DNA of 64,000 nucleotides from positions 71,982,001 through 72,046,000 of the forward strand of contig OX638154.1 in NCBI GenBank assembly GCA_951804945.1, in the 5' to 3' direction. The position numbers and the translations under genes were made by a program. Under the pieces are notes generated by a model. It was not told the DNA's origin, did no database searches, and was given only the letters and a program-made list of their open reading frames with translations. Source of the DNA: Podarcis cretensis. Its lineage: Eukaryota. Numbering within the stretch: position 1 is the stretch's first letter; the number at the start of each line of letters is the position of its first letter. Positions 1 through 64,000 of this stretch are shown in pieces.

Positions 1-218
1 AATGCAATTCACTATGTCTGGGCTGCACTAACAGCGCATAAGGAAAAGTGATTCCTGACTAACTTATTGTTCTAGCCTAGAGCTCTTGGGGATTGCAGGG
101 AACTTTACCATAAATCGAATTTAACAGAGCAGAAAGAAAAGGGGGGGGGGGACACACACCCTGCTTCAGCAGACTGAGCCCCCATTTACAATTCTCTCCT
201 CTTTCCTAATCTTTGCAG

Positions 219-566
219 CACAATCAGAAGGGAGACCCTGTGAGTACAACTCCAAAATCTACCAGAACGGAGAAAGTTTCCAGCCCAACTGCAAGCACCA
301 GTGCACATGCATCGATGGAGCGGTTGGCTGTATCCCGCTGTGCCCCCAAGAACTCTCCCTTCCTAACTTGGGCTGCCCTAACCCAAGGCTAGTGAAAGTC
401 CCTGGCCAGTGCTGCGAGGAATGGGTCTGTGATGACTCCAAAGATAACCTGGATGACTTGCAAGGTTTCATGGACAAAGAGTTTGGTCAGGATGCTTCCG
501 AAGGAGAGCTAACCAGGAACAATGAGCTCATAGCCATCGTGAAAGGAGGGCTGAAAATGTTACCCG
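219..566 (+). CDS. CCN1: CCN1/CYR61 coding exon 3 (vWC domain + hinge); gene is 5'-partial in this window
   Basis: Acceptor ttgcag|CA, donor CCCG|gtgagt. Translates [72 protein letters not shown]...[20 protein letters not shown], the CYR61 vWC/hinge sequence. Exon number taken from the known orthologue structure. Confidence 0.97.
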
Positions 567-768
567 GTGAGTTTTAAGATGACCAGGGTCATGTTGTTCT
601 TCTGCCAGGGAGGGGGAGGGGGGATTACCACTGGAAATTCTTTCGTGTGGGGGATTATCTGTCTACAGTGTTTTGCTATGCATGTTGATGAGAAGAGAAA
701 CAAAGAGCTCGTAAGAATGAGAAATTTATACTGTTGTTTTCTCTCTCCCCCCTCCTTTTTTTTTAAAG

Positions 769-971
769 TCTTTGAATCTGAGCCACGCACTCACTCCTTT
801 GAGAACCCAAAGTGCATTGTGCAGACAACCTCGTGGTCCCAGTGCTCAAAGACCTGTGGGACGGGCGTCTCCACCCGAGTCACCAACGATAATCCCGACT
901 GCAGACTAGTCAAAGAGACCAGGATATGTGAAGTGAGACCCTGCGGACAACCCAGCTACGACTCCTTAAAG
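769..971 (+). CDS. CCN1: CCN1 coding exon 4 (TSP1 domain)
   Basis: Polypyrimidine tract + aag| acceptor, donor AAG|gtaaaa. Translates [47 protein letters not shown]. Phase is consistent with exon 3. Confidence 0.97.
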
Positions 972-1089
972 GTAAAAACAACACAGCCCCCTTTACGGTC
1001 CCACAACAATTCCCAGGTCGTTTTTGGGTGGAGGGAGCCTTTTAGCTGGAATTGCAACCTAACTTACGCTGTTGATCTCTTCCTTCCAG

Positions 1090-1389
1090 AAGGGGAAGAA
1101 ATGCACTAAGACCAAGAAGTCCCAAGAGCCAGTCAAGTTCACTTACGCAGGTTGCTCCAGCGTAAAGAAGTACCGGCCCAAGTACTGCGGCTCATGTGTG
1201 GACAGCAGATGCTGCACGCCTCAGCAGACCAGGACTGTCAAGATCCGTTTCCGCTGCGACGACGGAGAGACCTTCACTAAGAACGTCATGATGATCCAGT
1301 CTTGCAGATGCAACTACAACTGCCCCCATGCAAACGAGGCCTATCCTAATTACCGGCTATTCAATGACATCCACAAATTTAGGGACTAG
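1090..1389 (+). CDS. CCN1: CCN1 coding exon 5 (CT cystine-knot domain) to stop TAG
   Basis: Acceptor ttccag|. Translates [42 protein letters not shown]...[12 protein letters not shown], the diagnostic CYR61 C-terminus. Confidence 0.98.
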
Positions 1390-2020
1390 GTTGTGATTTG
1401 TGCAGGCTTCAGCAGAAGGCTTGCTCCAATTTTATTTTTTATTTTTTTTGAAGTAACAGTGGAGAAATGAACTCTTACGGAAGTGGTGCGTTTGTCCATT
1501 GGAGGGCAACACTGAGACACATAAAAAATGCACTGTGCAACTGGATACTAATGCAACAGTTTGAGCATACTTAAAGCTTCATAGTACTGGAGCAATCTTA
1601 TTGCTTCATTTTGGAGCACTTTCATGATGACCGATTTCTGTTTGTAACTGATCTGTTTATACTTTGTCCGTCTGTTCTGGTTACGAAAACCTTCATTTTC
1701 TTACTGTTCAACATAATATCATGCTTTAGTTGTTGTTCCAAACTCTTGTTCGAGGTTACATTCCTTCCTAAGGTGGGCACTTTTGGAGTCCTCGCCTATG
1801 GCAGCTATAGGCACCAGCTATATATTTCATACCCACAAACAGAAATCGGTTCTTTTTAAAGCTGAATATTTTATTTATCAAAATGTAGCTTTTTTGTTTT
1901 TTGGAGGAAAAAAAATCCCTAATACTGGAATAAGTTGTAAATGATTTAATTTTATATTCAATGAATTAAGAGAATTTATTTATGAAATTAATCATTTAAT
2001 AAAGAAATATTTACCTAATT
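1390..2020 (+). other. CCN1: CCN1 3'UTR with clustered ATTTA AU-rich elements (~1870-2015)
   Basis: Several ATTTA/TTATTTAT motifs just upstream of AATAAA, typical of immediate-early mRNAs. The exact 3' end is inferred. Confidence 0.8.
1998..2003 (+). terminator. CCN1 polyadenylation signal
   Basis: AATAAA followed by T-rich and GT-rich sequence (tggtgtgttt ~2032-2041). Confidence 0.8.
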
Positions 2021-2534
2021 TCATTTTTAATATGGTGTGTTGATTTAGAGAAGCAGGAGATGCTATGGAATTTTAGATGGCTATGGGAAGCAATTTCTAA
2101 GAAAGGTTAGTCTCACTAAACTTATTAGCACTAGAGGGCTTCCTTTCAACTAAACATGTTCAGCATTGGCTTTTGAGGCTGCAGTCTTATACACACGTAT
2201 TACCTGGGAGTAAGTTCCATTGAACTCAGTGCGGTTTATAAATAGACATGTATAGCATTGCATTGTTAGACTTACTTTAGTTCTGCCATCATTTTACCAA
2301 AGAAGTTAGTAACTCTTGCTCAATTAAATTATACATATCTTTGTACTTGTAATCTTTAAACACAGCATTGTGCTTGTTCCAGGTCAGTTCTTAAGGATTC
2401 TAAATCAGAGCATAAACTGATTGTTAAGTACGCAGTGAAGCCAAAGTATTTTTTCATTATTGATGGCATTTCTCTAAAATGCAACATACTCACTCTGCAG
2501 CTAAATAGGTTGTTGCTAGTGCTTTTAAGGATTT

Positions 2535-2556
2535 CTGCTGCTGCTGCTGCTGCTGC
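2535..2556. repeat. (CTG)n microsatellite
   Basis: ctgctgctg... about 7 units. Confidence 0.9.
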
Positions 2557-3156
2557 TTCTTGCAGATGAATACATTTCTTTGTTTGTGGGGGAAAGGTTT
2601 CCTTCAGTCTGCAGGAGGCAGTTTGCTTTCACTAAATTCAAACTTAAATGAGCTTGAAGCAATTACTTGTGTTAATCCTAAATAACATGGTGATTAAAAG
2701 TAAACATGTTGTTAAAAAGGAAAAGAATGCTAGGAATTCATAGTATTTTTCCAGCAGGCGGAGAACTAGCCTCTCCTTTTGCCTCTGCTTCTCTCCCCAC
2801 CCCCCCTACAATGTAATGTCAAAGAGAGTAAAGGAAACAGAACTATTCAAAAGGAACAGAAAGCACAAACTTATATTTACTGGTCTCAACTGAGTTCAGT
2901 GAGGCTTCCTCCCAAGGAAGTGGATCTAGGTGTGTAGCCAAGGTCTAAACAATTTCAATCCTATTTTCTGGTGTTCAGAGTGCTTCAGAGTCCATAATTT
3001 ATCAATCCTCAACAATCCAGCAACAAAGCTAATTTATATTTCCATTCATAGTTAGGGGGCTTAGAGCTGATGGACTGGGACTCGTGCAAGGCCATTTGGC
3101 GAGCAGAGCTCACACAAATGCTATATACCTAGTCTTAAATTGGGCCAAATTGGCAT

Positions 3157-3235
3157 TAAGAGCATGAGGCTCTTAATCTCAGGGTTGTGGGTTCAAGATT
3201 CCTGCATTGCATGCCCCTTCCGACTCTACAATTCT
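3157..3235 (+). mobile_element. Degenerate SINE: tRNA-Lys(CTT)-like head + CR1-like 3' tail
   Basis: agagcatgaggctcttaatctcagggttgtgggttc resembles vertebrate tRNA-Lys-CTT. It is followed by ttcctgcattgca...ccttccgactctacaattct, resembling the CR1 3' end at ~14145-14190. Confidence 0.65.
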
Positions 3236-5921
3236 TTGGAAACCCTTTGGCTCAAGCTTTCGGTTTCTGATGTTCAGCTACGAGTGCTGATGCCTTGATG
3301 CAGCCAAATGGTACCACCCACATACAAGTGGGAAGTAGAATAGAAGGCTTGGGTGAACCTTGAAGTTTACAGAAACACACACAGAGAGAGAGAGAGAGAA
3401 AGAGAGAGAGCGCCAGGTATTCAAAAACAAACAAACTAGAAGGTGGGGAAACCCCAAAGCAGCTGATGGGGGCAGGGTTGTATAAAAATGTCCGGTAGGA
3501 GGGGAAATAGAAGAGAACATTCTGAAGAATGGCATGGCTGGCTGACTGGAATGCTGAACTGGAATGCATTCCACACTAACACTTTCCTGAAGGGCCCACT
3601 TGTTCATATTTCTCCTCGCACCTACGTTATAGAAAACTCTGCTAAAAGGGATTCAATGGCTGCTTTTAGATCCAGCCAGGTGGAGACACTTTCCCAAGGG
3701 ATTATGAGAGCACCATGTGCAGCCTCAACACACCCACTGCTAATCATCCATTTTGTAGGTCTACGGTAATGCCTTGAGGGTTTGAGGTCCTGACTGGTTG
3801 GTTAGGTCCTAGATGGCTTTAAAAGGGGGGGGGGGGAGAGACGAGACAAATTCATGAACGACAGAGCTACCGATGGTTATTATTAGCCATGGCAGCTAAA
3901 TTAAACCTTCCCATACGGAGGTAGCATACCTGTGAACACCAGGCATTCAGGAAGCACAGTAAGGAAAGACTTTTGTTTGTTTGCGGCATTTCTGAGTCTC
4001 CCCGGAGCCAGAGCTCTCTGGGTGATGTACACAATCTTCCTTAAAAGCTTCCAGATGCATTTAACTGTTCTCTTTTGGAAATGAGCTGGCCTGATTTGCC
4101 AAGACAGGTCTTGTGAGTCTATATGTACAAGAGGCTCTTTAGGCGGAGCAATTGTTAAACACAAGGCTGGTGTCAAGAGTTTGGCATGGCTGGGCGTCTG
4201 CCAAGGCCCATGGCAAAGTGGGAAGGCCCCCTGCCAATTCCTAGAGTCTCCTGCTCTTACTGCTCTAACTACCTGTTCACCTGCACTTTCTAAGTGAACA
4301 ATCAGGGAGAGGAATGATGAGAAGGAAAATAATATTTGCTTGCCTTGTCCTCTTTTCTCTGGAAGGTGGGGCAGGCTGGGGCCAGAGGGAGATGTAGCAA
4401 ATGGGCCGTAGTGACAAGGAGCAGGTGGGAACATCAGTGGGAGGTCCACTGAGAGCATCTTGCCCTAAGGTGCCCCCAAAATAAAAGCGGTGTGGGTCAT
4501 GCAAGCACTTCTTATATGAATAAGCCATCAGCTGAACACTGCAGCTTGATGAAGCAGGTCTAATTTGATCCCTGGGCAACGTGGAGTTGTTATTCTTTTA
4601 AAATAACAGTCCAGTGAGGAAGTTTCGGCAGAGGCAGACAGCTGGTTAAAAAAGCTCAGCGGATATTTGAACCCAGGATTCCCTTTTCAAATCTAGCATT
4701 CCTCACAGCTTCACATCTGTCATCATATGCACATGGGGGAGCTGTGTTGCTACAGTTTCACTACCGTCCTGGAGACATCAGCTATGGTTTCCAGCACCAC
4801 GCATGCATTCATTCATACATTCATTTCCTACGAAGGTCTAAGGCAAGAACGGACCACCAAATTGCTGGCGTGCGTTCGACTAATAAATGTAATACATCAC
4901 AATCAAATGACTAGCCAAGGGTCTCGATAAGCATAGCTTCCACTTCACTTTTTTTATTTTATTCTAATGGCAGCTCTCCTTATCTCTGCTCAGTCATGTT
5001 CCTCTCCCCGCAAGGCATTCGAATCTTGAGCTGGTTTGGAATTTAAGTACCACCTGGCCACCAATTGCAGCTACATCTGAACTTGTCTGTACAATATTTT
5101 TGTTGACAAGGGAGGTTTGAAACTAACTGAAGCATGTTTGGCCAGGCTCCTATTTAATCCCGGGAAGGAGCAATGTACTAGTTAAAAGAGGACTAAATGT
5201 TGTTTTTCCTCATGGAGCAGGGCGGTGGGTATATGGACAATGAACTGCGTTTTTGATACACCTGCCAGCTGATTTCCTGTGGCTGTGTGGAGACGTTCCT
5301 GTGCTCAAATGAGTGGCAAGTTTGCAACCAGCAGTTCCTTGAAAAGTTACAGGAATTCACCGGGTACTGTATTTCTGTTTGGTTTTTCATCTGAGCCGTG
5401 CATCACATTGAATCAAGCCCCTTCCAGCTCAGGGGCAGCTGGCAGTATTGCTCCTTGTCCTTCTGCTCTTTACCTGGATGTTAATAGAGGCACCGTGACC
5501 GTTTCTTAAATAAGAGAACATTATTATACACAGGTAGGAATCTGCAGTTGGGGGCTCAGAGTTGAGGCTTGTTCTCTCACAGTCTGAGGGCCACCACAGA
5601 ACGCTGCTGCAGACTGCAGAGGGGAAGGAGTCTGTAGAAATATGTGGACAATCCTGTAAGCTGATGCCAGCAGGAATTTGGCATGCAAAACTGCCTTAGT
5701 TTATTAGACTAACTGGTTGATCTCAAGCACAGCACTGTTTGCACAGATTGAAAGTAACTCTGGGAGATTTCAGGTAGAAGCATTTCCAAGCCCTGTTTGC
5801 TACCTGATAGACTGGAGATGAAAGAGACTGAGGCTGGGCTGTTCTCCATCCAAGGCGAGTGCCCCTGAACTATGGCTCCTCTCCCCTTTAAAGGTTGCCC
5901 CATGGAAAATCCACGTGGATG

Positions 5922-5947
5922 ACACACACACACACACACACACACAC
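5922..5947. repeat. (CA)n microsatellite
   Basis: direct reading. Confidence 0.9.
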
Positions 5948-6780
5948 CAACAAAGCATTCTTGGAATGCCTCCCTCCGTGGGATTACTAAGTCCAAAGAC
6001 ATTATACTGGAAAAGGCAGAATGTTTCAGGACGATCCAATGGCTTACAGAAATTGCAGTTTGCCAAACTTTGGTTGCTCAAGCTCTTTCGTAACCTCTCA
6101 TCAGGAAAATTCTCATGATTGCCATTCCTGAAGTCTTCTATGCAACCAAAGACCCAGCAGTGTCAATATCTTCAGTGGCTTCCAGATGGGTTACAGATAT
6201 CAAAAATTCCCTGCCTTTTTATATCCCCCTACACCATGGGCAACCCCGGCTAATGAGATAAGGAGTGAAAGCAACATAACTGTAGGCAGAAGATCCTATT
6301 AATCTTCCAGTTGCCTGACAAATTGCAAGGTCCCCTTTTCAATGGTAAAACTGAGAATGGAGAAAAGAGAGAGGAAAAAGCAATCTATTCTGAGCTAGGG
6401 CTGTGATTGTAGCTAATTATTTATACAGCAGTTTTAGATTGCACAACACTTCACAGTTTTTAACTGTGCTGGCCTACACAACAGTCTGTGTTGTAGGGGA
6501 TTATTACTCCAATTATACAGATGAGAGACATGATGCTACTTCTGCTCTCACGGTGCCTAAATGATCCCTTAGCTCTACTAGTGCTCTGTCCCTTCCGAGG
6601 TCAGCTGTGAATACGCAGAGAACATTGTGGAGTCCCAGAGAGACATTTCATTTACATTCATCACTGGGCTTAAAATACCCTCCAAAATTAAGGGACTTTC
6701 CAGTGAAATATGCAGTCCCCTTCCATCACTTGTTTCTCCCCACCCGCCTCCAGCCACCACAGAGGCACCTCCTCCATCCC

Positions 6781-7352
6781 AGTCAGGGTACACCATAAAA
6801 GGCAGTATAGAAGCCCCAAACGTCTGCCTCCACAGCCACAGGGGGATATCTCTGTCTTTATTCAAGGAAACGGCAACACTTCCCAGCAAGTCTTGCCCCT
6901 GTGGAGCAGTTGCCAGGACTGAAGGGGCTCCCGCCTTCCATTCTTTCTAAGGCTCCTCCTCTCCTGGATGTTTCCCAAGCAGTTTCAACCTGCGTCTGCA
7001 CACCTCTGGTCTCTGTTCTGCCCTCCTCATTATTCTGCGCGTTCTTAGAGACCGGGGGAGGGGGAAGGGAGCTTTTCACAGCAGGAGCGGGAGAGTCCCT
7101 GGCTTCTTCAGCAGCCTCTTAAGCCCCCTCCTCTGCTTCAGCCTTGGAGTCTGAACTGCTCCCATTCACCAGCTCTTCCTGCTCACTAAACCCTGTTGCC
7201 CCTTCAGCACCTTCTCCCAATCCTCTTCCTCCGACTTCTCCTCAGTGTCCCACCACCAATCCCCTGGCTTTGAGCCTTCCTCCTCTAGGGTTTCCCTTGG
7301 GGGTTCCCCGACTGGTGTCTCCCTTCACTCTTCGTCCACCCAGTCCCTGACA
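6781..7352 (-). mobile_element. Degenerate solo LTR (probably Gypsy-type)
   Basis: Minus strand starts TGTCAGGGAC. The other end (agtcaggg at 6781) is its near inverted repeat. AATAAA on the minus strand (6857-6862) and purine-rich U3. No TSD found, so the left boundary is uncertain. Confidence 0.65.
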
Positions 7353-8789
7353 TTATATCAGCAGCTTCGCCCAACTACAATTTCCCGGGTTTGTTTGTGT
7401 GTGTTATTAAGTGAGTATGTATATTTTTTTACTTTTTATCCATGGTTGATTAGGGCCTTTCACATTTACCGTATTACAATAGAACAGTACACCAAGTCCC
7501 TTAGCCTCCCTCCCTCCAACCTGATTCATGCCTTAAAAAAAAAAAATAGCTACAGTATTATCACATCTGATATTGGGTTGCTTGGCATGCTTTACAGTGC
7601 TCAGATTTGCATGCTCAGAGGTTATCCCCAGATTTCATGTCAGTTAACTTGGCATAGTCTATGACTCTGTAAATGGTTGATAGAAAGGATGCAGAAGACT
7701 ACAACTTCCACCGGCCCCCGCCAGAATGGCCAATATCAAGGGATGATGGGAGTTGTAGTCCAAAACTGCCTGGAGGACACCGGGTTGACGAAGGCTGAAT
7801 TAAAATAATATGAACATTACTTCACCCATCTTTCTTGTGAACTTCTATTCCCTTTACTGAATTGGCTGGAAGTCACAAGGAGCCACCCTTGTGCTACAGC
7901 AAAACAGGCAAGCCTGGAAACATTCTCGAGAGAGAGTATGCTAGATTATGTCAGCTCAAGAAGCACAATGATTTATTACTGGGTGTCAATGTGGTATCCA
8001 TAAGTAAATAACAAGGATGCTCCCCACTCCCTGCAGTTTCCTTCTTCCGAGATTACAAATTACACGAAGAATTTTATGTTGTCATAAACAGGAAAAAACA
8101 TGAAGCCCAGCCTTCGCCCACCCTGGTTTCGGCAATGCAGTAATTGTCTCAAACGTCTTGCTCACAAACATGACAACTCTCTGTGTGCACATATTAAACC
8201 TTGCAATACTTGTAATATTCCACACTCTGAAATATTTCGCATACCCTCCAACTGCCCCCAAAATACCAGGATCGTCACAAAGAGTCCCGAATTCCCAAGG
8301 GACATTCCTTGCAGTACAGCGTTTCAGTGTGTTACTGGAAGTTCAGATCTAACACATTTCTTCGCTCTATCCCTCCCACTCCATTCCCTGCTCCACTCAA
8401 TATGGCGTCACTTCCTGTTTCTATCAATTTTGTAGATGACGATGATGCTACTGGGTTTGACTAGATGGTCCAACTCAAGTGTCGTCAATATGGTGGTGCC
8501 TTTCAGTCTTTAGACTACAACTCCCATTGAGTATGGCCAATGGCAAGGAAAGATGGGAGCTGTAGTCTCCCAATTCATTATTTTAGCGGATGGGGAGGAT
8601 TACAGCCTTGCTGCCCTGCTCCACGCAACTCTAAATTCCACAACTGAAGCCAGGTACAGAATCCAAGGAGGAAGACTAAGGAACACGCAGAACTTGGGAA
8701 GTTTGCTATGACCAGCCTGCAAAGCACTTCCCAGATAACGGCTTGCATCTCTTCCGGCTTTGGCTGTTTACAAAGTGTGCCGGTGGTAT

Positions 8790-9190
8790 TTATTGCTCTC
8801 TGTTATCAGGTTTCTATTCATATCTTTCAGCTTGTTTCGCCTGAGAATGCGGACAAGATTCTTGTTGGAGTGCAGCCAACTATGTGTGTGTTTGACCCTT
8901 ATTCATCCCAGCTGATTAGGACAGCAAGGCTGGGAAGGGCCGACGGGTCGCTAGAGGTTGTTAATGCATCACCGAGGGAGGGTGATGTTCCAAGTGTTTT
9001 AAAGAAAGTGGCAATACATCTCTTCTTGGAAAAGTAATTGCTCAGAATGTCCTGATTGGGGTAAGTATAATCCATTCTTCAATATTTTACCCTTGGGCCA
9101 AGGGTCTGGTTTTAGGTGCAACACAGCAACACCACGAGGCATCATGACACCAATTTGGAAGCTGGTTAAAGCAGTTGTCTCCACAAGGAG
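8790..9190 (+). mobile_element. Old L2-clade LINE ORF2 fragment
   Basis: Translates FQLVSPENADKILVGVQPTMCVFDPYSSQLI...EVVNASPREGDVPSVLKKVAIHLFLEK, matching the pre-RT L2 pattern (xPTTCxLDPxPSWLxK...VNxSLxxGxVPxxLKxAxVxPLLKK). Confidence 0.7.
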
Positions 9191-9205
9191 ATCTCTTTTC
9201 AATTA

Positions 9206-9464
9206 CCGTATTTTACTCTCTATAAGACGCACCAGACCATAAGACGCACCTAGTTTTTGGAGGAGGGAAACAAGAAAAAAAATATTCTGACTCTCAGAGG
9301 CCAGAACAACAAGAGGGATCACTGCGCAGCGAAAGCAGCGAATCCTCTTGCTGTTCTGGCTTCTGGGATAGCTGTGCAGCCTGCATTTGCTCCATAAGAC
9401 GCACACACATTTCCCCTTACTTTTTAGGAGGGAAAAAGTGAGTCTTATAGAGCAAAAAATACGG
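9206..9464. mobile_element. Non-autonomous Tc1/mariner-superfamily MITE (CCGTATTTT TIR family)
   Basis: TIRs ccgtattttactctctataagac / gtcttatagagcaaaaaatacgg, TA on both sides. Near-identical inverted copy at 57040-57298. Confidence 0.9.
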
Positions 9465-11287
9465 TAGCTAATACTCTGCTGAAGGAATTAATAAAGCTAT
9501 GTTGCACAGTTCCTTCTGTCAGCTTAGAAATGTAGAATAAAGTTGTCTAGATGAGCAGGGCTGGCTTGTTTCCTGCTGCCTCTGGGACTGCTGTGGTGGT
9601 GAAGGCCTAGAATTGAGGGAGTTTCTACAAAGGAGTTGTCTGTATCTGATGTACCTAGCTGCACATTATGCATTAGAGTGAGGGCACCAACTGGCAACAT
9701 TGCCATCATCCAAAATATATTAGGGAGCGGTTACCAGGCCTTAGCTCCCCAATATACTATGTGTTGCTTTGAGCAAATACTAACATTATATTTCTACTGG
9801 CAGTAGGGGAAGCCATAAGGCACCTGTGTTTATAGAAATCATGGGTGAGAAGTCTACTCTCAGGCATCTGATGAGCTATGATGTTGTTGCTATTTCTGCT
9901 GATGTTATCTGCATTACTTTTCTATGAGCTGGGGTGAATTTATTACTATATGGATGACTGGTGTTTTTACCACCTTGTTTTAAATCCTATATATCTTATA
10001 TTTGTGGAAGTTGCTCTGAGACGTCCTGAGAAAGGTGTCTCGAAAAATTTAAAACGATGAGGATAAATGTGGGCTATTGAACTCTCACCAAATGAACAAT
10101 ATGGCATATGGTAGGGAAGCCGCTTCGGAAATGAATGAAAAAGATGAGAAATGCTCTAATTCGTTGGAAGTGTTGGAGAAACAGAATTAAAACTGGCAGT
10201 ACTCAACACAATCAGATGATTTCTGGGAATATCAAGGATTGGTGGCATCTGCAGTACAGATGTAGGAAGAAACCAAAGTGGAGGACCAGAGCCAGTTGAA
10301 CCTAGTAAGGAGGTATGATTCCTAGTAATGGTGTCTGATGATTAATAAATGCTGAGCATGTATTAGGATTTCTGGACTTTATGACATTTACATTCCTGAC
10401 ATTTTGAGTCCGGTCGTTGACAACTTTATAGGCTCGTCAAGGGATTGATGAAGTCAGAATCTGGTGGAACTCTGCATGGACAACCAGGTTTGGCTTAATG
10501 ACTAGTCTAAAGGTCATTTGTGCCAAAATGGGTCTTGCCCCACCATGTAGGAATCACTGGTACAAAGTGTGTGCTACGGCCCCTGCATCACACATTCCAT
10601 TGGAGACAAGGTGAGAGGAGACCAAAGAAACACCACACATAAGGGGGCTGTACAGCAGCAGACTGCATAGGATTTTGCGTGTGTTTGTGTTTGTACATTG
10701 ATCGAATTAGTCACACAAACCACCTGGGAAGCTCAAGTGCCTGGCTTTTGAATTCGTTTTCTATTTGGGTTTTTATAGCAACCTGGTGGCATGTCCAAAG
10801 CATAATTAGGCAAGCAGGCATGTAGCAAGGACAGTAGCAATGGATTTCCCAACCTTAAAGTTTGACCTCGAATACAGAAGTCAAACTGCTATGCCTTGCC
10901 GACTGCCTTCCCTTCAAAAGAGAGCAGCAACACAAATCCAAGTGATGGAAATGAGGGCAAGGAAAATGTTTCTTCCCTGCCAAGGCAATCCGCTCACTGC
11001 AATCCTTTTAAACTCAGGTGACTACTGACATTTCAACATCTCCTGGATGAGAACATGCATTTCCTGTAGAGAAGCCTTCTCCAAGCTGGTGTCCTCCAGA
11101 TGTTTCAGGCTAAAAACTCCCATTGGCTTCAGCTAGCACAGCTGTTGAAATTTGAGGCATCGACTTGGAGGCAGCAAGTTGGGAATGGCTGCTAGAGGCA
11201 GTTGTTTCCTCCACTCTCCTGAATCAGTACTCCCATCATCATCATAAAAATATATTTATGAAAATTATTGGTACACTACCTTTGATA

Positions 11288-11634
11288 GGGACGGGGGTGG
11301 CGCTGTGGGTTAAACCACAGAGCCTAGGACTTGCTGACCAGAAGGTCGGCAGTTCGAATCCCCGCGACGGGGTGAGCTCCCGTTGCTCAATCCCTGCTCC
11401 TGCCAACCTAGCAGTTCGAAAGCACATCCAAGTGCAAGTAGATAAATAGGTACCGCTCTGGCGGGAAGGTAAACGGCATTTCCGTGCGCTGCTCTGGTTT
11501 GCCAGAAGTCATGCTGGCCACATGACCCGGAAGCTGTTCGCCGGCTCCCTCGGCCAGTAAAGCGAGATGAGCACCGCAACCCCAGAGTCGGTCATGACTG
11601 GACCTAATGGTCAGGGGTCCCTTTACCTTTACCT
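11288..11634 (+). mobile_element. Full-length Sauria SINE
   Basis: Head gggacgggggtggcgctgtgggttaaacc, B-box gttcgaatccc, (ACCTTT)n tail. TSD tacctttgat at 11277-11286 and 11635-11644. Confidence 0.92.
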
Positions 11635-13007
11635 TACCTTTGATTAAAAAAAATAATCCACATAGAATAACCAACAAACCCACACCGAACAATAAAAACA
11701 CTATATGTAAAACAGCATAACATTAGTTGCAATAACACCCAGAAATGCCAGGAGCAGGTAACAATAATCAAGCAAAGTCTGGATGAAGAGGTATGCTTTC
11801 AATTTCTGGCGGAAGCACCCAACAACCTGTGCCCACTTGATCTCTGGGATAAGGGGTATCATTCTACAAAATAGGCGCCACCAGAAATAAAGCCTGTTTT
11901 TTTAATGCTTCAGGCCAATTTCCATATCAAGAAGATATCCATATCAAGATTCCAAACCCCCAAATCAACAAGGTTTGCTTAATCACCCTTCTGTAACCCC
12001 AGCAAGTGTTGTGCAACTGTGCACACACAGAAGAGTCCTGAGCTGCTCAGAACCAAAGAAGCCACGATGGTATGAAACAAACAAACAAAAACCCCACGGA
12101 AAGGCCAAGCAAAGTCCCATCCAATTTGCTCACGAGGCAGCTAATGCAGTTTGTCAGTGTTATAAATCTCTGGATTTCTATGAAGACAGGATTGCCAAGA
12201 AGAGTCCAAGTTAGCGGCGGGGCTCGTTTTATCTTCCGGTCTCATCATAAACGCCACACAGAGGCACAGTCCAAAAGACCGCAAAAAGGCACAATCATAA
12301 CCATGCTTACTGGTAAAAGAAAAAGGAAGCAACACGGTGATCTGATTTTTAAAAAATATTTTAAAATCAAGGCCTGGCTGGCTGCTAATCCTCTTTGCGT
12401 CAAGGCCTCAAAAGCAGACAGTCAATCAGCCATCCTTCTGAACAGAGGGCAGACAAGGTTATAGGTAGGCAGGCCAGGGGAACTCCGCCTGCCCCTGAAC
12501 ATTGTTCCGTGGAATTTGCACAGCAGGGTAGATGGGAATTTGGAGGCTAGCCAATGCTGGGAAGCCATACAAGTCCCTGAGCCAAGCCTTTCACCTTCCT
12601 GCATTTCTGAAGCATCAGGAAGCTCCTGGCCAGCATCCCAGCTTGGTAGAACCCATAGAAAACCCCCAGTATTGTAGTATATGAGAAAGGGCTTAAGCAG
12701 AGGGGGGAGGGCAGGAAAGATGCTCATTCAAGATATTGCACATAACATCTGTGGAAAATTATTAGAGGCAACATCAAGTTCATTGCTTGCATTCTCTGAA
12801 AGCAGTTGTCTTGATACGGGGTGGGGTGGGGTGGGGACACTGTACAAGGCTGCCATCTGCCGGTTAGGGTTGGCAACCGTTAAGATATTTTATCTGCCCA
12901 GTTGGGACTTTTGCCTCAACTTCAGATTAAGGTTTTTAAAGAAAAAAAATAATATTTATTTTAAGAAGTGATCTCCTCCCACTCTCACACTCTGATCCAC
13001 CTTCAGG

Positions 13008-13178
13008 GGAAGGGCCAGAGCTCAGTGATAGAGTATCTGCTTTGCATATTGAAAGTCTCAGAATCAGTCCCAGGTATCTCCAAGTAGGACTAAGAATGTC
13101 CCATCTGAAACTCTGGAAAGTCATTGCCAGTCAATGCAGATAGCCTGAGTTAGATGGACCAATAGGCTGCTTCCTATA
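13008..13178 (+). mobile_element. Squam3-like tRNA-derived SINE, degenerate
   Basis: tRNA-like head gggccagagctcagtgatagagtatctgctttgc... and tail tagatggaccaat...gcttcctat. Related minus-strand copies at ~19815-19965, ~40480-40560 and 44575-44714. Confidence 0.7.
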
Positions 13179-13460
13179 CCTCCCTTGGATCTGACTAGCC
13201 CCCTCTCTCTGGTCTTATCTACCAAAAAAACCCAAAAGCAAACCCCAGGCTGTACCCTAACCTGCCAAAATCCCACCAAGCTCCCCGCAACTGCACCCCC
13301 TTATCTCAGTATCTTTCAAAACACACCTAAGAACAATACATGAGTGCTTCGCTGTTCCTCAGAGCTAGAAATACCTGCTTCCTCTCTGGCCCCACTAACC
13401 ACCACAGCTATCTTATTTGTGTCATCCTTTCCACATCCAAAAGGTGTGCCAATCAAGGGA

Positions 13461-14193
13461 TGTAGTAGTCAGACCACACGTGGAGTCCCGTGTGCAGTTC
13501 TGGGCCCCACAATTTAAGATTGACAAGCTGGAACGTGTGCAGAGGAGGGCAGCCAAGATGATCAAGGGCCTGGAAACCAAGCCTTATGAGGAACAAATTG
13601 GGTATGTTTAGCCTGGAAAAGAGGAGACTGAGAAGAGGTATGATAGCCAAATATCTTAAGGGCTTCTACAGGGAGCAGGGAGAAAGCTTGTTTTCTCCTG
13701 CTCTGGAGGGTAGGACTTGAAGCAATGGCTTCAAGTTATAAGAAAGGACATTCCACTAAACACCAGGAAGAACTTTCTGACAGTAAGAATTGTTCGACAG
13801 TGGAAGAGACTCCCACAAGCAGAGGTGGAGCATGACCACTTTGGTCACGCTGGGTCTTGGGGGCCCCACAGAGGATGCTGCAACTATTATTTAGAATGGA
13901 GTACGAGAGGCAGTGGGGCACCAAATTTTGGCATCACACATGCTGCTCGCCGCTGAAATTTGAGCCCTTAAGGTTTTCCACTGCCAGGAGAGGTGGTGGA
14001 CTCTTTCCTTGGAGGTTTCTAAGCAGAGATTGGATGGCCATCTGTCATGCATGATCTACTTGAGATTCCTTTAAAAAAAGAATTATTATGCAATACTGTC
14101 TCCACAGAGAAAAGAACATAGCATTCAGTTTATGGCATTAAGAGATTCCTTCATTGCAAGGGGTTGGACTAGATGATCCTCTACGATTCTATG
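13461..14193 (+). mobile_element. CR1 LINE 3' fragment with two internal insertions (~13818-13985 and 14072-14141)
   Basis: Translates [36 protein letters not shown] (CR1 RT C-terminus). 3' end ggggttggactagatgatc...gattctatga. Confidence 0.88.
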
Positions 14194-15244
14194 AGAGTAG
14201 GAGTGTTGGCTTCCTACCAAATAATACAGCTTGGCAGGAAAGAAGTCTACCTTACATGTCCGGCAATTACCTTACCTTTCTCATCTGTGACTACCCATTC
14301 AACTTGTGCATGTATGTGGAGCTGTATTTGTTGCAATTTCTTGTTTGTTTGTCTTGCATGCATCCGATTTCCTTCCATTTCACTGCAAACATCCACGAAA
14401 TAAAACCATATGCTCTGCCATAGCAACATTCTAATACAAACACAGACTAATCTTTGTTCACTAGAGTACACAGTTCTTTTTTATTTCTTATTAACACAAT
14501 CTGCATCTGCATACAGTTCACCCAAATTCCATAGCAACCACACAAATACAAATTAATGTTTTTGGGGGTTTTAAAAAAAAGTTTTCCGGGAAATAGCTTG
14601 GAACTTAAAAGGGCAGAATGCAATGTTTGTAAGCAAATGCAGCTTGAATTGGGTAGCACTACTGACTATAAATTTTTTCTGTCTGTCTTCTTGCAAGTTG
14701 AGGACTTCTATAAACTAGAAATATGTTGAAAAAGAGTGTCTCTTATACTAATACACCTTATACTTGTTATTAGAAGCAGCAGAGGCAGAAGGAAAATGCT
14801 AAACAAATAAAGCTCTATTTCTGAAATTACTTGCAAATCCCACTGCAACTAGTGGGATTTATTAAGTTGCATGTGGCTTGAAGAACTGAAAATAGATGCT
14901 TTGGATGCTAAAGCTTCCCTTGCTTTTGCCTTTATATGCAGTTTATGAGAAGGAGGCAAAACCAGTCAGAGGCAGCAGCACCAAGTGTTACTCGCAGACT
15001 TTTCCTATGACAAGGAAGCACCTGAAACATTCCTGAAGGTTATCTGGAGCATTTAAAAAGACCCAAGAGTATGTTGCCTTTTAAAGCATCCTTTCCATGC
15101 CTATTCATCCATATTCCCAACTGCATTTGAAATTTTAGCTTCCAGTGATTATGTTTGCCAAATACCCAGGGCATGTTGGTTGTTTTCAGAAGGTGGTGGT
15201 AGTAATATATTGTACCAGACAGCACTGTGTACCATTGCCATGTA

Positions 15245-15802
15245 GGGGTGCAGGTGGTGCTGTGGTCTAAACCACTGAGCCTCTTGGGCTTGCTGCAAGG
15301 TCAGGGGGTACCCGGTGCAGAAAATTTCTTGTCATACCCCCCCCCATCAATATCTACTTGGACTCCCAAGAGACTGTGATCTACTCACAGTATAAAAAGG
15401 CTGCCTGTGATCTATCCATTTTTTTTTAGGGGAGGGTTGGTCAAAGTTGTTGAGCTTTTTGAGGGGCAGACCGGGAGCAAGGGCCTGTCAAAAACGAAGG
15501 GGGAAGGGTGCAGCTCCCCCTTCCCCCAACAACTCGGGGTAGGCACGCCCTCGGAGATGACATCACCCCCCTCGGAGATGACACCAGGGCGGTCCACACC
15601 CACCTTGCTCTGCCCCTGCCTGCCAATCCAGCAGTTCAAAAGCATGTCAGTGCAAGTAGATAAATAGGTACCGCTGTGGCAGGAAGGCAAACAGTGTTTC
15701 CGTGTGCTCTGGTTTCCGTCACCGTGTTACATTGCACCAGAAGCAGTTTAGTCATGTTGGCCACATGACTCTGAAAAGCTGTCTATGGACAAACGCCGGT
15801 CC
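15245..15802 (+). mobile_element. Sauria SINE interrupted by ~310 bp of unrelated sequence (~15296-15605)
   Basis: SINE head ggtggtgctgtggtctaaaccactgagcctc. The SINE body resumes at cctgccaatccagcagttcaaaagc...gtagataaataggtaccgc. Confidence 0.8.
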
Positions 15803-16269
15803 CATCTCAAGCTCTAGTGGTTCACTATAGAACAGACTTCAGGAATTGTTCATCAGTTCCCACATTCCCTTCTGTTCTGCTGCAGCTGTCATTGCTTACA
15901 ACCAGCCACACCTTTTCCTGGAAGGGTGCAATACAGATTCATGTAGAAGTGTTTTTAGAATTGCCTCTTTGTGCACATTCAGGAAACTGGAAAAGCAAAC
16001 AGGGTATTGCGAATCCATTTTGTTTTAAAAGGTTGCTGAGTCACACCTGGCAACTTGCCAGGTGTGGCTCACCCTTTAAATGTGGATTTTTCATAGCCTG
16101 GTAAGACATTTTGTTTGGGTGGGCATGTGCAAAATATGACTAAGCCCCACCTACTAGCCCTTCTCCAAGTTCTGCCTATGCCTCCTGAGCTTTTATCACT
16201 ACAGTCGTGAACCTACATGATTAAATCTATATCCAGCCCCAGTGCCAATCCTTATTGATATGTAACATA

Positions 16270-16532
16270 CAATGGTACCTTGGTTCTCAAATGCCTTGGT
16301 AGTCAAACAACTTGGAACCCAAACAATGCAAACCCAGAAGTGAGTGTTCCGGTTCACGAACTTTTTTTGGAAGCCGTACGTGCTCCATTTTGAATGCTAC
16401 GGTTCCGATTTGAGTGCCACACTTCCATTTTGAGTGTTACACTGAGGTCTGCCTGTTTTTGCTATTTGTTTTGCGTTTTTGTGGCTTTTTTTGTTTTGTT
16501 TTTGTGACTGTGTGGAATCCAGTTTAGCTGCT

Positions 16533-16580
<48 letters not shown>

Positions 16581-16846
16581 TAGATAGATAGGTGATAGGT
16601 GATAGATGATAGATAGACTGTGTGACTGCAGTAAATTGTTTATTGTTTTCATTTTATGACTCAATGCTCTTGTTATATAATAAAATTCATGTTAAATTGC
16701 TGTTTTAGAGGTTGTTTTTAAAAGTCTTGAACGGATTAATCCATTTTGCATTACTTTCTATGGGAAAGCGCATCTTGGTTTTGGAACGCTTTGGTTTTGG
16801 AACGGATTTCTGGAACAAATTAATTTTGAGAACCAAGGTACCACTG
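16270..16846. mobile_element. Tigger/pogo-like non-autonomous DNA transposon containing a (GATA)n tract (~16533-16617)
   Basis: TIRs caatggtaccttggttctc / gagaaccaaggtaccactg, TA duplication. Confidence 0.88.
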
Positions 16847-17484
16847 TATTATTTTGCTCCCAAGTATAAAACAGATCATGCTATAGGTTAAGGCAGATAT
16901 TACATGAGGAGATATAATTTTGTGACCCAATTTTCAGCCAATTTATATTGGACCATTAATTATTTTCTCATTGTCAATGAAAAAGTAGTTTTCAGGAACA
17001 GATGTATCAATTTATTCGCTTGTTCAGGAAGTAGGCTTGAGACAGAGTAACAATGTCAATCTTCCTTCCCTGTCCTGCTAGCGCCCCCCACTAGTAAAGA
17101 CTACTAGTTAAAATCTTGGGCAGCTATCTGCAGTCAGTTGCAGAGAGTACTTGGCCAGCCAAGCTGTTGGTCTCTCTCAGTATAAGTCAGCTTCTCATAG
17201 ACTATTCCTTGGGGTCCTCTGAACAGGCAGTTAATCTAGTAAACAGACCACATGAATTGTTTGGCTGTCGCTTTGGTATTGCACCAATTTTCTATGTGCC
17301 CTGAAACAATTATGGGGTTTGCTACACCGCCCCACCTCCTGTGGGTTGTGTGTGTGTTTTTTTGTAAAACAAAGACAATAAAGTCATTGTAATAAATACT
17401 TACTCACTCTTTCATGCGAGGACAATGAGCTAATGTTTATTTAGTACTTTGAAGCTGCAAATGTACCAACACATGAGCTGAAGT

Positions 17485-17665
17485 TGCTATTGCCGCAGCA
17501 CTTTTTCCAGTGCTTTGTCCAATCTAGCTTTAAATGACTCAGTTAATGAGATGCTCACCATTTCCCCAGGGAGATCATTGCGCAGTGCAGTTGAAGAAGT
17601 TTTCAAGACTTTCAGGGTACTCATCCAAAATCTGTCAACTGCTTGATTTTGTTGTGTTTTCTTAT
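17485..17665 (-). mobile_element. Ancient CR1-like 3' fragment
   Basis: Minus-strand translation NDLPGEMVSISLTESFKARLDKAL resembles the CR1 ORF2 end (WNxLPxEVV...FKxRLDxxL). Confidence 0.55.
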
Positions 17666-18289
17666 TTAAACTGAAGTCCATCCCAATCCACCTGGTCTAT
17701 TTGGCTGATGCAGTGATGGCACACCACTGTCTACAGCTTCCTTATAGCATAAAAGGAGGCAAAAGGTCAGCCCAATGGATCAGGTAGCTAACAATATTCA
17801 AGTTCAGGCAATTATCCATGGCCAAATGTTATAGTGAACAGCTTCAAATGCATATACTGTTTGGCTTCTAACTAATACATTAGCTCATTTCAGAACTACA
17901 AATTAGCAAGGAGCACATTGCACCTTTGCAAATAATTATAGTTGCTTGTATTTTTCTTACTTTATTATGCAAACAGAAAGCTTCTTTATTTCAAGTATTC
18001 CCAGTTCTGACACCATCTTTTAACAATGATGGTTATTCCTTAGGGCTGCTCTGTGTTGTTCTGTTTATATCTATCTAGCTCTCTAAACCGCAGCATTGAA
18101 AAGTGATTATTTATCTACTTAGGTCAGGGAGAGATAAGCGCCTTGCCGAGGCATTATTTCCATTATACAACATTACAATCACATTTGAATTTGTCAGAAG
18201 TTCCATCTATCCAGGGCAGGTTTACTTGCATCCATAAGAAGACCAGGGATCTATTACTCGGAATTAAACAGGTCATTAAACTATTCATG

Positions 18290-18789
18290 AGTCAGGGACC
18301 ATGCTGAGGACTGCATTGGGGAGGAATGGTGGGAACCGCCCCCCCCCCCTTGCCCTGCTGCTTCCAGGAGCAGGAGGACAGTATAGATTCGGAACAGTGG
18401 TTTGCAGAAGGACATAGTTCAGAAGGCAGAAGCTGGAAAGTACTGGAGGGGGAACAGCTAGGAGGAGAAGCACTGGGAGAGAGTTAACAGATGCACTGTC
18501 TCTAGAAAGCATTCACCCATTCTGCCCAAGGTCAAGAAAAGCAGATAAGGTGGCAGCACAGAAAGCACAGTGGTTACAAGACCAGGTTACAAGACGTGGT
18601 AGTGATGTGGGTGATTAGGGAGGAAGTGGGTGGGACCCTTAATTGGGAGCACCTTCATTCCTAGGAATGGATTCTTTGTTCTCTCACCGTGATCATTAAA
18701 GGTTATAACTGGTAAGAAGAGACCTTTCTCTTTGTTCTGCTTATCTATGGCCAAAGGGTGGGGGGGAGCTGATTCCCTGAAGCCTGACA
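18290..18789 (+). mobile_element. Solo LTR (probably Gypsy-type), 500 bp
   Basis: Termini (a)GTCAGG...CCTGACA; perfect 5-bp TSD tcatg at 18285-18289 and 18790-18794. Purine-rich 5' half, ATTAAA at ~18695. Confidence 0.8.
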
Positions 18790-19983
18790 TCATGCAAACT
18801 ATGTAACACAATGCAATCCCGTCTTCTCAAACCTATTATCCCAGAGTTTCTTGAAGCCTGGTTTTTGTTTCTTGAAGCCCAATTCAAGCAAAGTTCCAGG
18901 AACATGTTTAGAAGAGTATGTTACGTGTCCTCTGGGAAGCATCTATTTGTTTCAGTTTTCAGTCCTCATGGGCAGAAACTGAAGTCTTAATGAACCATTA
19001 AGGCTGTTGATGGGCATAACCCGGCCAAAGTAAGACTGACTTCAGATACTGATCTCACTTCACGTTTCAATTGTCATCACCAATCCACTATGCAGTGTTA
19101 TTTTGAGGGCAGACAGCAGCTGATTCTTCAGGTGCTTTGTATAAATCAAGAGAGAAACAAAAAGATTGCTGTTCACCACCTTATAAAAGCTAGTTGGGCT
19201 GTGATCTTACCACATATACACACAGCACAGGAAGAGACCAGTTACAATGTAAAAAGAAGGGCAATCAACCTATAGGGTCTTCCCAATATCAAAAGCTTGT
19301 TTGAATTACCTATGAACCCGACTCCACATCATCAGTTACAGCAAGGTAAGTTCTTGCCAGTTTAGTCCTTGATAACAGCATCTTGCCAGACAGGTGCTCT
19401 TCTGAGCACATGATGGGGCAAAATTTCTCTAGATTCCATCCACTTCTGCTGCATCATGAGCAACAGATTTGGCTCACTATGTGGTAAAATCTTTCAATAG
19501 CATGTTAGAGTAGGGCTGGATCTAGACCCATCGAAGAAGCATTTCAGTTAAACGGGTTGTGAACTTTGTATGAGAAATTGGGCTGGCAAAAATGGAACTC
19601 CACAGCACCATCTTGTGTCATAGTGTTAGAATGCATAAACAATGCATATAAAGTGTTTATTCTTTGCGAATGTAGCTGAGTCCTGGATGCCCTGGCTTTT
19701 TCTCATTTTCTTGTTTTCAATAAACTCACTAAGGGAAATTCAACACTAATCTTTCCTTAATATTTACATTGCCTGCATTGTTTTTTTAAAAGCTAAATCA
19801 ATTACGCACACATTTTAAGGTAGCTTAACACTGAGTCAGACCACTGGTCCATCTACTTCTCTGACTTCAACATGAATTGACAGCTACTTTCCAAGGGCTC
19901 AGTGGCCTCGCCGTGCCAAGCTACCTGAAATTCTTTTACCCAGATGTGCCCTGGGCTGAACCTTGCACAATTCTTTCTAACAA

Positions 19984-20366
19984 TGGCCTGGTTCGTGCAT
20001 CACAAAAAAAAGACTGGCTTAGAATGAGCATGTGAGCATGCATGCTCAAGGAGATCAGAGGAGCTCTGCTTCTTCCTGATCATTCTGCTGCTGCACTGCA
20101 CTAAGCCTCAGTACATTATCCAAACCCAGGTTTGTGGTTTAGCTCTCCTTTGCAAACCATGAGCCGTAGAACAAAGACTAAACCTTGGCTGCAGCTCATG
20201 ATTGGTTTGGAAAGAACTAAACTGGAAGCCCAGATTTGGATGACATGTTAAGCCTAATGATGTCTAAGCACAGCGCAGCAGCAGAACAACTGGGAAGGAG
20301 CAAGTGGCTGTGATTTCTCTAGGAGCCCACAAACTCACCCCAAGCTGTTGCTTATGTGCAATCCAG
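19984..20366. mobile_element. Old palindromic MITE (tggcctggttc... TIR family)
   Basis: Left end tggcctggttcgtgcat, right end atgtgcaatccag. Same family as the outer element at 42234-42838. Confidence 0.5.
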
Positions 20367-20387
20367 ATCAATATATTAAAGCAGGGA

Positions 20388-20495
20388 TTTATTGCAACAA
20401 ATATTTGTTTCTTTTATGAGTTGGTTGCTTCTGTTTCATGTTCTTTACCACACCCAGATATTTGTACAGATGAAAGGAGAGTTAGGTGTTTTATT
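20388..20495 (-). terminator. Two candidate ZNHIT6 poly(A) signals (minus-strand AATAAA at 20490-20495 and 20388-20393)
   Basis: tttatt on the + strand, ~320 and ~420 nt past the stop codon. Confidence 0.55.
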
Positions 20496-20813
20496 AAAAG
20501 TATTTATAGCTTTCTACTTCAATAAGTGGAAAAAACAGCCAAGTGTACAGAGATTGGCAACAGAGTCCTGTAAAACTGCAATTGTTACATCAGTGATTTT
20601 CACACAAGAAAGCTAGAGCTAGGCACCTTAATCTATAAACATAGATTAGAACATAATGCAGAACATACATTAACAGATTGCAGTGCTTTTTAATAGCTGT
20701 AGGTTTTGGATACTATTATTAAAAAGCAATGCTCAAAACTAATTTGCTGAATATATGTTCAACGAGTCAGGTGCAAAGCAAGTTGCTCCAACTCCACATC
20801 CGATTTTGCTTTG

Positions 20814-20878
20814 TCAGGAGCTATCATGGATTTCCCCTTCTTCCTCAGATGAGTTTTCCTGGTTGGATTTACTGGCAT
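20814..20878 (-). CDS. ZNHIT6: ZNHIT6 exon 10 (last coding exon; DASKSNQENSSEEEGEIHDSS*)
   Basis: Strong polypyrimidine acceptor tttttccccttctctcctttag|AT; phase 1 matches exon 9; TGA at 20814-20816; poly(A) signals follow. The exon is short and poorly conserved, hence the lower confidence. Confidence 0.78.
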
Positions 20879-23800
20879 CTAAAGGAGAGAAGGGGAAAAA
20901 ATACAATATTTATATATTTACTAAGCTAACCCCAGCCCTGGTTTTGCACCCTCCACAAATGTTTCCTATTATTCTCTTCGATTTAAATGGATTCTTATCT
21001 ACTATATGCTTTTTTGTATTCTTATTTATACCACTTACAAACTTTGGTGATTAAGTGGTATAAAAATAGGTGGAATAAATGAATAATAAATGCACATTTC
21101 CACAGTACATAGTTACTTGCAAAGTAACTATCATTCATTCATTCATTCATTTATAAATTGTATACTGCCCTTCCTCTGTAGGTCTCACAATATAAAAACA
21201 CAATATAAAACTACAAAATACACAATAAAAAAGAACAAAAAAAAATCCCACAAACCAATAAACCTCCTCCCCCAAACACATTTAAAAGGAGTATAATATG
21301 TTCATCATTAATAGGTGGAAGTTCTACCAATTGTTCATGGAGTTACTCCTAAATCAATCCCTAATCAGAATCCAAGAAGGACTGCCATGTGGTGTTGGAC
21401 TTCTTGCCTGAGCATTTTGTTTATTGACTAGACCTGGGCTTATAGTTCTGGAGGTGCAGCTACATAGGCTTGCAATTTCCGAGGAGTGTTTGGAAGTGTA
21501 GGAGGGCTTTGTAAAGGTGAAAGATTGCTTGGCTGATTTCTTGTCCATCTCCCTTAGACAGAGCAGTCAGGCTTTTTTTGTTGCCCCTAGTTCCAATGAG
21601 GATGGCTTCCAAGTGGTGCTCAGAGAGCTACCTTCTTTAAAACGGGATGCCTGTGACTGCTGCCTCACATCTACTACAAAAACTGCACAGCAACAGACAT
21701 TTTCCTTTTTTAAAAAATGTATACCTTCCTTTCTACTGCACAAGGCGGCTCACAACAATTCAAATCAGAATATGAAAATATAATAAAAATGTTCCTTTCT
21801 GATGTGCCATCGGAGACCATGGGTACAGTTTCAAGTGAGTGCTTCTAGCAATTCATTGGCCAGGAAGACCACTGAGAGGGACAAAAGGATGCAATTTTTT
21901 CTATATTCAATGTAACACCTAACTGATGGAACAATCTATTATCTAGCCTTTCCTTCAAGGAATAAAGTCAGCATATATCCCCCCCCCCCCCCCCGTGAGA
22001 AAAGTTAGGCTGAGAGATAGCGACTGGATCAAGGTCACCCGGTGAGCTTTAAAGCTGAACCCGGGTGTTCCCAATCTTTGTCTGGCACTCTCAGCATACT
22101 GGCTCTCATAAGAAACCGTATTTATAAAGCAAAACTGGATTCGTGGAACACAGGGTGTGGTGATGTATCACTAGGTGGAAAGACTCAACATGACAGCCAT
22201 CATTTGTAATGTCAGGCAGAACAGAATTTGGCATTTCATTAAAACTTCTGATTTACACAGAGCACTACTGAGAATTGGTCTTGTTTCATGTTGGAACCCT
22301 TTCAACGAAACTAAGACATGACGCATACATGTTGCCTTTTTGTATAGTTCAACATTTCAACATAGCGTTTGCAAGTCTGAGCCAAAGTGAAGATGTTACA
22401 GATTCAAGCTGTCCAGAGTTCCAGGAGTGACTGATGTCATCATTTCCTGAAGTGTTTGTCAACCTTCCCCTCCCTCTCCCACCCTCCAGATCACCCCAAT
22501 TCTCCTGCCACAGCCCTACCAACCCCTCCTCAGATGAGGTCAACAGATATATATATACACACACACATATAAAATGCATGTTTGCAAAGGAAATACACAT
22601 AATTTTTCTTATGGGTATTTTCATTTAACTAGTATTGCTTAACACCAATGTGCTTTTTTGTACATATGAGGCCAAAGGCTTCTTATTAGAGAAATATTAC
22701 TAAGATGAAGTTAATGGGGAATTGCTACGTAGTCATGAAATGCTGAGCAGATGGTCAGCAGGGGTAACACTGGGATCAAGTGTGCACCTGTATAACTTCA
22801 ATGGAATCTAGACAAGAAAATAAAAGCACTTCACCCAGAAACGGCTGAGGTCACATTTTGTCTACATTAAATCTAGTGTATAATCAATTAACATCTATAT
22901 GCCAGATATGTACTGAGTACTGAGATAGAAAGAAATGTTTTTGTCCCTAAGTCTTGTAATAACTTCTATAATCCTTTAGTAATTCTAGCCGTGACTATGC
23001 TTGCAGACAGAATGGCGAACACCTGTACTTTCTTTAAACAAGACCAACCATACTAACCCCATAAAGCAGCGTAAACAATCTGATTTAAAATTACTTTTAA
23101 TTTGAAGGCTAGGGCCCTTTTTCTATTATGCTTTCATCGCAGAACACTGCCTGCTTTTTAAGTGGAATACTGTATTTCATTGTGTATGCATATATAAATT
23201 CAGGTTGTGTCTTTTGTCAATTTGTGCAGAGAAAAACACATACTTTCTAACATATTGCTCAGTTACAAACGTAACTAATGAAATATCAATCTTATTCAAA
23301 GACAAGAATATAAATCCAGAATTTTGGTGATCTCATTACAAGGCCCATTGTAAGATCTTTCCAAGGTGACCAGAACAGAAAGAATCTGCTGTTTCAATAG
23401 GCTCATGAATGTTTTCAAAGTTTTTGGGTCTCATAAGGAAAAACATTCCAGATATTTCAATTCTAGAAGTGTCTGGTTGTGACCTGCACTTATATCCACA
23501 TTACTACTGACTATCTATCTATGTAAAATAAAATAGAAAAATTCTACATAGGCAGCAACTAAAATACCATGGGAATGCAAAAGCTTGCTAAGAAACGGCC
23601 AATCAGGCACAATTCACAGCAGCTTCTTAGCAAGAAGGTTTTGTAAGGTTCAGTTTCCCATTCAGATTAGCTAGCACTCACATGTTCTACAAATGGAAAG
23701 GTGTGATCCACATTATGCTATTAGCAGCTAGATTAAATTCTGTTTTTTTGTTCAAGCTACTGAACACACTTATAGAGCAAGCTTTTTGAAAAAGGTTATT

Positions 23801-24327
23801 TTGATATAAACCACCTTGCACCCTGGTTATATATACAGGACATATGTATACATAGAAAACATAAGCAAGCGAAGAGGGATATCAGAAAAACTTCCTTAGC
23901 CCCAAACTTATTCCAGAAGACAACGATGGCATCTTCCCTTTTTAAAATGTATGCCATTACTGTGCCTGCTCAGCACTGCCAGTGCAACACTGTAGCCATT
24001 TACCACTGAAGCCTACCCTGATGTGTTTGATCTTTGTTATTTGTTAATTATTATTTGTATTTATAACCTCCTCTTCCATCAAATAGTTGCGGGGTGGGTT
24101 GCAAAAGCGTAACCATTGCAAAGTACCACGCACAATTAAAAATTCAGGAACAAAAAACTGCTGCACAGAAAAGAGCTATGCTAAAATACCATGATATACA
24201 ACTAAAATACAATGCAAGGGATTAAAACATTGTTCCAGCTGCATTTAAAAGCTCATCTTCCATTAAGTACAGCACCCTCAACTCTTAAAAACATAGCGAA
24301 AGGAGGAAGGGAGTCTGCAGGTAGCAT

Positions 24328-24791
24328 AGACTGGTGACTGGGAGCGGCCGCCGAGACCATATAACACCGGTCTTGAAAGACCTACATTGGCTCCCAGTAG
24401 TTTCCGAGCACAATTCAAAGTGTTGGTGCTGACCTTTAAAGCCCTAAACGGCCTCGGTCCAGTATACCTGAAGGAGCGTCTCCACCCCCATCATTCTGCC
24501 CGGACGCTGAGGTCCAGCGCCGAGGGCCTTCTGGCGGTTCCCTCATTGCGAGAAGCAAAGCTACAGGGAACCAGGCAGAGGGCCTTCTCGGTAGTGGCCC
24601 CCGCCCTGTGGAACGCCCTTCCAGCAGATGTCAAAGCGATAAACAACCATCTGACATTCAGAAGACATCTTAAGGCAGCCCTGTTCAGGGAAGTTTTTAA
24701 CGTGTGATATTTTACTGTATTTTTTGTTTTTATGGAAGCCACCCAGAGTGGCTGGGGAGGCCCAGCCAGATGGGCGGGGTATAAATAATAA

Positions 24792-24823
<32 letters not shown>
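24328..24823 (+). mobile_element. Young L2-clade LINE 3' end with (TTA)n tail
   Basis: Translates HITPVLKDLHWLPV/FRAQFKVLVLTFKALNGLGPVYLKERL...RAFSVVAPALWNALP. CpGs retained; ends gggtataaataataa(tta)n. Confidence 0.9.
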
Positions 24824-24825
<2 letters not shown>

Positions 24826-25830
24826 GATGCTGCCTCTTCTGTGTGGTATCTAGGTATAACATGGAGTCAGTCTATGGTAGGAAAATATGTTGCTATGCAC
24901 ACTGGAAAGTTACTGCAGCAACCAGAGAGGTAAGGTTGTGTAGAGCCCCCCCACCACCACTTTTTGGTACTTTTCATGTCGCCCTTGATTCTTAATTCAA
25001 TTTTGACTCCAAGCAACATTTCTGTGCCAATTACTAATATGTCTGGCTGCAAAACAGCTGGCCGCCCAGATGGCACTGGGTTCTTTAAAGATGCACTTGA
25101 TAATCAGGTAGCATTCTGAGATGCATTCGTTCTTTTTCTTTCGCATCTACTCTACCCAGAAATATTGGCCAAATGTATAGGCTATAAAACACTTGGGCAT
25201 GTTCAGGTCTGTGCAGTTTGCAAAGCAGAAGCCTTATTTGTCATAAGAATGTAAGAGAGCCTTGCTAGATCAGGCCTAAGGCCCACCTAGTTCAGAATCC
25301 TGTTTCTCACAGTGGCCAACCAGATGCTATGGGAAATCCACAAGCTGCGTACGCATGAATTAGCCCTTTTATGCCTTAACAACTGATATCTGGACCATGC
25401 TTCCTCTGAGCCTGGAGGCAGCATATAGCCATCATGTCCAATATAAACATTAACATATTTATGTGGCAGAATATTAAAATATTATTTCTACCTAGCATAC
25501 TGACTCTGGAATATAGGATATGACCAAGAAAAAGAAATGGATTAATTCTGTTCCAAGGTATTTTGAAGGTTTCACAGTAGAGGAAGCAAACTTTTCTCAG
25601 TTATGTAACCAACCATAATTTGTAAGATATATTCAAGCATTGCCTGGTGCCTTCAAACTTCCAGTTACCAAGCAGGCATTTGATCTGGTAAAACAAATCA
25701 GCTGCAGATGTTAACAAACGCTACGTTGCAAAATTGTCTGGAAGGTTATTCATATAACAGGTATGTGTTTGTCTACCATATCAAATTTGATGGCTCAAAA
25801 ACCCGGAACTATAGTTTTGAGGCATTTTAG

Positions 25831-26860
25831 ATGGCAAGTTCTTAAAGAAATGGGAGTGCCTGATCACCTCATCTGTCTCCTGAGAAATCTCTATGTGGGA
25901 CAAGAAGCTACAGTTAGAACTGGATATGGAACAACTGACTGGTTCAAAATTGGGAAAGGAGTACGACAAGGCTGCATTTTGTCTCCCTGCTTATTTAACC
26001 TATATGCAGAATTCATCATGCGAAAGGCTGGGCTGGATGAATCCCTAGCCGGAATTAAGATTGCCGGAAGAAATATCAACAACCTCAGATATGCAGATGA
26101 CACAACCTTGATGGCAGAAAGTGAGGAGGAATTAAAGAACCTTTTATTGAGGGTGAAAGAGGAGAGTGCAAAATATGGTCTGAAGCTCAGCATCAAAAAA
26201 ACGAAGATCATGGCTACTGGTCCCATCACCTCCTGGCAAATAGAAGGGGAAGAAATGGAGGCAGTGAGAGATTTTACTTTCTTGGGCTCCATGATCACTG
26301 CAGATGGTGACAGCAGCCACAAAATTAAAAGACGCCTGCTTCTTGGGAGAAGGGCAATGACAGGCCTAGACAGCATCTTGAGAAGTAGAGACATCACCTT
26401 GCCAACAAAGGTCCGTATAGTTAAAGCTATGGTTTTCCCAGTAGTGATGTATGGAAGTGAGAGCTGGACCATAAAGAAGGCTGATCGCCGAAGAATTGAT
26501 GCTTTTGAATTATGGTGCTGGAGGAGACTCTTGAGAGTCCCATGGACTGCAAGAAGATCAAACCTCTCCATTCTGAAGGAAATCAGCCCTGAGTGCTCAC
26601 TGGAAGGACAGATTGTGAAGCTGAGGCTCCAGTACTTTGGCCACCTCATGAGAAGAGAAGACTCCCTGGAGAAGACCCTGATGTTGGGAAAGATGGAGGG
26701 CACAAGGAGAAGGGGGCGACAGAGGACGAGATGGTTGGATAGTGTTTTCGAGGTTACCAGCATGAGTCTGACCAAGCTGCAGTGGAGGACAGGAGTGCCT
26801 GGCGTTCTCTGGTCCATGGGGTCACGAAGAGTCGGACACGACTAAACGACTAAACAACAA
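25831..26860 (+). mobile_element. 5'-truncated BovB (RTE-clade) LINE, RT C-terminal half
   Basis: Translates GVRQGCILSPCLFNLY, NLRYADDTTL, ELWCWRRLLRVPW. Canonical BovB 3' end ggggtcacgaagagtcggacacgactaaacgactaaacaacaa. Confidence 0.96.
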
Positions 26861-27106
26861 GATCCATTTTACATTATCATAAACTGGTAAATAAAATGCT
26901 AACAGTATTACAGTGATTAAATCACTTAAAACCTAACTAGAAAGGATCAACATATACACTGATAATATATATAATCCAAGTAATTGCAACAGGGGGAAAT
27001 GCTTTATTATTTACAAGCTGATGCTCATTCCTGGTTTTAACAGGATAAAGAGCCTTAATTCTTGTTTGCATAAAATGTTATTGCATTGTAACGTATAGTT
27101 TCTTAC

Positions 27107-27231
27107 CGTGGCCAAGAATCACCATATCCGTCTGGAATTTCTTCAAAACAATATGCAAAGTTGGGTATTCTATGACAACCTTCCCTTTCAAATTGTCTCG
27201 AAGGCCTTTGCTGGCATCCAGTTCTTCGTAC
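27107..27231 (-). CDS. ZNHIT6: ZNHIT6 exon 9
   Basis: aag|G...G|gtaaga, 125 nt. Translates [41 protein letters not shown] (conserved BCD1 IEYPTL motif). Confidence 0.93.
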
Positions 27232-27819
27232 CTTTGAAAAAGTAATTGCAAAAGTTTATCAGCAAGCAGATATTTGAAAGTGTTAGCAAATCAAAGTTAT
27301 TCACAGGTATCGTGACAAATATCTCCTCCAAACCCAGTAGCGGCCGATAGGCGGTGTGGCACAGCTGTTTTGCCAACGGGAATGACTGCTGCCATTTACC
27401 AAGAGGGACAATGTAAGAAGCACAGAGGTGCTGGATTGGCTTCACTATGGCACTCACGCCGTGCTGTGCTCTGCACTGGTCAAATCCAAGAAAGGAAAGG
27501 GCAGTTCTGCAATCTAACATTGTGTCCAAAGTGTGGCTAGTTTGTGCTGGCATACGGGCCTATATAAGTAATTCCAGGTCTCGTTTTGTTGATTACGTCA
27601 TAAAAATCTCCCATTTCAGACTTCCCTTCCCTTGATAGTGCTGAAGTACCATGGCCATTGAGGATTAGGTCCACCATTTTAAGGGACAGAGTTAGAAAAT
27701 AAAAATCTGAAAGGGAGGCTATCAGTGTACTCTGGGATAGATGTGAACCGAATTTCAGCTTCCTGGAAATAAAACAAACATTTCATAACCTGTTGAGCCA
27801 GTCAACCGAAACCACTGTT

Positions 27820-27834
27820 TATATATATATATAT

Positions 27835-27879
<45 letters not shown>
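27820..27879. repeat. Compound (TA)n/(CT)n microsatellite
   Basis: direct reading. Confidence 0.9.
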
Positions 27880-27880
<1 letters not shown>

Positions 27881-28354
27881 GTAATTCAGTTTGTATGCTG
27901 TGCTGTACACATGGAGGCACATTCCAGGCTGCCACTGGAAATCCCCCAAAGCTCATTCAAGTATTTGAAGCAGCAATTGCATGCCCACAGCTCAACATTC
28001 CGTACCAATGTGCAGTTCTCCTCTGGGTTGTTGGCCTCTGCCTCGAGACACAAACAGAAAAAAAATGGTTCTTTTTTAGGCTCTTTGACATAACTTGGGC
28101 TGCAGGCATGTATCAAACTTTGGTTTTGCAAGTGATGTGGATATATATCACCTCCAAGTCTTTTATGACTCTTTTTATATTCCTCTAGCAACAAGAGTGA
28201 CTTGATTAAACCCAATAAATAATCCAACTATTTTAGGCACGTCCAAGCAACGTGAGGTCCTTTGGGACCTGGAAAAATGGGGGTATAATGGGGGCGGGGA
28301 ATAACAGGGGGCGATAATGCATGCTGCACCGATGTGCACAGGGACCAGATTCCC

Positions 28355-28963
28355 TGTGCTGGTCCCGTGGGATAACCATGAGGCATGGTCCGAGTCCAGT
28401 CCTAGGTCGAGGGTGCAGTATGGAGGCAGTCCATCAAAGTTGAAGCTGGGTTCAAGGCAGGGAGTCGGGTGAGGTCAGGAGCTCTGGCAGAAAAGCAGGA
28501 CAGGGTGCAGGCAGGAACTGGCTACCAACAATGTTGCAGCTGCAACTTGGGACTGGGGCTGGCTGGCTTTTATCTGCCCCGAGGCATAGTGCGGCCCCGG
28601 TCCCCAGGTGACTTGCCTCTCCTGGAGTGGAGGTGAGCACTCCTCCTGCGGGAACTTAGTTTCCTCCGCCTCTCTGCCCTGAGCCTCTGCAGCTCAGGAG
28701 AGGCTGGAGGGTTACCGGACCCAGAGGGAACCTCAGCTTCCCCTGACGGGGCTGAGAGTGAAGCACCTGCAGGCAATGGGTCCTCCATCACCTCAGGAGC
28801 CAGAGCAGACTCAGCTGGTGCCTGCACCTGAGGATCCAGCACAGGTGAGGACCCTTCAGGCTCAAGCCCCAGCCCTGGCTCAGCTGGTTCTGGAGGCGGA
28901 GAATCCTGTGCAGGCTGGGATTCCTCAGGTTCAGCCTCAAAGTTCAAATCCCAGGCCATCACA
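28355..28963 (-). mobile_element. Solo LTR (probably Gypsy-type), 609 bp, with an open reading frame across U3
   Basis: TG...CA termini with short TIR (tgtgctgg/ccatcaca); 5-bp TSD ttccc at 28350-28354 and 28964-28968. TATA-like gataaaag on the minus strand at ~28567-28574. Confidence 0.85.
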
Positions 28964-29953
28964 TTCCCTGTGCAAAATGGTTGCAGCCTATATAAAATTG
29001 CAACTTCCCAGCCATGGCACCTGTACACCCTCCTTTGCTGCCCACCAAGGCTCTCCCATTTTCTATTTAAAAAAATGGGGGGGGGGTGTTACCAGTTTTG
29101 GGGAGTGCTGCCTTCTTCATCCATTTTATTTGTTTTAGTGGGATGCAGGTATTTCGTGTGATCTGGGCATTACAAGTTTTTCTTCTGTGAAGAAATGTGT
29201 CCTGGGCTCAAAAAGGTTGGGAACACATGTTTACAAATAGCTCAGTCATTTGAGGGAGATATATAAATGCTTCCTTAAAAAAAAATAAAAATCCAGTAAT
29301 CGGGGTATCTTCTATCTGACTTTAGTGTACACGACATTAATTAAGAACTATCGTAGTTAGATGGCAAAGGTAGGATAAAATTATATCAATATACATGTGC
29401 AAAACTTTGAAAGTTACAGAACGGCAGAATTATGTAGCAAAACAAAACCAGAAATCTAGTTGACGAAATTAAGAACTATTTGTTTGTGGAAATAGAATTT
29501 AAAATGTCATAACTTCATAGTATAATCCACAGCTACTCACACCAGCAGCTCCAAACTAAACTCCCAAAAGAAAACCTCATTTTATTTGTGTGTTCTGGCT
29601 CATCCATGTGACTTGGATTGGCCAGCCAATTCCATATAAGGGAGACTTTCTCCTTCTTGGGAGAATGCATTCAAAGCCAGCAGCAGGCATCATCATAGCA
29701 TTTCAAAATAACTGAAGTAATCCTAAGAACTTAACTGTGCCTATTCCTAATAATTATTACATAAGCAAGCTACGGTCCTTCCAGACCTATACATTTCAAG
29801 AGCAAAAAAAACAACAACAAAGAAAACTTCAACTCCTAAGGCTATTAATAGCCAACACTATCTCAGCAATTACTTCAAAAAAAGCAAAGTGAGCTGTAAT
29901 TCCTCAATTGCCACCAATCTACTAAATCCAGTGAATAAAAAGTTTAGATATAA

Positions 29954-30013
29954 AGTATTTGCCTGAAATAGATTCCCAGTATTTGCCTGAAATAGATTCC
30001 CAGTATGTTGCCT
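29954..30013. repeat. 24-bp tandem duplication (about 2.5 units)
   Basis: agtatttgcctgaaatagattccc at 29954-29977 and 29978-30001, then a partial unit. Confidence 0.9.
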
Positions 30014-30833
30014 AGCCTTGACTTCCACCAACTGTATTATCTATTGTAGAATTCCTTACCAGTTACCACAATATTTTAAATCGATATTGCTGGTATACCT
30101 CACTGCTTATTGCATAACACTGTATCAGGAGTCAGATTTTTAAAAGTCAAGATGTTAAAAATTTGCAACTTGCTTTTTCTGGTTCTGGAAGAAACAACTT
30201 TAAGCAATGGTTATGTCCCTCAAATCCAACTTCAATCATCATGAAAATATTTGGTTTCATGTTTCTTTCAACCCAGAGTAATTATGACCAGCTCTTTCTG
30301 AAACCTTTTAAAAAGGATAACAGTATATTGCGTTTCTTATTCAATGAATGCATTCATAAGTTGTGGATTAACACATGAACAGAACCATATTTACTGATTT
30401 ATTTACAGTACTTTAATGCAAAATATGGCAATACCTTTCTATTGGCAAGAGTCTCAACACATTCTTTTCTGGTTAAGCAAACATCTACCACCAAAAGGCT
30501 AAAGTCATTCACATGCCACAATACACTTTCCATTATCTCATGTTTTAGACAAAACATCTTTAGCGTCCAGCTTGGCATAGCATAAAACATTTGTACTTTA
30601 AACTATTTTATGATAGTAAATTATTCAAGTGTTAGATCACCAAGGCATAGCTTTAAGTAAACTTTATTGGTTGACAGACAGTGACAGCTTTTGGCAAATA
30701 GCCAAGACTCTGGTGCAGTACGAAGAGCAAAAGAATCTTAAGAGAATAGTATTTTCCTGTAGTGATCTAACTAAATCTCTGGAACTTACTATTCTATTTT
30801 GCTTTTACCTTCTTGGCTTCCCTCTCCCCATAA

Positions 30834-30873
30834 AAACAAACAAACAAACAAACAAACAAACAAACAAACAAAC
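30834..30873. repeat. (AAAC)n microsatellite
   Basis: direct reading. Confidence 0.9.
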
Positions 30874-31158
30874 TGTTAACTGTATTCTGCTCTCTCTCAA
30901 ATACAGCTTTGATTTGCTTTGCTTTTATAAATTAAAGAGTGTCCCATTTATAAAATCTATCAACACATTTCACAGCACTTCAAACACACAAAAACTGTTG
31001 CAAATATTAAATGTTTCAAAGTAAATGACAATGTTAGACCAATATTTTACCATTTTATTACTTCTATTGATCATATTTTTGCACAGACCAACTTAATATT
31101 TTAAAAAATCCCATAAACAAACCGCATATAAAACCAGTAATAAACAAAAACAAAGACT

Positions 31159-31420
31159 CAGAGAATCGTAGAGTTGGAAGGACCATCTAGTCCAAGCCGC
31201 TGCAATGCAGAAATCTCAGCTAAAGCATCCCTGACAGATGGCCATCCAACCTCTGCTTAAAAACCTCCAAGGAAGGAGAGCCCACCACCTTCCATGGAAG
31301 ACTGTCAAACGCCTCTTACTGTCAGAAATTTTCCCCGTTTAGTCTGAATCTCCTTTCTTGTATCTTGAAGCCACTGGCTCAAGCCCTACCCCCCAGAGCA
31401 GGAGAAAACAAACTTGTTCC
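31159..31420 (-). mobile_element. CR1 LINE 3' fragment
   Basis: Reverse complement of the same CR1 tail seen at 13680-14190 (agaatcgtagagttggaagg...gacagatggccatccaacctctgctt). Confidence 0.85.
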
Positions 31421-31973
31421 TTCCCCCAAAGTATGTATTTCAAGGAACAAATCACACCCACCCCACCTTAAGTCCACTTTTGGACCTGTCCTTGGAACAA
31501 GTTGCACTCTCTCAGCCTAACCCACCAATGGTTACTGTTAATGATGGCCGTATACTGGCTCCAGAATCAGAGGCAACACACCTCTCAATGGCAGTCACTG
31601 GGGGAGAACAGCGGGAGAAGGCAGTTGTGCGCCTGTCATTGCTTGTGGGATTCCTACAGGCATCTGTGCTGGTCAAAATGGGCCCTTGGTCTGTGGTCCA
31701 TCAGGGCTTGCGATTAAGAGGGTGCAAATGTAATTGGCGTTCTTGAATTTTATCCTTGAGGGTGGGAGGTTTTTAGATCGATTGATTGTGAAGATAGTTT
31801 CTCACAAGTCAGAGGCTGTGGTCTCCTTAGCGACACGTTCAGGAGCTCTTCTTTTAGTGGAATTTGTGGTCCACCCGGTACCTTTGGTGACATTGTTTTA
31901 GCACCAGGTGAAACATTGATGGACTGAGATTATTTTGCTTGTGTGGCTGTTGCATGTTTTAAAATGGGTATTA

Positions 31974-32338
31974 CCGTATTTTTTGCACCATAACACTCAC
32001 TTTTTTCCTCCTAGAAAGTAAGGGGAAATGTCTGTGCGTGTTATGGAGCGAATGCCTGCGGGTGGCGGGGGGGATCTGCTGCAGTCGTGAGCAGAGGATC
32101 CATGGTTCCCCTTCCTTCCCTCCTCCGTGGTTACAAAGCATGGAGCCACATGGATCCTCAGGATTTTTGCATTGGGCTACTCCACACTCACTGTCAGATC
32201 ACATGTCTGTGGCCACAGCATGAACCACAAAAATCATATATCCACTATTTCGTTTAGAGTATTTTTTTTCTTGTTTTCCTCCTCTAAAAACTACGTGCGT
32301 GTTATGGTCTGGTGCGTGTTATAGAGCGAAAAATACGG
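31974..32338. mobile_element. CCGTATTTT-family MITE
   Basis: TIRs ccgtattttttgc / gcgaaaaatacgg, TA duplication. Confidence 0.88.
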
Positions 32339-32387
32339 TAATTGCCTGGAGACCTTTAGATAACAAGTCTAATGATAAGCAATAATA

Positions 32388-32745
32388 ATAATAAGGTAAA
32401 GGACCCCTGGATGGTTAAGTCCAGTCAAACGCGACTATGGGGTTGCGATGCTCATTTAACTTTCAGGCCGAGGGAGCCAGCATTTGTCCACAGACAGCTT
32501 TCCGGATCATGTGGCACAACTGAACACAGTGATGGAAGCCAGAGTGCATGGAAACGCTGTCTACCTTCCCGCCAGAGCGGTACCTATTTATCTACTTGCA
32601 CTGGCATGCTTTTGAACTGCTAGGTTGGCAGGAACTGGGACAGAGCAATGGGAGGTCACACTGTTGTGGGGATTCGAACTGCTGACCTTCCAATCGGTAA
32701 GCCCAAGAGGCTCAGTGGTTTAGACCACACCACCACCCTCTCAAT
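32388..32745 (-). mobile_element. Sauria SINE
   Basis: Tail aaggtaaaggacccc through head tagaccaca. TSD taagcaataata at 32376-32387 and 32746-32757. Confidence 0.9.
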
Positions 32746-35289
32746 TAAGCAATAATACCATTGTAAGGAATATGAAGCTCTAGTGCCTTGATACAGGGGA
32801 CAGTCTTCTGGAATCATCAAGGACAAGCTCCCCCCTGCTCAGCATTCACGCCAACTGGGGTTGGTGGTATCGTTTTTGCTGCTATTTGGATGTTTTGTAT
32901 TTTATTGTTATTTCAGTGTTTATTAACATGAGATGTTTGTTTGCCCTTATTGATATTAGCATGACTTTGTGTTCTGCTTTGTAACTGTTAAAGCATCATC
33001 ACGAAATGTTGCATTTATTCTGTGCGTTGTTGTGAGCCACTCTTTTCGAGCATGGTTCTAGCATGGGAAAGTGGCATACAAATAAGATCACGGTGTACAC
33101 ACCTGCAATTTATGTTTGTGTGTGTGTAAAAAGATTGCATTTTCTAGAATTACCCTGTGACGACTACCATATTAAAGGATTTCAAACAGCATCTGAACAA
33201 GTATCATCAGTGCAACATGATGGAATGGATTTACCTGTTGTGCCCCAAGAAAAATGATGATGCTGAAGAGAGACAATATTGGCAAGAGCTTTGCGCCTGC
33301 ATTTTAATGCTTTAATTTTGTCCATTATGACTGACCAGAAGCCGCATAAGCTCCGAAAGAGCCTACTGGCTTGCAAGAAGGCCAAAAAGGCAGCCAACTA
33401 ATCCTTCTGAAAACTGCTGCATTCTACAGAACCCTCCATCATAAATGTATACCTCTCCAATGGAGCCTCCAGCTATTATCTTAGTGGTGAACTCAGTCAT
33501 CCCTGCCAGCTCAGACAGCAGGAAATTCCCTGCTAAGATCAGTCCTTCCTGCATGTCATCTGCACAGCCTTTCGTTTTAATAATGGCATTTTTGTAGTCT
33601 GTGATTAAAGATAAAAACGAAAATCCCGTTGAGTCTACTCTCCTATGATAAAGCATGACTGCTCCATTGAAGCATCTTCACTGGAACAATGTATTCGTAC
33701 TTTGTGAGGAAAAAAAACTCTTTTTAACACAAGCTTTGAAATCCCCCCACAAAACATGCTGACATCAGCATACAATGAAAAATGGAAGTACTTCCTGAAG
33801 CAGCTATGGGCACCATCCCATTTTATTAAAGCAATCCTTGACAGAAATATTACTGCCAAAACACAAAATATAAATGAATTTTGGTACTACTGCTACTAAT
33901 AATGCAGAAGGTTTAACCCCATTTCAGGAGGGGGAGTTAGAACAGAGGAGATGTCCACTGCACTTAAGAATCCTTTCAAGTACTAGTTGTGAGGGGCTGC
34001 AGTGCTGCAGAGATAATAACTAACAGATGGACATTCATTCCTAAGTGGTGAATAACTCTTCCTTGTGGTTATGATTTGTGAACGGGAAAATAGTGAAATG
34101 CTCTTCTCAGTTATACAGCAAGGGGGGAAACTACATTCTGGATTATAAAATTCAGTTCCACCTACAACTATAGCATACCTTAAACTTTGCACTTATGTTT
34201 GTCTAGTTACTAATGTGATCATTCAGATTTGTTAAGTATTAAGGGAGCTAATGTTTTCCGAAAGGATTTATAAAGAGCTTTGGCACTTGAACTATAACTT
34301 GGTTTAAGTCCCCATAAAAAGGATTACAACACTGCAATAAAATGCAACTTCCTGAAAATAGATATGCTTTGTACACTGAAATTATCAAATATTCCACCTC
34401 AGCTAACCAAAAGTGTCTATGCATACAAGTCACTTGTGTATTTGCCAGCTGAAGATGAAGATGCTGCTTCAGATGTATTTTTAGGAAGGATAGCAATTAT
34501 CTTCCCTTCACTGCTACTTAGCTCCAATTAAGACCTTTTGCCCAGTTAACAAAAAATAATTAGTTTCAATTGTTTGCCTCATGAAGCATATTTCACCATG
34601 AAAGCCTGACTTTTAATAGGACATATCCTTTACATTTAATGCTCCATAACATAAACATTTGTTTACTTATAAGCAGCCACCGTCCACCTTTTGGAGTATA
34701 GCTGACCCAAAGAGGCTTACAATTTCAGCCTAAAACTAGCAATGGAAGCACTAGCTACACAAGGGAATGGGTGTTTTTAGGAGAAAGGATTCTGAAAAAG
34801 ATGGGTTTTAAAGGTCTACTCAAAAATAAGTGGCATGGAGGCCACACATACCTCTGTGGGGGATAGGTTCCACTATTTAGAGGTCAGGCTATATAACTAT
34901 AATCATTTGAATTGTAAACCGGCATTGTATATCTTTGCCTATGTAAACCAAAATGGGGGACATGACAATATATGAAGAGAAAGTCCCTAGAGTCTGTGTC
35001 TGACATCTGAAGAACATTTTTGTCTTAAAAACATGCCACTTGTAGTTACTTAGGACAGCTCCACCACATGGCAGATGCAACAACTGGAAAGAAGTACCTT
35101 CACCACAATCACTGCTATGCAGTAGGGTCAAAGATCAGATCTTATCTGTGATTAATTGGTCAGGTCTGGTCTAGCCTAGCATCTTTGTTCTAGTCATCAT
35201 TCCTGTCACTTCATTACACAAGCTCTTAATAGGCCAAGGATTTGCCTAGCTTCTAGCTTGCAGTAGGAAAACCCCAAGACCTTTCAGGA

Positions 35290-35600
35290 AACCACCAGGA
35301 TCCACCTGGCAATGAACTATCTTAATAGATTCCCCCATGCCTATACAGTTTTAGATTCTCTGTAAGTCCTGCCACATAAAGATCTGTCCATAATAAAGGA
35401 GCCGCACAAAGCTGCCAATCATTCCTGATCATCTTCGTATCCTGGATATAATACCAGATCAAGAGCATGCCCTGCCACAAATATGACTGATCCACCATTG
35501 CTATAGAAATTATGGAATTCTGAGCCACACCCAAGAAAGAGATCTTGGTATCAATGTCAAATGATGGCTGCCCCTTACACAGCTAAGTGTCTTCCTGCTT
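35290..35600 (-). mobile_element. Ancient L2-like endonuclease-domain remnant
   Basis: Minus strand gcagggcatgctcttgatctggta reads AGHALDLV (APE endonuclease GHTLDL motif), preceded by an AQN.. segment. Heavily decayed. Confidence 0.45.
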
Positions 35601-37504
35601 GAGCTGACTGTGGAGTTGGAATTGCATCAAAGGAACACTGATTCTGGCTCAAGAACCCAGTGCTAGGAGCACACTCTCAAAATTACATGGCTTTTGGGCA
35701 GCTTATCCTGAAAGGGAAACAGAACCCATGACAGATCATAAAAGTCCTCCCCCCACCCCCACCCCACCCCCACCCTCCTCATGTCCAGGCAACTGATGAA
35801 TCAAAAACTGAGGCAATTAAAACACCTGATATGCAGAAATCATTGACTGCCTGAATCCTGCACTGATCGAGGAGAAACAGCCAAGAGAATGATGAGGACG
35901 ATAAAAAGAAGAAGATATGACACTCAAAGCAGGAAGCACTTTTGATGCAGCAGCAGACAGAAGCCACTTTCCCTTCCCAGCACTCTTCTCTTTTCTGCTG
36001 TACTCATGTAGCACAGGAAAAAGGACTACAGGCAAGAAGTAGATAATAGCCCACTGAGGCTCATGGGGTTAAGTTATGTATCAAGACCCAGGTTTTACTG
36101 ACAAGCCTGGAACGGAAACCAATGAGCTGGTGGTTGTTTGCTAGCTTGATGTAGGAACAGACTACAGACTCCTTAAGACATTATTAGTATTATTATTCCC
36201 TACATCTGTAGATTTCAAGGCAGTTCACAACACAGCATTACAATATACAAGCCACAAAATACATAATAAAATTAAGAACAACCCAAACTAGGAAATAGGA
36301 GGGATAGATGTATACGGGCTACAGGCCACAAGGCAAGGGCCCTGATTTCTGCTGAAAGGACTCCCTGGATGTAAAGGTACAGTGCCCAGTGCAAACATTT
36401 CAGAGCCTAATACAACAAACAGCCATTCACTTAGCAACAATCAGTGTTTGTCCTGCAAGTGCAGCCTCATTGCGTCTCTGTAAGTTTACAGAAGGCAGCA
36501 GCACAATGGCAGTCAAATCTCAGGAAAGCAGATGGTAGGAAAATATGCAACAAGTGAGGCACAATAGGAGGAAATATGAAAGGTAGTTAGGGAATCCCCG
36601 AAAACAAGCGCACCCCCCCCCCTACATTTTCCAAGTGTAACACTGTTAAGTGACGCTCCATAGTGCAATGATCCAAAGGAAAAGGCTTGAAAAGCTAGTC
36701 AAGGACTTAAAAAGGGGAAAGATAGGTGGTTAAAGTTACGCAGCCTCCAGAACTCAAAATGTCCCCCCAAAAGTTGGTGATTCCTGGTCTATTACAAAAC
36801 ACCAACATTGAGGGAATTTAAGATATTAACTTAAACATAAATGAAATTCATAAATATCTGTTAATTTTGTAGCTAAGAGAGATCTAATTTAATACACAGA
36901 TGTTCAAAGAGTACAAACGCAGAACTTAACTATGAAGCGGGAACCGTGTAGCACATACAGAATCATCATGTTAAATCTTCTCTCCTACACCAAACGAGAA
37001 CTTTAGTTTTAAAATGGAAGTTCAAAACATATCTTGTTGCTGTATAATTGTGTTACTTGCTGATGAAGTTGCATGTTGTACAAACAAATTACCATGGCAA
37101 AAGATACATGCAAAACTTTCACATAATTGTTTTGCTATGCACCGGTAATCTATGTGAAGGAAAGATGACAGCTGTGCCACAAAGGTTATCTGGATTTATA
37201 TCAACCAAAACATGTCTGAAGCATACACTCAGGAGCTTAAACTCTGGCAGCTAATCATCACTACTGATGGGAAATTGATTGGGAGCAGTAGGGCTGCTTG
37301 TCAATGGAAGCCCCCACCAAATTACTTAATCAAAAGTATTTGCCACAAATCCTGTATCTGCCAATTTCCTAAAGAGGAGTTTGGGAAAATAGGTCAAAAT
37401 TATTAAATTTTGATTTGGGCAAAAATGTTCCATCTATGAAATACCTAGTAACTGTTTTGTTTCAAACAATGCAGTCCCAGCAGTTGTTGTCGTATACCTT
37501 AGAA

Positions 37505-37701
37505 CAGAGCTTTCCAAACTTTCCATGTTGGTGACACACTTTTTAGACATGCACCATTTCACGACTCAGTAATTCAGTTTTGCTAGCAAACTGGAGGTTA
37601 AATGAACCCCTTTCCAGCCCCGGGAGGAGCATGGGGAGCGTTCACGCAACACACCTACACCCTGCAGCCAACACACAAACGTGTCACGATATAAAGCTCT
37701 G
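37505..37701. mobile_element. hAT-type MITE
   Basis: TIRs cagagcttt / aaagctctg; perfect 8-bp TSD ccttagaa at 37497-37504 and 37702-37709. Confidence 0.9.
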
Positions 37702-38096
37702 CCTTAGAATTTTGTCCAGAGATTTTGATGAAGCTTGTTACAGAGCAAACTAGGGCACCGTTTCAAACCACAGCATACAAATTCTCACCTTGCTTACACA
37801 ATAATGTCTTTTAAACAGAGTCCACGCTACTTCTGGATTCGTATTATGAAATTGTAAGCTGCCCTGGAAATGCGAATGTGGCCCTGGAGGCACATAGTAC
37901 AAATCCCACATATATAAACAAAAATAAGTATTGATTAAGCACAGCTTATTGTTGAAGAGTTGTCCTTGTTACTTATACCAATTCCCATGCAGATTCATTC
38001 CATCAGGTCCAACACCAGATGTAAGCGGTATATTATTGATACTGGCCACTCCATGATCTTGATACAATTGGGACATTTCTGTGAGGCAAACAAATA

Positions 38097-38402
38097 CAGT
38101 GGTGCCTCGCAAGACGAAAAGAATCCGTTCCACGATTCTCTTCGTCTAGCGGTTTTTTCGTCTTGCGAAGCAAGCCCATTGACGGCTTAGCGGATTAGCG
38201 CTATTAGCGGCTTTTAGCGGCTTATCGGCTTAGAAAAGGGGGGGGGGGGAGGAAAAAAACCCCGCAGGAACTCGCAAGACATTTTCATCTTGCGAAGCAA
38301 ACCCATAGGAAATTCGTTTTGCGAAGCACCTCCAAAATGGAAAACTCTTTCGTTTAGCGAGTTTTCCGTCTTGCGAGGCATTCGTCTTGCGGGGCACCAC
38401 TG
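38097..38402. mobile_element. Young Tigger/pogo-like MITE
   Basis: 22-bp TIRs cagtggtgcctcgcaagacgaa / ttcgtcttgcggggcaccactg; TA duplication; CpG-rich. Confidence 0.92.
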
Positions 38403-38586
38403 TAGATTCTGTTGTGCTACATAATGTACAACTTTGCCCAAACTAAATCACACCAGTATGGGATGCCTGCTGCAAAATATCCTAATGGGATCATCTGGTC
38501 AATAGCTGAAAGACATAGAAAAACCTTTAATGCGAAAGCTATATTGATTGACTGAGCACTATACCATAGTCAATGATAGTCTAGAA

Positions 38587-38812
38587 CCGTGGTTCCCAAC
38601 ATGGGGCACACGCCCCACGGGGGGTAATTTGATTTTTAAGGGGGGCAATTCAAGAATGAGTTATTAACAGTGAATGGCATTTTAGGCTTTCTCCATGTGA
38701 ATAGGAGTTCACTTTTTGAATAAGAAGAATTATATGTAACCGGGGTGGGGTGGGGCATCAGGATTTTAGAGATGCTTAGGTGGGGCATGGCCAAAAAAGC
38801 TGGGAACCACTG
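38587..38812. mobile_element. hAT (Charlie-like) MITE
   Basis: TIRs ccgtggttccca / tgggaaccactg; 8-bp TSD gtctagaa / gtctggaa (NTCTAGAN-type target). Confidence 0.85.
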
Positions 38813-40835
38813 GTCTGGAATCATATTGTCTCTTTTTTCAGGGGTATGTGAAGATCAATCAGTAGCTTCAGGGACAGTCGAAGATACTGATGGTGCAATT
38901 ATATAGAGTTCTATCTGACCACTGGCTGACACTTGTTGGTTTCTGCAGCTGGCCAATTCTGAGCAACCATGAGCCTCCCATGAAATTTGGATCCATGTCA
39001 TGGATTTCAGATCTGCAAATGCCATATAAGCGCCACTTGACCCTCCTAACCTCCAAAATAAGGCCGTGTGTGTGTGTGCGCGCGCACGCACACACTTATG
39101 TGTGTACACACACAGACACACAATAGTGGTCTTCTTGCCTAACTACAGTTATGACAAAACCTAGTGGGAATAAATAGCTGATGCAACAAGCATTACATAA
39201 CTCTATGTAGTCATTTGTGGTTCTGGACAAGGCCATTGGGAACAGAAACATGGACTCTTTAATCTACTGTGGAGAGAATGAAACTTTAAGAAAAGGAATA
39301 GTTACTTCTATGTACGGTATTCATTTTATTTGGCATGTTTTCTTCCATGAATAAGAGAAAGTTGAGGTTATTCTCCCAATTAACACACACTGAGTTATAA
39401 AACACAAGTATCTTAATCTCCGTACTTTTAACATTCCCATCACAGGTCTTCACATTCTTACAAAGGTTGTATTTGCTGCCTGCCAAAAATTCACTAACCC
39501 TTGCAAAACAAACATGTTCCCTCTTCTCTGCCAAGGAAGGAAGGTCAAACCTCTCCTGACAAGGTCAGAGGAACAGTTCTAGTTCATTACTGTCGGAAAG
39601 AGATAAACAGAGGGATTCCCTTTTGGCAACATAAAATGGAAAATCATTCTGGGGATTCTTTTCGACAGCAACATGTAAGATTCCCATCTCAAAACCAGTG
39701 AAAGAAACAATCCTAAGAATACTATTCCCAGCTATGCCTTTATCCCCTTTTCACCTCAAAACACCAGCTCATATTCAGCTACATCCGTATACTATGACAT
39801 ATGTATTTATTGCTCCATTCTAAAGTTTCTAGAATGTCTGTGGGTTGTATGAACTTTTACAAAACAGTTAGAGGTCACAACGGTTAAAGTGATTTCAACA
39901 AGATGGTTACAGAATAGACCCTTGAGTTAAGGCATTATCAACACCCTATAAACGCACTGTTTGCTCTGTGCAACTCTTCAGATATACAGCATTTTGCTTT
40001 ATACTTTTGAAAATTCTGCTGTTAACCAGAGATAAGAACTGACTAGACACAGGCTAATTCCTTTAAGGTGGTGTTGGCAGACTGAATCATAAGTAAATCG
40101 AGATAATCAGTGAACTAATGAAAACGTTACAATGCTGGAATGTGAACATTCAAAGTGGGACAAGTTTCGATATTAAGGTCCCCCATATTTATTTGAAGAT
40201 CTATTGCATTTAATAACATTTAGCGACATTTTGATTGCTCCCTAATTGACTGCTTCTATACTACAAGGATTTCTTAGCAAACTTTTTGATTCATTTCTAG
40301 TCCATAAGGGGCAAATTAAACTGAGATGGTTGTTTTGGAAGGTGATTAATAAAGCAATGATGAGCATCATCATCATCATCATAATGACAACTAAATTGCT
40401 GCACTATCAACAGCCAGCACAAGGAGTCCTTAACAGAATAACAGGGCTTCCCACCATCTCCTCTTCCCGTGCCCCCAATCTGGGCACTAGGAGAAAGTGA
40501 TTGAACCTGGGACTTTCTGTATGAATAGCAGATGCTCTGAATGGCACTGAGCTGCAGCCACAGAAGGAGATGTCCACACACAGATTATTTGCTGGATCAG
40601 GAACTTCAGAGGCAAATCCAATTTATATCTGAAGGTAAGTGTTGCCTATTTGCATCCATTCACTTTTGATGGAGTGCATGGGCATACAAAAAGGCACCCC
40701 TATTAGTCACAGGTAGATACTTCTTAAATATGCAACTAGACCTGGAACAGAGCCAGTGTTGATCTACTAGCCAATTCACTAAAGGTTGGCCAGGTTTTCG
40801 ATAAAATGACAAAAGCCACCCTTGCTAACATACTA

Positions 40836-41080
40836 CAGTGGTACCTTGGGTAACATATGCTTCAGGTTACAGACGCTTCAGGTTACAGACTCCGCTAACC
40901 CAGAAATAGTACCTCGGGTTAAGAACTTTGCTTCAGGATGAGAACAGAAATCGTGCAGTGGCAGCGGCGCAGCAGCAGCAGGAGGCCCCATTAGCTAAAG
41001 TGGTGTCTCAGGTTAAGAACAGTTTCAGGTTCAGAACGGACCTCCAGAAAAAATTAAGTTCTTAACCCGAGGAACCACTG
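40836..41080. mobile_element. Tigger-like MITE, ~240-bp family, orientation A
   Basis: cagtggtacc TIRs, TA duplication. Homologous to 42431, 50794, 53490 and 58779. Confidence 0.92.
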
Positions 41081-42233
41081 TATTCATGGTTATTTCAAAG
41101 TGTATTTAATGTATGCAGGAGTTTTCTTACGAAGCATATGAGACAAAGCCAGCTTGTTTTTCAGCAGAATGTAAATACCCACAGGAAACTGACACAACAG
41201 AAGAAACAAAAGCAGATTCTACAGCAATGACTCTTAAACCCTTTTCGACTTTTAGGTATGCAAAGCTTTGTCAAGATCACACAAAAATGACGTACTTAAA
41301 GAGTAATTCGTTTCACCAAAAGTTTACTTTCCCTTGGAACAGTAGTGAGGGAACAGGAGGTAGAAAGCTTCTCAAGAACTCTCCTCATAGACCACAAGTT
41401 TTCTAAGCCACAGCTATAAACTAAGCTGTTATGCTTGGATGAAGTTCAACAGATCATGGTTACATTTTTAAAAGCAATTTTTTTTGTTGAGGACTGTCCA
41501 CTTGATTGCAGCTACTGGGTCTATAATCCATGCAAGTGCTAAAATGAATGGTAAAAAGTAGCAATCCTTAAAATACTTGCCATCCATCCCTGGTTTCTGC
41601 AGCTGCAAAGGAACTGGAAGTGTGCTCTTCAGTGTACCCGATTCTTTCTCCTTTACAGCAGCCGCTTCAAGTTTTGAGCCATGGCTTTAACTTTCCCATG
41701 CCTAACTTCTTATGGCATCAAGCCTGGGAAATGTGGGCGTGGCTCACCCAAAACGGCCTGACAGGCCTACCTCCATGGCCTTATGGGCCTAAATTTGGCC
41801 CACAGTCTGGAAGATCCCCACCAATACCATAAAAATAGTTAGCAAAGTTATATAGGAAAATAGCACTGATAGAACTTAAGGCACTAACAAAACCGAAAGG
41901 TAACCATCATCTTTACATATCCTTAAACTGAACTAGGAAATGTCTATTTGGGCATAAAAAACGGATATCACACAGCTGAAATAAGTATCCGTTCTGAAAG
42001 TAAAACTTAAGACTGACGTTTTATTGCAGATTTCCCATAACGAGGACTATATTACCTCAACGAAGAACAAAGACTTCAAACAGAGAGAGCATTAAGCACC
42101 AAAGTCTTACAAGACTCACTTGCAGTCTGTCTCTTTCCCACACTATGCTTGAATCAAGTCGCCAAATACATCTGTTCTACCATTAGCTTTAAAGAAAGTA
42201 AGCTCATCTTGAGATATCTTAATTGGTACACAA

Positions 42234-42838
42234 TGGCCTGGTTTGTGCATAAACCATGGTTTATTGCTTTAGCACCATATGCCTCAATAAGCCCACAGGA
42301 AGCATTGCACTTGCTGCTCCCCTGCAGCTGAGAGGCTGACTGATGCTTTGTTCAGTTTCAGTTTTACTGCACCCTGTAAGAAGTCAACATCAGACATGGG
42401 TTATGAAACCTTGGTTCAAATACAGTGGTACAGTGGTACCTCGGGTTACATACGCTTCAGGTTACATACGCTTCAGGTTACAGACTCCACTAACCCAGAA
42501 ATATTACCTCGGGTTAAGAACTTTGCTTCAGGATGAGAACAGAAATCGTGCTCCGGCAGCGCGGCAGCAGCAGGAGACCCCATTAGCTAAAGTGGTGCTT
42601 CAGGTTAAGAACAGTTTCAGGTTAAGAACGGATCTCCGGAACGAATTAAGTACTTAACCCGAGGTACCACTGTACCTCGGTTTACGAACTTAATCCGTTC
42701 CGGAAGTCTGTTCTTAAACCGAAACCGTTCTTAAACCGAGGCGGATATGCATAAGCTCACAGCTTCACTTGGGCCAGACTTGTTCAAGCCTGCCCACAGT
42801 GCTAAAGCATGGTTTAGCATTATGTGTGAACCAGGCCA
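42234..42838. mobile_element. Nested MITE cluster: old palindromic MITE > truncated Tigger-like MITE (42423-42744) > young Tigger-like MITE (42431-42672, orientation A)
   Basis: Outer TIRs tggcctggtt / aaccaggcca. The inner element is flanked by a duplicated TA inside the cagtggTAcctcgg TIR of the middle element. Confidence 0.85.
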
Positions 42839-44574
42839 ACCATCGATATGCAACCATCAAAGTAGATTCTGCAACAAAAGAAAAATATGTAAGGTGGAAT
42901 TTAATGGGTGTTGCTCTGCTGATGAAAGACATCTATCAGCAGAACGGACAAAGAGACACTTTTCAGCAACCTCTCTTCCTCCATGGAGCCTCTGCACTGA
43001 AGGGTTAGGGAATGGCTGGAAATTGCTTCCTTCCCTATTCTGCTGATGTATGCCTTCTACCAGTGAAGTTACACCCACTGAATTCCCATATGCTCCGATA
43101 CTAGCTTTCAGGCTGGAGTCTCCTACAATGGGATCCGCAGAATTACAGCACTAAACCAGCAGTCAATTGATGGGGTCCCCACCATACAAGGAGCAAAACC
43201 CTAGAACAGTGTTTAGGTCCTAAGAACATAAAGCAGAGACTCTTCACAAAAGAAAAAAGATATATCATTAATGGCTAGCGCAGGTGTCATGCTAGTCAAC
43301 TGTTTAAAGATCTAGCACAGGCCACATGGTTTAAGATCTGCACTGATATTAACCAGACTTAACTGTACCCTCGAGACACACCTAACTGAGCATTTGAAAC
43401 CAGGTAATGCTGGCTTTCTATGAGAAATAGCTCGAGAGAAAAGTTGTCCTGCAATAAAACTTTGTCACAGTCAAGCGTCAGAAAGTCATACCAGTCATTC
43501 ATGAATTATCACCAGGGTAGTGTTATACTTTGAATTAAAATAATTAATTAAGTATCTCAAACACTCATTTTGTTAATTAATATCAACTTCTTTGGTTACA
43601 AAGACTTGTCTGACCACTCTCCTGGGAAAAGGAGAAGGTGAACTTCCCTAACCAGATTGTATAATTTGGCAGCAGTTTCTTTCCTTCCTTTACTGGAAAA
43701 AGCAATATCCCCTACTGCATGAAGTCATTCTGAAGGCATCCCAAACATAAAGCACTAGACAAAGTTATTAATTTATTCTGAAGAGGACAAATAGATATTT
43801 CTAAAAGCAACGCAATGAACTGCAAAAAAAACCCATTGAGTATGCATCAGGTAAGCTTCACTTGGAACTGACTGCCCCCCAAAACAACAGAAAAAAAGGA
43901 AAAAAACCACCTACTGCGTTACCAGATGGCAAATTTGTTTTAGAGATTTATCCAGATTTTGATCATTAGCTTTTGCATCCTACTCAGAGTCTAGAATTTA
44001 GAATATTTAGCAAGTCTGTTTTTTTTACGCCATAGTTTTTCTTTACTGATACCTACCTGTTATCACCCTGAACACCTATACCTGATTTGTACAATATGAT
44101 TGTATTATTGGCATTTCAGATATTTTATTTTTGGAATTCTGGGTAACACACAATTCAGATACCCTCACAGAACTGGAGCCGGTCATGATTACGCAGAAGC
44201 AGATCCTAATGCTTTCAATGGAACTTACTCTAAAGTAAGGGCAACACTATATAACCATTTCCTAACCTCTCTGGGCAATTTACAATCCCGTCTTTCTTCT
44301 CCTTTTCACATTCCACCCTCTCTTTTGCCTGGGACTTAATTAGTTCAGCTCCCGTGCTGCATCTGTTGTTTCTGAGGTAGGCGAGTCTATTTATGGACTT
44401 CCTCTGTGGATGCTGTTAAGCGTGTAGATCTGTGGATTTCTCTTTGTCACCAAACCCAGAGCAAGAAAGAAAGGTAGGACTGGAAACCTGCTAGGACTGA
44501 AAAGGACTAAAAGCCACTGAGTGGGCTGGTGCTGTAGTGGGTGATACAGGATTGTGGCGCAGATTCCCCATTCT

Positions 44575-44714
44575 CGGTCTACATCTACCACAGTGGCTCT
44601 CCAGGGGTTCAGACAGTGGTCTCACCCCCAGTCCTACCTGGAGATGCTAGGGAATGAATGTGGGCTCTTTCACACACAAAACATGTGCTGCATCACTGAA
44701 CAGCAGCTCTTCCC
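44575..44714 (-). mobile_element. Squam3-like SINE, degenerate
   Basis: Reverse complement of the 13008-13178 family (ctacctggagatgc...cactga...ttccc). Confidence 0.65.
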
Positions 44715-44719
44715 TAAAG

Positions 44720-45070
44720 TAAAGGTAAAGGGACCCCTGACCATTAAGTCTAGTCGTGGCCGACTCTGGGGTTGCGGCGTTCATCTCGCTTTATTGGCCG
44801 AGGGAGCCAGCATACAGCTTCCGGGTCATGTGGCCAGCATGACTAAGCCGCTTCTGGCGAACCAGAGCAGCACACGGAAAGGCCATTTACCTTCCCGCCA
44901 GAGCGGTACCTATTCATCTACTTGCACTTTGACATGCTTTCGAACTGCTAGGTTGGCAGGAGCTGGGACCGAGCAACAGGAGCTCACCCTGTCACGGGGA
45001 TTCGAACCGCCAACCTTCTGATCAGCAAGCCCTAGGCTCTGTGGTTTAACCCACAGTGCCACTCGCGTCT
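44720..45070 (-). mobile_element. Full-length Sauria SINE
   Basis: Reverse complement of 11288-11634; flanking taaagta repeated on both sides. Confidence 0.92.
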
Positions 45071-45251
45071 GTAAAGTACCACAAGTGAAAAGAAAGTAAC
45101 TGCGTTCTTCCATGCATGTCTTGCGTTTTGGACCTAAGGGACAACATTTCGCTCCACATTCTTCTAAGCTGGCCATTTTATAGCTGCCTTACTACTCAAA
45201 AGGTATATGGAGATACAGAGTTTGCTGCTTTGTAAAACAAAAATCTCTTAC

Positions 45252-45332
45252 CTGATGGAGTTTTGTGGTCTGTTTTCCACTTTCATTAAAATTCGTATGT
45301 CTGACTGAGGGGACATTGCATAGGTTTTTAAT
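45252..45332 (-). CDS. ZNHIT6: ZNHIT6 exon 8
   Basis: ttcag|A...AG|gtaaga, 81 nt. Translates LKTYAMSPQSDIRILMKVENRPQNSIR. Confidence 0.92.
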
Positions 45333-45525
45333 CTGAAATGAAAGGCGTAACATTAGATAAACCTTGCCACGTAACAAGAAATCTGTTTCATTCCAAACAA
45401 ACCAGACCAAGTAATGTGCTTGTTGGGTGTAAGCCACGATGCATCACAAGACTGCCCAATATGCTTTAATGACTGATTTGTATCTCAACAGAACGTTAGG
45501 ATGCTAAATATTTAGAAGCATGTAC

Positions 45526-45606
45526 CTTTGATGAATGACAGGATCAGAATCTTGAGGATCAACATACCACTTTAGAATGTCATACAGTGGCTTATCATCT
45601 GCGACC
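45526..45606 (-). CDS. ZNHIT6: ZNHIT6 exon 7
   Basis: aag|G...AG|gtacat, 81 nt. Translates VADDKPLYDILKWYVDPQDSDPVIHQR. Confidence 0.92.
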
Positions 45607-46384
45607 CTTTACACAAAAAGACAAAAGTGAATCAATCATGAAGCTTAATACTGGCAAGAACTAGAATAATCAGGTTAACATGTGTGAAACTGTAGTTATA
45701 TAAGCCCCAGTGTCAGAGCTGTGGAAAAGGCTATAGCACAAGAGCACATTCAAGAAGAAAAGAGGACCTGACTTCTCTGACACCGGTACAAGAATACCAA
45801 GGGCCTTTGAGGAAAGGTTTTCCTGTTCTAAATGTCTCATTTCCATAATACAGAGATGAGCTGGTGCTTTAATTTTAAAGAAATCTTCCACATCTTTCAA
45901 TCTATTCTATGGGAAGACAAGCTTTCTCCCACCTTTTCTAGATAAGAAATTATAGCTGGGAGAGTGCCTAACTAAGTAATGGTAGTCACCAAGCAAGATA
46001 CAAAGTGGATGGTAATAATTCAAGAACATCTATGTGTTGCAACAGGGTCGGCAAAATATAATGATCAGAGCTGCCCTTGACTGCATGATGAATGGATAAA
46101 TTAAACCTAAAAACTATGGAACACATTCAGTTTTATAACAGATCAGTTACACTTCTCAGTAGTAAAGATGGACATTTTAAAACAATAGGTTTTAAACCAA
46201 ACCACAGAAACAGTATCTTAAAATCAAGATTTAAATTTTATGCTATGAATTCAGTTTATTGTTTAGCCAAGAAGGCTGCAATAATCATTTTTATGAAACA
46301 AAAAGCAAAACAAGCTGTGATACAATACAACGGTAGCGGTTTACATTTCATGGTAAGCAGAGGCTAACAAAAACATTTGGGTAC

Positions 46385-46453
46385 CTTTTTTCTGTGAATT
46401 TAGCATGACTATGAGGAAATAGAAGCTTCAAGTGCCAGTAGAACTTTTGTTCC
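46385..46453 (-). CDS. ZNHIT6: ZNHIT6 exon 6
   Basis: ttcag|G...AG|gtaccc, 69 nt. Translates EQKFYWHLKLLFPHSHAKFTEKR. Confidence 0.92.
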
Positions 46454-48507
46454 CTGAAACAAAACCAGCGCAGACTATTAATACTTCATTATGTAAACTA
46501 TTAATCACAAATGCAATTGCCTGAGCTCTGTGGCAGAGAGTCCAAAATAAACAAGGTGGTAGGAAAAGGTAGATCAATATCATCACGAAAGGATTGTTCA
46601 CATGATCACTTATGCAGGTAACAAACTTCTTAAAATCACTTCCACCTTGGGTTGTTTATACAAGTCAATTCAACCCAACACTGAACAGAACTAATGACTA
46701 CTGCATCATTCAAAGCACAATGGTGCCTTTACATTCTGTATAGCTTAAAATGTATGAACTGCTGCTTCCCTGATATTTAAGATGTGATAATACTTCTTTT
46801 ATTATACAAGGCTATATATATATATAAATACAAGTATCAAGTTTACGAGGCTCTGATATCAGTGACTGGAAACAATGCACTGTTGCCATAGCAAAGTTAC
46901 TTTGACTATTGGGCAGATAAAACATTCAGCTGAGTCCAACTTGCTACAGAAACATGCACAGTAGCAAAACAGTAGACAAATCTGTTGCTATGTACAATTA
47001 AATATTCACTTGAGATATTGTTGGATTGATCAGTCTAGTAACGAGCAAAGCACTTTGCAATATTTACACAGAAAGCAAAATGCAAGTTTCGCTAGCGTGA
47101 AGATGCCATGTTTTAGTAGCTGACCAGGCAGAAAACGAGTATGCTGTAAAACATATTCTGGATGGGATTTGCAGTCCAATGATGGGATTTTGAGGTCCAC
47201 AGGATAGCCACCCTTGCTGTACAAGGGATCCACTCGATTACAGAATAAATGGCAGCTGAAAGTGGATTTCCTGAGGCTATTTGTTTTCATGTCCAATGCC
47301 CCATTCTCCCTTACCCCTGAGGAATCTCACTGCCATGAATGTAGGAAATTTAATCTGAATTAGTTTACTAGAATTCACAAGATCACATAACACGCTTAGC
47401 TGTAGCTCTTTCCTTTTTTTTTTTAAAGGTAAGAGTAATCAAAAGGCAAGTTATGAGAAAGAAAAATGGGCTAAGGTTTTGGAAACATTAACCACAAGTT
47501 ATATAAACCACTTGTTGCATTGACATGGATGTCAAGTGGGGCAAAATTAAGCCAAAGTAATTATGAAAAGGTTTATTCTTCTTTAACTAGTGGTGACTTG
47601 TTTGTCCACTGGATAGGGGCCACCACATGCTAAGCCTCTGCTTTTTAGCCAGTCTAATCATGAGTCCTTGAGGGGGTCTGTCCACAAGGCTGCAAAAAAT
47701 AACACTGAGGTATGTTAAGAGGAACGGTGGAACCACAGGCATGGGAGGGCAATAGCTACTACCCAAACATAATTATACGTAAGTGCATTACTTCATTCTG
47801 TTCAGAACTAGACATTAAGGAGGGGAAATGAGAACCGGGATATGCAATAGCATTTTCAAACGACCCAACTGCTGCTTTAATACAGACCTTAAACTTATTT
47901 AAGAAATTTATATCCCATCTTTCTCACAGAGCCTCCAAGATGGCTTGTCTTGCACCAGTAATTTTTTTTTTTGGGGGGGGGGGGTAAAGGAGGTCTGCAT
48001 AGGTGAAGCAGCATTCATTCCTGAACCTTAATGCATGTACAGCCAGGCTTAATTCACTTTTCAGTAAATGAGGTCCCTGCAGTGTTATATATGTCTCATA
48101 AGCTTCTGTAAACAACACAGATCCAGACTAATTAAGTGATTATAGTCTCCTGTGAACCCCCGCCCCCACCTAGAAATCTCATTAAAGTACATGAATGCTG
48201 AGCCTTTTATGACACACCGACCACTGAAGCGCCAGTGTGACATAGTTGAGTTCCTAAACCACGTAAGGCACCAGAGAAGCCTCTGTTTTACTGAAGCGTA
48301 GCTAAGCATCAGTAACAACCCACTAGAGATTTGATATATAAGCAAGAAAGTTGTGCTAACTTTACTGCAAGCTCAACTATTTTTTGATCCCTATAATTGG
48401 TATAACAAGACAATTCACCTAGAACTGATTGAAGTCCATTTTCATGGTACACAAATGACTTACCAGAAAGGCCTCACAAGAGCAGGAAAACTACCTTGCT
48501 AGGTGCA

Positions 48508-48807
48508 TAATAATAATAATAATAATAATAATTTATTACTTATACCCTGCCCATCTGGCTGGGTTTCGCCAGCCACTCTGGGCGGCTTCCAACAAAATAT
48601 TAAAATACAATAATTAATCAAATATTAAAAGCTTCCCTAAACAGGGCTGCCTTCATTGTCTTCAGATGTCTTCTAAAAGTCCAATAGTTGTTTATTTCTT
48701 TGAGATCTGATGGTGTTCCACAGGACGGGTGCCACTACCGAAAAGGCCCTCTGCCTGATTCCCTGTAACTTCGCTTCTTGCATTGAGGGAACCGCCAGAA
48801 GGCCCTC
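48508..48807 (-). mobile_element. L2-clade LINE 3' end (same family as 24328-24823)
   Basis: (TAA)n tail, then ataccctgcccatctggctggg..., the reverse complement of the 24530-24820 sequence. Confidence 0.88.
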
Positions 48808-50649
48808 TTGCTCGAGCATGATGCAGCAGATTTAAAATTTACAAGGATAATTCCAAGGCGACTAAACATGTAACAATTTAAAAATTCTCAAGATTCTTCA
48901 TTGATTGAAAACAATATCTACTATATTGGCTACATTTGAACATAAACCTTGGCTTACTACACACAAGCAAACTGTTCCCTGCTTCAATGCACCTGCTTTA
49001 GTGTTACATCTGAAGCACTAATCCCTGGCTGCTTGCTCCCATTACTCTCAACAAACAATGACCCAATAAAGTTTGGTCTTGGCTTACTGACCATGGAAAA
49101 CATCACAAACCCCTTGTTCGGACATAACATTAAGCTAGGGATCATGGTTTGCTTCCTCCCAGCACAAGCTCAAAGGAACAAATTTTCTTTTGTGTGGTAA
49201 GCCAATGTTTACGGTTTACTGTGACATGCAACTGCTGTCATTCTTTCAGTTCATTTTTATGATCAGAATGGAAAAGCTACATTACTGTTCTCAATACATG
49301 GAAGACAAATAGCATTGCAGCATTTGACAGAGTACACAATTCTAACTGTCGGTCTAAACTGTATTGTTAACATGTATCTACATCAACATGAATTTTACAC
49401 GTCAGGCCTTGGAGCTTAATATGGATTCTGAAACATGAGTTCAACCATCATTGTGGCAAGACATCATGGCTTGACAACCACTGAATAATGCATTTTAAAG
49501 CTACACTTTACATGTTTTTGTTTCCCCTGATTGCTTTGCACCTGTACTGCTTGATTTGCGCTACATGGGTCTGTTAGCATAATGAGTGTGTTTTTAAATG
49601 GCTGCTGTTGATAGTATTTTGTCTGCATGCTGCTGACTGGAGGAGAAACCCAAATGAACAGAGACCATGATGATATTGGTTTATAGCTTGTGGCCAAGCT
49701 AAATCTATTTTTGTTAGAGGCGGAACAAAAATGGTTCAAAGTGTATGCAAGAAATCTCAGTGTACCCAATGTACCTTCATTCTAGACAAAAACTTGATTT
49801 GATCTGCCTAGTCTATATGCCATACAGCTGGGGAGTGATATAATCTAAAAGGCAGGGAGGCAGGGAGGCTCTGGCCCACATGCCAAACTAGGACCATCAG
49901 GCCTTCACACTTGTCCCACAATGCCATTTTGACCAAGCCATGGCAACGTGCACTACAGGGGCTGAAGGGGCAGGTCTTGGATGCAAGGGGCTTTGCAGGC
50001 ACTACCAACCAGCTCACCAGAGGTTCTTGCAAGCATCTGACAATCAGCTGAACTTGGTGCTTTGGACGTACTGCACTAGGTGTTTTGTAAGCTTTCAGGG
50101 CAGGGGGAATGCAGTTTTTAAAAGAAGCATTTCCCCCCTGCAGGGACTTCAAAGCGGTTTCCCCTAACCGACAATCAGTTCAAGGGATGAAAATTTAAAG
50201 TAAGCCTTTTTGAAAGCCTGTTACCAGTGCCAATCAGCTGATTGCAGTTGAAAATGCATCTTCAAAGGAGGCTGGTCTAATTGGCAGTCAACTGATTGGG
50301 GGTTACAACTACCTCCTTTGATCTGTGTCAGGTGTCAAGTTACCTGATCACATTATGATACAGGCTGAGTGACATGCTTGCAGTCCTACGCACCTGTCAA
50401 CATTGGCCCACTCTGGTGGGGAACATAAGGATCTAGCATGCTGGCAGGTTCCAGTTCTCCACCCCGAGCTAAGGCTTGGAGATATTTTATATTTTTGGCA
50501 GCGTTATGTTAAGGGGTCAACATCAGTTTTTGGAACCTCATTCTGCATCTGAAAGAATATTCCCATTTTTTTTGCTACCCAAATACCAGTCAGGCACCTG
50601 CAATTTTTTTTCCGCCTTGGAATGGTGACCCAAACAGAACCATACATAG

Positions 50650-51090
50650 TAGAGTGCTATAGTGCAGAGCACTGGAAAAAATGTTAAGGAAACCCAGGTT
50701 CAAATCTGCAGTCATCCATGAAGTTCATTAGATGACCTTGTGTCTGTCATTATCTCTTAGCTTAACCTACCTCACTGAGTTGATGTGAGAATACAGTGGT
50801 ACCTCAGGTTAAGTACTTAATTTGTTCCGGAGGTCTGTTCTTAACCTGAAACTGTTCTTAACCTGAAGCACCACTTTAGCTATTGGTGCCTCCTGCTACT
50901 GCCGCACTGCCGGAGCACGATTTTTGTTCTTATCCTGAAGCAAAGTTCTTAACCTGAAGCACTATTTCTGGGTTAGCAGAGTCTGTAACCTGAAGCGTAT
51001 GTAACCTGAAGCGTAAGTAACCCGAGGTACCACTGTAAATTGGGATGGAGGAAACAGGGAACTCCTTGCAGGAAGGGTGGGTAGCTTATT
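50650..51090 (+). mobile_element. MIR-like SINE interrupted by the MITE at 50794-51035
   Basis: cccaggttcaaatc...gaccttg...ttagcttaacctacctca...gtgagaata resembles the MIR core; the sequence continues after the MITE. Confidence 0.55.
50794..51035. mobile_element. Tigger-like MITE, ~240-bp family, orientation B
   Basis: cagtggtacctc TIRs, TA duplication. Reverse complement of 42431-42672. Confidence 0.93.
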
Positions 51091-52758
51091 AAAAACAACA
51101 ACTGCACATACCAAGTGGTTACATGCACATCATTGTAAATTACTACTGGCCAAATGGTTTTCTGGATTTACTTAGGGTAAAATTGCTGCAAGCTAAAAGG
51201 TTGTCAGACTTAATAATTATTTGAGTCCTGTTGCTAGGAAGAAAAGATGCAGCATCGTATTTTTTGGAAGAAAGAAATATTGCATTTGCTTTGCAAAGCT
51301 GCATACAGGCACTATCTTTTATATCCTAGACGTGTTAGGTAACCTTTTTGCAAATTCCTGTGATACTTTGCTGCTTAGTTCAGAAAATACATGCTCAATA
51401 GAGAACTATTTGGGCTGGTTTCATAATTACTCCTTGCAAGCACATCAGTGTTGGAGAATCTGTTTGCTAATATGCTGCAAGAGGGACATCTACTGGTTTA
51501 TAGCGAAACGTCACATTTCCCCTCCATCACTATCTGTCAATGAGAGATGATTTTCTAGTGTTCCTTCCAAGATATTACTCTAGGGCTTCTCACCTTCCAT
51601 TTCTATCATTGTTTTCTGAGGACTTTCTGTTTGCAAGGAAAAAAAAACACCAATTCCTCTGGCATAAACCACACACATAAACAAGTGACCCATAAGTACC
51701 TGGTCACTAGTAAACAAAAAGCCTCTACCTACCACTAACAGAAACACAAGTGGATTCATTAAAACGTCCCAAAATTATTGATTGCCCCATACAGAACAAA
51801 ACAAAAATATTGCAAAGTAAGGGACATCTGAATCCATGTCCCTGAGATTGAGTCTCATCCTCTACCGACTGTAGGTGCATTATGTTACTGAAAGTATATT
51901 TCTAATTTCACTTGACAATTAACATGCTGACCAATTCACATCCTTTTGAAAAATCCCAGTATTTCCTAAAATATGCACTGTAGTTCAGAAATACTATACT
52001 TCAGCTTGCAGATGGAATGAGCCCCCTCTCCCCTCCCCAGGCACACTGTTAGTGCAGTGTTCTTTGGACATCCTCCGGAGCCAACTGCAAGGGAGGAGAG
52101 AAAGTGGGTGGGGAGTCCCATTGTGCAAGCAGAAGTCTTTGTCCCGGGCTTAAGTTGATGAGGTTACTTAGGTGAATCCTACCCTATATTCTCCCAAAAA
52201 GAAGAAATGCAAGTTATTTTCTACTCCCTCCGTCAAAATTTTGCTTCATCAAATATTCATTAGAATGCACGGAAACTGTTTGGTGAACATATTGCATTAA
52301 TGTCAACTATATTGTTTATATAACCTAAATATCCATCAAGGGATTGTTCCTATTGTCCAACTATCGCCATGGCGTAAGTTTAGCACACAGTAAAGGAATT
52401 AATTAAAGAAAAAAATCTTGAAAATACCACGGGCTAAAATCAAGCACAAAGCTAAGCATATACAAGCCTTTTTATTTCAGTGGGCTTAATACTAAATTGT
52501 GACATATAGGCTTAAATTTAATGCATGAGAATGGCATTTAGAAAAGGTCTCTATAACTTGGGACTTTTCAACTTAGCACAGTCCAAACCTATTTTTGAAG
52601 TCTTAGCAAACCTTGACCAAAAAACAGGTATCACTGAGTTTCTGGTCAAGTCACCCTTTCTGGCTGACGGGCTAGCTTTAACTTAGTGGGCCATAAGTTA
52701 TTCAGAATGACAACTTTTGATGACATTATCCCCATAGTAATATTAACTAGAAACTTAC

Positions 52759-52862
52759 TTGTTGTTAAAGAACGTAGAATTCTCTCGTCTCTTTGTGAAT
52801 CCAATTGGCAAAGTTCGTAGGCAGATGTCGAACCTTCGAGCTCGGTTTCTCAAAAAATTCAC
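52759..52862 (-). CDS. ZNHIT6: ZNHIT6 exon 5
   Basis: atcag|GTG...AA|gtaagt, 104 nt. Translates VNFLRNRARRFDICLRTLPIGFTKRRENSTFFNNK. Confidence 0.94.
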
Positions 52863-53489
52863 CTGATTGAATGTTTCAAAAGACAGAAAAAATAATTGCT
52901 GACAATTTCGAAGTCCAGGCTAATGGTCTTGCTTTTATGCAATGCTAAGCCATGGTTTACTAAGTGTTACAAGAATGAGCTGCAGTAAGCTTTGCACCTG
53001 CATGCTGTGACCATAAGGAGAAGTTTGGAAACTGCTGCTTTGGTTTTTGATTTACTGTTGCTCGTTGAGATACCTGAACATGGATGAAACATAGCTTATT
53101 GTAATGATTGTTTACTGAAACAACCCAAATGCAAACCAGTTTATGAAGCTGGCTTGTTTCAACAAAGCATAGTTAAGATTAACCACTGTTTATCTAGGTT
53201 TGCATATCTGTAGTTAATTTAAAACAGAAGGGGAAACTTCTAGTCTCCTCCTTACAGATATACCAAAGGAAGAGAGGGTGGAATGTTTGAGTCCAAGGCC
53301 CAATGCAGCTTGTTCGTGAAACACTAAACTGTGGTTTAACATTACATACAAACATAGCCAATGAAAGAGAGCAGTGGCGAAAGAGCTGAGTGAGAGGCAA
53401 GTACAATTTCTACCTGAGGACCTAAACCCTCCTGGCTCAGATAGGTGTTGGGCTTAATTTTCAGGAGTTAATATTATTATTGATTTATA

Positions 53490-53715
53490 CAGTGGTACCT
53501 CGGGTTAAGTACTTAATTCGTTCCGGAGATCCGTTCTTAACCTGAAACTGTTCTTAACCTGAAGCACCACTTTAGCTAATGGGGCCTCCTGCTGCTGCCG
53601 CGCCACCGGAGCACGATTTCTGTTCTCATCCTGAAGCAAAGTTCTTAACCTGAGGCACGATTTCTGGGTTAGTGGAGTCTGTAACCTGAAGTGTATGTAA
53701 CCCGAGGTACCACTG
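53490..53715. mobile_element. Tigger-like MITE, ~240-bp family, orientation B
   Basis: cagtggtacctcgggtta TIRs, TA duplication. Confidence 0.93.
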
Positions 53716-56659
53716 TACTATTTTAGTATAGTAGTCTTTACAGAGATCAGATAAATAACCAAAAGTTCAATTCACAAGCTACACAAGTAGTTGCTCTCAT
53801 TAATGGCTTAATATAAAACATATATATAGCTGGAAGTAAATCCCATCAATTTCATTTGGATTTATGTCTCAGTAAGATGTAACTAAAAGCATAATTATAC
53901 TTAAAGCTGTAGTTTAAAGGCCTATCAATGTACATTTTTAGTAGCACATAAATGCCATTATTTGATGAAGAACTATTTATGTATTACTGTATAAATAATA
54001 CATCAGAACTCTAAAACAAATTTCACCCATGCTGTCCCCTTAAGATTCAGAAGATGTTTGATTGGTTTTATACACAACTAAAATAAAAACTATTACTTCT
54101 GCATTAATAATCCACACCACGATATGAGATCCTCCTGCTTTAAATTCAGATACCAACAACCACATATTATAGCCTCCAGGTCTCATCACAACTCTGAAGA
54201 CATTTGCTAAGGTGTGCATGCATATATACATTCTATATGTTATAATTTTGTTACCAGCAACAATTCTATAGTGTATATTGGTGTACAAAATGCTTCTCTC
54301 ATAGCACCACAAATTCTTAAGTGTACAGCCAGGTTGAGAGTGGCAAGTTGCCAATTTCCCTCCCTTTGCAGGGTTCTTCTTCCTTAACAGTAACCCAGCA
54401 AGAAGTAATTCAACAGGTGGCATTTCCCATCACGGCGTATTTGTGCTAGAAAGTAATCTACCTGTGTGACCAAATGGAGAGAAGGAAAGAGAGAGAGAGA
54501 GGAAATACTTTTTCTCACCTTGGCTCAGTGACACCCTCTCACAGATGAGTGGGTAAAGAAGATAGGCAATTTCTAATTTGGGCAAATGTTTTCCGCTGGC
54601 ATCACCTTTGAATCCCACTCCCATATTTCTCATGTGAGGAACAGAAATTTATATGCCAATGTTTATTGGTAAACACTTGCAGGAAGCACAGTAAAGCACT
54701 CTTCTGTGGTGTCAAAGGTTGCAGACATTCTGCAGTGTTCCTGGATATTACTCACTATATTCAACACTTGAGCCCATTAATAACTAAAACTCTATCCCAC
54801 AATGCACAGTATATGAACTCTATAACAGCTACAATACTGATATGGTACTGCAAATCATGTACTGCAAATACAATGCTAAGTAGTAATGTGATTTTGTTAA
54901 AGCAAAAACAAGCACCCAGGAACACACCTAAGCTTATGTGTTACATGTGTTCTATTTCTTTTCAGATACTGTATTTTTTAATCACCTTCTGCATATTTTT
55001 AAAGACTTGCCTTTAGCAATAATTTTAATGTTTCATATTTATGTAAGCCACATATACCAATCTAGTGGTATATAAGTTCTGTTAAATAAAAATAAACAAA
55101 TAAAAATGTTCCGACCCTCTAGCAACCAAGAGGCTGAGATGAGATTCTTTCACGTTGCAGTTTCACGGGATAGAAACGTGGGCACATTCCTTCTAAATGA
55201 GTAAAGAAAGTTTTTACCAAAATTGTTCCTGCGCTCTTTTAGACCCATGAAACTCAGTTCCCTGATCCAACCCATAAAATTTAGACATTATCAAGCTATC
55301 AGGATATAATGTAATAAGCTGGATTGGATTTTGTTCCCGCTAATACAGGCAAATGCTGTAGTTTCGTTCCTTGCATTCTTTTCAATCTGACTTGAAGGAC
55401 AAATATTTTAAAACTGCTATTAAAAAGAGTTATTAGTGCTGTTTTTGAAAGTACAAGACTGAGATGATCTTGATAGTGGAGTTAGCATGGCATTACTCAC
55501 TAAATGTGTTCTCTTTGGAGGAAAACTAAGTGTGAACAACACAATCATTGTATCACTGCAACCTTTAAGTGTCAAGAGGAACTAAATGAATAATGTCATT
55601 AGATTACATTATAATGCCCAAAGGCTGCCCTCCACTTTGAGGGTAGATGGATGTACCGTATGTATCACACTCCCCAAACCTGCACAATTGTCCCTGTGAA
55701 CCCTGACGCAGGCCATCTAGCTTTGGCCAACCCAGGTACACAGCTCATTTTGGACCAGTCTCCAGAAGAGGTTTCACTGGGGCTACTTTGCAGCTCCGGA
55801 GATCTAGCTGGAGACGCAGGCTTGGCAAGAGATGGAAAGTGAACAGTCCCCCCAAACCCCTACTAAAGTTAATGTAACTTACCAAGGTGGACAGAGGGAG
55901 GGGGCGGAATGGAAGAAGCCAATGTTCTACAAAAGCTGGCTTGAGATGCCATTCTATCTGGCCAATCTCTCCAACCTCTTAAAATACAGCAACATCTGGA
56001 GGACAACACCTTGGCTACTACGGGGGGGGGGGGGGAAGGTTGACACACAGAAAAGCAGCCAAATTGTCTGACTACAAACAAAATTAAGCCCTGTCACCAA
56101 TTAATATCGCTATGTTTAAAAATGACAAAATTCAGAAGAGATGGGTTTTTAAAAAGCGCATCCACTGAGCTAATGAGGTTTTGTTTCTTTGCTTTTAGAA
56201 AATCTGCTATCAATAGGGGTGACTGAAAGTGAAGAAGCAATGGGGGAAAGGGGCACTTAAATCTTTCTGCCACTCATTTCTCTGCTCAAAACAGCTGGAT
56301 ATAATTTTTGTTGTTCTTGTGGGTTTTAAAATGAATACAAACCTTTGCACACATCAGGTGTGTGTGTGTGTTAAATACACACATTAGTGTATAATTTGTA
56401 CTTAAGTGATTTTCCTTGACAAATTTCTTTAAAACATTAACCTTCAATTAGAGGGATCACTTTTTGAATCTGGTTCAGTATGTTTCTCAGTTTGAAGGAT
56501 AATAAGCAACTACTGTGACTGAATCAAATTCTTCCTTCCACCTCCATCTGCCCCATCTGGTATTTGTCATTTAAGTTTCTAATACTACCCTTTTGCTTTT
56601 TAAAAAGGCAATGAACATTTGTTTTCTGTAGTATGCTCAAGGTAGCTAGAAAGACTTAC

Positions 56660-56745
56660 AAATTTATTGCTTTTTGGTCTATGTGAAGTGTCATCTCGAG
56701 CAGCGCCATCAGCTGTTCTTCCCACATCTTCCAGAAACCGGTAAT
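56660..56745 (-). CDS. ZNHIT6: ZNHIT6 exon 4
   Basis: ttcag|AT...TTT|gtaagt, 86 nt. Translates DYRFLEDVGRTADGAARDDTSHRPKSNKF (SDYRFLE BCD1 motif). Confidence 0.94.
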
Positions 56746-57039
56746 CTGAAATTGAGAAGGGCAGTGGGGAAAAGGCTCAAATGAAATTAGCTCCCAATAC
56801 CCTTTACAACGTGATTCTTAAGGGATCATACGAAAGTGATGGGTTTTAGCATAAGTTCACAGCAAATAAGAGAGGGTGTGCATCAAAAATTTGTCATTTG
56901 GTTGCTGTGCTTTCTAAAGCTTAAATATGTGATATTATTGATGGGGTTTTAAAAATGTGAACCACCATATCTGAAGCAGCAAGGCAGGACAAAAATGTTT
57001 TAAATGAAATAAATGCCTGTGCTAATACCATCCTAAGTA

Positions 57040-57298
57040 CCGTATTTTTTGCTCTATAAGACCTACTTTTTCCCTCCTAAAAAGTAAGGGGAAATGTGTG
57101 TGTGTCTTATGGAGCGAATGCAGGCTGCGCAGCTATCCCAAAAGCCAGAACAGCAAGAGGGATTGCTGCTTTCACTGTGCAGCGATCCCTCTTGCTGTTC
57201 TGGCTTCTGAGATTCAGAATATTTTTTTTCTTGTTTTCCTCCTCCAAAAACTAGGTGCGTCTTGTGGTCTGGTGCGTCTTATAGAGCGAAAAATACGG
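57040..57298. mobile_element. CCGTATTTT-family MITE
   Basis: TIRs and TA duplication; inverted near-copy of 9206-9464. Confidence 0.92.
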
Positions 57299-57619
57299 TA
57301 CTTACCTACTGTGCATTACTCACTTGCTTCATACAGGGCCAGATTTCTCTAAGGGGGACAAAGTTTGTAGGTTAGCAAGGTGCAGAAGGACCTGTTTTCT
57401 TTCATTCACCCCACAAGCTGTATTTAATGTGCCATTTAACAGCTTTGTGCAACTATACATTTGCTGATGGTGGCTATACTTAGGCTGCAGTCCTAAACCC
57501 TGAGTTCAAAGCAACTTATTTATATGTAAACACACTAAGGATTGCATTATTACTTCAGTAGTGGCACCCAAGGTCTTGTACCTGCTGGCAATGCAGATAG
57601 GAAACTCCAACACTATATA

Positions 57620-58234
57620 CCGTATTTTTGCTCCATAAGACGCACCTAGTTTTTAGAGGAAAACAAGAAAAAAAATATTCTGAACGAAACAATGGATGTA
57701 TGATTTTTGTGGTTCATGCTGTGACCACAGACATGTGATCTGATGGTGTATTTGGGGCGACCCAATGTAAAAATCCTGAGAATCCACGGGCTTTTACCTC
57801 CCCACTCCCAGGCAGCCTCAGGTAGCCTCCCTTATCTCTCTTCCGATCCCACTGATCAGCTGTTTCCTTTCCCTCTTGTTTGCCTTAGTGTCTTTTCCTT
57901 AGCTGGAGAAGTTTTTTGCTCCTCCTTTTCTTCTAATTTCTCTCCTTATTGCTTTAGTTTTCCTGTTTCCCCCCCCTTTGCAAGTTTGCTGTCTTTACCT
58001 CCCCCCTCCCAGGCAGCCTCCTTTATCTCTAGCGTCCCTTATCTCTCTCCCCGGCAAACGATCAGCGGCTTTGTTTCAACACCCACTTCCCTCTTTCAAA
58101 AAAAAAGGGGGGGGGAAGGCATGCACTGCTTTTTGCCCCTGGGCAATTCGGCTCCAGGGACCACACATTCGCTCAGACATTTCCCCTTACTTTTTAGGAA
58201 GAAAAAAGTGTGTCTTATGGAGCGAAAAATATGG
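57620..58234. mobile_element. Longer CCGTATTTT-family non-autonomous element
   Basis: TIRs ccgtatttttgctccataagac / gtcttatggagcgaaaaatatgg. Shares internal sequence with 31974-32338. Confidence 0.85.
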
Positions 58235-58346
58235 CAATGGTAGGTATAGAACATTGTAGGTGTAGAACACTGCCTCCTCCATACCCACCCATCGCAATAA
58301 CACCCTGGAGCTTTAGAACAATTGAGATTTTTAGAGACTCTCTTAC

Positions 58347-58453
58347 CACTTAGAAGATTTAAATCACTGAACTCATTTATGGAAACGAATGCTGTCTTTT
58401 CTCTTACTCCATTACAACTGAATGCAGTCTTATGTTGCTTCACGCAAGCCAAA
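58347..58453 (-). CDS. ZNHIT6: ZNHIT6 exon 3
   Basis: ttcag|T...G|gtaaga, 107 nt. Translates SLACVKQHKTAFSCNGVREKTAFVSINEFSDLNLLS, completing the zf-HIT domain. Confidence 0.95.
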
Positions 58454-58547
58454 CTGAAAGCACACAGAGAAAGCAAAGCAATCTTGTCACTCTCTTTTCA
58501 GTACACAAGAAAAAATAAGCAAGGGATGTCCATCATTTTCTATCTAC

Positions 58548-58613
58548 CTGCATGAGTATTTCATACAACGGGGGCATCGATATTTTGCTTCTTCTGTATT
58601 GCAGATTTCACAA
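58548..58613 (-). CDS. ZNHIT6: ZNHIT6 exon 2 (HIT zinc finger)
   Basis: ttcag|T...AG|gtagat, 66 nt. Translates [22 protein letters not shown] (zf-HIT CxxC...YRCPRC...CS). Confidence 0.96.
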
Positions 58614-58737
58614 CTGAAAGGAGAGAAAAATGAAAGGGCCTCTTTACATTGGAACAACATGGGTGAGTGCTAAAACACCATTTTGAGAAAGCGTCCCTTC
58701 ATGCTAATAAGCAGTAAAAGCAATAGATGTATTTGGT

Positions 58738-58740
<3 letters not shown>

Positions 58741-58775
<35 letters not shown>

Positions 58776-59047
58776 ACACAGTGGTACCTCGGGTTACCGA
58801 CGCTTCAGGTTACAGACTCCGCTAACCCAGAAATAGTACCTCGGGTTAAGAACTTTGCTTCAGGATGAGAACAGAAATTGGGTGGCGGCAGCAGGAGGCC
58901 CCATTATCTAAAGTGGTACCTCAGGTTAAGAACAGTTAGGTTACGAATTGACCTCCAGAACGAATTAAGTTCTTAACCCAAGGTACCACTGTGTATATCT
59001 ATCTATCTATCTGTCTATCTATCTAGCTATCTATCATCTATCTATCT
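58741..59047. mobile_element. Tigger-like MITE (58779-58991, orientation A) flanked by (TG)n on the left and (TATC)n on the right
   Basis: cagtggtacct TIRs; microsatellites read directly. Confidence 0.9.
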
Positions 59048-60218
59048 AATCTCCAGAATGTTTTTGTTGCATACAAATAGTATTTAAAAACCCATCTTAT
59101 ATTAGTGGCCTAGAACATCTCTCAATAACAAGGATTAAGTAGTATCAATATGCTTCCAGCAAAAGGCTCTGGGATTGAGACACAAGTAATATGAGTAGCT
59201 CAGAGCCTTCAGTCAGAAACAACAAAACCTGAACTAACGCTCCTCTAATGAGCTGCCACTATTCTGAAAATGTTGGACAGGTATTTCCCCAACACCAAGC
59301 TTGCACTTGCTTTTTACTTCTCCTCTTCTATTCATTAGCAAGTGATCTTCCTGCCCTATGATGGATGATGGTAACATCTTAATAGCAAAGTCAGTGATTT
59401 TATATCAGAGTTCCTATTTTAGTGGGGGGAAAGTCTGATCGGAGCATGTGTGCTCTGAAATGAATCCTTTGGGGAGAGAATGTGCCCGATCACAAGAAGT
59501 ACCTATGATCCACAAAGTTCTTCACATACTCCCATCAGAGCACAATGACCTTATTTACGCGCAGTCATCTCAACTTCTGGTTTAACTGCTGTCCCTCTTT
59601 TTCTCGCAAAAACATTTTTAGAAATTAAGTTTGAAAGCTAGGTCAGACTGACCCAGGCTATAGTTTAACACAGTAAATTTGAGGAAGTGGTTTACAGATC
59701 AGCCAAAAGGCAACAGTGAGCTAATAACTCTGGGACTTTGGTTTGGGGCTGCCATTTTTTTCCTCTCCTGACAGGGTTTCTATGCCCTTCACAGCTAATC
59801 ACTTAAGTGTCTTAGTTAGTGCTGTCTACTTTATTGTACTCGATATGGAATGGAACAAGACAAAATACACAAAAATCACGCATTGTTTGAGCGTAGATCA
59901 CACATTGTTTGAGCATAGACCACCAAAGAAACAGCAGCGGTTTCACCCCAGGGCATTGCGGGACCGGGGCTAATACAGCTTGGGTCTTCCCTCCACATGC
60001 CAGGCACTGGTGGCAGAGAGAGTCAGGCACAGGCAAGCCTTATACCCGTGATATACCTACCGCCAGGTGAAAATGCCATCACGCTCTGACCCTCAAACCC
60101 GTACTGGGCGATGTATCGTTACATTGCCCAGGCCTATGTACAAATTTAATAAATATGTAACAAATAAGGTGTTGTTGTTTTTTAAATCCATATTAAGAAA
60201 GGCGTGGGCTATCTGGTA

Positions 60219-60353
60219 AAGGTAAAGGGACCCCTGACCATTAGGTCCATTCGTGGCCGACTCTGGGGTTGCGGCGCTCATCTCGCTTTATTGGTCAAGG
60301 GAGCCAGCCTACAGCATGACTAAGCCGCTTCTGGTGAACCAGAACAGCGCACA
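60219..60353 (-). mobile_element. 5'-truncated Sauria SINE
   Basis: SINE 3' portion only; TSD gctatctggta / gctttctggta at 60208-60218 and 60354-60364. Confidence 0.88.
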
Positions 60354-60579
60354 GCTTTCTGGTATCCCTTTTAAAATAAGTTGCCTTGACCCAAAGTTAA
60401 GAGGAAGGCTAATTTAGCCCCAGATTATCTTCCGCAGAAGAAAACTTCTGGAAAACTACAATCCGCTGCGTGCAAGGACATCACAACATATTGCCCCCGC
60501 CCCACATAATAATAATAATAATATATGATAAATTTTATTTTATTATACACACACACTACTACTACTACTACTACTAATA

Positions 60580-61300
60580 ACGCCGCTCCTTAAATATTAT
60601 CCTGTTAACTTTGCTCGCCTTCCCGTCCTTCCAGACACGTTTCTCTCCACGCCGCGAGGAGCCCTCTGGCTTTGCGCGCGCGCCCCCCGTCGCCTCCAGG
60701 GTGCGCGTGTGAATGTGTGGACGCGTGTGTCGGATTCCCCCCTTTCCCGCTTTCCTCCCGGCTTGAGCCTCTCCCCTCCCAAGCCAACCTAATAATAATA
60801 ACTCCAGGGCAGGAGGGCAGAGTGGAAAGAGGCCAAGGAGACATTCCTCCCCGCCTCACACACACACACCTTCGCAGCGACATCTTCCGCCTCGCGCTCC
60901 CTTCGGTCTCTGCCGCCGCCGCCGCCGCCGCCGCCGCCATGCTCAGCAAACGGCCTGCCCGTCGAGGTGGCTCCCCTTCCTCTTTTTCGAAGTCCTAGAC
61001 AGTCGCCTCGTCTCGGCGGCGCGCGGGCGAAAGGGAGGCTGCTGACCCCTGGCGGGAGGTCGGGGAGCTGCAACGAAAAGGATGCCTTCCAGGGTGGGCG
61101 GTGGGAGGAGGAGGAGGAGGCAGGGAGCATCCTCGCTCTGCGATTCTAAAGCGCCAGCCTTGGGGATGCTGGGCGCAGTTTGGAGGAGCGCAGTCCCGCG
61201 AGCAGGCGGATCCCCAAATTTTCCCCGTTTGAAAACGGCTGGGGAGAGTTTGGCTGACCCATTTGAATTGGTGTTTTGGGGTCGTCCCCCCGCCCATGCT
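60580..61300. promoter_or_regulatory. CpG island / ZNHIT6 promoter and first exon
   Basis: Abrupt GC- and CpG-rich block in an otherwise CpG-depleted window, containing the ZNHIT6 start codon. Confidence 0.9.
60870..60940 (-). CDS. ZNHIT6: ZNHIT6 (BCD1, box C/D snoRNP assembly factor) exon 1 coding part
   Basis: ATG GCG... translates MAAAAAAAAAETEGSARRKMSLR, then AG|gtgtgt; phase 2 matches exon 2. In-frame upstream TAG at 60995-60997. Spliced CDS is 855 nt. Confidence 0.85.
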
Positions 61301-61631
61301 AGGCAGGGCCTGGTTTGGGTTTGGGTTGTTTTAAAATTGTGTTTTTTGTTGTTTTAAAATTTCCCACGGCGCCTCCTTTCATTTATTTTTGTCACACTTC
61401 GAATTCCATAAACGGTACAAAAATGCAACAGAAGGAAAGCAGTTAAAGCTCAGGGTTAAAATATGGGTGGGAATGGGAGTGTTTTATTATGCATTTTGTT
61501 ATGCATTTTGTGTTTTCATGTTGTGCTTTTAGGTTCCATCTTCGGAGGAAGAGCGATGTACAAGTTTAATAAATAAAACAATATAATCGGTAATGCGACA
61601 CAGGCCACCGGAATGAAGCTCATGGACCTCT

Positions 61632-61774
61632 GGCAGATTGTTCAGTCAGATAGTTAAAAACGTGGTGCCGAGAACCCCAAAGTTTGATCCCCATAGTTGC
61701 AAATTTCTTCATTGCAGGGGGTTGGACTAGATGATCCTTAGGGTCCCTTTAAACTCTACAGATCTACAATTCTA
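61632..61774 (+). mobile_element. SINE: tRNA-Ile-like head + CR1-like tail
   Basis: gttaaaaacgtggtgccgagaaccccaaagtttgatcccc, then cattgcagggggttggactagatgatcc...ctacaattcta. Confidence 0.7.
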
Positions 61775-62059
61775 TCATCCACGGACTGCTATCTGGAGGC
61801 CTTATCTGGGAGTAAGTCCTGTTGGACCTAATGGAACTTCGTTCTTCTGAGCCGACATGTGGGACTCCAGCATCCTTAGGCTTGCCCTACATCAGGAAAA
61901 TTCCTGACATGTTCTGGTTTCTGGGTGTAAAAATGGCATCCATTTTGCCAATTTTTTGCTCCAAAAGCGTAAGGCTTCCCCAACAATTTGGGTTTATTCC
62001 CAGAAAAAGCTCAAGAAAAAGCTCAAGAATTTTACTTTTTGAAATATGGCAACCCTAAG

Positions 62060-62112
62060 CATCTTCTTCTTCATCATCATCATCATCATCATCTTCTTCG
62101 TTGTTGTTGTTT
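62060..62112. repeat. Compound (CTT)/(CAT)/(GTT) microsatellite
   Basis: direct reading. Confidence 0.85.
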
Positions 62113-63287
62113 TTATGTATATTCTGCCTTTCCCCCTGACAGGTAAAATAGATCCTATTCCTTCAACTGGGCAGGAAGTCCCATTCCACTTCTCAGGAAC
62201 TCTCCTAGTTAATAGCAGCAGAAGGAAGGAGCCTCCTATCAGATACTGTCTGTGTGGTAATGTAGACCCCACTTTTCACTATAGTGCCTTGAAGGGACTT
62301 ACCCTTCTCCTGGCCTTTGTCTATAACCCACACCTGCTAAGGCTACTTCATGTGTTACACAATTCCAGTCTGGGAAATAATGTAGAGATTAAAGGGGCAA
62401 TCCCCTTGTAAAGGTGTAACAGATGAGCTGTGGCCTTCAGGGAGACATATTCTGAACTCCTCACCGTAAGTGTACACTTGGGACTGTTCCTCATAAGTGG
62501 TAACCCTAACCTGGCTATGTAAGATATCTGAGATGTCCTTTGCAGCCTGAAAGAAGGAAGTGTTGCTAGCTACACAAAATTGTTTTGAGACAACGATCTC
62601 TCTGAGTAGTGCTCCCAGTATATTCTGAATAACCTGTCCTGGGCTGCAAGCCTAAACGCTCTTTCTAGTGAATAAGCCTCGTTGAAGATACTGGGACTTG
62701 TTTCTGAGCAAACAAGTATAGGGTTGTATTAATTTGCTGTAGCTTCTTCCAGATCTACTCTCAAAAATCCTAAAAACACATCCTACAACCATAAAAAACA
62801 ATTGTTTCTAGGCGAATCAAGGGGTGACTATATGTGTACATGTGTTTTTAATATTTGGATGCTTCCACCATGTATACACTCACACATCTATGCATACGAA
62901 TGTGCAGAGTACCTGGAGAAGCTTAGGATATGAAAGCAAACCCCTCCTTTCTTTTTCTGCTTTCTCATTATACCCAGGATGGTTCATAACATGTAGCACA
63001 AGATGGCAGCTGCTGTCTAGAATTTATAAGCCACCTCCTCTGCCATAGACACCCTTCTAGTCTCAGAAATTAAAAAAAGCTATACTGTTACTTGCCCAGG
63101 AAGGGCACTCTGCCTCTGTGCAAATGTATTTTCTTTTTTCCTATGTTACATTGTGGAGGCCTGGTGTTGACAACAGGTTTTAGAGCTGAATTCTCATTAA
63201 GCTTGTCTTGGATTAACCTCAGTTATCACATCTGTGTAGTAGGGCAGAGCAATCCAGTGGTCCAGCTATCGCCAGCATAACATTATA

Positions 63288-63527
63288 CAGTGGTACCTCG
63301 GTTACAAACTTAATTCATTTCGGAAGTCCATTCTTAAACCGAAACCATCCTTAAACCGAGGTGTGCTTTCCCTAATGAGGCCTCCTGCCACCGGTGCCCT
63401 TCCACTGTTCGGATTCTGTTCTTAGACCGAGGTAAAGTTCGCAAACCAGGACACTACTTCTGGTTTTGCGGAGTCCGTAAACCGAATCGTTTGTAAACAG
63501 GACTGTTCTTAACCCAAGGTACCACTG
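63288..63527. mobile_element. Tigger-like MITE, sister subfamily (same as the middle element at 42423-42744)
   Basis: cagtggtacct TIRs, TA duplication; shares cggaagt...cttaaaccgaaacc...cttaaaccgagg with 42675-42744. Confidence 0.9.
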
Positions 63528-64000
63528 TACATATATAATGGTAGTAAATTTTCAGGATCTGTTGAAACAGAGCACTAAGCACTTCAGTAGAAATCCTTAA
63601 ACTCTTCAGCAGATAGAAATTACAATGCAGTATAAGCAAACTACATTTTCCAAGTCATTTTACGCTAGAATGATCCCTTTGATGAGACTCTCAAGTAACA
63701 GACTTGACCCTAGAGTTTGGGTTGTTTACAATGCAATCCTCTTTTTTTTTTGGACAGCAACTGACAAATTTATGAGGCGTTGGTTTGGGTGGATCTGTGA
63801 AACAGTGACACTTTACTTGTTTGCTTCCTAACCCTGGTATATTTCCTAGGAAACATCTGCAATAATGATGTTACTAACCAATGGATGAAGCATTAAATCC
63901 AGGAAGGGTGTAGATTTCTTTAAACAAATGCAGTAGCTGTATTTTGAGATCCAGATGCATAAAAAAATATGAACCAGGTCCCAAACTCCATCTTTACCGC

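Follow-up and report, generated by a model that had tools for sequence, protein, structure and literature searches.

The window analysed here comprises 64,000 nucleotides of Podarcis cretensis contig OX638154.1 (assembly GCA_951804945.1, positions 71,982,001 to 72,046,000 of the forward strand), and all coordinates below refer to it. At its start lie what we take to be exons of CCN1/CYR61 (125-1389, plus strand), and about 27170-58420 of the minus strand is presumably occupied by a ZNHIT6-like gene with exons near 58416, 56743, 46437 and 27170. A solo LTR of 609 bp with TG..CA ends is found at 28355..28963 on the minus strand; it is intronic, with the exon near 27170 following about 1.1 kb downstream, and shares the orientation of the ZNHIT6-like gene. 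These ends and coordinates are exactly as given in a preliminary description of this DNA, as is the 5-bp target-site duplication (GGGAA/TTCCC), of which both the 5' copy (28964..28968) and the 3' copy (28350..28354) read GGGAA on the minus strand. Sequence reading, together with relatives at 92-94% identity, assigns the LTR to one subfamily (subfamily A) of a Tf1/sushi-type chromovirus, and its divergence from these relatives is ~6-8%.

The sense frame of this LTR is open from LTR nucleotide 2 for 130 codons (28570..28962, minus strand, as for all features of this LTR) and ends in a TAA that falls inside, and overlaps, a TATA-like box, GATAAAAG (28567..28574), again as first described. In copies that retain internal sequence, the integrase frame carries on past the chromodomain as this U3 frame. 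The encoded peptide was correctly described as bipartite, although its acidic, Pro-rich part, put at ~95 residues, has 87 (28702..28962), since S88-P89 already open the basic part. This acidic linker has no Pfam family, and its length varies by whole codons between subfamilies. It is followed by SP and a basic, probably helical segment (codons 88-105, 28648..28701; helix predicted from sequence), the SP lying 16-18 residues ahead of the motif in three element lineages, and then by an RRSA(H)L motif (codons 106-111, 28630..28647). The His codon is CAC (28635-28633), at the position of the HMGN arginine anchor, and most copies have CGC (Arg) there, which fits the CpG-type transition proposed for it. 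Young copies carry a self-primer complement ~30 nt downstream of the TATA-like box, which, by analogy with Tf1, would mark the transcript start. With the anchor arginine replaced by His and the frame placed upstream of its own promoter, the window copy is a fossil and likely silent, not the functional module that it had been proposed to be.

The nature of the element was read from copies with internal sequence. A pattern joining the polypurine tract to the LTR start occurred at 47 places, and the 35 with the common tract were taken with 8.9 kb of context. Complete elements are about 5.5 kb long with an internal region of about 4.4 kb, and in 16 of the 35 copies full-length LTR pairs are 97.6-99.4% identical, indicating that the subfamily we call B is young. 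Pfam searches of an internal-bearing copy found capsid, zinc knuckle, protease, reverse transcriptase, RNase H and integrase in one frame, in the Ty3/Gypsy order Gag-PR-RT-RH-IN, with a Tf2-type SH3 (GPF/Y) domain (PF24626) and then a chromodomain (PF00385) at the integrase C-terminus; the same searches of the internal region returned no envelope family. No tRNA primer site follows the 5' LTR, and the sequence there shows a 10-nt complement to the LTR from nt 361-391 onward in all six copies tested, as in self-priming elements. Reading the element as an endogenous retrovirus was rejected, as there is neither an envelope match nor a tRNA site and the ~4.4-kb internal region is filled by gag-pol. 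Measured against the clade marks given in the accessible portions of PMC6317226, these data confirm a lizard Tf1/sushi-type chromovirus (Ty3/Gypsy). Like the vertebrate Tf1/sushi elements of the V-clade (Sushi-ichi, Amn), it has a single Gag-PR-RT-RH-IN frame with SH3/GPF-Y and chromodomain, no envelope match, self-priming instead of a tRNA and a 5-bp duplication; what it has in addition is a tail of 115-143 residues after the chromodomain, wholly within U3 and ending in RRSARL. Of the relatives examined in fish, frogs and fungi, most either end close to the polypurine tract or have a short tail that lacks the motif. Its nearest named proteins, at 93%, are from Podarcis, and in a short tree of 30 integrase ends the squamate elements form one group (support 94) among frog, fish and other chromoviruses. 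A degenerate chromodomain pattern matched 16 places against 9 in the control, and about ten of these places are old, broken chromoviruses, too decayed for phase or motif to be read.

Exact matches to the first 15 LTR nucleotides numbered 2,802 in the genome and none in the control, so that the family has at least 2,802 LTR starts. The first 100 of these as listed fall in the first 16.2 Mb of the largest contig, where their density is ~3x the genome mean of 1.9 per Mb; such enrichment at a chromosome end could arise by targeting or by retention. Ninety copies, chosen by the first 15 nt alone, were taken in genome order. The U3 frame is open for at least 100 codons in 65 of them, against 2/90 and 0/90 for the other two sense frames, which rules out an open frame by chance and establishes genome-wide the intact frame that had been read from a single LTR. 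Fifty-four copies are open through the motif; with two intermediate copies dropped, the remaining 52 fall into subfamilies A (25), B (16) and C (11), whose frames are typically 130, 115-120 and about 143 codons long. LTR lengths range from 566 to 776 bp because of 84-bp tandem duplications, which were seen downstream of the promoter (U5) in some young LTRs (L063, L066, L085, L090).

Selection on the frame was measured from pairwise rates between natural copies, with within-family diversity subtracted and open copies only (52/90). Net dN/dS was 0.38 (0.23-0.60) between A and C and 0.39 (0.22-0.63) between B and C, and 0.57 (0.32-1.10), not significant, between A and B. The shifted sense frames gave 0.98-1.50, and only the in-register antisense frame mirrors the signal. 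Because the first alignment was protein-guided, the comparison was repeated with DNA-only alignments, where third positions were the most divergent in all six comparisons; for A-C, net divergence across the last 36 codons was 0.13/0.003/0.33 at codon positions 1/2/3. Both the dN/dS below one between subfamilies and the codon-position bias that the preliminary description had looked for in a coding U3 were thus found, and purifying selection on the U3 frame between subfamilies is confirmed for two of the three pairs. Within families, dN/dS of 0.63-0.80, among copies preselected as open, is close to neutral decay after insertion. An indel-length test on pairwise DNA alignments was set aside, as gap placement was too ambiguous.

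For 34 of the 35 internal-bearing copies it was possible to place the end of the chromodomain. In 16 of these 34, its frame is in phase with the U3 frame with no stop before the LTR, and in 11 of these the reading continues unbroken as far as RRSARL. Internal-bearing copies of this class, the largest, have one Gag-PR-RT-RH-IN-chromodomain frame continuous into U3. In the copy searched, Pfam places all domains in a single frame ending in the tail, and Podarcis muralis gene models contain the same chromodomain-U3 fusion. Reading of pol across the polypurine tract, one of two routes of expression suggested for the frame, is thereby upheld in these copies. In the remaining 18 the two frames do not match: 13 stop at or just before the LTR start and 5 run in the third phase, so that the end of pol differs from copy to copy. 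Read-through was seen almost only in the young subfamily B. For subfamily A, to which the window LTR belongs, there was no complete element among those found, and one short A-like remnant is in phase. Some Podarcis muralis models (P0002, P0003, P0116) splice the 5' LTR U3 frame onto gag and are probably prediction artefacts.

The difference in phase was traced to a homopolymer just upstream of the polypurine tract (L061-L095), the longest that the element contains. Relative to the copy used as coordinate reference, its length is off in 19 of 31 copies, in both directions; shorter runs are off in 0-2 copies. When phase is mapped on a tree of 33 of the 34 copies, built from 0.8 kb of neighbouring sequence and omitting the shortest remnant, 13 changes are required; shuffled phases require 14.2, and 62 of 200 shuffles were as low. 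Two lineages, with and without the tail, are ruled out by this tree, and the lack of clustering indicates recurrent slips. Assembly error as the only cause is likewise ruled out, as short-read contigs also hold the homopolymer in several lengths, in four of six other DNA or unlabelled runs. The shorter form was dominant in one short-read run from another organism (depth 690/734), which implies that tail-less elements are common, and mixed or minor in three others; one run gave a single contig across the junction without a gap. Tail-less elements may also be mobile. The out-of-phase copies and the run dominated by the shorter form speak most strongly against the tail being strictly required. 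RNA bears on translation neither way: one single-cell run placed 33 reads on the stretch, 32 of them only partly and none across the junction, and the contigs of one presumed RNA run did not bridge it.

The anchor codon, present in 76 of the 90 copies, is CGC in 40, CAC in 19, TGC in 11, CGT in 3 and another codon in 3. It is CGC in 31 of the 35 internal-bearing 3' LTRs, and Arg stands at the anchor in 20 of 21 young subfamily B copies. CpG decay of CGC yields either CAC or TGC, and Arg is mostly kept, so the His of the window copy is decay; at family level RRSARL is intact, as the preliminary description had supposed, with an RRSxR[LI] core and its three arginines. Chromoviruses of Anolis carolinensis (clusters of 94 and 366 sequences) follow the order of the Podarcis tail, namely chromodomain, junction string, acidic linker (of other sequence), SP, basic segment and RRS[AL]RI, the last in 14 of the 15 chromodomain-tail members among those listed. 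Judged by the G-D/T-S/V-M junction string only, these and the further tails named below would lie inside the LTR.

The chance of RRSxR[LI] in a shuffled tail is 0.0001-0.0004. The motif was present in 4 of 69 chromovirus matches, all squamate, in 2 of 79 distant representatives (0.078 expected; 2 of 2,000 shuffles as high) and in 1 of 91 of another set of relatives, and most fish, frog and fungal chromoviruses examined are without it. As most relatives and one old lizard family do not have it, the motif is dispensable for chromoviruses in general. It recurs in lineages whose linkers share little else, with the S, the last R and the aliphatic residue kept while the neighbouring basic residues vary; on the integrase-end tree an RRSxRL-type motif needs five changes, and it may have been gained or lost several times. 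Elements placed with those of frogs have tails ending in RRSARIAARV and RRSQRLATRDSL within a few residues of the junction, and RRSARLAAAH occurs in one unplaced element (such tails are among proteins P0258, P0263, P0212, P0148 and P0161); acidic tails are present in Rhineura and Salvator elements. A metagenome scan gave no relative for the DNA context of these further tails. The peptide alone, searched against a protein collection, gave 146 candidates, none at E 0.01 or better; the tail matched no Pfam family at E up to 1 and gave no usable match in the ESM Atlas. Structure prediction for H2A and H2B together with 38 residues of the tail scored 0.02 against a mark of 0.34 and bears on binding neither way; AlphaFold 3 also fails on the HMGN2-nucleosome complex, according to the accessible text of PMC12487698.

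In the same text, HMGN2 and Dsup bind the acidic patch through an RRSAR-type core whose last Arg is the anchor, and according to a model this binding is blocked once the Ser is phosphorylated; yeast Dot5, with RRSARIAT, needs all three arginines (PMC13347269, in its accessible part). The Podarcis RRSARL and the Anolis RRSARIA match the core of HMGN, Dsup (RRSSRLTS) and Dot5 (RRSARIAT), in what appears to be a disordered segment. Similarity to the HMGN family ends after six or seven residues, and the motif stands here at an integrase C-terminus. KSHV LANA, HCMV IE1 and foamy virus Gag are Arg-anchored acidic-patch tethers (PMC9040877, portions available), and what the tail would have in common with them is a small peptide, anchored by Arg, through which a foreign genome or an integration complex is tied to nucleosomes, although their sequences differ and are carried by Gag or nuclear antigens, not by integrase. 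In plant CRM elements of group A, pol extends into the 3' LTR and a putative targeting motif (CR) replaces the chromodomain (PMC3059260, available part). The lizard element shares this entry of the pol frame into the 3' LTR, but keeps a canonical chromodomain with the LTR motif added after it, self-primes where CRM uses tRNA-Met, and shows no evident centromeric concentration. Extension of pol into the 3' LTR is thus already known from CRM group A, whereas an HMGN-type motif in a retrotransposon, a real feature of this family, was not found reported. In the open literature covered, including the accessible part of PMC3601003, no vertebrate chromovirus was found described with an HMGN-type motif or with a tail encoded in U3, subscription papers (e.g. 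Butler et al. 2001), repeat-library entries and supplements lying outside that scope. The word 'retrotransposon' does not occur in the available portions of the viral-tether review (PMC9040877), and by title none of the RRSARL literature matches listed is on retroelements.

We conclude that the U3 frame is very probably a C-terminal tail of integrase and not a separate accessory gene. On the genomic RNA, U3 would be present only at the 3' end, directly after pol, so that a ribosome translating Gag-Pol would run into U3 and stop at the TATA-like box. Integrase made in this way would carry, behind its chromodomain, the linker, the basic segment and a terminal RRSARL. The flexible acidic linker might let the motif reach the histone face while the chromodomain holds the H3 tail, and the last Arg would engage the acidic patch, so that the integration complex would hold the nucleosome at a further point in addition to the chromodomain, with an effect on integration efficiency or site choice. 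Since U3 is duplicated in the two LTRs, a silent copy of the tail survives in every solo LTR. Given an integrase tail, we consider it reasonably likely that RRSARL binds the acidic patch, bearing in mind that the motif has six residues and that Arg-rich strings serve many purposes; taken as a whole, an integrase tail whose RRSARL binds the H2A-H2B acidic patch is the reading to which we lean, if only slightly. Identity and conservation of the motif are what suggest tethering to chromatin.

The tail could be real and its basic end serve otherwise, as a nuclear localisation signal, a DNA- or RNA-binding patch or a kinase-controlled docking site for another host factor. Yeast retrotransposon integrases are known to carry C-terminal basic signals, which speaks for localisation; moreover, the motif sits within a longer basic stretch (RLRAERRRE..RRSARL.ARRG), and the third LTR family of the window has SPRSRR..TRRGS without RRSxRL, as expected if charge alone mattered. 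Against this, it is the S, the last R and the aliphatic residue that persist from lineage to lineage as the basic residues around them change, and a plain import signal would not need RRSxR[LI], the pattern tested in HMGN, Dsup and Dot5. We regard such a role in place of acidic-patch binding as possible but rather unlikely.

Far less likely in our view is a free accessory protein started at the ATG at LTR nt 5, the second route of expression put forward in the preliminary description. Its expression by termination-reinitiation on genomic RNA might be allowed by the overlap, in the out-of-phase class, of the pol stop with this ATG (TGATG), which 12 of 34 copies have; that class, however, is not a lineage. 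The position of the ATG is kept in Podarcis, Anolis and several other tails and some automated gene models start there, but such models are predictions, and the two other acidic-frame LTR families have no ATG at this place. TGATG is moreover the usual terminus of plant CRM LTRs (available part of PMC3059260), so that the integrase attachment site may by itself account for the ATG. Nor can the LTR's own promoter transcribe the frame, which ends in the TATA-like box. Hardly more credible is an incidental frame, in which a GC-rich U3 without stops by chance is conserved for promoter or RNA reasons and pol ends at the LTR start. The 13 of 34 copies that stop there, and the long antisense frame of the window LTR, would suit it, but against it stand a third-position excess in DNA-only alignments, dN/dS below one only in the U3 frame and its in-register antisense shadow, length differences of whole codons between subfamilies and retention of the motif at protein level in Anolis; selection and the Anolis results have largely refuted it already.

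For an integrase tail with an HMGN-type end, the six-residue motif and the solved nucleosome structures of HMGN2 and Dsup allow a direct and cheap test. If binding is true, a retrotransposon integrase would have its own acidic-patch anchor, parallel to LANA, IE1 and foamy virus Gag; to our knowledge, integration-site choice of vertebrate chromoviruses is largely untested. A vertebrate LTR whose U3 is under protein-coding selection matters for LTR evolution, and for annotation, as thousands of solo LTRs carry a pseudo-gene of 120-140 codons that gene predictors already pick up. A wider scheme, which we offer tentatively and think doubtful as a whole, is that squamate chromoviruses, and sporadically amphibian-like and other ones, made the U3 promoter region code for an integrase arm that mimics HMGN, with chromodomain and acidic-patch anchor co-reading one nucleosome to steer integration, and that the homopolymer switches the arm on or off from copy to copy, keeping tethered and untethered integrases in one family.

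Two other LTRs in the window had been described as having the same layout. One, at 6855..7352 on the minus strand (left end approximate, 3' part missing), belongs to an older, unrelated family; the other is a solo LTR at 18290..18789 on the plus strand, also of an older family, with A instead of T as first base and a TCATG duplication. Neither has DNA similarity to the LTR at 28355-28963. An acidic frame starting at nt 2, about 110 codons long in relatives of the third (open for at least 99 codons in 9 of 30 copies), does exist in both families, but the window copies are broken by stops or frameshifts, the third by a frameshift. An RRSxRL-type ending holds for the second family, where an RRSLRL-like string follows SP after 16 residues: 19 of 30 copies read SLRL, and the residue ahead of it is variously R, H or C. 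It fails for the third, which has SPRSRR and TRRGS. Internal matches of the second family are too decayed for phase or motif to be read; in two copies whose LTR start is related (L239, L243), a broken chromodomain precedes the LTR, from which LTR-encoded tails seem general in the chromoviruses of Podarcis cretensis. Both families are high-copy, with 2,968 and 1,990 first-look candidates, and their acidic U3 frames contain Trp.
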